DNA from: Chthonomonadaceae bacterium
GTDB taxonomy: Bacteria; Armatimonadota; Chthonomonadetes; Chthonomonadales; Chthonomonadaceae
Length of the DNA stretch: 39,208 nucleotides
Direction: 5' to 3'
Assembly: GCA_035650735.1 (NCBI GenBank)
Contig: DASRGZ010000017.1
Coordinates: 62,001 to 101,208, forward strand
Part shown: positions 1 to 39,208 of the stretch, one piece after another
Numbering within the stretch: the first letter of the stretch is position 1
Layout of the letters: each line of letters begins with the position of its first letter
Position numbers and translations under genes: made by a program
Notes under the pieces: model-generated
What the model saw: the letters and a program-made list of their open reading frames with translations, nothing else
What the model was told of the DNA's origin: nothing
The model's database searches: none

Positions 1-253
1 GAGTGCCGGTGCTCTGAGCGGTGCCGAGCAGATGCTGGGTCTGCGCGTGGACGATTTCCGCCGTATTGGACGCCTTGAGCGCCACGCTCTTGGCCTGGTT
101 AGACACGCGGCGCAACTGCGTTCGCGCCTCCGTCAGCACCGGCATCGCCTTCTTATAGAGCGCCAACAGGCCCAGAATCAATACAAACGTCCACACAATG
201 TTGATGCAGATAAAGATCGCCGAGATGATGACCCACCACTCTGGAACGAGCAT
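1..253 (-). CDS. DUF948/YoxC-like membrane-anchored general stress protein (3' end outside window)
   Basis: Not in the ORF track. Manual translation from ATG 253: MLVPEWWVIISAIFICINIVWTFVLILGLLALYKKAMPVLTEARTQLRRVSNQAKSVALKASNTAEIV..., one TM helix then coiled coil. RBS AAAGGAGA; lies downstream of the YtxH-like gene. Confidence 0.65.
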   Translation of the reverse strand, partial: MLVPEWWVIISAIFICINIVWTFVLILGLLALYKKAMPVLTEARTQLRRVSNQAKSVALKASNTAEIVHAQTQHLLGTAQSTGT

Positions 254-508
254 CCGTCTCTCCTTTCGGCTTGCGGGGAAAGTCCCGGTCATGGCTGCCG
301 CACAGCACAATGCGCTGACCTCAGCGAGCGCCTGGGGCCAATATAGCCTTCCTGCTACCCGGGCATAGGACGGACACAATACGGGGGTTGTTCCCGGTTA
401 TGGGCCTGGCAGGCGAAGAAAATTCCGCGCCAAACCGCCCCCAAAGCCAATGGAGGAGCGGGCTTGTTGCCGCTCCTCCGCAGCTTCGCTCTCTTTACAG
501 AGATCGCC

Positions 509-856
509 CTACGACATGCTCTCCGCCGCCTCGGAGGCCCGGTTCAGCGTGTCCGAGGTCGCCTGCTTGGCCTTTTCGGCTGCCGTGTCAATGGCTTCCG
601 CGCTCATCTGCTGGCCGCGATGCAGCATCTCCGAGACCCTATCGGAAGCCTGGCTCCATTTCTCCTTGGCCGTCTGAGCGACGTTGCTGGTCACTTCAGA
701 AGCCTTATCTTTGTACTCATTGGCCTTCTCGCCGATGGTGCGGCGCATGGCCTCGCCCTCCTGTGGGGCATAGAGCAGCGCGACCGCCGCGCCGACGCAG
801 GCGCCCAGGAAAAACATCATCAAACCATAGCCCGCATTCGATCCCCTGTTTTCCAT
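509..856 (-). CDS. YtxH-domain general stress protein
   Basis: FFLGACVGAAVALLYAPQEGEAMRRTI is the YtxH signature, followed by an Ala/Lys/Glu-rich helix. RBS AAGGAGTGAGG before ATG 856. Confidence 0.88.
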   Translation of the reverse strand: MENRGSNAGYGLMMFFLGACVGAAVALLYAPQEGEAMRRTIGEKANEYKDKASEVTSNVAQTAKEKWSQASDRVSEMLHRGQQMSAEAIDTAAEKAKQATSDTLNRASEAAESMS

Positions 857-1238
857 CTTCCTCACTCCTTTTGCTTTGCCGCGCGATACGCGGGCAACCC
901 GGCACGACGCGCCCGTATATCGCAAGAACATCGCCCTGCGCGCAGACCCTTCCGGTCTGCCTTGCGGACAGGCGACAAGCGGAAAATACGCCCGCCCTGC
1001 CAGCGTCCGTACTCTACTCTGATGTTACGGTACCGCTTCCCCTTTCTTCGCCCATGGAATTGCCAGGGAAGAGAGCGTTTCTGTGGGCGAAGAAGATCGT
1101 TATAGGCCGTCCCGGCAGATTGTGCTGCCGAAAAGACCGCAAATTGGAGGCTCGCCGTTTCCAGGGAGCGGCGCTGAAAATGACGCGCGAGCGAGCGGCT
1201 TTGTTCCCGAAAAGGCTGTTCCGTACCGGCAGCGCCGC

Positions 1239-2243
1239 TTAGCTCACCTCGCTCGCCTGCCGGGAATAGAGCCAGACATCGCGCCAGGCGTCCTCTTCCT
1301 GGAACTGCCCCGGCAGCACGGCCTCGCGCCGAAACCCTGCCTCTTCCAACGCCGCCAGCTTGGCCGCGTCGCGCGGATCGGCATAGCACTGGGTTTTGCC
1401 GGAGGGCAGGGGCAAGGCGTGCAGCAACGTGACCAGCTCCTCCGGGCCGACGTTGGGATGCGCGAAAAAGTCGAGCCATTGGATAGTGTAGTCCCAGCGG
1501 GCATCAGGGATAGCGGCAGCAAAGGCGACGACCGCGCCCGTCTCGGATTCCAGCACGGCGGCAGGGATGCCGGAGCGGCGACCCCAATCGGCCATGAACT
1601 CGCAGTACGGCCCTTCCAGCAGGCTGATGCCCCAGACGTGGAGCAGGGGACAGCGCATATAGGCCGACCCCGGAAGCGAGGCCAGCAGCGCGACCAGCGG
1701 CCAGTGCTTCCATCCGGCTTTCACGGGCCGGTAAGCCGCAGGCGCAAAGCTGCGCTGCACGAAGTCGGCATAATCCCCGCTTGTGTAGCGCATGAAGCCC
1801 GGCGCGCCGCCCTCCACCTGCCGGAATCCGAAGGAGTGATAGATCCAGTAGGGAGGACTCTCGTAGCCGGTGCCGAGCAGCAGGACGTGCCCGCCGCGCT
1901 GCCGGAAATCCTCCATCTGGTGGCGCATGATGGCGTTGCAGATGCCTTTGCGCCGCTGATCCTGGCGGGTATGGACGTGGCCGAAGAGGCCGACGCCGTT
2001 GACCTCCGTCGTCATGATGTTGCCGACCATCTGCCCGTCGTCGCCCAGGCCGATATAGAAGCGTGTCTCTAAATCGTCGCACTCCCCGGCAAACGCGGCC
2101 TCGATATGCCCGAGATAGTTGAGGGGTTTGTGGGCCAGAAACGGCTTGATCTGCTCTGCCCTCTCCGCGTCGGGAGCCAGAACGCACTCGATCTGAAGGG
2201 TCTCCCCGGTCTTTAGCGTCTCTGTCGCTATCCTGGTATGCAT
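1239..2243 (-). CDS. GNAT family N-acetyltransferase (probably two GNAT-like domains)
   Basis: Acetyl-CoA motif A VHTRQDQRRKGIC, motif B YWIYHSFGF, C-terminal LEEAGFRREAVL; RBS AAGGAGG. Confidence 0.8.
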   Translation of the reverse strand: MHTRIATETLKTGETLQIECVLAPDAERAEQIKPFLAHKPLNYLGHIEAAFAGECDDLETRFYIGLGDDGQMVGNIMTTEVNGVGLFGHVHTRQDQRRKGICNAIMRHQMEDFRQRGGHVLLLGTGYESPPYWIYHSFGFRQVEGGAPGFMRYTSGDYADFVQRSFAPAAYRPVKAGWKHWPLVALLASLPGSAYMRCPLLHVWGISLLEGPYCEFMADWGRRSGIPAAVLESETGAVVAFAAAIPDARWDYTIQWLDFFAHPNVGPEELVTLLHALPLPSGKTQCYADPRDAAKLAALEEAGFRREAVLPGQFQEEDAWRDVWLYSRQASEVS

Positions 2244-2483
2244 GGCGCCTCCTTACTTTGCTGATTCGCTGAGCAGGGGAGGAATCCTGCATATTTTCGG
2301 AACTGGCGGTTACTCCTGGTCGCCCCTGTCGCGTAGGAAGGCACCGTCGGGTGCGCACGGAGGCGTTTGAGATGGCAGCAACAAGGTGGCCGGAGAATCG
2401 GCCAAAGGCCCAGGAGAGCAAGGAGGCGAGGAGGGCAGCCTCCTGCCAGAAGACAGGAAGCTGCGCGTGGTACAGACGAGGGG

Positions 2484-3302
2484 TTAGCGACGGCGCAGAC
2501 GGCGGGCTGCCAGGCCGAGGCTAGAGATGCCGAGGCAGGCCAGCAGGCTCAGGGCTCCCGGTTCCGGCACAGCCAGAGCCCGCCAATTGTAGAAGGCGCC
2601 AAAGCCCGTCCCAGGAACCAGGTCCAGAGCCAGCAGCGTGTTGCCTGAGTTCGGTTCCGAAGCAAGAGCGCTCGTGAAGATCACGCGGGAAAAATCGGCC
2701 GTGATGTTGCCTGGACTTCCGAAGGAGGGCTTGGCGTCGGTTCCAATGATCTCCAATCCTCCCGGTTCCGCCACCACCTTTCCCTGCAAGCTGAAGGTGG
2801 GATTGACCAACTGGATGAAAATAGCGGTAGGAAAGGGAAAGAGGTGGAAGGGATCTTGGCCGGTGCCATCATTGAAGAAAACCGTCCCGGTTTTCGCGCC
2901 GCTGACACTAAGGTTCCCGGTGGTCGGATCATAGGTGCCGCGCAGGTCCCAGAGAATATCGGGAGAGCTATAGCCTTGAATAGCGGGATAGTTGACGAAG
3001 CGGGTTTGCACCTGGATATGGGTGGGATCGTTGGGAGCGTTGGGATCCGCGACCACTTCAAAGGTGTGCGGGCGTGGCCCGAACGAAAACACGAGATCGT
3101 TTGGATTGTCTTGAATGGGAACGTTTCCCAGAGGAGTGATTACTAGCCCTCCAAAGTCGGTGGCTCCCGAGAAATCTCCCAAACGGGCAGCAAAGTTAAG
3201 GCCCCGAATGTCGGGCACCTGGGCCGAAGCAGGACCAGCAAGACAAGCCAGGGCAACAAACGCTAAAAGCCGCGAGCAAGGGGTACGTACACAGGACAGC
3301 AT
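2484..3302 (-). CDS. PEP-CTERM sorting domain protein
   Basis: Signal peptide ending PASA/Q; C-terminus VPEPGALSLLACLGISSLGLAARRLRRR; RBS GAAAGGAG before ATG 3302. Confidence 0.9.
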   Translation of the reverse strand: MLSCVRTPCSRLLAFVALACLAGPASAQVPDIRGLNFAARLGDFSGATDFGGLVITPLGNVPIQDNPNDLVFSFGPRPHTFEVVADPNAPNDPTHIQVQTRFVNYPAIQGYSSPDILWDLRGTYDPTTGNLSVSGAKTGTVFFNDGTGQDPFHLFPFPTAIFIQLVNPTFSLQGKVVAEPGGLEIIGTDAKPSFGSPGNITADFSRVIFTSALASEPNSGNTLLALDLVPGTGFGAFYNWRALAVPEPGALSLLACLGISSLGLAARRLRRR

Positions 3303-3478
3303 GGGTTCGTGTCTCCTTTCTGGAATCAGGATTAGGTTAGAAGTGGGAGAAGCATGCCCCATGGCCGAGAATGGGTCCAGAAATGTGGGTAAGAATCGGG
3401 CTGTTAGGAGAGCCAAGGCAACCGAATCGAGACCAAGACAAACCTTCTGGAGGCCATCAGGCGGGCAAAGACAAAGTC

Positions 3479-3495
3479 TGCAAGAAACATGCCAA
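3479..3495 (-). promoter_or_regulatory. sigma-54 (-24/-12) promoter of PEP-CTERM gene 2484-3302
   Basis: Minus strand TTGGCATGTTTCTTGCA fits TGGCAY-N5-TTGCW exactly. Confidence 0.7.
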
Positions 3496-3573
3496 TAGTC
3501 ACAAGGAACTCGGCGCCGAAAGGTGGAACCAGCTTGTTGCCAAAATGTTGAATATCACCCGGTCTGAATCTCC

Positions 3574-3655
3574 GGTAATCCCTCCCAACGGTGTTGACGT
3601 ATCTCCTCAGCAGCAGGCTGCATAAGATTGATCCACACGGCTGGGAGTGTCTACC
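3574..3655. mobile_element. 82-bp MITE, IS1-like ends, copy 1
   Basis: Imperfect terminal IRs GGTAATCCCTCCCAACGGTGT / GGTAGACACTCCCAGCCGTGT; 8-bp direct repeat GAATCTCC at 3566-3573 and 3656-3663; near-identical copy at 30497-30578. Confidence 0.85.
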
Positions 3656-3691
3656 GAATCTCCAGCGCCCTGCACGAAAGGAACCGAGGAC

Positions 3692-6319
3692 ATGAAAGCC
3701 CCTGCTAAGACCGTCAACCTCCAAGACGCTCATCTTTCTCTCTCCCGACGTGACGCGCTGAAGGCGGTCGCCGCACTGGCGGCGGCCCCGCTCCTTGCCG
3801 CCGCGAATCCGTCCGCTGCGACGGCAACCCCCGAAGCTGGCGTTGACGATAGGCGCGATCAGTTGCTCGACGACTGGCGCTTCCATCGTGGAGACGCTGC
3901 CGGCGCGGAACAGCCGGATTTCGACGACGCCGGATGGCGCACGGTTCACCTGCCCCACGATTGGAGCATCGAAGACCTCCCGCCCGATCCCGCGTCCACC
4001 GGGGAGGGGGCGCTCTGGGGCGAAGGTATCGTGCCCTCGCGGATCGGCCCTTTCGACAGGTACCAGAGCGAAGGCAAGGATGCGACTGGCTGGGTCCTCG
4101 GGGGGACGGGATGGTACCGGAAACGGTTCGCCGTGCCCGCCGGCAAACAGGTCGAGGTCCGCTTCGACGGCGTCTATATGAACTGCGATGTCTGGATCAA
4201 TGGGCATCCTCTGGGCAATCACCCCTACGGCTATACCAGCTTCGCTTACGACCTGACGCCTCATCTCCGGCGCGACGGCGAGAATGTGCTGGCCGTGCGC
4301 GTTCGCAACGAGGGCAGAAACAGCCGCTGGTACTCCGGCTCCGGCATCTACCGCCACGTCTGGCTGACCGTCACCGGAGAAATACGCGTGCCGCTCTGGG
4401 GCGTCTCCGTCACCACGCCGGAGGTGTCACCGGATGCTGCGACGGTGAAGGTAGCGGTCCAGATCGAAAACCGTGGCCAGGACGCCCGGGAGGCGAGCGT
4501 TCGCGTCCGGCTATTGGATGCCAACAATGCCGTCGCCGGGACTCGCGAAACCGTGCAGCCTGTGCCGGCAGGCGGCGAGGCTCAGGCGGAACAGGCCCTG
4601 ATGGTCGAGGCCCCGAAGCTCTGGTCCCCGGGGGCGCCTCACCTGTACCGCGCCGAAATTGATCTCGTGGTGGATGGCAAGACGGTGGACCACACGACTA
4701 CCCCCTTCGGTATCCGCAAGATCGAGGTGGATGCCGCCGACGGCCTGCGCATCAACGGCGAGGCAATCAAGCTCAAGGGCGGCTGCCTGCACCACGACAA
4801 CGGCGTGCTCGGGGCCGCCGCCATCGACCGGGCCGAGGAGCGGCGTGTGGAACTGATGAAGGCCAGCGGGTTCAACGCCATCCGTTGCAGCCATAATCCT
4901 CCCTCCCCGGCGTTTCTGGATGCCTGCGACCGGCTCGGCATTCTGGTTATAGACGAAGCCTTCGACCAGTGGGAGCTTGCGAAGAATCCGCAGGACTATC
5001 ACCTGTATTTCAAAGAGTGGTGGCAGCGCGACCTCGACAGCATGATCCTTCGCGACCGCAACCACCCAAGCGTCATCTTCTGGAGCATCGGCAACGAGAT
5101 CCGTGAACGCGCCGACCCGCGCGGCGTCGAGATCGCCAGGCAGCTCGTGGACGAGATCAAGCGCCTCGACCCCACGCGGCCCGTCACCGCCGCGGTCCCG
5201 GCTTTCTTCGAGTCTATGATGTACGGGGGCCGACCCCGGCCGTGGCGAGAGAGCGACGCCGCCTTCCAATTTCTGGACGTGGCCGGCTACAACTACCAGT
5301 GGCCCCAGTACGAGCCAGACCACGCGCGCCAGCCCAACCGCGTTATGATGGGCACGGAGACGTTTGCCCTGCAAGCCCTGGAGAACTGGCAGTCGGCCCA
5401 GAAACATCCCTACGTCCTTGGGGACTTCGTCTGGGCGGGCATGGATTACCTGGGAGAGACCGGCATCGGGAGCGTCCAGCTGCGCGCGCCTACCTTCGGG
5501 CCGCCAGCGCCCAATGTGACGCTGCCAGCCGGGCTTGAGTTCAACTTTCCGGAGGGCACGACGTTCTTCTCCGCCGAATATCCCTGGTTCCACACCTACT
5601 CCGGCGACATTGACCTGATCGGCGAGAAAAAGCCCCAGAGCTACTATCGGGACGTGGTCTGGGGCCAGAGCAAGCTGGAGATGGCCGTCCAGCGCCCGGT
5701 GCCGGAGGGGCACCAGGAGGTCATCAGCCCCTGGGGCTGGCCGGATGAGCTGCGGAGTTGGACCTGGCCCGGCCATGAAGGCAGGCCGCTGAAGGCCCGC
5801 GTCTACACGGCAGGCGACCAGGTTCGGCTTCTACTGAACGGGCAAGAGATCGGCACACAGCCGGTTTCGCGAGAGACCAGGCTTAAGGCCGAGTTTGCGG
5901 TGCCGTACGCCCCCGGCGAGCTGCGGGCGGTCGCTCTTTTGAAGGGCAGCCCCATCGCAGAGCTCGCTTTCAAGACCGTCGGCCCGCCCGCGAAACTTCG
6001 GCTGCGGGCGGACCGGCAGACCCTCCGGCGGGACCGTCGCGATCTGGGGTTTGTGACCGTCGAGGTGCTGGATCAGGCCGGAGACCTGGTTCCAGATGCA
6101 GTCGTGCCCATAACGCTTCATGTTCGCGGGGTCGGGGAGCTGGCCGGGGTGGGAAACGGCAATCCGAAAGATGTGGCCGGCTTTCGTCAGCCGCGAACCA
6201 GGACGTTTCACGGCAAGTGCCTGGCGGTAATCCGACCCACAGGGTCTGCCGGATCAATTACGTTGCGAGCCGAGGCGGAGGGCCTGCCCGCGGCTACTTC
6301 CACGCTGAAAGTGGATTGA
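3692..6319 (+). CDS. Glycoside hydrolase family 2 (beta-galactosidase-like), Tat signal peptide
   Basis: SRRDALK twin-arginine signal; LPHDWSIE, NSRWYSGSGIYR, LKGGCLHHDNG, RDRNHPSVIFWSIGNE (acid/base Glu), GTET (nucleophile); RBS GAGGA/GAAAGGA before ATG 3692. Confidence 0.93.
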   Translation: MKAPAKTVNLQDAHLSLSRRDALKAVAALAAAPLLAAANPSAATATPEAGVDDRRDQLLDDWRFHRGDAAGAEQPDFDDAGWRTVHLPHDWSIEDLPPDPASTGEGALWGEGIVPSRIGPFDRYQSEGKDATGWVLGGTGWYRKRFAVPAGKQVEVRFDGVYMNCDVWINGHPLGNHPYGYTSFAYDLTPHLRRDGENVLAVRVRNEGRNSRWYSGSGIYRHVWLTVTGEIRVPLWGVSVTTPEVSPDAATVKVAVQIENRGQDAREASVRVRLLDANNAVAGTRETVQPVPAGGEAQAEQALMVEAPKLWSPGAPHLYRAEIDLVVDGKTVDHTTTPFGIRKIEVDAADGLRINGEAIKLKGGCLHHDNGVLGAAAIDRAEERRVELMKASGFNAIRCSHNPPSPAFLDACDRLGILVIDEAFDQWELAKNPQDYHLYFKEWWQRDLDSMILRDRNHPSVIFWSIGNEIRERADPRGVEIARQLVDEIKRLDPTRPVTAAVPAFFESMMYGGRPRPWRESDAAFQFLDVAGYNYQWPQYEPDHARQPNRVMMGTETFALQALENWQSAQKHPYVLGDFVWAGMDYLGETGIGSVQLRAPTFGPPAPNVTLPAGLEFNFPEGTTFFSAEYPWFHTYSGDIDLIGEKKPQSYYRDVVWGQSKLEMAVQRPVPEGHQEVISPWGWPDELRSWTWPGHEGRPLKARVYTAGDQVRLLLNGQEIGTQPVSRETRLKAEFAVPYAPGELRAVALLKGSPIAELAFKTVGPPAKLRLRADRQTLRRDRRDLGFVTVEVLDQAGDLVPDAVVPITLHVRGVGELAGVGNGNPKDVAGFRQPRTRTFHGKCLAVIRPTGSAGSITLRAEAEGLPAATSTLKVD

Positions 6320-6351
6320 AGACGTCGGATACCCCCGGCTGTCCCATCCCT

Positions 6352-6570
6352 TTAATACTCGGCAAAGGCCTCATCTGGATAACAATACAGCCAACGCTCC
6401 CTCGGTTCCGCCGAAGCGATCACGGGGTGCCCGCTCGCCTGGGCGTGTTCCCTGGCATGGCGGTTGGGCGAGGAGTCACAGCACAGCGTCGCGCCGCACG
6501 TCTGCAGGTGCGCAGATGAACCCACCTCGCGCCGATCTTGACACATTCCTCGCACTCCCGACGCTTGGGC
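6352..6570 (-). pseudogene. UBP-type zinc finger protein, frameshifted and 5'-truncated
   Basis: PKRRECEECVKIGARWVHLRTC in one frame continues as QTCGATLCCDSSPNRHAREHAQASGHPVIASAEPRERWLYCYPDEAFAEY in another; one base missing near 6504; no start codon and an in-frame TAA just upstream. Confidence 0.8.
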
Positions 6571-6571
6571 T

Positions 6572-6720
6572 CTAGAGGGTGTTATGCCCTTTTTTGCCTG
6601 CATCGAGAGAGGACTTGGAGGCTGATGACCGCTTGGTGCTCGCTTTCTAGCGAGCACCAAGCCTCTAATGAGCGGCTGGCCTATCTCCTCAAGAGGACCC
6701 AAGTGCATCCCACGCTCTAG
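6572..6720. mobile_element. Candidate CTAG-bounded MITE with internal hairpin
   Basis: Ends CTAGAGGGTGTTATGC and (reverse complement) CTAGAGCGTGGGATGC match at 13/16; perfect 14-bp hairpin 6631-6662; abuts the truncation point of the zf-UBP gene. Confidence 0.5.
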
Positions 6721-6973
6721 GGATTTCCTTACGTGATTGTCTCTTGATTGTCCTTCGTTCCTTCGGCTCGAAGAAGTGATGCGGAAGGGCTGCCCGAGCA
6801 GAGCGCCACAGGCGTTCTCTCATGGCGGAGGCGGCGCGAAATCGGCGCTTGTCTCGGGATATTTCAAAATCGAGAACCGCACGGACGGCTGGCGTTCTCT
6901 AAACCGGGAGAAGGACGCGCCTGAAACGAGCCAATCGCGAATGTTGGCGCTGGGCGGGCGAGGGAGCCAGGCT

Positions 6974-8665
6974 TCAGGGAACGGAGAGAAGCGCTTCTCG
7001 CAACAGCGCGGGCGGCATGCTGCCGTAGGAGAGGATGGCATCGTGGAAGCGGCGCAGGTCAAAGCGTGCGCCTTGCCGCCGTTGGATCTCGCTGCGCAGC
7101 GCGACCAGAGCGCGCTTGCCGACCACGCTGGTCATCGGCTGGGTGGGCGTAAGAGCATAGCGGCGCACCTCGGCCCAGGCGTGCGCCTCCTCAAGCCGGG
7201 CCTCGTCTTGCAGGAACTGTGCGGCTTCGGCCAGGCTCATCTGGCGCGTATGCAGACCGACATCCAGCAGCACCCGGCAGGCCCGCCACAGCAGCGCCTT
7301 GAGCTGCATCAGGCGCACGCGCGGGTCGGTGGTGAAGCCCTCTTCCCACATCATGTCCGCGCAGTAAAGCGCCCAGCCTTCGATGAACAGGCTGCTGTTG
7401 GCAAAGTGGCGGCGAAATCGGGAGGGCGTGCGCCCCGCCCAGGCCATCTGGAGATGGCGGCCCGGATAGGCTTCGTGCAGGGCGATAAGGGGAATGTTGA
7501 CGTGGGAGTGGCCCTGTAGCAGCGCCTCCTGCCGCTCCGGGGGCGCGTCGGCGGGGATGGGCGTCACCCAGAACAGGCCCTCCTGGCGCGGCTCGAAGGG
7601 CGCGGGCGGCAGGTAGGCCGGAAAGGGCAAGAGGCTGTGCGCAAACCCCGGCGTCTCGATCACGCGCAGCGTCTCGTTCTCCGGGACGGTAACGAGGCGG
7701 CGAGAGAGAACGAACTCCCGGGCGTGCCCCATTGCTTCCGCATAGGCCCGCGTCAATCCCTCCGCCGTCGGATGGCTTCGCTTGAGATCGGCGACGACCT
7801 CCTCCCAGCTTTGGCCCAGCGCAATTTCGGCGGCCAGCGCGGCCAGCTCCCTTTTCGTCTGCTCCAGAGTCTCCTGACCGATGGCAAGCAGCGCCTCGCT
7901 ATCCTCCCGCTCTCTATCCAGCAGGTGGCCCACTCGCAGATGATAATCAAACAGCTCTCTGCCGAGCGCGAAATCCTCTACGGAGCGCGGCAGAATGGTT
8001 TCGCGCAGGAAGCGGGCATAGGCGGCGAAGGCGGCGCGCGCCGGGCCGATGGCTTCGTTCAGGACTTTTTGCAGACCGGACTGAGGGAGCGAGGCGGCGA
8101 AGGCGGGCAGCGTCTCGGCAAACAGCGAATCGCCCGCCTCCACGCGGGCAATCGCGACCTCGGTGAACAGGCGCGGCGGTCGGGTGAGGTTCTGCTGCGC
8201 CTCGGCGAGCGCGACGGGAATGGTGCGCAGCCTGCCGAGCAGATGGACGGCCCGTATCTCTGCCGGCGCGAACGGGCGGCAGACCAGCAGGAACAGGCCG
8301 GAGAATATAGTATCCGCGTAGGCGTGTGGATGGCGCTCCGGCCAGCGCTGCTGGTCGAACGCCGACAGGGCCATCTGCGCCCAACTGCGCGCCAGGCGAT
8401 AGTCCAGCCGGTTCTCCTGATTCAGTTCCGCCAGCGAGATTTTATCAATGGCGTGCAGGTAGGCGCGGATCTGATCCCGATCCTCGCGCAGGGCGAACCG
8501 ACTGAAGTTATCCAGGTGGTCGTCGTAGTCGTGGACGCCCATAGTGGTCGCCATCACGGGATGCGCTGCGTATTGGGCCGCCAGAAACGCTTTCGTCAGC
8601 GCTGTAAACCGGGCATCCGCCTGCTTGTGGGCAGGCCCGCCAACCTTTGCTCTCTCACTCGCCAT
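6974..8665 (-). CDS. DUF885 family protein
   Basis: HPVMATTMGVHDYDDHL, HEAYPGRHLQ, FIEGWALY, LWRACRVLLDVGLH, EVRRY, FDLRRFHDAILSYGSMP. Confidence 0.88.
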   Translation of the reverse strand: MASERAKVGGPAHKQADARFTALTKAFLAAQYAAHPVMATTMGVHDYDDHLDNFSRFALREDRDQIRAYLHAIDKISLAELNQENRLDYRLARSWAQMALSAFDQQRWPERHPHAYADTIFSGLFLLVCRPFAPAEIRAVHLLGRLRTIPVALAEAQQNLTRPPRLFTEVAIARVEAGDSLFAETLPAFAASLPQSGLQKVLNEAIGPARAAFAAYARFLRETILPRSVEDFALGRELFDYHLRVGHLLDREREDSEALLAIGQETLEQTKRELAALAAEIALGQSWEEVVADLKRSHPTAEGLTRAYAEAMGHAREFVLSRRLVTVPENETLRVIETPGFAHSLLPFPAYLPPAPFEPRQEGLFWVTPIPADAPPERQEALLQGHSHVNIPLIALHEAYPGRHLQMAWAGRTPSRFRRHFANSSLFIEGWALYCADMMWEEGFTTDPRVRLMQLKALLWRACRVLLDVGLHTRQMSLAEAAQFLQDEARLEEAHAWAEVRRYALTPTQPMTSVVGKRALVALRSEIQRRQGARFDLRRFHDAILSYGSMPPALLREALLSVP

Positions 8666-9005
8666 TCTTTCGTACCTCTTGGTGTTCCTCTATTATCGGA
8701 GGCGCAGGCGTTCGGCAGGAGAGGCCAGGCCGGGTTATTCATCACACTAATCGCCGGTTTCTGTCTTCCTGTCCCGTGTCGAGAACGTTGCAAATGTCTC
8801 CTTGCAGGAATGTCCGGCGCGCTTGCGGAAAGGAAAACAAGCTATCCAGAACCTCGGCTATGTGGGCTGCCAACCGAAGGCGGCATTGGCTACTCAGGTC
8901 TACAAAGTGCCGCCAAGCACTGGATACAAGCACAATCTTAGGTGGCCGACAGCGGAAAACTCCCTGCCTGCCAGGGGTATCTTTCCTGTAGAGGTTGGCT
9001 AGTCG

Positions 9006-9014
9006 TGCTATAAT
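9006..9014 (+). promoter_or_regulatory. Extended -10 promoter of the TA pair
   Basis: TGCTATAAT (TGn-TATAAT) about 40 bp upstream of ATG 9053. Confidence 0.6.
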
Positions 9015-9052
9015 TGATAATTAAGGCAATGCAACTGGAGGGCGAGAACAAA

Positions 9053-9313
9053 ATGGCACAACCAAAAGTATATGAAGGAACTTGGGAAGAACTTTCTACC
9101 CATGCCGACGAGTTTCGCCGCTACCCCAAACTTACGCTCATCGTCCCTGGACAAGAGCTACCCGTTCAAAGCCGCTATCGGGCCGGCCTGACGCCGGAAG
9201 AGCGCATTCAGGCGCTGGATGCCGCAGCCGAGAAGAACTGCCACCTGCCCGCATTGCCGCCCGAAGCCTTTGAGCGCGAGAGCCTCTACGCCGACGAGGA
9301 CGAGCTTCCTTAG
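9053..9313 (+). CDS. Putative antitoxin (small protein upstream of PIN toxin)
   Basis: 86 aa with acidic tail EAFERESLYADED; stop 2 nt before a PIN-domain start; RBS GGAGGG. Confidence 0.6.
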   Translation: MAQPKVYEGTWEELSTHADEFRRYPKLTLIVPGQELPVQSRYRAGLTPEERIQALDAAAEKNCHLPALPPEAFERESLYADEDELP

Positions 9314-9315
9314 TC

Positions 9316-9519
9316 ATGGCCTATCTTGCCGATACCAACGTTTGCGCGCGGCGCGTCCTACCGTCGGACCCCCTGTATAGCATCGTCAAGGATGCTGTGG
9401 ATGCCCTGATCCTTCAGGGCGAAACGGCGTACGTCACCGCACAGAACTTAGTCGAGTTCCAGGCGCTTGCCACCCGAGCATGGGAGAGGCCATCTCTGCC
9501 CTTTCTACTACTTCAGTAG
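9316..9519 (+). pseudogene. Truncated PIN-domain (VapC-like) toxin
   Basis: YLADTNV and QNLVEFxALATR motifs; similarity stops after about 54 codons; the C-terminal half with the remaining acidic residues is absent. Confidence 0.75.
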
Positions 9520-9636
9520 GGGCTATTTTTGTCGCAGGAGAGCGGCAGGTGGCCGTCGAAAAGGGGATTAAGCATTTGATAATGTAGGGATATCATTAGT
9601 GGCTGGTAATGGGAAATCTACAGCGGGAAGCGTCCC

Positions 9637-12405
9637 ATGCGTGAATGGCCCGGCGGAATCGTCACCTTTGTGTTTACCGATATTGAAGGCAGCACCCGGC
9701 TCTGGGAACAGCATCCGGCGGCGATGCGGGATGCGCTCGCCCGGCATGATGACCTGCTTCGCCAGGTCATTGAAGCCAATGGCGGCTGCGTGTTTGAGAC
9801 CATCGGCGATGCCTTCCGCGCCGCCTTCGCCTCTGCCCAGGAGGCCCTGACCGCCGCCCTGGAAGCCCAGCGCGCCCTGCATGGGGAGCCCTGGGGCGCC
9901 ACCGGCCCGCTGCGCGTGCGCGTTGTGCTGCATACCGGCCCGGCAGAGGCGCGCAATGGCGACTATTTCGGCCCCACCCTCAGCCGCGTGGATCGCCTGC
10001 TGGACGCCGGATACGGCGGGCAGATACTGCTCTCGCAGGCAACCCAGGAGCAGGTCTGCGACGGCCTTCCCAACGGCGTCAGCCTGCGCGATCTGGGCGA
10101 GCACCGCCTCAAAGACCTGGTGCGCCCTGAGCGCGTTTTCCAGCTTATCGCCCCGGACCTGCCCGCCGATTTTCCGCCCCTCCGCTCGCTCGATCAGCTG
10201 CCCAATAACCTGCCGCGCCAGCTCTCCAGCTTCATCGGACGGGAACGCGAGATCAGCGAGATCAAGCGGCAGTTGACCCAGGGGGCCGGCACACTGCCTC
10301 TGCATAAGTCAGGCCGAGACCCTGACTTCGAGAACGGCGTTCGACTGCTGACGCTGACCGGCTGCGGCGGCTGCGGCAAGACCCGGCTCGCCATCCAGGC
10401 CGCCGCCGACCTGCTCGAAGCGTACCCGGACGGCGTGTGGCTGGTGGAGCTGGCGGCCCTCTCCGACCCGGCTCAGGTTCCCCGGATGACGGCTCTGGCG
10501 CTGGGCATCCGCGAGGAGCCGGGCCGTCTCCTGTTGGGGACGCTGACGGAGGCGCTGGCTCCCAGGCGTCTGCTGCTGATCCTGGACAACTGCGAGCATC
10601 TCATTGCGGCCTGTGCGGCGCTCGCCAACACCCTACTGCGCGCCTGCCCCCGGCTCCAGATCGTGACGACCAGCCGTGAGGCGCTGGGCATTGCAGGCGA
10701 GACGGCCTGGCGCGTGCCCCCGCTGGCAATGCCCGATCCCAGGCGTCCCCCCACGCTGGAGAGTCTGAAGCAGTGCGACGCCGTGCGCCTGTTTAGCGAG
10801 CGGGCGGTGGCGGTCCATCCAGACTTCTGCCTCACCGACCACAACGCCGCCACAGTGCTCCAGATCTGCCATCGTCTCGACGGGATTCCGCTCGCTATTG
10901 AGTTGGCGGCGGCCCGTGTGCGTGTCCTGCCTGTCGAGCAGATCGCCGCGCGCCTGGACGACCGTTTCCGCCTGCTGACCGGGGGCAGCCGGGCGGCCCT
11001 GCCGCGCCACCAGACCCTACAGGCCATGATGGATTGGAGCTATGACCTGCTCAGCGAAATGGAGCGGGTGCTCTTCCGGCGTCTGTCGGTATTTGTGGGC
11101 GGGTTTCCCCTGGAGGCGGTAGAGGCGATCTGTTCCGCGCCGGTGCCGCCCTCCATGCCAACGTTGGAGAAAGAGGGCACCCTCCCACTGAAGGTCCCGC
11201 TTTCCCAGGAACCCCTCGCCGGGGAATTGGAGACGCTGACGCTGCTGCTGCAGCTGGTGGATAAGTCGCTGGTGATGGTCGAGGGGCAGGAGAGCGAGAC
11301 CCGCTACCGCCTGCTGGAAACCGTCCGACGCTACGGCCAGGATAAGCTGGAGGAATCCGGAGAGGCGCCCGACGTGCGCGGACGGCACCGGGATTGGTAT
11401 CTGCAGTTGGCCGAGCAGTCGGAGCGGCTGCTCTACGGCGCGGAGCAGGAGGTATGGCTGGGGCACCTGGAGAGGGAGCAGGAGAACCTGCGGGCGGCGC
11501 TGGCCTGGTGCAAGGCGGCGCAGGACGTGGCGGCGGAACTGCGTCTGAGCGGGGCGCTATGCCGCTTCTGGTCTATGCGTGGCGACTTTAGCGAGGGTCG
11601 GGAACTGCTGATGGACGCGCTGGCGCGGGCCGAGCAGGGCGAAGCGCCCGATTTCCTGATGGCGGAGCGGGCCAAAGCGCTGCATGGGGCTGGCGTCCTG
11701 GCCTGGTGGCAGGGAGATTACGGCACGGCCAACGGGCTACTGATGGAGAGCCTGCATCTCTATCGGGCACTGGAGGACGCCTCCGGCGTCGCCTATGCGC
11801 TTATCGGCCTGGGACGGACGGCGCAGTGCTTGGGCGAGCCGGAGCGGGCTGCCGCGCTCTACGAGGAGGCGCTGGCACTGCTGCGGGAAAAGCGCGATCA
11901 ACCGGGGATCGCCCTGGCGCTGACCAACCTGGCTGCCGGAGCGCGGGAACGTGACGACTACGCTCAGGCCCGGCAGTTGGAGGAGGAGAGCCTGGCGCTG
12001 CGGCGGGAGATGGCGGATCGCTGGGGCATCGCCCACTCGCGCAATAACCTGGGACGGTTGGCGCGATTGGAGGGCCAATACGAACGCGCCAGCGCGCTCC
12101 ACAAAGAGAGTCTGGCGCAGTTCTGCGCGCTGGGCGCGAAGCTGGGGATCGCCGAATCCCTGGAAGGGCTTGCCGGCGTCGCCAGCGCGCGGGGCGATTT
12201 TGCGCGGGCGGCGCCCTTGTGGGGGGCGGCGGAGGCGCTGCGGGAAGCGCTGCGCGCTCCCCTGCTGCCTTTCGCGCGTGGGGCTTATCACCATGAGGTG
12301 GCGACGGCACGGTCTGCGCTGGGCGAGGAGGCGTTTGCGGAGGCGCGGGCGCAAGGCCATGTCATGCCGTTGGAGCAGGCCGTTGCGTTCGCGCTGGAGG
12401 GCTGA
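9637..12405 (+). CDS. Class III nucleotidyl cyclase + STAND/NB-ARC-like ATPase + TPR protein
   Basis: TFVFTDIEGST and IGDAF cyclase motifs; Walker A GCGGCGKT, Walker B LLILDNCEH, LDGIPLAIELAAAR; C-terminal TPRs. Confidence 0.92.
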   Translation: MREWPGGIVTFVFTDIEGSTRLWEQHPAAMRDALARHDDLLRQVIEANGGCVFETIGDAFRAAFASAQEALTAALEAQRALHGEPWGATGPLRVRVVLHTGPAEARNGDYFGPTLSRVDRLLDAGYGGQILLSQATQEQVCDGLPNGVSLRDLGEHRLKDLVRPERVFQLIAPDLPADFPPLRSLDQLPNNLPRQLSSFIGREREISEIKRQLTQGAGTLPLHKSGRDPDFENGVRLLTLTGCGGCGKTRLAIQAAADLLEAYPDGVWLVELAALSDPAQVPRMTALALGIREEPGRLLLGTLTEALAPRRLLLILDNCEHLIAACAALANTLLRACPRLQIVTTSREALGIAGETAWRVPPLAMPDPRRPPTLESLKQCDAVRLFSERAVAVHPDFCLTDHNAATVLQICHRLDGIPLAIELAAARVRVLPVEQIAARLDDRFRLLTGGSRAALPRHQTLQAMMDWSYDLLSEMERVLFRRLSVFVGGFPLEAVEAICSAPVPPSMPTLEKEGTLPLKVPLSQEPLAGELETLTLLLQLVDKSLVMVEGQESETRYRLLETVRRYGQDKLEESGEAPDVRGRHRDWYLQLAEQSERLLYGAEQEVWLGHLEREQENLRAALAWCKAAQDVAAELRLSGALCRFWSMRGDFSEGRELLMDALARAEQGEAPDFLMAERAKALHGAGVLAWWQGDYGTANGLLMESLHLYRALEDASGVAYALIGLGRTAQCLGEPERAAALYEEALALLREKRDQPGIALALTNLAAGARERDDYAQARQLEEESLALRREMADRWGIAHSRNNLGRLARLEGQYERASALHKESLAQFCALGAKLGIAESLEGLAGVASARGDFARAAPLWGAAEALREALRAPLLPFARGAYHHEVATARSALGEEAFAEARAQGHVMPLEQAVAFALEG

Positions 12406-12411
12406 TGCACG

Positions 12412-14685
12412 ATGGAGTCTCTGCCGGATACCAGGCCGTTAACGCTGCAGGGCGACCTTGCAGCGCAGATGGTGGCGGGCATAGATGCCTACCTGACCCG
12501 CGCGCTGGCCGCCGCCGTGGAGCAACGGGAGCGTCACTGGCACCGCGACCTCGCCTCCCATGAAGCCTACATACGGTCTGTGGAGGCCAACCGGGTGCGG
12601 TTGCGGCGGCTCATCGGCGTGGTGGACACGCGGGAACCGGCGGAGATGCGCCTGGAAGTTCCGCTCTCCACGGAACAACCGGCCTCCGCAAGCCTCGGTA
12701 CGGGAGAGGGATACCGCATTCTGGCCGTGCGCTGGAGCGCGCTGCGCGGCGTGGAGGGCGAAGGCTTGCTGCTGCTGCCCGACCGAGCGCCGATTGCCGA
12801 CATCCTTGCGCTCCCCGACTGCGATTGGACGCCGGAGATGCTGATCGGGCTGGCCCCCGGCGTGCCCGCCGAGGCGCAGTTTGCCCGCTGCCTGGCCGAG
12901 TGCGGCTGCCGCGTGCTGGTTCCCTGCCTGATCAATCGCCAGGACACCTACTCGGGCGACCCGCAGATCCGCATGACCAACCAGCCGCACCGCGAATTTC
13001 TCTATCGCGCCGCCTACGAGCTCGGTAGGCACATCATCGGCTACGAGGTACAGAAGGCGCTTGCCGCCGTGGACTGGTTTGCACAGCAGGCAGACAGAAC
13101 GCAGAGCACCGGAGGGCACCGGCCCCTGGGCATTCTCGGCTACGGGGAGGGCGGGCTGATCGCCTTCTACGCCGCCGCCCTGGAGACGCGCCTGGACGCC
13201 GCCGCCGTCTGCGGTTACTTCCAGCCGCGCGAGCCGCTCTGGCGCGAGCCGATCTACCGTAACGTCTTTGGGCTTTTAGAGGAGTTCGGCGACGCCGAGA
13301 TCGCCGGCCTGATCGCACCCCGCCCGCTGGTCGTCGAAGCCTGCCGCCATCCGCAGGTTGCCGGGCCGCCTCCGCCCTCTCCTGGCCGCAGCGGCGCGGC
13401 TCCCGGTGCGCTGACCACGCCGCCGCTAGAGGCGGTGGAAGCCGAGTGCGCTCGCGCCCGGCAGCTAACGGCGGGCCTTCGGCCTCCGGCCCCGCTCACG
13501 CTGGTCGCCAGCGGGGACGGCAGCGGCCTGCCCGGCAGCGAGGCGGCGCTGCGCCAGTTCCTGCGCGATCTGGGCGTGCCGGACGAACTAGCTCCGTTGA
13601 GCCGCCCACCGCAGTACGACCGTCCGGCTCCGGACCCGGAAGCCCGACAGAAACGCCAGTTCCATCAACTGCTGGAGCACACGCAGCAGGCGATGCGCGA
13701 GGCGCCTTCCTGCCGCGCGCAGTTCTGGTCGCAGGCCGACGACTCTAGCCCGGAGGCGTGGCAGGCAAGCTGCCGACGGTATCGCGACTATCTCCGGGAG
13801 GAGGTCATCGGGGAATTGCCCCCCGCCGCGCCGCCCCTGCATCCGCGCACACGGCTGGTCTACGATATGCCTAAGTACCGGGGCTATGAGGTCGTGCTGG
13901 ACGTCTGCCCGGATATGTTCGCCTATGGCATCCTGCTGGCGCCCGCAGACATCCGGGAGGGCGAGCGGCGTCCCGTCGTCGTCTGCCAGCATGGCCTGGA
14001 GGGACGACCTCAGGATGTGGCCGATCCTTCCGTGGAGAACCCCTCCTATCATCGGTTCGCCTGCCAACTGGCGGAGCGGGGCTTTGTGACCTACGCGCCT
14101 CAGAACCCCTACATCGGCGAAGACCGGTTCCGGGTCTTGCAGCGCAAGGCGAACCCACTGAAGCTTTCGCTCTTCTCCTTTATCACGCGTCAGCACGCGC
14201 GCACGCTGGAATGGCTCGCCGGCCTGCCGTTCGTGGATCGGGAGCGTATCGCCTTTTACGGCCTCAGCTATGGCGGGAAGACGGCGATGCGCGTTCCGGC
14301 GCTGCTGGAAGAGTACTGCCTGTCCATCTGCTCGGCGGATTACAACGAGTGGATATGGAAAAACGCCAGTATCGGCAACCCTTATACCTACCTGCTGACC
14401 GGCGAATACGAAATGCCGGAGTTCGACCTGGGCAACACCTTCAACTACGCGGAGCTGAGCTGGCTGATCTGCCCGCGCCCGTTCATGGTCGAGCGCGGCC
14501 ACCACGACGGCGTTGCGCCGGACGAGTGGGTGGCCTACGAGTTCGCCCGCACGCGCCGCCGTTATGATCTGCTCGGCCTTAGCGAGCGCACGGAGATCGA
14601 GTTCTTCAACGGGCCGCACACCATCCACGGGGTCGGCACCTTCGCGTTCCTGCACCGGCACCTGAATTGGCCGCAGAGGGCTTGA
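12412..14685 (+). CDS. Tandem alpha/beta-hydrolase (dienelactone hydrolase/esterase-like)
   Basis: Two hydrolase modules: N-terminal elbow GYGEGG (no Ser), C-terminal GLSYGG with VVCQHGL, D(G)VAP and GPH. Confidence 0.75.
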   Translation: MESLPDTRPLTLQGDLAAQMVAGIDAYLTRALAAAVEQRERHWHRDLASHEAYIRSVEANRVRLRRLIGVVDTREPAEMRLEVPLSTEQPASASLGTGEGYRILAVRWSALRGVEGEGLLLLPDRAPIADILALPDCDWTPEMLIGLAPGVPAEAQFARCLAECGCRVLVPCLINRQDTYSGDPQIRMTNQPHREFLYRAAYELGRHIIGYEVQKALAAVDWFAQQADRTQSTGGHRPLGILGYGEGGLIAFYAAALETRLDAAAVCGYFQPREPLWREPIYRNVFGLLEEFGDAEIAGLIAPRPLVVEACRHPQVAGPPPPSPGRSGAAPGALTTPPLEAVEAECARARQLTAGLRPPAPLTLVASGDGSGLPGSEAALRQFLRDLGVPDELAPLSRPPQYDRPAPDPEARQKRQFHQLLEHTQQAMREAPSCRAQFWSQADDSSPEAWQASCRRYRDYLREEVIGELPPAAPPLHPRTRLVYDMPKYRGYEVVLDVCPDMFAYGILLAPADIREGERRPVVVCQHGLEGRPQDVADPSVENPSYHRFACQLAERGFVTYAPQNPYIGEDRFRVLQRKANPLKLSLFSFITRQHARTLEWLAGLPFVDRERIAFYGLSYGGKTAMRVPALLEEYCLSICSADYNEWIWKNASIGNPYTYLLTGEYEMPEFDLGNTFNYAELSWLICPRPFMVERGHHDGVAPDEWVAYEFARTRRRYDLLGLSERTEIEFFNGPHTIHGVGTFAFLHRHLNWPQRA

Positions 14686-14710
14686 CAGGAAGGCGCAACT
14701 GTGCGATACT
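14682..14710 (+). promoter_or_regulatory. sigma-70-type promoter
   Basis: TTGACA-17 bp-GATACT with TG extension; overlaps the upstream stop codon. Confidence 0.6.
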
Positions 14711-14778
14711 GAGCGCATCCGCCGATTATTCCTCAGCCCTCCCTACGCGGGGCGCAGCCCCTCGCATGAGAACGCCTC

Positions 14779-15013
14779 TCCCCTCTCCTTGCGAAGGAGA
14801 GGGGACGGGGGTGAGGTCTCTCCCCTCTCCCGCAGCGCCGGGGGTCGCGAGGCGGGGGCTGTGGCAAGGCGGAGGCAGGGGCCGTAACCCTGCCGACCCT
14901 GGCAGTCCATTGCAGGCCCGCCCCTAGCAGTGGGCCGGGGGTGAGGTTTTTCCCTACCCCCTACCACCTACCCCCTACACTCCGACCCTGGCAGTGGGGA
15001 CAGGGGGTGAGGG
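14779..15013. repeat. REP-like palindrome cluster
   Basis: 12-bp hairpin TCCCCTCTCCTT-GCG-AAGGAGAGGGGA, three GGGGGTGAGG units, CCGACCCTGGCAGT twice; same family as the hairpins near 36707-36801. Confidence 0.75.
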
Positions 15014-15038
15014 CCAATTTCACCTCAGGAGAGCCTTC

Positions 15039-16496
15039 TTGACCGATACCCACCGTTTGTCCCTGTCGCAAAAGACACGTTCGCTGCTGCGGCTGGCCTG
15101 TGCCGGCCTGCTCACGCTTCCCGTTCTTCTGGCCGTTCCAACCCACGCACAAGCGCCCGATCCCACCGCGAGCAGCCAGAATTCCGACCTCCCGCCCGCC
15201 GGTTCCGTCCGCTCCGAGAAGCCCGACGCGGCGCGTGCCGATCCGGCGGAGGCTTCCATGACGCCGGAGGCAAGCGCCGACGATGCAGGCGAGATGCGCG
15301 GCCTCTGGGTCGTGCGCGACAGCCTGATCTCGCCGCAATCGGTGCATCGGGTCGTGCTGACCGCCGTGAAGTACCATCTCAACGCCCTGTTCGTGCAGGT
15401 GCGCGGGCGCGGCGACGCCTGGTACAACTCGCCCTACGAGCCGCGCGCCGAACTGCTGGCCGGGCAGCCTCGTGATTTCGACCCACTCCGCCAGATCGTG
15501 GAGGAGGCGCACGCCAACGGCCTGCAGGTTCACGCCTGGCTGAATACCTTCCTGACGTGGAGCGGTTCGCGCCGTCCGCGCAACCCGCAGCATATCTTCA
15601 ACGCCCATCCCGACTGGTTCGCCCGCGACCGTCACGGGCACTGCTCGCCCATTCCAAACGATGACTGCGAGGGGATTTTCCTTCAGCCGAGCAACCCCGC
15701 CGTCCAGGAGCATCTGTTCAAGGTCTTCACCGACGTCGCCAGCCGTTACGATATAGATGGCATCCATTTCGACTACTGCCGCTATGCCGGCATCGCCTAC
15801 GACTTCAGCCCCTCCACGCTGGCCCGCTTCCGCCATTTCATGGCGGCGCAGCTCTCTGCCGAGGAAGTCGCGCGTCTGGACAAGCGCCTTACTAAAGACC
15901 GCCTGGCCTATGTCCATGCGTTCGGGAAGCCCTGGGCCGACTGGCGGCGCGCTCAGATCACGCAGTTGGTAGCGCGCATCTCCGCCGCCGTCAAAGCCGA
16001 CAAGCCCTGGATGCAGGTATCCGCCGCTGTCTTCCCCGATGCCGACGACGCCTTTATCTATCGCGGTCAGGACTGGAGAGGGTGGCTTCAGGCCGGCTAT
16101 CTGGACGCGGTAGCCCTGATGGCCTACGGGAAGAGCACCGAGCGCATTCTGGAGCAGACGCGGCGGGCCGTGGCGGCGGCGGGCGGTAGGCAGGTCTACA
16201 CGGGCATTGGAGCCTGGCACCTCTCCGCCCATGACGTCGCGAAGAAGATCGCGCAGGTGCGGCGCGCGGGCGCTGCCGGCGTTAATCTCTTCTCCTACGG
16301 CGGTATCCATACCCGCCCGGAGTACCTGGAGACGCTGCGGCGCGGCGTCTTTGCCAGCCGCGCGGCGCCCCGCCGTATGCGCTGGCTGCCCAGTCGCGGC
16401 GGCGTTGTCAGGCGCGGCGCTCCCGAGGCAACGCCCCCGGCCAATGCTTCCGGCAGCACCTCGGACAGAGCAGACACAGCGGGAAGGCAGCAATAA
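15039..16496 (+). CDS. Glycosyl hydrolase-like 10 (YddW/DUF187) family secreted protein
   Basis: EMRGLWV, FVQVRGRGDAWY, VHAWLN, YDIDGIHFDY; signal peptide; TTG start after RBS CAGGAG. Confidence 0.87.
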   Translation: MTDTHRLSLSQKTRSLLRLACAGLLTLPVLLAVPTHAQAPDPTASSQNSDLPPAGSVRSEKPDAARADPAEASMTPEASADDAGEMRGLWVVRDSLISPQSVHRVVLTAVKYHLNALFVQVRGRGDAWYNSPYEPRAELLAGQPRDFDPLRQIVEEAHANGLQVHAWLNTFLTWSGSRRPRNPQHIFNAHPDWFARDRHGHCSPIPNDDCEGIFLQPSNPAVQEHLFKVFTDVASRYDIDGIHFDYCRYAGIAYDFSPSTLARFRHFMAAQLSAEEVARLDKRLTKDRLAYVHAFGKPWADWRRAQITQLVARISAAVKADKPWMQVSAAVFPDADDAFIYRGQDWRGWLQAGYLDAVALMAYGKSTERILEQTRRAVAAAGGRQVYTGIGAWHLSAHDVAKKIAQVRRAGAAGVNLFSYGGIHTRPEYLETLRRGVFASRAAPRRMRWLPSRGGVVRRGAPEATPPANASGSTSDRADTAGRQQ

Positions 16497-16506
16497 GGCT
16501 AGGTGG

Positions 16507-17535
16507 CTAGGACTTCTTCGGCGGAGATAGCAGGCTCTGGTAGCCGGGCAGATTGATCTTGATATCGGAGGTTTCTCGGAACTGCTGGATCTTCTTATCC
16601 GCGACGGCATAGCCGCCTGCCCGCTCCAGCAGCGCGGCGCGCTCTACGTCCTCCTTCACCTCGGAGAAGGGATGGACTATTTGCGGCTCCCGGCTCACCA
16701 GGCGCACTATAAACCATAGCGTGCCGCGCGGCTTGCCCTGCGCGTCTTTGAGGTCGAATCGAACCGGCGACGACACCTCGCCGACCTTGAGTTTCTTGAT
16801 GACCTCCCGCAGCGGTGCGGGCAGGTTGCTGTCGTTGGCGCTCACGACTCCCAGCATGCCTCCGTTGGCTTTGCTTTTCTCATCCTCCGAATAGGCTCTG
16901 GCGACCTCCGCAAACGGCTTGCCCGCCTTCAGGTCGGCCTCGATCTTGTTGAGAGTCTCCGGGTTGGAAGTCCGGATGGCAGCCAGCCCCCACCGCTCGG
17001 GCACAGTATAGTTGGCAATGTGGGCCTTATAGTAGGCTTCCGTTTCGGCAGGGGATATCGAGGCGGCGGTGGTCGCCAGGTTATAGCGAGCGCGCTCCAC
17101 TTTAATCTGAAACTTGAGGGTATCCTCGGAAAGCAGCTTATTTTCCAGGGCCTGCGCGATGGCGGGCTGCTTTTTCAGCTTTTCTAGATCCGCCGTCACC
17201 TGGGCCTCGGTCGGCAATTGATTGGTCTTGGCCGCCCATTGCAGGATCAGCCGCTCATTGATGAGGGCGTTGAGGACAAGCTGCCCTGCTGTATCGCCCT
17301 TGAAGACCGGCGGATTGAGGGAGACGATAAAATCCTGCGCGCGCACGTTCTGTAACCGGCGATAGAACTCGGCCTCGGTAATGTACTCGCCGTTGACCCA
17401 GGCGGCGATCTTGTCCGCTCCCGTCTGCGCGCGGGCCGGGATGCCGCCCGCAAAGGCTGCCAGCAGCCACGCGCCCCCTATCACGCCCAGCCACCAGGCG
17501 ATTTTCCGTTGTGCACCCTGTCCGCTCCTTCGCAT
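16507..17535 (-). CDS. PrsA/SurA-like parvulin peptidyl-prolyl isomerase
   Basis: Signal peptide; AWVNGEYIT, LINERLILQ, FAEVARAYSEDEKSKANGGMLG, LKVGEVSSPV; RBS AAGGAGG before ATG 17535. Confidence 0.87.
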   Translation of the reverse strand: MRRSGQGAQRKIAWWLGVIGGAWLLAAFAGGIPARAQTGADKIAAWVNGEYITEAEFYRRLQNVRAQDFIVSLNPPVFKGDTAGQLVLNALINERLILQWAAKTNQLPTEAQVTADLEKLKKQPAIAQALENKLLSEDTLKFQIKVERARYNLATTAASISPAETEAYYKAHIANYTVPERWGLAAIRTSNPETLNKIEADLKAGKPFAEVARAYSEDEKSKANGGMLGVVSANDSNLPAPLREVIKKLKVGEVSSPVRFDLKDAQGKPRGTLWFIVRLVSREPQIVHPFSEVKEDVERAALLERAGGYAVADKKIQQFRETSDIKINLPGYQSLLSPPKKS

Positions 17536-17772
17536 GGCATCCTCCTTACACTTAAAAAAGGCAAACATAAAGCTCTGAGCCACATTGCACTCAGAGCTTT
17601 GTTCCATATTTCTCGCCTGGATTCCTACCTGGCGCGTTCGTCACGCCTTTGCGCCGCAAGTCAGCAACCACTCCATAACGGGACGCTGTTTATAGAGGTC
17701 GAGCGCAATAGCAAATAGTTCGGGCGTCTGCCGAGCGGGCTTACCCGCGTTGGCAGCAAAAATGGGCTTGGC

Positions 17773-17874
17773 TCAGTCTCCATCGCGCAGCAAAGCCACA
17801 AACCCGGCCTGCTGGAAGTGATGATCATGGGCCAACACTTCGGTAATGCCTTCCTCCTGGCAGATAATGATGGC
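17773..17874 (-). pseudogene. C-terminal remnant of a PIN-domain toxin
   Basis: IIICQEEGITEVLAHDHHFQQAGFVALLRDGD* is a typical VapC C-terminus; the rest is replaced by the RNB gene. Confidence 0.65.
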
Positions 17875-19345
17875 CGTGCATATAGCCTTTCCTGATAATC
17901 TTAGCGAGCGTGCCCGGCAAGCAATGCGGGAAGAAGGTTTTGAGCCGGATATACCTACAGAGGCAATACAGCAGGCCCAAGCGGAAGTAGAGAGTGATGT
18001 CGTTCTTCCTGCCAAGAGTGCTGTGCGTGATCTACGCGCCCTGCGCTGGTCCTCGATTGATAATCCAGAGTCGCGTGACCTGGATCAGATTGAAGTTGCA
18101 GAACGTCTCGCAGATGGTAACATTCGCGTGCGTGTAGGCATTGCCGACGTAGATGCCTTTGTGCCGGTCGGCTCCTCTATGGATGCCCATGCGAGAGCAA
18201 ATGCCACCACGGTCTATACCGGTGTGGTGACTTTTCCCATGCTGCCGGAAACGCTCTCAACGGATAAGTCCTCCCTGCTGGAGGACGTGGATAGGCTGGC
18301 TCTCATCATTGATATGGTAGTTACGGAGGAAGGAACCCTCGCCTCCACCGATATGTATCGAGCCGTTGTGCATAACTATGCTAAGCTCGACTACGAGACG
18401 GTGGGGGCATGGTTAGAGGGGCATGGGGATATGCCGGAGGGCGTAGCGCGTGTGGAGGGAATGGAGGCGCAGCTTCGTCTTCAGGATCAAGCCGCGCAGC
18501 GCCTATTAGCACAGCGACAGAAACAGGGCGCGCTGGATCTGGAAACGATAGAAGCCGTGCCCGTCGTGGAGAACGGCCAGGTGACCAATCTTACCGTCCC
18601 CCGTAAGAACCAAGCGCGCGCCCTGATAGAGAACCTGATGGTATCGGCCAATACAGCTATGGCCGCCTTTCTGGAGGCAACGGGCTTGCCCTTCATTCAA
18701 CGGGTCGTACGGTCGCCGGAACGTTGGCCTCGGATTATGGCGCTTGCCCAGAGTCTAGGGGAAAGCTTACCGGATCAACCGCATGCACGGGCGTTGTCCG
18801 AGTTTCTCGCCCGCCGCAAGGCTGCCGACCCTGTCCATTTCCCCGATCTCTCGCTAGCGATTGTCAAGCTATTAGGGCCGGGAGAGTATGTCGTCATGGG
18901 AAGCCTTGACGAAGCTCAGGGGCACTTCAGCCTGGCGGCCTATCGCTATACGCACTCGACGGCTCCAAACCGGCGTTATGCCGACCTGGTCATCCAGCGC
19001 CTTTTGAAAGCCGTGCTCACTCATGCTGCCGCGCCCTATAGCCGCACGGAGCTAGACCAGATAGCCCAGCACTGTACAGAGCGTGAAGATGCCGCTCGTA
19101 AAGTTGAGCGAAAGATGCGCAAGGTAGCGGCTGCCGTTCTCATGCGCGGGCGGATTGGCGAAGAGTTTGATGCCATTGTTACCGGTGTATCGGCCAAAGG
19201 GGTTTTTGTCCGAGTGGTAAATCCCCCCATTGAAGGGCGTGTGGTCGAGGGAGAGCAGGGCATGGATGTTGGGGAGAGAGTGCGCGTGCGCCTGGTAGCT
19301 ACCGATCCAGACAGGGGATATATTGATTTTGCGCGAAATGAGTGA
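17867..19345 (+). CDS. RNB-domain ribonuclease (RNase II/R family, short form)
   Basis: SIDNPESRDLDQ, VGIADVDAFV, LIENLMVSAN, YTHSTAPNRRYADLVIQRLLK, C-terminal S1; start codon uncertain (17846/17867/17870). Confidence 0.9.
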   Translation: MMAVHIAFPDNLSERARQAMREEGFEPDIPTEAIQQAQAEVESDVVLPAKSAVRDLRALRWSSIDNPESRDLDQIEVAERLADGNIRVRVGIADVDAFVPVGSSMDAHARANATTVYTGVVTFPMLPETLSTDKSSLLEDVDRLALIIDMVVTEEGTLASTDMYRAVVHNYAKLDYETVGAWLEGHGDMPEGVARVEGMEAQLRLQDQAAQRLLAQRQKQGALDLETIEAVPVVENGQVTNLTVPRKNQARALIENLMVSANTAMAAFLEATGLPFIQRVVRSPERWPRIMALAQSLGESLPDQPHARALSEFLARRKAADPVHFPDLSLAIVKLLGPGEYVVMGSLDEAQGHFSLAAYRYTHSTAPNRRYADLVIQRLLKAVLTHAAAPYSRTELDQIAQHCTEREDAARKVERKMRKVAAAVLMRGRIGEEFDAIVTGVSAKGVFVRVVNPPIEGRVVEGEQGMDVGERVRVRLVATDPDRGYIDFARNE

Positions 19346-20741
19346 GACGAAAGAGCCGTTCTCCGAGCGGCGCAGGCTGATGACCGTGCGCCAGGATGTG
19401 GTAGAGGTGGCCCGGCAAATCCGCGCGAACCTTATGCCGGAGAGGGCAGAGCAACTCCGTTACATCTTGCAGGAAGTTCACCCCGCCGACCTCGCCGACG
19501 CCATGCTGTTCCTGAGTGAGCAGGAGGATGCGCAGGTATTCAAAGCCCTCGACACAGCAGAGGCCGCCGAGGTTCTGGACGAGGTGGATGCCACGACAGA
19601 GGCCCGTCTGGTCAAAATCACCAGCCCCGACCGTCTCGCCGACATCCTGGAAGAACTTCCTCCGGACGAGGGGGCCGATGTCGTGGGCGGGCTGCCGCAA
19701 GACGCCGCCGAGCGCGTGCTCACCCTCACGGATAGAGAGACGGCGCAAGAGATCCGCACCCTGCTCGCCTATCCGAAGGACACCGCAGGCGGCATCATGT
19801 CGTTGGGTTACGTGGACGTGCCGGAAACGGCAACACAAGCCGAGGCCATCGCGCGGTTCCGGGACAAGCAAGAGGCCGACCCCATCTTCTTCCTTTATGT
19901 CGTGGACGCGCAGGGCCGTCTGCTCGGGGCGGTGGACCTGCGGACGCTGCTCTCGGCCAGCCCAACGACGCCGGTACGGGAACTGATGCGCGAAGAGGTC
20001 GTGACCGTCACCCCAGAGTGCGACCAGGAGCAGGTCGCCAACGTGTTCGCCCGGTACGACTTGACCGCCCTGCCGGTGGTCAGCGGCGCGCCGGAGAGCA
20101 AGCTGCTGGGCGTGATTACCCCCGACGACATCATTGACGTGATCCAGGAGGAGGCGACCGAGGATGTCGCCCATATGTCGGGTTCCGATGCGCAGGAGTT
20201 GGAGAACAAGACCCCGGCGCAGGTGGCCAAGCTACGCCTGCCCTGGATCATGGCGACGATGTTCATCGAACTGCTGGCGGGTTTCGTCATCCACTATTTC
20301 GACTCGACTCTGACCAAGTACATCCTGCTGGCCTCGTTTATGCCGATCATTTCGGCCATCTCCGGCAACACCGGCTTACAGTCCGCCGCCATCATCATCC
20401 GGGGGTTATCCACAGGGCACGTCCAGCTCGCCCATTGGAAACACGCCGTCCTGCGCCAGTTGACCACGACGGCGCTGCTGGGCGGGGCGTGCGCCCTTGT
20501 CCTGGGAACCATCGGGGCCGTCTGGGACAAGCACTTGGTGTTCGGCATGACCGTTTTTTTGGGCATGTTTCTGGCGGCCAACATCGCCGGCATCGTTGGA
20601 ACCGTTGTCCCTCTTCTCTCTAAGCGGGCAGGTTTCGATCCGGCGCTTACGGCAGGCCCCTTTGAAACGGCGTTTCAAGATGTGGTGGGCATCAGCATCT
20701 TCCTCAGCCTGGCGGCCCTTTTGCTCCACTGGCTCCATTAG
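19338..20741 (+). CDS. mgtE: Magnesium transporter MgtE
   Basis: HPADLAD N-domain, YPKDTAGGIM, CBS pair, RLPW, ISAISGNTGLQS, DPALTAGPFETAFQDVVG. Confidence 0.95.
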   Translation: MSETKEPFSERRRLMTVRQDVVEVARQIRANLMPERAEQLRYILQEVHPADLADAMLFLSEQEDAQVFKALDTAEAAEVLDEVDATTEARLVKITSPDRLADILEELPPDEGADVVGGLPQDAAERVLTLTDRETAQEIRTLLAYPKDTAGGIMSLGYVDVPETATQAEAIARFRDKQEADPIFFLYVVDAQGRLLGAVDLRTLLSASPTTPVRELMREEVVTVTPECDQEQVANVFARYDLTALPVVSGAPESKLLGVITPDDIIDVIQEEATEDVAHMSGSDAQELENKTPAQVAKLRLPWIMATMFIELLAGFVIHYFDSTLTKYILLASFMPIISAISGNTGLQSAAIIIRGLSTGHVQLAHWKHAVLRQLTTTALLGGACALVLGTIGAVWDKHLVFGMTVFLGMFLAANIAGIVGTVVPLLSKRAGFDPALTAGPFETAFQDVVGISIFLSLAALLLHWLH

Positions 20742-20785
20742 AACGCTTAGCCCAATTTGCGCTCCGCTGCCTCGGATATGCCGTC

Positions 20786-20801
20786 TGGCATGAAATATGC
20801 A
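20786..20801 (+). promoter_or_regulatory. sigma-54 promoter of PEP-CTERM gene 20944-21846
   Basis: TGGCAT-GAAAT-ATGCA; invariant GG and GC correctly spaced, one mismatch. Confidence 0.6.
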
Positions 20802-20943
20802 CTGGCATTTCTCCGAGGCGAATTGGTCCAGAAGGGTTTTCGGTCGCTATGGCCCTTCTCCCGCCGATTTGGCTCCCTATTGCACCCCCGCTACGCAGTA
20901 CGTTTGCCAAAAAGGAATCTCTACACACTCGGAAGGAGAAGCC

Positions 20944-21846
20944 ATGCGAACTTCTGTGCTCTTGCCGTTGGCCCTGATCTGTGTCGTAGCGACCGTCCCG
21001 GCGTCCGCCCAATCTCCCGTCTTGTTTGGCGGCAATGGTGGCCACAGCCAGCCGCCCTCCATCAATGAGGGATGGCTCGTGCGGATCAATCAGACAGATG
21101 CATCTGTCACCCCGATCGGTCATCCCGATGGGGTCGCCCGCCTGTCTGGCCTCGCCTTTGATGCGACCGGCGCTCTGTTCGGCGCTACTCAGGTGGCCGG
21201 CGGCTTCCCACCGCCACCCGGGCCGCTTAGCACCAGCGATTTGATCCGTATTAATCCCCTCACAGGGTCCCTGGTCTCCAATATCGGACCCATTACCGCA
21301 GGAGGCAAGGGCATTAGCATTGCCGATCTGGCCGTCCAGCCAGGAACGGATGCGCTGTTCGGCGTCGAGAGCCCTCAGGATGGCCTGGGACAGCAAGGCA
21401 ATCTCTACCGCATTGATAAGCAGACGGGCGTGGCGACCCTGCTCGGCAACACCGGCTTTTTCTTTGACAGCATTGCGTTTGCGCCCGACGGCACTCTGTA
21501 CCTGGCTTCGGCGAACCTGGGCCCGAGGGGTACCGTGGCGGACATCGGACTGAGAACGCTGGACCCCACCAATGCACTTATCCTCAGTTCGGTCACGACC
21601 AACGATTTCTTTGGCGCTCTAGGCGTGCGACCGACGGATGGCGTGATCTTTGGGGGAACCGGCGACACCCATATGATCTTTACCATCGATCCTGTGAACG
21701 GAGCTGAGACGCTGGTCGGCGATACGGGAAACAACTTCATTGGCGCTTTTGCCTTCTCCGTTCCCGAGCCCGGCGCGCTCTCCCTGCTGCTCGGCCTGGG
21801 TCTCTCCGGGGCAGGCTTTGCCGCCCGCCGCCGGCGCCGCCGCTAA
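20944..21846 (+). CDS. PEP-CTERM protein, probable beta-propeller
   Basis: Signal peptide ..PASA/Q; repeated GLAF/DLAV/SIAF and IDxxTG blades; VPEPGALSLLLGLGLSGAGFAARRRRRR; RBS GAAGGAG. Confidence 0.9.
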   Translation: MRTSVLLPLALICVVATVPASAQSPVLFGGNGGHSQPPSINEGWLVRINQTDASVTPIGHPDGVARLSGLAFDATGALFGATQVAGGFPPPPGPLSTSDLIRINPLTGSLVSNIGPITAGGKGISIADLAVQPGTDALFGVESPQDGLGQQGNLYRIDKQTGVATLLGNTGFFFDSIAFAPDGTLYLASANLGPRGTVADIGLRTLDPTNALILSSVTTNDFFGALGVRPTDGVIFGGTGDTHMIFTIDPVNGAETLVGDTGNNFIGAFAFSVPEPGALSLLLGLGLSGAGFAARRRRRR

Positions 21847-21990
21847 CCCCGCAATACGGTCTCTCCCTCCAGCAAGCCTCCTATATCTATATAGCCATCC
21901 GTCCCGATATCCGCGCGGATACCGAACCGGATATGTGTGGCATGTCTGGGGCTATTTACGGCCTATGCGGGCCGTGGGGAGGCGTTGGGA

Positions 21991-22602
21991 CTATGTGCGC
22001 CGGCGGCGTCGGACAGCGAAACCCGCGCCACTTACACCTATGCCCATCAGCAGAGCCAGGCTGCCGGGCTCGGGCACGGCCGGACTATCGCTGTGAAGGA
22101 TGTAGGTCACCGGGCCGTCGGCCCCGGCCACGAACCCGGGTTGGCCTTCCATCGGGGTATAGGTAAACCCGTTGTTGCCTTCAAGCCCGACTTCCTCCAT
22201 TATCAGGGTATTGTCATACTGGTCCGTCGGAAAGCCCGTGTCGGCCAGGGCATCCGTCCCCTCGTCGTTATCCGAATAGAACACCAGCGAGCCTCCATCT
22301 TCCTGCGGATTGAAGCGGATAATGTCGGAGATGCGCTCGGCCCCAGGCTCTATGAGAAGCAAATCGCCTGCCGTCAGGCCGGGAGGATTCAGCAGGTTGT
22401 AGGTTAGCGCCGAAGCGAGTCCGCCCGGCCCCGGGTCGGCCTGCATGGAGGAGGACAGCGTGGCGAAAAATTCGTCCGAGTTGGTGAAAGTGCCGTGCCC
22501 GTTCTCGTCCACGTCAATGGTGACGGTGAAGTCCTGCGCGGAAGCCATCCCGCCCAGGACCATTAGGGCCGCGCCCGCAGCCAGGAAAGCCGGAAACTTC
22601 AT
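21991..22602 (-). CDS. PEP-CTERM sorting domain protein (acidic)
   Basis: Signal peptide ..MASA/Q; VPEPGSLALLMGIGVSGAGFAVRRRRRT; RBS TAGGAG. Confidence 0.9.
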   Translation of the reverse strand: MKFPAFLAAGAALMVLGGMASAQDFTVTIDVDENGHGTFTNSDEFFATLSSSMQADPGPGGLASALTYNLLNPPGLTAGDLLLIEPGAERISDIIRFNPQEDGGSLVFYSDNDEGTDALADTGFPTDQYDNTLIMEEVGLEGNNGFTYTPMEGQPGFVAGADGPVTYILHSDSPAVPEPGSLALLMGIGVSGAGFAVRRRRRT

Positions 22603-22666
22603 CGAGTAGCTCCTATCCAATCAAGATGAATCAGGCCGAAGACACTGAGCCTGTAACAAGGAGATT

Positions 22667-22682
22667 GGCAAGGAGTGTGCCG
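22667..22682 (-). promoter_or_regulatory. sigma-54 promoter of PEP-CTERM gene 21991-22602
   Basis: Minus strand CGGCAC-ACTCC-TTGCC. Confidence 0.6.
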
Positions 22683-22790
22683 GGAGACCGCGCTCTCGGG
22701 AAGACACGGCCCTTTTGCGGGTACGCTGTGCCCAAAACCGGTAAAACCTGGAGGGCTGCTGACGGCCTGCGCGGAGGAGCGGCGCCGCCG

Positions 22791-25700
22791 CTATCCTGGC
22801 GCTGTCAGCGGGAGTTCAGCCTCTCTGAGCTGCGGAGTCGCCGGCGCTGACGCGGGGCGGGGAAGGGCGCGGCGTGCCTGAGGCGCAGAAAGCACCGCCC
22901 GTGGAGGCGGCAACCGCCGGAAGGCTTGAAGCAGTCCCAGAACCGCCGTGGGCGCCCCGACAGCGACAACCCAATCGGCCAGGGAGAGAGGGGTGGTGCC
23001 CAGCAGCCGTCGCAGTGGGGGAAGCGTTACCGCGCCGACCTGAGCAGCCGTGGAGAGGCCCACGCAGGCGGCCAGATAACGGTTGGGCAGTGCGGGCGTT
23101 TCCATCCGGTTGGAGGGCTCGGAGCGGCAGGCGAGCGCGTAGGCGATCTCGGCCATGGTGAGGGTGGTAAAGGCGGCTGTCCTGGCGCGCGTCCCCGGGC
23201 CGTAGCGGCCCAGGCCCCACAGGTAGCTGGCGAGGCTTGTTGCGGAGAGGGCGGCTGCGTCCCAGGTAATCGTCTGCCACAAAGAGCGGGTGAGCAGCGG
23301 TTCCTGGGGAGGACGCGGGCCGCGCTGCATGACCTGGGGGTCTGCCGGCTCCATCGCCAGCGCCAGGGCCGGGAAGATATCGGTGACCAGGTTGATCCAG
23401 AGCAGTTGGAGGGCCGTCAGGGGAGGCGGGCGTCTCAGGAGCAAAGCGGCGCCCACCAGGGCGATGTCGCCCAGGTTGGAGCAGATTAAGAACCGGAGCG
23501 CCTTGCGGATATTGGCAAAGAGCGTCCGCCCGTGGCCGACAACGGCGGGCAGGCTCATTAAGTTATCGTCCAGCAGGATCACGTCCGCCAGATCCCGGGC
23601 GATCTGGGTACTGCGCATGCCCAGAGTGATGCCCACATCGGCGGCCCTGAGGGCCGGCGCGTCATTGATGCCGTCCCCCGTCATCATCACCACATGCCCC
23701 TGTTCCTGCAGCAGGCGCACGATCTCGTATTTATGTTCCGGGGTGACCCGCGCCAGGACATCCGGCAGCGGCTGCCCACCCGCCAGGCACTCATGCACCG
23801 CAGCCGCCTCCGCAACCCGCAGGCCATCCTTCTGACCCAGCCTAATGCTGCGCCCCACGGCTTCGGCCGTAACCCGTTGGTCTCCGGTGAGCATGAGGGT
23901 CCGAATGCCCGCCTCCGCAAGCCGCTCGATGGCTTCCCCTGCTTCCGCGCGAACCGGATCTTCCATGCCCACCAGCCCGATCCATTCCAGTCTGCGGTAG
24001 CCCGCGTGCCAGGTTTCCCCGGGCCCCAGAATACCATGGGCCAGCCCCAGGACACGCAGCCCGCGCGCCGCCAGCCGCTCGTTCCTGGCACGGATAGACT
24101 TCCGGCGTCGGGGCGTCAGCGGCAGAGAGCCTGATCTGGTTTGCTGATGGGAGCAGAGCGCCAGCACTTCCTCCGGGGCCCCTTTGACAAAGACCTCGGA
24201 GCTGCCGCCCAGATTGTGATGGATAGAGACCATGTAGTTACGGCCCGGCGCGCGCTCCTGGAGCTCATGCAGGACAAGCTCGGCCTGCAAGCGTCCCACA
24301 TCCACGCCTGCCGCCACAGCCGTCAGCAGCAGCGCCTTTTCTGTCGGGCTGCCCACGGCATCCCACTCGCCTGTGGGCAGGCGATGCAGCTCCGCCTGGG
24401 TGCAGAGGGCTCCCGTTTGCAGCGCCATCAGCAGCAGCGGCTCCTCCGCAGCAGAGAGAAGCTGCCCCTGCCGGAAAAACCGGATGTCATCGCGGGTGAT
24501 GGCCCCTGCGACCTCCGTCTCTTCCCCCTCCAGCACAAAGCACCGGATGCGCATACGGTTCTCGGTGAGGGTGCCGGTCTTGTCAGCACACAGAATGGTG
24601 ACGCTGCCCAGCGTGGCGACAGCCGGCAGACGCCGGATCACGACATTTTGGGCGCGCATCCGCTTCATCCCCAGCGCCAGGGTCAGCGTGGACACCGTAG
24701 GCAAGCCCTCCGGGATAGCGGAGACGGCCAACGACGCGACAAGGGCCAGGATTTCGAGGGCAGGCAGTCCAAAGAGGAGCCCCAAGACTCCGAACACTGC
24801 GCAGATGCCCATAGAGCCCAGGGCCAGGGTGCCGCCAAGCCGCTCTAAGCCCTGGGTCATCGGCGGCGGCCCGGCAGGCACCCCTCCGATCAGGGTGCGG
24901 ATTCGGCCTAACTCGGTGGACAGGCCCGTCGCCGTCACGAGAGCGGCCCCCTTGCCGGAGGCCACGGCTGAGCCGGCATAGACCATGTTGGCGCGCTCGG
25001 CCAGCGGAACCTCTGCCTCCTCGAGCGGGCCGGCCTCCTTCGCCTGTCCCGCCGTCTCGCCCGTCAGGAGCGATTCGTCCATCACGAGGTTATCCGAGCG
25101 CAGAACACGCCCATCCGCGGCGACGACGTGGCCCGGTTCCAGCAGCAAGATATCCCCCGGCACCACCTCTTCAATAGGAATTCGGACCCTGCGGCCCTCG
25201 CGCAGCACACGGGCATGGGGCGTGCGCGTCTGCCGCAAGGATTGGATCGTCCGCTCCGCATAATCTTCGGTAAAGAAGCCGATAGCCGCATTGAGCAGGA
25301 TGGCGCCGCCGATGAACAGCGCATCGGTAATGGCCCCCATCCAGGCAGAAAGGGTGGTTGCGGCGGAGAGCAGCAGGCTCGGAAGGGAGAGGAATTGCTC
25401 CTGAAGGATGGCCGCGCGGGGCCGGCGTGGGATATCCGGCACCTCATTGCGGCCATAGTGCTTAGTCCGCAGGGCGACCTGTTGGGCCGTAAGCCCGCGA
25501 TCCGGGATCGTCTCCAGGTGTTGAGCAACGGTCTCTATCGTCCAGGTATGCCAGGGTAAGGCAGGAACCGCCTCAGGCTCTCGGTCTCCGGCAGGCGCAG
25601 AGGCCGATCTACGGCGCGACACGCTCTGCGCGCCCGCCGACGCCGCTCTCTCTCGGGCCGGCCTTGCGGCCCGCTGGTTGTGCGGACTGTGGCTTCGCCT

Positions 25701-26018
25701 GGAATTTCCAGCATCCGTCGGAAGGGCAGGAAGTTGGGGTCGAACGGTCTTTGCGTCCGCGGGCATTGGCAGTCCCGAGGTGAGCACAGCCTCGATAACG
25801 CGCTTGAGCGCCGGAACGCCGGTAGCGGCAGGGTCGTAGAAGACCAGCACGCTTCCCGTTATCCGGTTCAGCTCTACGCTATCAACTCCGGCCGCCTGGC
25901 CAACCCGGTCTGCGATCTCTTGGGCCAGCGTCGGCGAGGTCTTGAGGGACTGGATCCGAAAGCGCGTTCGTCCGGGTATGACATCATGCGCCACAATGAC
26001 TTCCCTTGGGGCAGGCAT
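22791..26018 (-). CDS. Type II (Ca2+-like) P-type ATPase with N-terminal HMA2-like domain
   Basis: DESLLTGET, AIPEGLP, CADKTGTLT, VKGAPE, MLTGD, TGDGINDAPAL, LWINLVTD; N-terminal PGRTRF...GVDSVELNRITGSVLVFYD lacks CxxC. Confidence 0.93.
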   Translation of the reverse strand: MPAPREVIVAHDVIPGRTRFRIQSLKTSPTLAQEIADRVGQAAGVDSVELNRITGSVLVFYDPAATGVPALKRVIEAVLTSGLPMPADAKTVRPQLPALPTDAGNSRRSHSPHNQRAARPARERAASAGAQSVSRRRSASAPAGDREPEAVPALPWHTWTIETVAQHLETIPDRGLTAQQVALRTKHYGRNEVPDIPRRPRAAILQEQFLSLPSLLLSAATTLSAWMGAITDALFIGGAILLNAAIGFFTEDYAERTIQSLRQTRTPHARVLREGRRVRIPIEEVVPGDILLLEPGHVVAADGRVLRSDNLVMDESLLTGETAGQAKEAGPLEEAEVPLAERANMVYAGSAVASGKGAALVTATGLSTELGRIRTLIGGVPAGPPPMTQGLERLGGTLALGSMGICAVFGVLGLLFGLPALEILALVASLAVSAIPEGLPTVSTLTLALGMKRMRAQNVVIRRLPAVATLGSVTILCADKTGTLTENRMRIRCFVLEGEETEVAGAITRDDIRFFRQGQLLSAAEEPLLLMALQTGALCTQAELHRLPTGEWDAVGSPTEKALLLTAVAAGVDVGRLQAELVLHELQERAPGRNYMVSIHHNLGGSSEVFVKGAPEEVLALCSHQQTRSGSLPLTPRRRKSIRARNERLAARGLRVLGLAHGILGPGETWHAGYRRLEWIGLVGMEDPVRAEAGEAIERLAEAGIRTLMLTGDQRVTAEAVGRSIRLGQKDGLRVAEAAAVHECLAGGQPLPDVLARVTPEHKYEIVRLLQEQGHVVMMTGDGINDAPALRAADVGITLGMRSTQIARDLADVILLDDNLMSLPAVVGHGRTLFANIRKALRFLICSNLGDIALVGAALLLRRPPPLTALQLLWINLVTDIFPALALAMEPADPQVMQRGPRPPQEPLLTRSLWQTITWDAAALSATSLASYLWGLGRYGPGTRARTAAFTTLTMAEIAYALACRSEPSNRMETPALPNRYLAACVGLSTAAQVGAVTLPPLRRLLGTTPLSLADWVVAVGAPTAVLGLLQAFRRLPPPRAVLSAPQARRALPRPASAPATPQLREAELPLTAPG

Positions 26019-26141
26019 GTCACCCTGTGTTCCTTTGCATGTGAATTTGGGCCAACAGGTCGGATATTAACGGTTACGCCCCTGGGGGCAGGCATGTTAC
26101 CGGGTGTTCTTTTGCATGAATTATTTTCCGATTTTGACCAC

Positions 26142-26969
26142 CTACTTAGACGCGGACTGGTCTTTACCCTTTGCCGCCTCGCCCTCTTTTGGATCGCGTT
26201 GCGTGTGCAGCACATTCATCAGCGCAGACATGAGCGCGCCCGCCGCGCACGGGCCGACGACATAGATCCAGACGGTATCCATTGCGCCGCCCACAATCGC
26301 GGGACCGAGCGACCGCGCCGGGTTCATGGAAGCGCCGCTGATCGGCCCGGCGAACAGCCCGCACAGCGCGATGGTGCCGCCGACCGCAATCGCAGCGTTC
26401 GGCCCGACCGAGCTGTAGCGCGTCGCCGTGCCTAGAATGGCCGTCAGCAGGAAGCAGGTCAGCACAAACTCCATCACGAGGCCGATAAGGACGCCCTGAT
26501 GCGGGATGGTTGCGCCGACGTGCTTGGCCGGCCCGAAGAGCCCAAGCAACAGCAGGGCCGCCAGCACCGCGCCCGTGATCTGCACCAGCCAGTAGCCGGG
26601 CGCCCGCCGCCAGGGAAAAGCGCCGCGCAGCGCGAAGCCGAGCGTCACCGCCGGGTTGATATGCATGCCCGACGTGTCGCCGAGGGCGTAGATAAGCGCC
26701 ATGATAGCAAGGCCCGGCGCAACGGCCTTCGCGGCCTCGCTCACCTGGCCGTGGCTTACGGCGCCGATAACCTCGCCGCCCGCCGCGACGAACGTCAGCA
26801 CGAACGTGCCGAATAGCTCGGCGCACAGACTGCGCCAGAGCTCCGGCTCGTCGTGCCGATCCTTGACAGGCGCTTGCGGTTTGGGCTCAGGCGCCCGCGC
26901 GTTGTCCTCTTGCCCATGTCGGTCTTCCGGGGGCTCGGGAACGAGCGCCTCATGCAGCTTCGTTGCCAT
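26142..26969 (-). CDS. Aquaporin (MIP family)
   Basis: AELFGTF, SGMHINPAVT and SGASMNPARSLGP (two NPA motifs), six TM helices; RBS GAGGAG. Confidence 0.95.
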   Translation of the reverse strand: MATKLHEALVPEPPEDRHGQEDNARAPEPKPQAPVKDRHDEPELWRSLCAELFGTFVLTFVAAGGEVIGAVSHGQVSEAAKAVAPGLAIMALIYALGDTSGMHINPAVTLGFALRGAFPWRRAPGYWLVQITGAVLAALLLLGLFGPAKHVGATIPHQGVLIGLVMEFVLTCFLLTAILGTATRYSSVGPNAAIAVGGTIALCGLFAGPISGASMNPARSLGPAIVGGAMDTVWIYVVGPCAAGALMSALMNVLHTQRDPKEGEAAKGKDQSASK

Positions 26970-27387
26970 GAGACTCTCCTCTCTTAGAGCAAAGATCTAG
27001 CTCACATGGAAATGCTTGCTCTATCTCACCATACGCTAAATGACCTCGATCTGACTGCAATGATCGCAACAACCTTGAGCCACTTGCAATCCGCCGCACG
27101 CAAGCCTGGCATGCAGCGGATCGAATAGGATGGATCATTGGGCTAAAAAGGCAGGAAACGCACGCACGCTCTTGAACTCTAATACGATTAAACCGTATGG
27201 TAGCACTAGATGAAACGGTGAAAAGAGATTTAAGCATTGCAGGGAGTCACTGTTTCTTGCAGTTCCAGTGGTTAGTGCGTAGTGGTCTGTGATTAGAAAA
27301 GGTTGCAGAGAATCACTATTTCTTGATTTCTTGCAACTCTACCAACCTTATTGGCTTTAAGACATCTGTTCTCAGAGGAGAAGGAAC

Positions 27388-27834
27388 ATGGAACCGTTTG
27401 AATGGCTCTTACTTGGCGTTGGCTTTCTCGTGGGCAACCTGGTCGGTTCTCGGGGCAAGGGGCTGGTCAAATCGGCAGCCAAAGGCTACCTGATCGTGGA
27501 AGAAAAGACCAAGGAATGGACGGCCAATCTACGCGAGGATTTCAACGATGCCGTCGAAGAGGCCCGTTATGAGCGCGAGCAGGAGATGAGCCTGCGGGAA
27601 GAGGCCGGTACCCCGGCGGCCCTGGAGGAAGAGCCGGTTGAGCAAGCAGCGCCCGCAGCGGCCAAGTCGCCCTCCCGTAGCCGCGCCACCCGCGCGACGG
27701 GGGCGCGCTCTACTGGTAAGGGACGCGCCTCCTCGGGACGCAAGCGGGCTGGGGCGGAGCCTTCTGCCACGGCCACCCGCACCGAAGGCCCCTCTGCCGG
27801 CGCCGGTGAAGGAGGCACTCCTGAACCGGCATGA
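27388..27834 (+). CDS. DUF5132-like small protein
   Basis: N-terminal TM then GLVKSAAKGYL..W.ANLREDFNDAVEEARYE, resembling proteins found beside HMA2/P1B ATPases; low-complexity tail; RBS GAGGAG. Confidence 0.6.
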   Translation: MEPFEWLLLGVGFLVGNLVGSRGKGLVKSAAKGYLIVEEKTKEWTANLREDFNDAVEEARYEREQEMSLREEAGTPAALEEEPVEQAAPAAAKSPSRSRATRATGARSTGKGRASSGRKRAGAEPSATATRTEGPSAGAGEGGTPEPA

Positions 27835-27981
27835 GGAGGGAAATCTCTGATCCAGAGGCCTTGCCGGTACTAAAGGTGCGAAAGGTGCTGAGGGTTCTAA
27901 GGAAGGGAAATCCCTGATCCAGGGGGCCTTGATCGTGCCGCCCCGGGACAATGGCAGGAGTTTCTGACAGGAGATACAGGC

Positions 27982-29649
27982 ATGAGAGGCATGCAAGCAT
28001 CCACGCCATTTCGTATCGCCTCCGCATTTCCGGGGCGTATTCGCCTTCAGTTCGCTCCTGCTTACGGAGACAATGGACGTCTGCGGGCGTGCGCGGATCG
28101 TGTGGCAGCGCTGGCCGGGGTGCAGGCTGCCCAAGTCGTTCCGGAGGCCCGCAGTGTCATCGTGCGCTATGTCCCCACGCAGCGGCAGCTTGAGTCCGTG
28201 CTTGATCTGATCCAACGGATAGCCATAGAGAGCGCGCGTCTGCCTGTAACGAGGCAATCCCGGAGCCGTGATGCCGGCACAGCGAGCGCCGCGATTCTCT
28301 CCACGGATTCCCGGCGGGCGCTCAAGCGCGCGGCCTCCCCGGCGTCACAGCAGCGCGAAACCCTCTCTACCAGGAATCTGGCTCAGGAAAAGCCGCGTGG
28401 CCTCAAGGCTCTGTTCCTGCCCTCGGTGGCGGTCGCATTCGCCGCCACAGAACTGTTTCCGGTGGCGGTGACCGGAGCGCTGTTAGCGATGGCCGTCGTT
28501 CCCATCGCGCAGCGCGCCGCCAGAGGCGTCCGCCGGCGCCAGGTCACAACGGATGAGCTAGACCTGGCAAACATAGCGCTGTTGGCTTTGCAGGAACGTT
28601 TTTTGACTGCGAGCGGTATTGCCTGGCTCATCAGCCTGGGGGAATTTATCCGGGGGCAAATTATCCGCTATTCCCGTCAGGAAGCCGCACGCCAGGCATT
28701 TGCGGCGGGAATGCGAGCCGGGGCCAACGCAGAGGAGGCTCTGCCGCAGGCGCGTGCAATGGTCGAGCAGATCGCAAACGCGCCTCTCTCGGATACCACC
28801 GTCTATCAAAATTCCGTTCAAGTCGGGGATCGCCTGGCCTATCCTCTCTTTGGCGTGGCCGCCCTGGGCCTGCTCTTGCGGCGCGACCCGCGCAATTTTA
28901 TTGGGATCATCAAGCCGGGACGCGATTTCGCCTCTGCGATGCGTTTTGGCGCCCCGATGCCGGTCTTGAGCGCCATGACGGCAGGGAGCCGCCAGGGAGT
29001 GCTGATCCGGCGGGGAGAAGCGGTGGAAAGACTGGCGCAGGTAAACGCGGTCGTGTTCGTCAGCCTGGAGGCGACAGGGGAGAGAGAGACGCTGCCGCGT
29101 GTGGTGGAGGGACTCCTGGAGCGCGGCGTTACGCGCTTTGTCCTGCCAACCCAGGAGTCGGCGCGCGTTGCGCAGGCGGCCTCAGCCCGTTATGGCCGGC
29201 CCGATGTCCTTGTCGAAGCGCTCTCTACGGAACCGACCGAGGTTGTGCAGCGTCTACGTGATCAAGGGCATATCGTAGCGGTAGTCATCAATGGCAGGCA
29301 CGGGCGGGAGAGGCTCCCTGCGGCGGACGTGACTATCTCCCTCACACCGGAGGGAAGAGACACGCAGGACGCCGACATCCTCCTGACCGGCAGCCTCGAA
29401 AGTTTGCTGCCGGTCATAGATGTTGCGCGCGAGGCGATGGATATTCTCCAGCAGAACACGGCTATCGCCGCAGGAGCGTCTGCCTTCAACCTGGCGACGG
29501 CGCTGTTGAGAGTAGGGCCTCCGCCGCTGTCCACGCTGATCAATACGAGCACGGTAGCAGCGATTGGGATAAACGCGCTGCGTCCGCTCCGTGGCGGCTC
29601 TGCGGTTCGAACGCCTGCGCCACGCCGCTTGCTGCCGGCGCCCACATAG
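27982..29649 (+). CDS. Degenerate P1B-type ATPase homologue (HMA2 + membrane domain + vestigial P domain)
   Basis: PGRIRL HMA2 domain; GVLIRRGEAVERLAQVNAVVF followed by VSLEA instead of DKTGT; no TGE; GDGxND replaced by INGRHG; REAMDILQQN and INTSTVAAIGINALRPL retained; RBS CAGGAG. Confidence 0.82.
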   Translation: MRGMQASTPFRIASAFPGRIRLQFAPAYGDNGRLRACADRVAALAGVQAAQVVPEARSVIVRYVPTQRQLESVLDLIQRIAIESARLPVTRQSRSRDAGTASAAILSTDSRRALKRAASPASQQRETLSTRNLAQEKPRGLKALFLPSVAVAFAATELFPVAVTGALLAMAVVPIAQRAARGVRRRQVTTDELDLANIALLALQERFLTASGIAWLISLGEFIRGQIIRYSRQEAARQAFAAGMRAGANAEEALPQARAMVEQIANAPLSDTTVYQNSVQVGDRLAYPLFGVAALGLLLRRDPRNFIGIIKPGRDFASAMRFGAPMPVLSAMTAGSRQGVLIRRGEAVERLAQVNAVVFVSLEATGERETLPRVVEGLLERGVTRFVLPTQESARVAQAASARYGRPDVLVEALSTEPTEVVQRLRDQGHIVAVVINGRHGRERLPAADVTISLTPEGRDTQDADILLTGSLESLLPVIDVAREAMDILQQNTAIAAGASAFNLATALLRVGPPPLSTLINTSTVAAIGINALRPLRGGSAVRTPAPRRLLPAPT

Positions 29650-29657
29650 GAAACCTG

Positions 29658-30164
29658 ATGAGGATAGAGAAGACAAAGCCCGTAAAGTCGTCTGCGCGGC
29701 CTCGCCCCGTCCGGCCTGAAGCCGAGCTCAAGGCGCTCCTCTGGCCGGTAATCAAGCGGCTGCCCACCTACATCCGGCTGGGTTGGGCGCTCCTCCGGGA
29801 GCCGGCCATCGCCCATCGGCATAAGGCACTGCTATATGCGGCGATTGCCTACAGCGTGACGCCCGCGCATCTGGTGCTCAGCCCGGTCCCGGTGCTGGGA
29901 CAGATAGATAACATTGTGCTCTTGTTCCTGGGCTTACAGCAGGCGTCTGCCCATTGTCCGCCCGAAGTGCGCACGCGTCATCTGGCTCGCCTGAAGCTGG
30001 CCCCCACGCAACTAGACCGCGACCTGCATACCCTCCTCTATGTTGCCTGGCGCGCGCTCGGAAAGGTGGGCCGTCCTGTGGGCAGCAACCTGCGCTTTGC
30101 CGGGCGGGTTATGCGGGGCTTCAGCCGCCGGGTGCTCAAGCGGCTGGCAGGGAATGAGGCGTAG
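29658..30164 (+). CDS. DUF1232/YkvA family protein
   Basis: KALLYAAIAYSVTPAHLV..PVPVLGQIDNI matches a diverged Y.xxP.D.IPD.IPVLG.xDD pattern. Confidence 0.75.
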   Translation: MRIEKTKPVKSSARPRPVRPEAELKALLWPVIKRLPTYIRLGWALLREPAIAHRHKALLYAAIAYSVTPAHLVLSPVPVLGQIDNIVLLFLGLQQASAHCPPEVRTRHLARLKLAPTQLDRDLHTLLYVAWRALGKVGRPVGSNLRFAGRVMRGFSRRVLKRLAGNEA

Positions 30165-30181
30165 GTGACGGAGGAGGACCG

Positions 30182-30448
30182 ATGGATCCGATTTCAATTT
30201 CAATTGAGCTAGAACTGGGCGCTCTGCTAATAGCGGCCGTCGGTGCGGTCGCCACCTGGCTGCACAACCGGCACCACAAGGCCAATCGGAGGCAGCGTGA
30301 ACGTCATTATCGGCAAATGCGGGCGCAGGAGGAACGCCATCACCGCGAACGTCTGGCTGCCCTGCACACCGAACGCGGGATAGAGCGCAGCCTGGAGACG
30401 ATGGCGAGCGCACCTAAGAGAAGATCGTCGAACAGCTCGACAGGGTAG
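30182..30448 (+). CDS. Small single-TM hypothetical protein, His/Arg-rich
   Basis: Strong RBS GGAGGAGG; TM LGALLIAAVGAVATWL; then HNRHHK..ERHY..ERHHRE. Confidence 0.65.
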   Translation: MDPISISIELELGALLIAAVGAVATWLHNRHHKANRRQRERHYRQMRAQEERHHRERLAALHTERGIERSLETMASAPKRRSSNSSTG

Positions 30449-30496
30449 CGCGCAATTAAGCAGAATTTTGCGTTTTGTTGAGATAGCTCCTATCTC

Positions 30497-30578
30497 GGTA
30501 ATCCCTCCCAACGGTGTTGACGTATCTCCTCAGCAGCAGGCTGCGTGAGATTGATCCACACGGCTGGGAGTGTCTACT
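30497..30578. mobile_element. 82-bp MITE, IS1-like ends, copy 2
   Basis: 79/82 identical to 3574-3655; direct repeat CCTATCTC at 30489-30496 and 30579-30586 (extendable to 10 bp). Confidence 0.85.
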
Positions 30579-30630
30579 CCTATCTCATCGCAGAGTGTAA
30601 ACTCGCGCTTAACAGAGCACTAGCCTGGGC

Positions 30631-30740
30631 CGTCTCGCTCAGAGGACTTACGATGGACCTAATGCCACGCCCTTTCTGGGTAGGGGTTGGCGACGGGGGG
30701 CGCGTCTCGCTCAGAGGACTTACGATGGACCTAATGCCAC
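30631..30740. repeat. Perfect 38-bp direct repeat with 34-bp spacer (CRISPR-like geometry)
   Basis: CGTCTCGCTCAGAGGACTTACGATGGACCTAATGCCAC at 30631-30668 and 30703-30740. The repeat is certain; its CRISPR nature is not. Confidence 0.9.
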
Positions 30741-31246
30741 TTACCGATGGGGCTGATCTGGTGCGCACGCGCTCTCCGATAGCTTATACGGAGGCCGAGC
30801 AGCAGTTCAGTCTATTCATGCAGCGCAAATTGCACCGTCTGCTGCGTGGGGCCGAGAACAACTTGATCCTCATGCGCCGCTACTGCCAGGACAGGCCCGA
30901 AGTCGCCTTCTTTTTGCCGTCTCGGATAGAGAAGCAGCAGATTCGCTGTCAGGTGGCGGAAGGGATCGTCCAGGGTGTCCTGCGGTTCCTGGATCCATTT
31001 GCTCCGGGCGGCCCGATAGCTCAGCAGGTTCGCTCCGACCGGCTGATTGAGATCCAGACGTTTCCGACGCAGTATCCGCATATTGTCGTCGAGCGCACTG
31101 ATGTCTTCCAGAGGCAGAGTGGGCAGTGCCTCTACATCGAATGGCAGGCCGTCCGTGTGCAAAACCAGCGCAAATCCACGCTGGTCAACCGGGCGCTGGA
31201 TATAGCCAACCTGGGCCTGGAGCTTGTCAGGTTCATTCGTCCCTGA
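30725..31246 (+). CDS. Hypothetical protein (173 aa; alternative in-frame start 30653)
   Basis: RBS AGAGGA plus ATG inside each repeat copy; open frame with protein-like composition; no family recognised. Confidence 0.7.
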   Translation: MDLMPLTDGADLVRTRSPIAYTEAEQQFSLFMQRKLHRLLRGAENNLILMRRYCQDRPEVAFFLPSRIEKQQIRCQVAEGIVQGVLRFLDPFAPGGPIAQQVRSDRLIEIQTFPTQYPHIVVERTDVFQRQSGQCLYIEWQAVRVQNQRKSTLVNRALDIANLGLELVRFIRP

Positions 31247-31545
31247 AGCTAGGTCCGGAGAAACCGGTGGCACTGGACGTGAGCCTCTCCCTCTTTGGCA
31301 ATCCACTAGATTAGAGGGCTTGGCAGAACGAACAGAGCAAGCGCGCACGGTAATACTAACAACATTTGTGCAGTAGAGTTCACGTAACGAGAAGGACAGG
31401 TACGTGGGGATCTGTCCTTCTCTTATCAAGCTAACAACTCAGAGGACTAGTCGTTCTTGTGGCTCTGGCGGCCTGCCTTGGCATGCGGCTCCTCGGAGCC
31501 GCCCCGCTGGCTGTTGCTACCGCCCTGATTGCCACCCCGACCACC

Positions 31546-31827
31546 CTAATCGTTGTCTTTGGCGCGGGCTTCCCCGCCCTTGCGGCCGATCTCAGCCATA
31601 TGCTCACGGTCTTTGCTGACCTCTTCGCCGCCCTTGCGACCGGCCTGGGCATGACCTTGCGGGTCGCCATGCCAGCCACGGCCTTCGCCCTCGCCTTCGC
31701 GATCAGAGTGCGCTTTTCCGTGACCGCCGTGGGAAGCTTCCCCGCCTTTACGGGCGATCTCACGCCGCTTCTCCTCGTCCATGGAGGCAAAGCCGCGCTT
31801 GTCATCACTACTTTTCTTGTCTGCCAT
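31546..31827 (-). CDS. KGG-repeat general stress protein (GsiB/YciG-like)
   Basis: RGFASMDEEKRREIARKGGEAS, GRKGGEEVSKDREHMAEIGRKGGE. Confidence 0.92.
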   Translation of the reverse strand: MADKKSSDDKRGFASMDEEKRREIARKGGEASHGGHGKAHSDREGEGEGRGWHGDPQGHAQAGRKGGEEVSKDREHMAEIGRKGGEARAKDND

Positions 31828-32149
31828 TGTTGTGTCCCTCTTGGAGACTTTGCTCCCTTCTAGGGGAGCTTACTTGGGTTCGGAAAGGTTGTTCCCTATC
31901 GCCAGGGGTCTTCTTTTCCGCCCTTCTATGGATGTGCTTGCTAGATAGCATTACAGATCTGCAAGCAGGCGTAGGACGGAGCAGACGGGCAGGAATGTAT
32001 CATACCTAAGTTGGAAATACGAACTGATAAAAAGGCGGAGATAAGGTGAAACGCCTTCAACTAAAGATAGAGCAGGAGCTAAGTCTTGAGTTTCCCTGTT
32101 CTGTACCTGTCTCAACATCATCGTCTCTTTTCTTGATGGCCATTCTGAG

Positions 32150-32455
32150 CTATGAGCGGGTGGAAGAGGGCTTATAGGCCGTCCAGAGTATCCAACTTGC
32201 CACCAGCAGCAGAAAGCCATACCCAAGCCCGGCCAAATAAGGCAACGGCTTCTCCCAACCGGCCCGGTGCGCCACAAACGTCAGGATAACCGCAACAAGC
32301 CCGGCCAGCAATGGGATCACCACGACGCTGGCTACAGCTACCAACCCGCGCAAGAGCGGTTTCCACCAGACCGCCTCGCCCTGCCGCGACCTGGTTATCC
32401 TTCTGCCGACCCACAAACTGATCAGAAATCCGACGGCAGCTCCCCATCCGAACAT
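32150..32455 (-). CDS. Small multi-TM hypothetical protein, probably disrupted (original start at 32595)
   Basis: Three hydrophobic segments; the strong RBS and ATG lie on the far side of the 32471-32575 element. Confidence 0.55.
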   Translation of the reverse strand: MFGWGAAVGFLISLWVGRRITRSRQGEAVWWKPLLRGLVAVASVVVIPLLAGLVAVILTFVAHRAGWEKPLPYLAGLGYGFLLLVASWILWTAYKPSSTRS

Positions 32456-32470
32456 GCCTACCAGCAGCCA

Positions 32471-32575
32471 CTAGTAGTCCGTCAAGGTAGGATTCTATGG
32501 ATGCACTTGAGATTAGGATCACAGCATTTGCAATCTCATCGGCTATCCATGCATTCTACCTTGACGGACTACTAG
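32471..32575. mobile_element. 105-bp CTAG-bounded MITE
   Basis: Perfect 20-bp terminal IR CTAGTAGTCCGTCAAGGTAG (32471-32490 / 32556-32575); interior also partly self-complementary. Confidence 0.85.
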
Positions 32576-32961
32576 GCAACGCCTCCGCTCTGCATGGCTC
32601 CCTCCTCTCTGCTGCACTAAGGAGTATCCGGTTCGTCTGTATGCCCCAGGATTTGCATGAGCGCGCTTGCAGCAATAGGTTAGGAATAGTTGGGATTGAC
32701 CCGGCTGACGACCTTGATCGTTCCATCCTGAAGTGCGCCCCACTACCCATTGGCCATCCATTCTCCTCGTATGTCCACGCCCGTCTGTTCTTAGAGAAAA
32801 GGGTGTCATGTCCCTCTCCTCGCCTGGGAAGATCAAGGGCCTCCCGGTTAGTACTGTGAGTATACAGCAGAGAAAGCGCGGCAGCATGGGCCGAAAGCCC
32901 CAATTTTCCTCGGTAGTGAGCTATCAAGGGGCTTTTTCATTTGCGCCCTGGCCGGTCAAGT

Positions 32962-33016
32962 CTTAACCGAAATTTAATAGCGCCTTAATTGGGGCTTAAC
33001 AGGTGGGCAGTATACT
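32962..33016 (+). promoter_or_regulatory. Pho-box-like array (four YTTAAY units, 11-bp period) and -10 box
   Basis: TTAA at 32963, 32974, 32985 and 32996; TATACT at 33011-33016, 10 bp after the last unit. Confidence 0.65.
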
Positions 33017-33078
33017 GACGTCCGAACGAAGCAAATCTACGTGCTTTACATTTCGGTTTACAGAAAGGAAGGCGTACA

Positions 33079-34080
33079 ATGCTGCTCACCAATCTCCCCC
33101 CTCAGCGGCGATCCCGGCACGGATTTACGCTTATTGAACTGCTCGTCGTCATCGCGATAATCGCGATTCTGGCGGCCATTCTCTTTCCTGTCTTCGCCCA
33201 GGCGCGTGAGAAGGCGCGACAGACTGCGTGTCTTTCCAACACCAAGCAGATAGGCACCGCCATCATGATGTACGTCCAGGACTACGATGAGACGTACTCG
33301 CCGGGCTACTACTACAACGATCCCACTGCGGTCGGCAATCTGGACGCTACCGGGATTCACAACTGGTCGGGCCTGATACAACCTTACGTCAAGAACCGAG
33401 GCATTTTCGTCTGCCCTAGCGACAAGGTTGGTGGGCCGCCTCCGACCAACTTCCGGCCTGATACTAATAACGATGGCGCGGGCATTCCCAGCGGGGCCGT
33501 TCCCTTAAATCCGAATATACAGGATGATCAAGCGCCCCGCCTGAGCTACACATGTAATGAAGCGATCATGCCGCGCCCTCGCGGCGGTATTGGTGGTGTC
33601 ATGGTGGGACAGCCGCAAAATGTAGTCACCCTTGCAGCCGTGGATGCTCCGGCCCAGGTGATTGCGGTTACCGAGTTTACGGATTATCTGAACGCTATCA
33701 GCGGCAACGGGCCGGGCGGCGTTGCCTATAAATCGCACCGCCCCTCGGATGCGTGGGCGCTGGATGCAGCAGGAAATACGCCTTACGACACAAGCCATAT
33801 CGGGCAAAGCCCGATCTATGCGCTCAGCCCGGCGGCGGCCAAGCGCATCTTTGATGCCCAACCCACTGCGCCTTTCGGCGGTGGCTCCTATCCGCACCTC
33901 ATTTATGTGAACGCCGGACGGCATTCGGGCGGCAACACCTTCACCTTCGCGGATGGTCACTCCAAGTGGTACAAGGTGGAGCAGACACTCGACTGCAACA
34001 ACTTCCTCTGGGGTAAGCGTGCCTACAACCAGGGCGGCGAACCCATCCTGTGCCCCAGCACCGGAGAGCCGGTTCAGTAG
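33079..34080 (+). CDS. Prepilin-type N-terminal cleavage/methylation protein with H-X9-DG domain (DUF1559-like)
   Basis: [77 protein letters not shown]. Confidence 0.93.
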
Positions 34081-34106
34081 CTCTCTCCTCGCCCGTGCAA
34101 TAAGAG

Positions 34107-34143
34107 AAGTGGAAGGTTCGACCGGAGGAACCTTCCACTTTTT
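34107..34143 (+). terminator. Intrinsic terminator
   Basis: 13-bp perfect stem AAGTGGAAGGTTC/GAACCTTCCACTT, 8-nt loop, T run, 27 nt after the stop codon. Confidence 0.8.
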
Positions 34144-34470
34144 CGGCTTTTCTGCGGCCATTCTAGGCAGGCTGGGGCGCGCTTCCCTCCCGCCCGGAGG
34201 CCCCGGAACACCGGATTTGCGCCCGACGTATTACTATATAATAATCCAAATTGATAATATTTGCGCGATACTGCGTTGCTGTTGCCTCCGCGCGCTGCCC
34301 GGAGCGCCCTCCTGACGCACTCCCGTCGGCAGGGCCGACAAAACTCGGAAAGCCGGCGGCGGATAGGTTGTGAAAAGGCGCACTCTTGCCGATAATGCAA
34401 AGCGCGCCCGTGACGGCGACCCGGCCCACAAGGCGGCGCCGCGCGCATGGCGAAGGGAGAGACACACGAT

Positions 34471-35697
34471 ATGCCCTCGGAAACGATCCGCCTGGACGGA
34501 CATATCATCGACTCGCTGACGCTGTCGAAGGTGCTGGACATCATCCTGCGCGACGGCGGGCAGTATAAAATTAGTGATTTCGACATCGGCCAGACCCGCG
34601 CCGACGTCAGCCACGCCGAGATCGTCGTCAGCGCCCCCGACATGCCCACTTTGGAACACATTTTGCATGTCGTACAGCAGCACGGCGCGACGCGCGCTGC
34701 CGGCGAAACCTGCACGGAGCCTGCCCCCGCCGACGGCGTGTTCCCGGAAGGCTTCTACGCGACCACTAACCTCGAAACGGCGGTGCGCTACGCAGGACGC
34801 TGGCTCCCGGTCGAGAACATTGAGATGGACTGCGGGATTGTCATCGAGGGGCAGGGCGAGCAGGCCCGCGCTCGGTGCGTGCCCGTCCATCGTATCCAGA
34901 AGGGGGATGCGGTCGTCGTCGGGGATCGGGGCGTGCGCGTGACGCCGCTGGAGCGGCGCAACCCGATGGACCCCTTCGCCTTCATGGGCAGTGAGGTCTC
35001 CTCCGAGCGGCCCAAAGAACTGGTCGTGGCCGCCATTGCGCAGGCCATGCGGGAGGCGCACGCCGCCGGGCAGAAGGTGCTGTTTGTGGGCGGACCGGCC
35101 ATCCTGCACACCGGCGCGGGGCACTACCTGGAGGCGATCCTGCGCGCGGGCTGGATAGATGTGCTGTTTGCGGGCAACGCCCTGGCGACCCACGATATTG
35201 AGCGCGCCCTCTACGGCACCTCGCTGGGCGTGGACCTGGCTTCCGGCGTCCCGATGGCGCACGGCCATGAGCATCATCTGCGCGCCATCAATCGAATTCG
35301 CGCGGCGGGCGGCATCCGGCAGGCCGTCGAGCAAGGCATCCTTACGTCCGGCATCATGCATGCCTGCGTGACCAGCGGGGTGGACTACGTGCTGGCCGGC
35401 AGCATCCGCGACGACGGCCCGCTGCCCGACGTGATCACCGATTCCGTGCTAGCTCAGGACGCCATGCGCGAGCGCGTGCGCGGCGTGGGCGTCGCCATCA
35501 TGGTCGCCACGACCCTGCACTCCATCGCCACCGGCAACCTGCTGCCTGCCTCCGTCCGCACCGTCTGCGTCGACTCGGACGCCGACACGGTGATCAAATT
35601 GATGGACCGGGGAACGCATCAGGCGTTCGGACTCGTTACAGATTGTGAGTTCTTTTTAAAGGAGCTTGCGGCCCGTCTTCCGGGGGTACTGCTATGA
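34471..35697 (+). CDS. TIGR00300 / LOR-SDH conserved-domain protein (ornithine cyclodeaminase-like, C-terminal part of AgrE/ArgZ)
   Basis: LDGHIIDS, DGVFPEGFYATTN, EMDCGIV, FAFMGSEVSSERP, GPAILHTG, GNALATHDIE, LAGSIRDDGPLPD, LHSIATGN, KLMDRG. Confidence 0.88.
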   Translation: MPSETIRLDGHIIDSLTLSKVLDIILRDGGQYKISDFDIGQTRADVSHAEIVVSAPDMPTLEHILHVVQQHGATRAAGETCTEPAPADGVFPEGFYATTNLETAVRYAGRWLPVENIEMDCGIVIEGQGEQARARCVPVHRIQKGDAVVVGDRGVRVTPLERRNPMDPFAFMGSEVSSERPKELVVAAIAQAMREAHAAGQKVLFVGGPAILHTGAGHYLEAILRAGWIDVLFAGNALATHDIERALYGTSLGVDLASGVPMAHGHEHHLRAINRIRAAGGIRQAVEQGILTSGIMHACVTSGVDYVLAGSIRDDGPLPDVITDSVLAQDAMRERVRGVGVAIMVATTLHSIATGNLLPASVRTVCVDSDADTVIKLMDRGTHQAFGLVTDCEFFLKELAARLPGVLL

Positions 35698-36626
35698 CAC
35701 AGACTCATTTGCCCCATTTGAACTTACTGGCGCCGGCAGCCGGCGGATCGGCCTCTGCGGCAATAGCGGAGCCCACGTCGGCGACCGCACTGCCGCACCC
35801 AGGAACGACTCCGGAAGCGGCTTCCCATGCGCAGCCCACGCGCCTGCTGATGTGCGCGCCGACCGCCTACGCGCTCAAGTACGAGATCAACCCCTGGATG
35901 TCGCTGCAAAACACGCCGGATGTGGACCTGGCGGCGGCGCAGTGGCAGGCGCTCTACCGCGTGCTGACGGAGGAGGTCAGCGCGGTGGTGGAACTGGTGC
36001 CGCAGGCTCCTGAGTGCCCGGATATGGTCTTTACGGCCAACGCCGGGCTGGTGCGGGGCCGCTACGTCATGCTCTCCAACTTTCGCCACCCGCAGCGGCA
36101 GGTGGAGGAGCCGCATTTCCGCGCCTGGTTCGAGTCGCACGGCTACAAGGTGCAGTCGCCCTCGGTGGGCTGTAAGTTCGAGGGGGAAGGGGATGCGCTG
36201 TTTGCGGGCGATATGCTGCTGGCAGGCTACCTCAAGCGCAGCGACATCTGCGCCCATCGCTGGCTCTCCGAGATGCTTGCCGTGCCCGTCCTGTCACTGG
36301 AGCTGATTGACGACCGCTGGTATCACCTGGATACCTGCCTGTTCCCGCTGACGCCCGATACCGTCGTCTACTATCCCGGGGCGTTCGATCCCTATGCGCG
36401 CGTGGTCATCGCCAACAATTTCCACACCATCGAGGTCTGCCAGGAAGAGGCGCTGCGCTTTGCCTGCAATGCCGTCGTCATCGGTGCGCACGTCGTCCTG
36501 CCGGCGGGCTGTCCGCAACTGACTCAGGAGTTAGAGTCGCGCGGCTATATCGTCCACAGCGTCAACCTCTCCGAGTTCCTCAAGGCGGGCGGTGCTGCCA
36601 AGTGCCTGACGCTGTTCCTGCGCTAG
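35694..36626 (+). CDS. Amidinotransferase-superfamily protein, ArgZ-like arginine dihydrolase domain
   Basis: LMCAP..Y.LKYEINPWM, PDMVFTANAG, FEGEGD, YHLDTC, FACNAV, EFLKAGGAAKCLTL (catalytic Cys); ATGA overlap with the upstream gene. Confidence 0.85.
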   Translation: MTQTHLPHLNLLAPAAGGSASAAIAEPTSATALPHPGTTPEAASHAQPTRLLMCAPTAYALKYEINPWMSLQNTPDVDLAAAQWQALYRVLTEEVSAVVELVPQAPECPDMVFTANAGLVRGRYVMLSNFRHPQRQVEEPHFRAWFESHGYKVQSPSVGCKFEGEGDALFAGDMLLAGYLKRSDICAHRWLSEMLAVPVLSLELIDDRWYHLDTCLFPLTPDTVVYYPGAFDPYARVVIANNFHTIEVCQEEALRFACNAVVIGAHVVLPAGCPQLTQELESRGYIVHSVNLSEFLKAGGAAKCLTLFLR

Positions 36627-36658
36627 ACCTGACCTCCCCAGGGTCGTTTTCTTTACCG

Positions 36659-36852
36659 GCGGCTGAAGCCGCAGCAACAAGAGCACAAAGTCGGCCTTCG
36701 CCGACTCACCTAACCCCCCAGCCCCTTCCCTGGGAGGGAAGGGAGGGACCCAGCTTTTCTGCTCCCCTCTCCTTTAGAAGGAGAGGGGTTGGGGGTGAGG
36801 GCAGAACCCGCGCAGGCGGGTTTTGTGCCTTTGTTGCCGCGAATTTATTCGC
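36659..36852. repeat. Composite (BIME-like) palindromic mosaic between convergent genes
   Basis: Inverted pair of two-hairpin units (36659-36706, 36805-36852) enclosing two CCCT(T/C)(C/T)CC...GG(G/A)(A/G)AGGG REP-like hairpins. Confidence 0.8.
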
Positions 36853-36871
36853 CCGCAACCCAAAGGGGCGT

Positions 36872-38323
36872 CTATTTTGCCTGCAAGCCATTCTGGAGCG
36901 CCGTCAGCAGGGTCGGGCCGAACTGGTCGCCATAGAAGGACATGCCGGCCTCGTATTTGCCGGCACGGTACTGTTCCGGCGTCAGGGCGTAGGCCAGCCA
37001 GTCATTAGCGAGTGCCACGACCGCAGGCCGCTGAAAACCGGCCTTGCGCGCCGCCGCCTTCGCCGCCAGGCCGAGCGCGCCGCTCGGCTCACAGGGAAAG
37101 CCCATCAGCAGCAGGTCGCCAACGCGAACAAAGCCGATCTGGGTCGTGGTGGGCATCAAGCCAGCGACAAGCGCCTTCGCTTGCTCCAGAGAGCAGCCAA
37201 GTTCGGCAGCAGCGATCAAAAACAGCGCATTGGGCTTACGCGGCGGCAGCGTGACCGCCTGCATCCAGGCGGCAAGCGGCACCTCCGACGGGAGGTTCAG
37301 CCCTTTGAGCAGGCTCCAGGCGGCGTCGGCCAGCGCCTCGCCGTAGGCCGCGACTTTCTCCCCGGCAGGCTTGTCGTCCACGCCATTCGGAGAGGCATCG
37401 CCCTCCGCCCCGTTCAGAAACAGGCAAACCGCCCCTGCGCCCATCTTCTGCTCCAGACGGCCTGTCATTATGCCCGGCCAGTCGGCAGAGATGTCCATCA
37501 TACGGTCGTCGTAGAGGGTGGGGTGCGCGGCGAAATTAACGATGGCGGCCAATGGGCGTCCCTCCGCCGTCTCCACTTTGAGCGCGATAAGTTCCGGATC
37601 GGTTACCGGGTCGCCGCGTCGGTTGCGGTTGCGGCCCGGCAGTGCAACGGCGCCGCTGCCTATCCGCGCCGGAACCATCCGTCCCTCCGCCGTGACGAGG
37701 GCCTGCGCGATTCGATCCGCTGTAAAATCAAGCAGTCTACGGTCGAAGTGCGTCCAGCCTTTGATGGCGGTAAAGGTGTTGCCGCGATGCATGGCCAGCG
37801 GATCGGGCGCCGAGTGGGTATGCGTAGCCGCAAGCAGCAGGTGCGCGCTATCCAGTCCCCGCAGGCCTGCCGCCTCCACCCGCCGAAGGACCTCCGCCTT
37901 CACATTGGCCGGCAGGAAGCATAGGTCGAGCGAGACAATGCCGACCTTCGTGGCCCCGTCGGACAGCACGAGCGCCCGCGCGTAGACCGGATCATGCACG
38001 CCGGTCGCCGGGGCGCCCCGGCGCGCCGCATACCCGCCCAGCGGCACCGGCATCGCCTTCACGTCCGGCGTGATCTCCACTCTCGCGGCCCCGGCGCGCA
38101 GCTCCGCCCGCGCCACCTGCCCGCACGCCGCCAGCGCAAAGCCCAACCCGACAAAACCCAAAAACCTCAACAGGATTAACAGGATTAGAACAGGATTAAC
38201 AGGATTTCTAAAACCCAACCAATCCCTGCTTCTGTCTCTGCCCTGTGCCTTCATCCTGTAAATCCTGAGAAATTCTGTTAATCCTGTTGAAAGGTTCTTT
38301 AGCGGAGCGGGTGGTTTCCTCAT
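36872..38323 (-). CDS. Neutral/alkaline ceramidase N-terminal-domain hydrolase, secreted
   Basis: LRAGAARVEITP, LGGY, GVHDPVYARALVL, ATHTHSAP, NFAAHPT, SADWPG, FLNGAEGD. ATG 38323 overlaps the upstream stop (ATGA); alternative TTG start at 38170. Confidence 0.85.
   Translation of the reverse strand: MRKPPAPLKNLSTGLTEFLRIYRMKAQGRDRSRDWLGFRNPVNPVLILLILLRFLGFVGLGFALAACGQVARAELRAGAARVEITPDVKAMPVPLGGYAARRGAPATGVHDPVYARALVLSDGATKVGIVSLDLCFLPANVKAEVLRRVEAAGLRGLDSAHLLLAATHTHSAPDPLAMHRGNTFTAIKGWTHFDRRLLDFTADRIAQALVTAEGRMVPARIGSGAVALPGRNRNRRGDPVTDPELIALKVETAEGRPLAAIVNFAAHPTLYDDRMMDISADWPGIMTGRLEQKMGAGAVCLFLNGAEGDASPNGVDDKPAGEKVAAYGEALADAAWSLLKGLNLPSEVPLAAWMQAVTLPPRKPNALFLIAAAELGCSLEQAKALVAGLMPTTTQIGFVRVGDLLLMGFPCEPSGALGLAAKAAARKAGFQRPAVVALANDWLAYALTPEQYRAGKYEAGMSFYGDQFGPTLLTALQNGLQAK
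38167..38290. repeat. Inverted arrays of the 9-mer AACAGGATT forming a long palindrome
   Basis: Four AACAGGATT units (38169-38206) and four complementary AATCCTGTT-like units (38252-38288). Confidence 0.88.
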
Positions 38324-39208
38324 GGTTCCTGGGTGACCTGTAGGCCGGTGAAATCGAATTGGAACGGGATGACGCGCGCCCCGGCCCGCGAGAGCGCGTC
38401 GGAGACCTCCGATTGGCGGCCCGGCGCGGTGAAGAACAGCAGGCAGCCGCCGCCGCCGGCCCCGCACGCTTTGCCCCCAACCGCCCCGGCCTCCATCGCT
38501 TCCACAAACAGCGTATCAATCTGCGCGTTGGTGACGGAAGGATCGAGGGCCTTCTGATGCTTCCAGTTCTGGCTTAGCAGCGCGCCGAACTCGTCCAGAT
38601 CGCCCTCCAGCAGCACCGTGCGCATCCGGATGGCGCAGTTGCGCAGGTAGTAGAGCGCGTTGACCGTCTCCGGCACTCCCCGCCGAAACGCGCCCCAGAC
38701 GTTCTCGTGGATGTTACCGGAGAGGCGCTGCTTGCCCGTATAGCAGAGCACCAGGCGGCTTTCTAGAGCCTGTATCGTCTCCGGCGCGATGTTGAGGCGC
38801 TCCACTGCGACCGTTTCGTCAAAGGTCATATAGTTCATGCCACCCAGGGCGCTGGCGTATTGATCCTGCTTGCCGCCGAGGATGCCCGGCATCTCCTCCA
38901 ACTGGTAGGCCAGTTCGGCGATGCGCGCTCGGTCTTCATCGGAGGCGATCTGAGACTTGACCAGGCTCAGCCAGACGACGTTGAGCGCCGCCGACGTGCC
39001 CAGCCCGGAACCGGAGGGCAGGTCAGAGCGATAGGACACGCTCAACCCTTCGCGGCCCGGACGGGAGGCCGCGTAGGCCAGCGCCGCCTCGGTCGCCTCC
39101 TCCGAGTCGAGGATCTCCAGCGTGCCGCTGACGTAGTGGTTGATGGCCGCATTGACGACCGCGCCGCCGGCACCGCGCGCAAAGATATTCACGTCGGTCC
39201 AGCCTCCG
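38320..39208 (-). CDS. GHMP-family sugar kinase (HddA/fucokinase-like), 5' end outside window
   Basis: GGWTD at the window edge; SDLPSGSGLGTS, GGKQDQY, GGKACGAGGGG. Confidence 0.9.
   Translation of the reverse strand, partial: GGWTDVNIFARGAGGAVVNAAINHYVSGTLEILDSEEATEAALAYAASRPGREGLSVSYRSDLPSGSGLGTSAALNVVWLSLVKSQIASDEDRARIAELAYQLEEMPGILGGKQDQYASALGGMNYMTFDETVAVERLNIAPETIQALESRLVLCYTGKQRLSGNIHENVWGAFRRGVPETVNALYYLRNCAIRMRTVLLEGDLDEFGALLSQNWKHQKALDPSVTNAQIDTLFVEAMEAGAVGGKACGAGGGGCLLFFTAPGRQSEVSDALSRAGARVIPFQFDFTGLQVTQEP

Follow-up and report, generated by a model that had tools for sequence, protein, structure and literature searches.

A conserved P1B-6-like pseudo-pump without actuator and nucleotide-binding domains in a Chthonomonadaceae bacterium

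Kinases and proteases include familiar examples of pseudo-enzymes. A literature search for a stand-alone, conserved P-type pseudo-pump devoid of both the actuator (A) and the nucleotide-binding (N) domain found no description of one; the CoBaHMA family paper and the ferrosome FezH supplements lay outside its scope and may bear on novelty. The closest precedent is provided by CtpH and CtpI of Mycobacterium tuberculosis, called uncharacterised in the available part of PMC10654040, in which an HMA2-led, catalytically degenerate P-type module is coupled to an active P2 pump, the two being fused according to the available part of PMC13460109. The protein described here is a P1B-6-like pseudo-pump encoded at 27982..29649 (+) of the window (the whole stretch of 39,208 nucleotides that was analysed), and it consists of an HMA2/CoBaHMA domain, a membrane helix bundle and a degenerate P domain, without A and N domains. 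In CtpH/CtpI the degenerate module is part of a fusion and, judged by inspection, still has regions resembling A and N, whereas the pseudo-pump stands alone with both excised; its gene and that of the neighbouring P2A pump are separate and divergently transcribed, ~2 kb apart. A profile of the pseudo-pump family matches CtpH/I-like proteins of 1.6 kaa (E 2e-18 to 3e-18), one of them in genome G408, and two such proteins were the only fused longer forms found in what was a weak search. The match to the fused module is confined to HMA2 and, weakly, P, which suggests that the degenerate module of CtpH/CtpI probably had a separate origin. The G408 protein (L094:1-4845; 1.6 kaa, CtpH/CtpI-like), in which a degenerate HMA2-led module is joined to a P2 pump, occurs outside Actinobacteria.

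The ferrosome pump FezB (P1B-6; available part of bioRxiv 2020.01.10.902569) resembles the pseudo-pump in its R-rich N-terminal domain, in the D[FY] position of M4 and in sharing an operon with a GxxxG protein. In the pseudo-pump the R-rich (RxR) element takes the form PGRIR, with R19 and R21 in 95% of the 21 core members of its clade, and a gene for a GxxxG protein accompanies four of the six copies recovered from genomes. Unlike FezB, it lacks the catalytic motifs, D[Y/F]SCA in M4 (DFASA instead) and HNxxT in M6 (INTST instead), and DYSC-type pumps fall outside its clade. The PacL-CtpC/CtpG effluxosome, in which PacL uses its EA repeats to bind the N-terminal domains of pumps (available parts of PMC13043812 and bioRxiv 2021.10.01.462712), offers a second likeness: the gene of a small transmembrane protein with a glycine motif and an E/A-rich helix precedes that of a P1B-6-like pump whose N-terminal domain has no Cys. 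The partner is a DUF1490 protein there and DUF5132-like here, none of ten relatives matching DUF1490 or DUF6110 and three matching DUF5132; the available parts of the same two papers yielded no catalytically dead pump. Two cyanobacterial dead P1B paralogues annotated as 'HMA2 domain-containing protein' (WP_100903846.1 and MFH7030015.1) also have neither catalytic Asp nor N domain, and the gene of the Nostoc paralogue lies near DUF5132, HMA2 and cax genes. They differ in keeping a region of A-domain length; MFH7030015.1 (P0157) sits in another clade, and WP_100903846.1 is outside the tree. The absence of the catalytic and P1B-6 motifs, despite a P1B fold and an R-rich/GxxxG context, argues that the protein is a pseudo-enzyme derived from P1B-6-like pumps and not a member of a pump family.

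Frame, lost domains and predicted fold

The pseudo-pump gene is a stop-free frame of 555 aa with AGGAG 5' of its ATG. Its HMA2/CoBaHMA domain (28003..28236, +; residues 8-85, SAFPGRIR) has Ser where the family has His. The basic residues on strands b1/b2 by which CoBaHMA (HMA_2) domains are defined in the available part of PMC8890360 are present as R19 and R21, and the His on strand b0 is replaced by Ser in 90% of the 21 core members. Ser14 was ruled out as a dead-specific trait, since the intact pumps of genomes G260 and G278 carry the same Ser-type first domain. The Pfam HMA_2 match is weak (E 0.072), and the assignment draws support from the PGRIR motif, the predicted model and homologues with strong HMA_2 matches. 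Pfam E1-E2_ATPase and Hydrolase gave no match on the protein, and the NCBIfam P1B models match it only under their cut-off (61 versus 313 bits).

The 821-aa intact pump of G008, a genome of the same family, aligns to the pseudo-pump as three blocks with gaps between them. From the GExxR anchor in M2 to APLSD there are 47 residues in the pseudo-pump against 123 in the intact pump (-76), so the A domain with its TGES motif is gone, a short linker (28678..28746, +; ~76 residues gone) standing in for it; the sole SGEA match, in P0059, sits in the P domain. VSLEA aligns at the place of DKTGT (29059..29073, +) and is directly followed by the second deletion, of ~124 residues: 14 residues lead from the DKTGT position to the second half of the P domain, against 138 in the G008 pump (-124), so the N domain is gone as well. 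INGRHG aligns at the GDGxND place (29287..29304, +), where the intact motif reads GDGIND. Without A domain, N domain or an aspartate to phosphorylate, the protein is unable to run an ATP cycle.

An AlphaFold2 model (24-row alignment; pLDDT 87.4, pTM 0.76) comprises an N-terminal alpha/beta domain, a bundle of helices and a P domain of small size. The model can be superposed on P1B pumps (391 residues of 7r0g_B, with Z 27.6 and an rmsd of 3.3 A; Foldseek against 7r0g_A: E 1.8e-9), and the ESM Atlas returned P1B look-alikes only (0.88-0.91). An earlier note on this DNA had described an open 555-aa frame with a ribosome-binding site, VSLEA in place of DKTGT, the loss of the TGE-bearing actuator, of the N domain and of GDGxND, and the retention of HMA2, transmembrane helices and P-domain scaffold; the alignment bears out the losses, and the comparison with a P1B ATPase that it had proposed, together with the evidence for HMA2, agrees with what it took to be kept.

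Family, tree and selection

A phmmer search of 1.84 billion representatives gave 1290 matches, of which the best 150 were looked at, and 145 sequences were aligned (130 proteins of >=395 aa, namely the query and matches, 11 genome-derived proteins and 4 outgroups). The search that the earlier note had called for, for homologues with the same deletions, was productive: A and N are both absent from 31 of the 145. N alone is absent from seven, and five full-length sequences lack the catalytic Asp motif only. The dead forms grade from point-dead through N-less and A/N-less to A/N/P-less, with P0004 and P0053 having lost most of the P domain as well. One of the 31, the C-terminally cut P0075, was left out of the tree for gaps, and the tree was built on shared columns in the quick mode of IQ-TREE from 75 rows picked from 138. 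Among the 30 double-deletion sequences placed, 26 form one clade (SH-aLRT 95; two long branches are flagged as unsure), which is sister to eight intact pumps (SH-aLRT 99), whilst the other four fall among other lineages. A single origin of all 30 was rejected on the quick tree (p-AU 1e-36), from which it follows that, as read from these sequences, the same double excision arose independently at least twice in the P1B-6-like tree.

Clade members are 28-48% identical to the pseudo-pump, and DKTG or GDGxN is kept in none of the 26. Internal stops are absent from all six genome-derived copies, and all 15 codon pairs show the fewest differences at second and the most at third positions (p2<p1<p3). 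Omega=1 was rejected in all 15 (2dL 54-166), where dS is saturated and 13 pairs lie at the divergence bound, so that the omega values are unusable as numbers, and the terminal branch is not covered. Root-to-tip branches are ~3x longer in the dead clade than in the intact sisters (1.51 versus 0.51), and constraint is relaxed on this account; the codon-position pattern is that of purifying selection on the family, with relaxed constraint. Mean identities in the dead core (21 sequences) and the intact sisters (8) are 0.32 and 0.35 for HMA2, where the sister value mixes first and second domains, 0.39 and 0.52 for the N-terminal TM region, 0.40 and 0.77 for M4, 0.39 and 0.62 for M5-M6, and 0.28 and 0.71 for the second P half, values by which conservation has moved away from the P domain in the dead clade.

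The dead form is rare, being found in 2 of 68 genomes in the class, 3 of 71 genomes of another order and 4 of 401 genomes in a phylum sample with three candidates scored per genome. Neither dead nor intact form was found in G001, a genome of the same genus (89% complete), and a metagenome scan yielded no new orthologue (8 loci, 7 of them weak); metagenome contig L120 is identical to that of the window, possibly comes from the same sample and was left out as independent support. The patchy distribution, the long branches and the continuum of dead forms are what would be expected if a duplicated pump had left a relic that serves no selected function and is slowly decaying, a reading made highly improbable by frames that stay open at 27-50% identity, by the rejection of omega=1 throughout, by residues gained clade-wide and by an architecture with at least two origins. 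The earlier note had held that a full-length DKTGT gene in this place in close relatives, an architecture shared by no other genome and a dN/dS near 1 would together mark a recent pseudogene. The first applies in part, G008, G330 and G368 carrying a full DKTGT pump in the same slot, and the other two failed. Its preference for repurposing over decay is upheld by the architecture common to the 26 members, the six open copies and the evidence for purifying selection at codon positions. A recent pseudogene or an assembly error is ruled out by the existence of the family.

A further set of P1B paralogues lacks the N domain and the Asp and retains a region of A length (P0090, P0128, P0130, P0142, P0157, P0179, P0183 and L128:8890-10881); Heteroscytonema is represented in it, as is a gene on a Nostoc plasmid with cax, DUF454, HMA2 and DUF5132 genes beside it. 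These proteins make up a broader class of dead pumps that evolved repeatedly.

Gene neighbourhood and candidate partners

In the window the pseudo-pump gene is preceded by that of a GxxxG membrane-anchored protein of a DUF5132-like family (27388..27834, +), a PacL/FezA-like scaffold candidate and the sole gene of its family in the genome. The label 'DUF5132-like' given to it by the earlier note holds as a family likeness, through the three of ten aligned relatives mentioned above, and does not extend to a direct match, the protein itself having none. After an 8-bp gap the pseudo-pump gene is followed by a co-operonic DUF1232 gene (29658..30164, +), which is kept in the slot, and then by a gene for a small membrane protein (MDPISI...; 30182..30448, +) that is in the clusters of G306 and G368 too. 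Divergent from these are an intact HMA2-bearing P2A-type ATPase with PEGL, DKTGT and GDGIND (22791..26018, -), the candidate active partner, and, upstream of it, a MIP-family channel (26142..26969, -), a candidate member of the system; the G306 orthologue has a MIP gene in its vicinity as well. In the assembly (G000, 97.6% complete) the GxxxG family is represented by a single gene and HMA2 by two clear proteins, all of them within this 7 kb; no intact sister-type pump was found in the assembly, its five DKTGT pumps all being of other types. A promoter scan gave results at chance level.

Several repeats were observed in the window. An 82-nt direct repeat (98% identical) lies at 3573-3654 and 30496-30577, 26.9 kb apart, its second copy directly after the operon and overlapping the start of the 30545 frame; it is possibly an island boundary or a duplicated promoter. 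A perfect 38-nt duplication (30631-30668 and 30703-30740) covers the RBS and start region of the hypothetical gene at 30545-31246, a homologue of which precedes the G306 cluster, and a 39-nt repeat (87%; 26003-26041 and 26080-26118) covers the start of the P2A gene and its upstream region. Near the cluster lie, judged from their translations by eye, an MgtE-type Mg2+ transporter (19323-20741) and an amidinotransferase-like gene pair (34447-36626), and also a KGG stress protein identified by Pfam (31546-31827).

The slot varies between genomes. G008, G330 and G368, all of the same family, have the same operon with an intact DKTGT pump in the slot and an MntP-family gene. The order is GxxxG-intact-dead-intact-MntP in G260, GxxxG-intact-dead in G278 and GxxxG-dead-DUF1232 in G000 and G306. 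A GxxxG-led operon holds the copies of G000, G260 and G278 and copy C11 of G306; the second copy of G306 (C319) and the A/N/P-less copy of G408 are isolated. The tandem intact and dead copies of G260 and G278 point to a duplication after which one copy was repurposed. Where only intact pumps are present, the GxxxG proteins beside them (L020:12213-13034, L056 and L057) have at least two copies of the DUF5132-like helix; those beside dead copies have one.

All five dead-copy genomes examined also encode an active-type HMA2-bearing pump, which is a tandem intact paralogue in G260 and G278 and an HMA2-P2A pump in G000, G306 and G408. Given the sample of five genomes, with assemblies 87-98% complete, this co-occurrence may stem from shared gene-cluster ancestry alone. 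No intact P1B-6-like pump was found in G000, G306 or G408, and an obligate heterodimer with such a pump was rejected for these three genomes. Orthologues of the window's P2A pump occur in G306 (60% identity) and G408 (57%), and none was found in G260, G278, G008, G330 or G368, the genomes with intact sisters. The P2A gene is on a different contig from the dead copy in both G306 and G408; in G306 it directly follows a second GxxxG gene, and in G408 it has no GxxxG neighbour. The HMA2-fused P2A (PEGL) subfamily (22791-26018 (-); L092, L093 and L097) spans four genomes at 57-60% identity; its actuator motif reads TGET, TGEQ or TGES, and the G306 member has two HMA2 domains.

G049 has the HMA2-P2A pump without a dead copy, and in its slot after the GxxxG gene lie FezC-like HMA2+TM proteins; HMA2+TM proteins without catalytic parts likewise adjoin the pumps of G382 and G391. 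Such occupants of the slot would suit a structural, FezC-like block of a membrane compartment (a ferrosome-like or mineral-storage vesicle) that makes no direct contact with a pump. The use of GxxxG and R-rich proteins by fez clusters (available part of bioRxiv 2020.01.10.902569) and the DUF5132 and CoBaHMA genes flanking ccyA in Microcystis (available part of bioRxiv 2024.07.07.602159) are in keeping with it. A two-helix anchor would do for this purpose, however, which leaves the full bundle and the gained core residues unexplained, and the FezB signature motifs are absent; it is regarded as distinctly improbable.

The membrane site and possible roles

The membrane bundle has been altered in a consistent manner. 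A Lys or Arg is inserted four residues before the M4 acid in 26/26 clade members and in none of the eight intact sisters; in the pseudo-pump this insertion is K311-P312 (28912..28926, +), one helical turn ahead of D315. The acids themselves are kept, D/E315 of M4 and D194 of M1 being present in all 26. Among the 21 core members, P312 and N503 occur in every one and N197 in 18; N503 (29488..29490, +) is a new M5 amide where all eight sisters have G or A. The M5 Pro is lost throughout the core and the M6 ligands decay (N521 in 14/21, N522 lost in 21/21), so that DFASA in M4 and INTST in M6 correspond to DF[AV][TS]G and mostly NNGTT in the sisters. The inserted Lys/Arg likely plugs the ion site, and the i/i+4 spacing of base and acid suggests a built-in cation filling it. 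The lysines of ZntA and KdpB may offer an analogy for such a built-in cation.

The same residues can be read as those of a passive, ATP-independent carrier or leak, in which the Lys-Pro kink in M4, the M5 Asn and the loss of the M5 Pro let a divalent or counter-ion run downhill, for example in release from a storage compartment. The new polar and kink residues, the invariant M4 acid, a P domain that is dispensable in two members and the want of an intact P1B paralogue in three of five genomes are all consistent with this, but the basic residue that every clade member has, one turn away from the M4 acid, would leave the site neutral, and the carrier is less favoured for that reason; the M6 ligands decay, and the actuator is absent. 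In P-type pumps it is the actuator that drives the E1-E2 helix movement. A passive carrier is therefore considered unlikely, and the evolutionary version of it, namely that a P-type pump was turned into an ATP-independent carrier or channel by excision of both motor domains and rebuilding of M4 and M5 (Lys/Arg-Pro, Asn), with the same excision more than once in a P1B-6-like lineage, is given slightly less credence.

The predicted model, compared with HMA4, is closer to E1 (8q73, Z 22.0) than to E2P (8q75, Z 15.2). An E1-like state of this kind, with the M1 and M4 acids kept, would suit a membrane ion sensor or buffer whose inward-open site holds a cytoplasmic divalent ion unmoved and signals to cluster proteins via HMA2 or the P remnant. 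Against it, the clusters have no conserved output domain or regulator, and the HMA2 domain has neither the family His nor any CxxC; this role appears improbable.

The reading preferred here, tentatively and at a little short of even confidence, is that the pseudo-pump is a locked, non-transporting accessory subunit of a DUF5132/PacL-FezA-like platform for divalent-cation pumps. Its HMA2 domain would dock on the GxxxG protein at its acidic helix, in the way CtpC/CtpG do on PacL, a step proposed because PacL binds pump N-terminal domains via EA repeats; a complex prediction of the pseudo-pump (residues 5-540, 24 rows) with the GxxxG protein (70 aa, 10 rows) scored 0.04, the mark being 0.32, a value that speaks neither for nor against contact. 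The inserted Lys/Arg would pair with the M4 Asp, fill the ion site and fix an E1-like membrane bundle, and the locked protein might then organise, stabilise or tune the active pump, that is, the tandem intact paralogue in G260 and G278 or the HMA2-P2A pump here. The ion is probably a hard divalent (Mn2+, Ca2+ or Fe2+), since M4-M6 offer O/N ligands only and the neighbours are of the MntP family and PEGL type, with Cax in a cyanobacterial relative. Several points count against an accessory subunit: the partner differs (P1B in two genomes, P2A in three), which is at odds with one obligate heterodimer, G049 and the three genomes that have intact copies only manage without a dead copy, and the gained polar residues N197 and N503 suit an ion pathway equally well.

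Current annotation masks the class as 'cation transport ATPase', 'HMA2 domain protein' or 'hypothetical'. The family is a natural 'membrane domain only' P1B scaffold with which to ask what the bundle does without its motor, and it may account for the unexplained degenerate half of CtpH/CtpI. It points to an uncounted class of non-catalytic subunits in PacL/Fez-type metal platforms.
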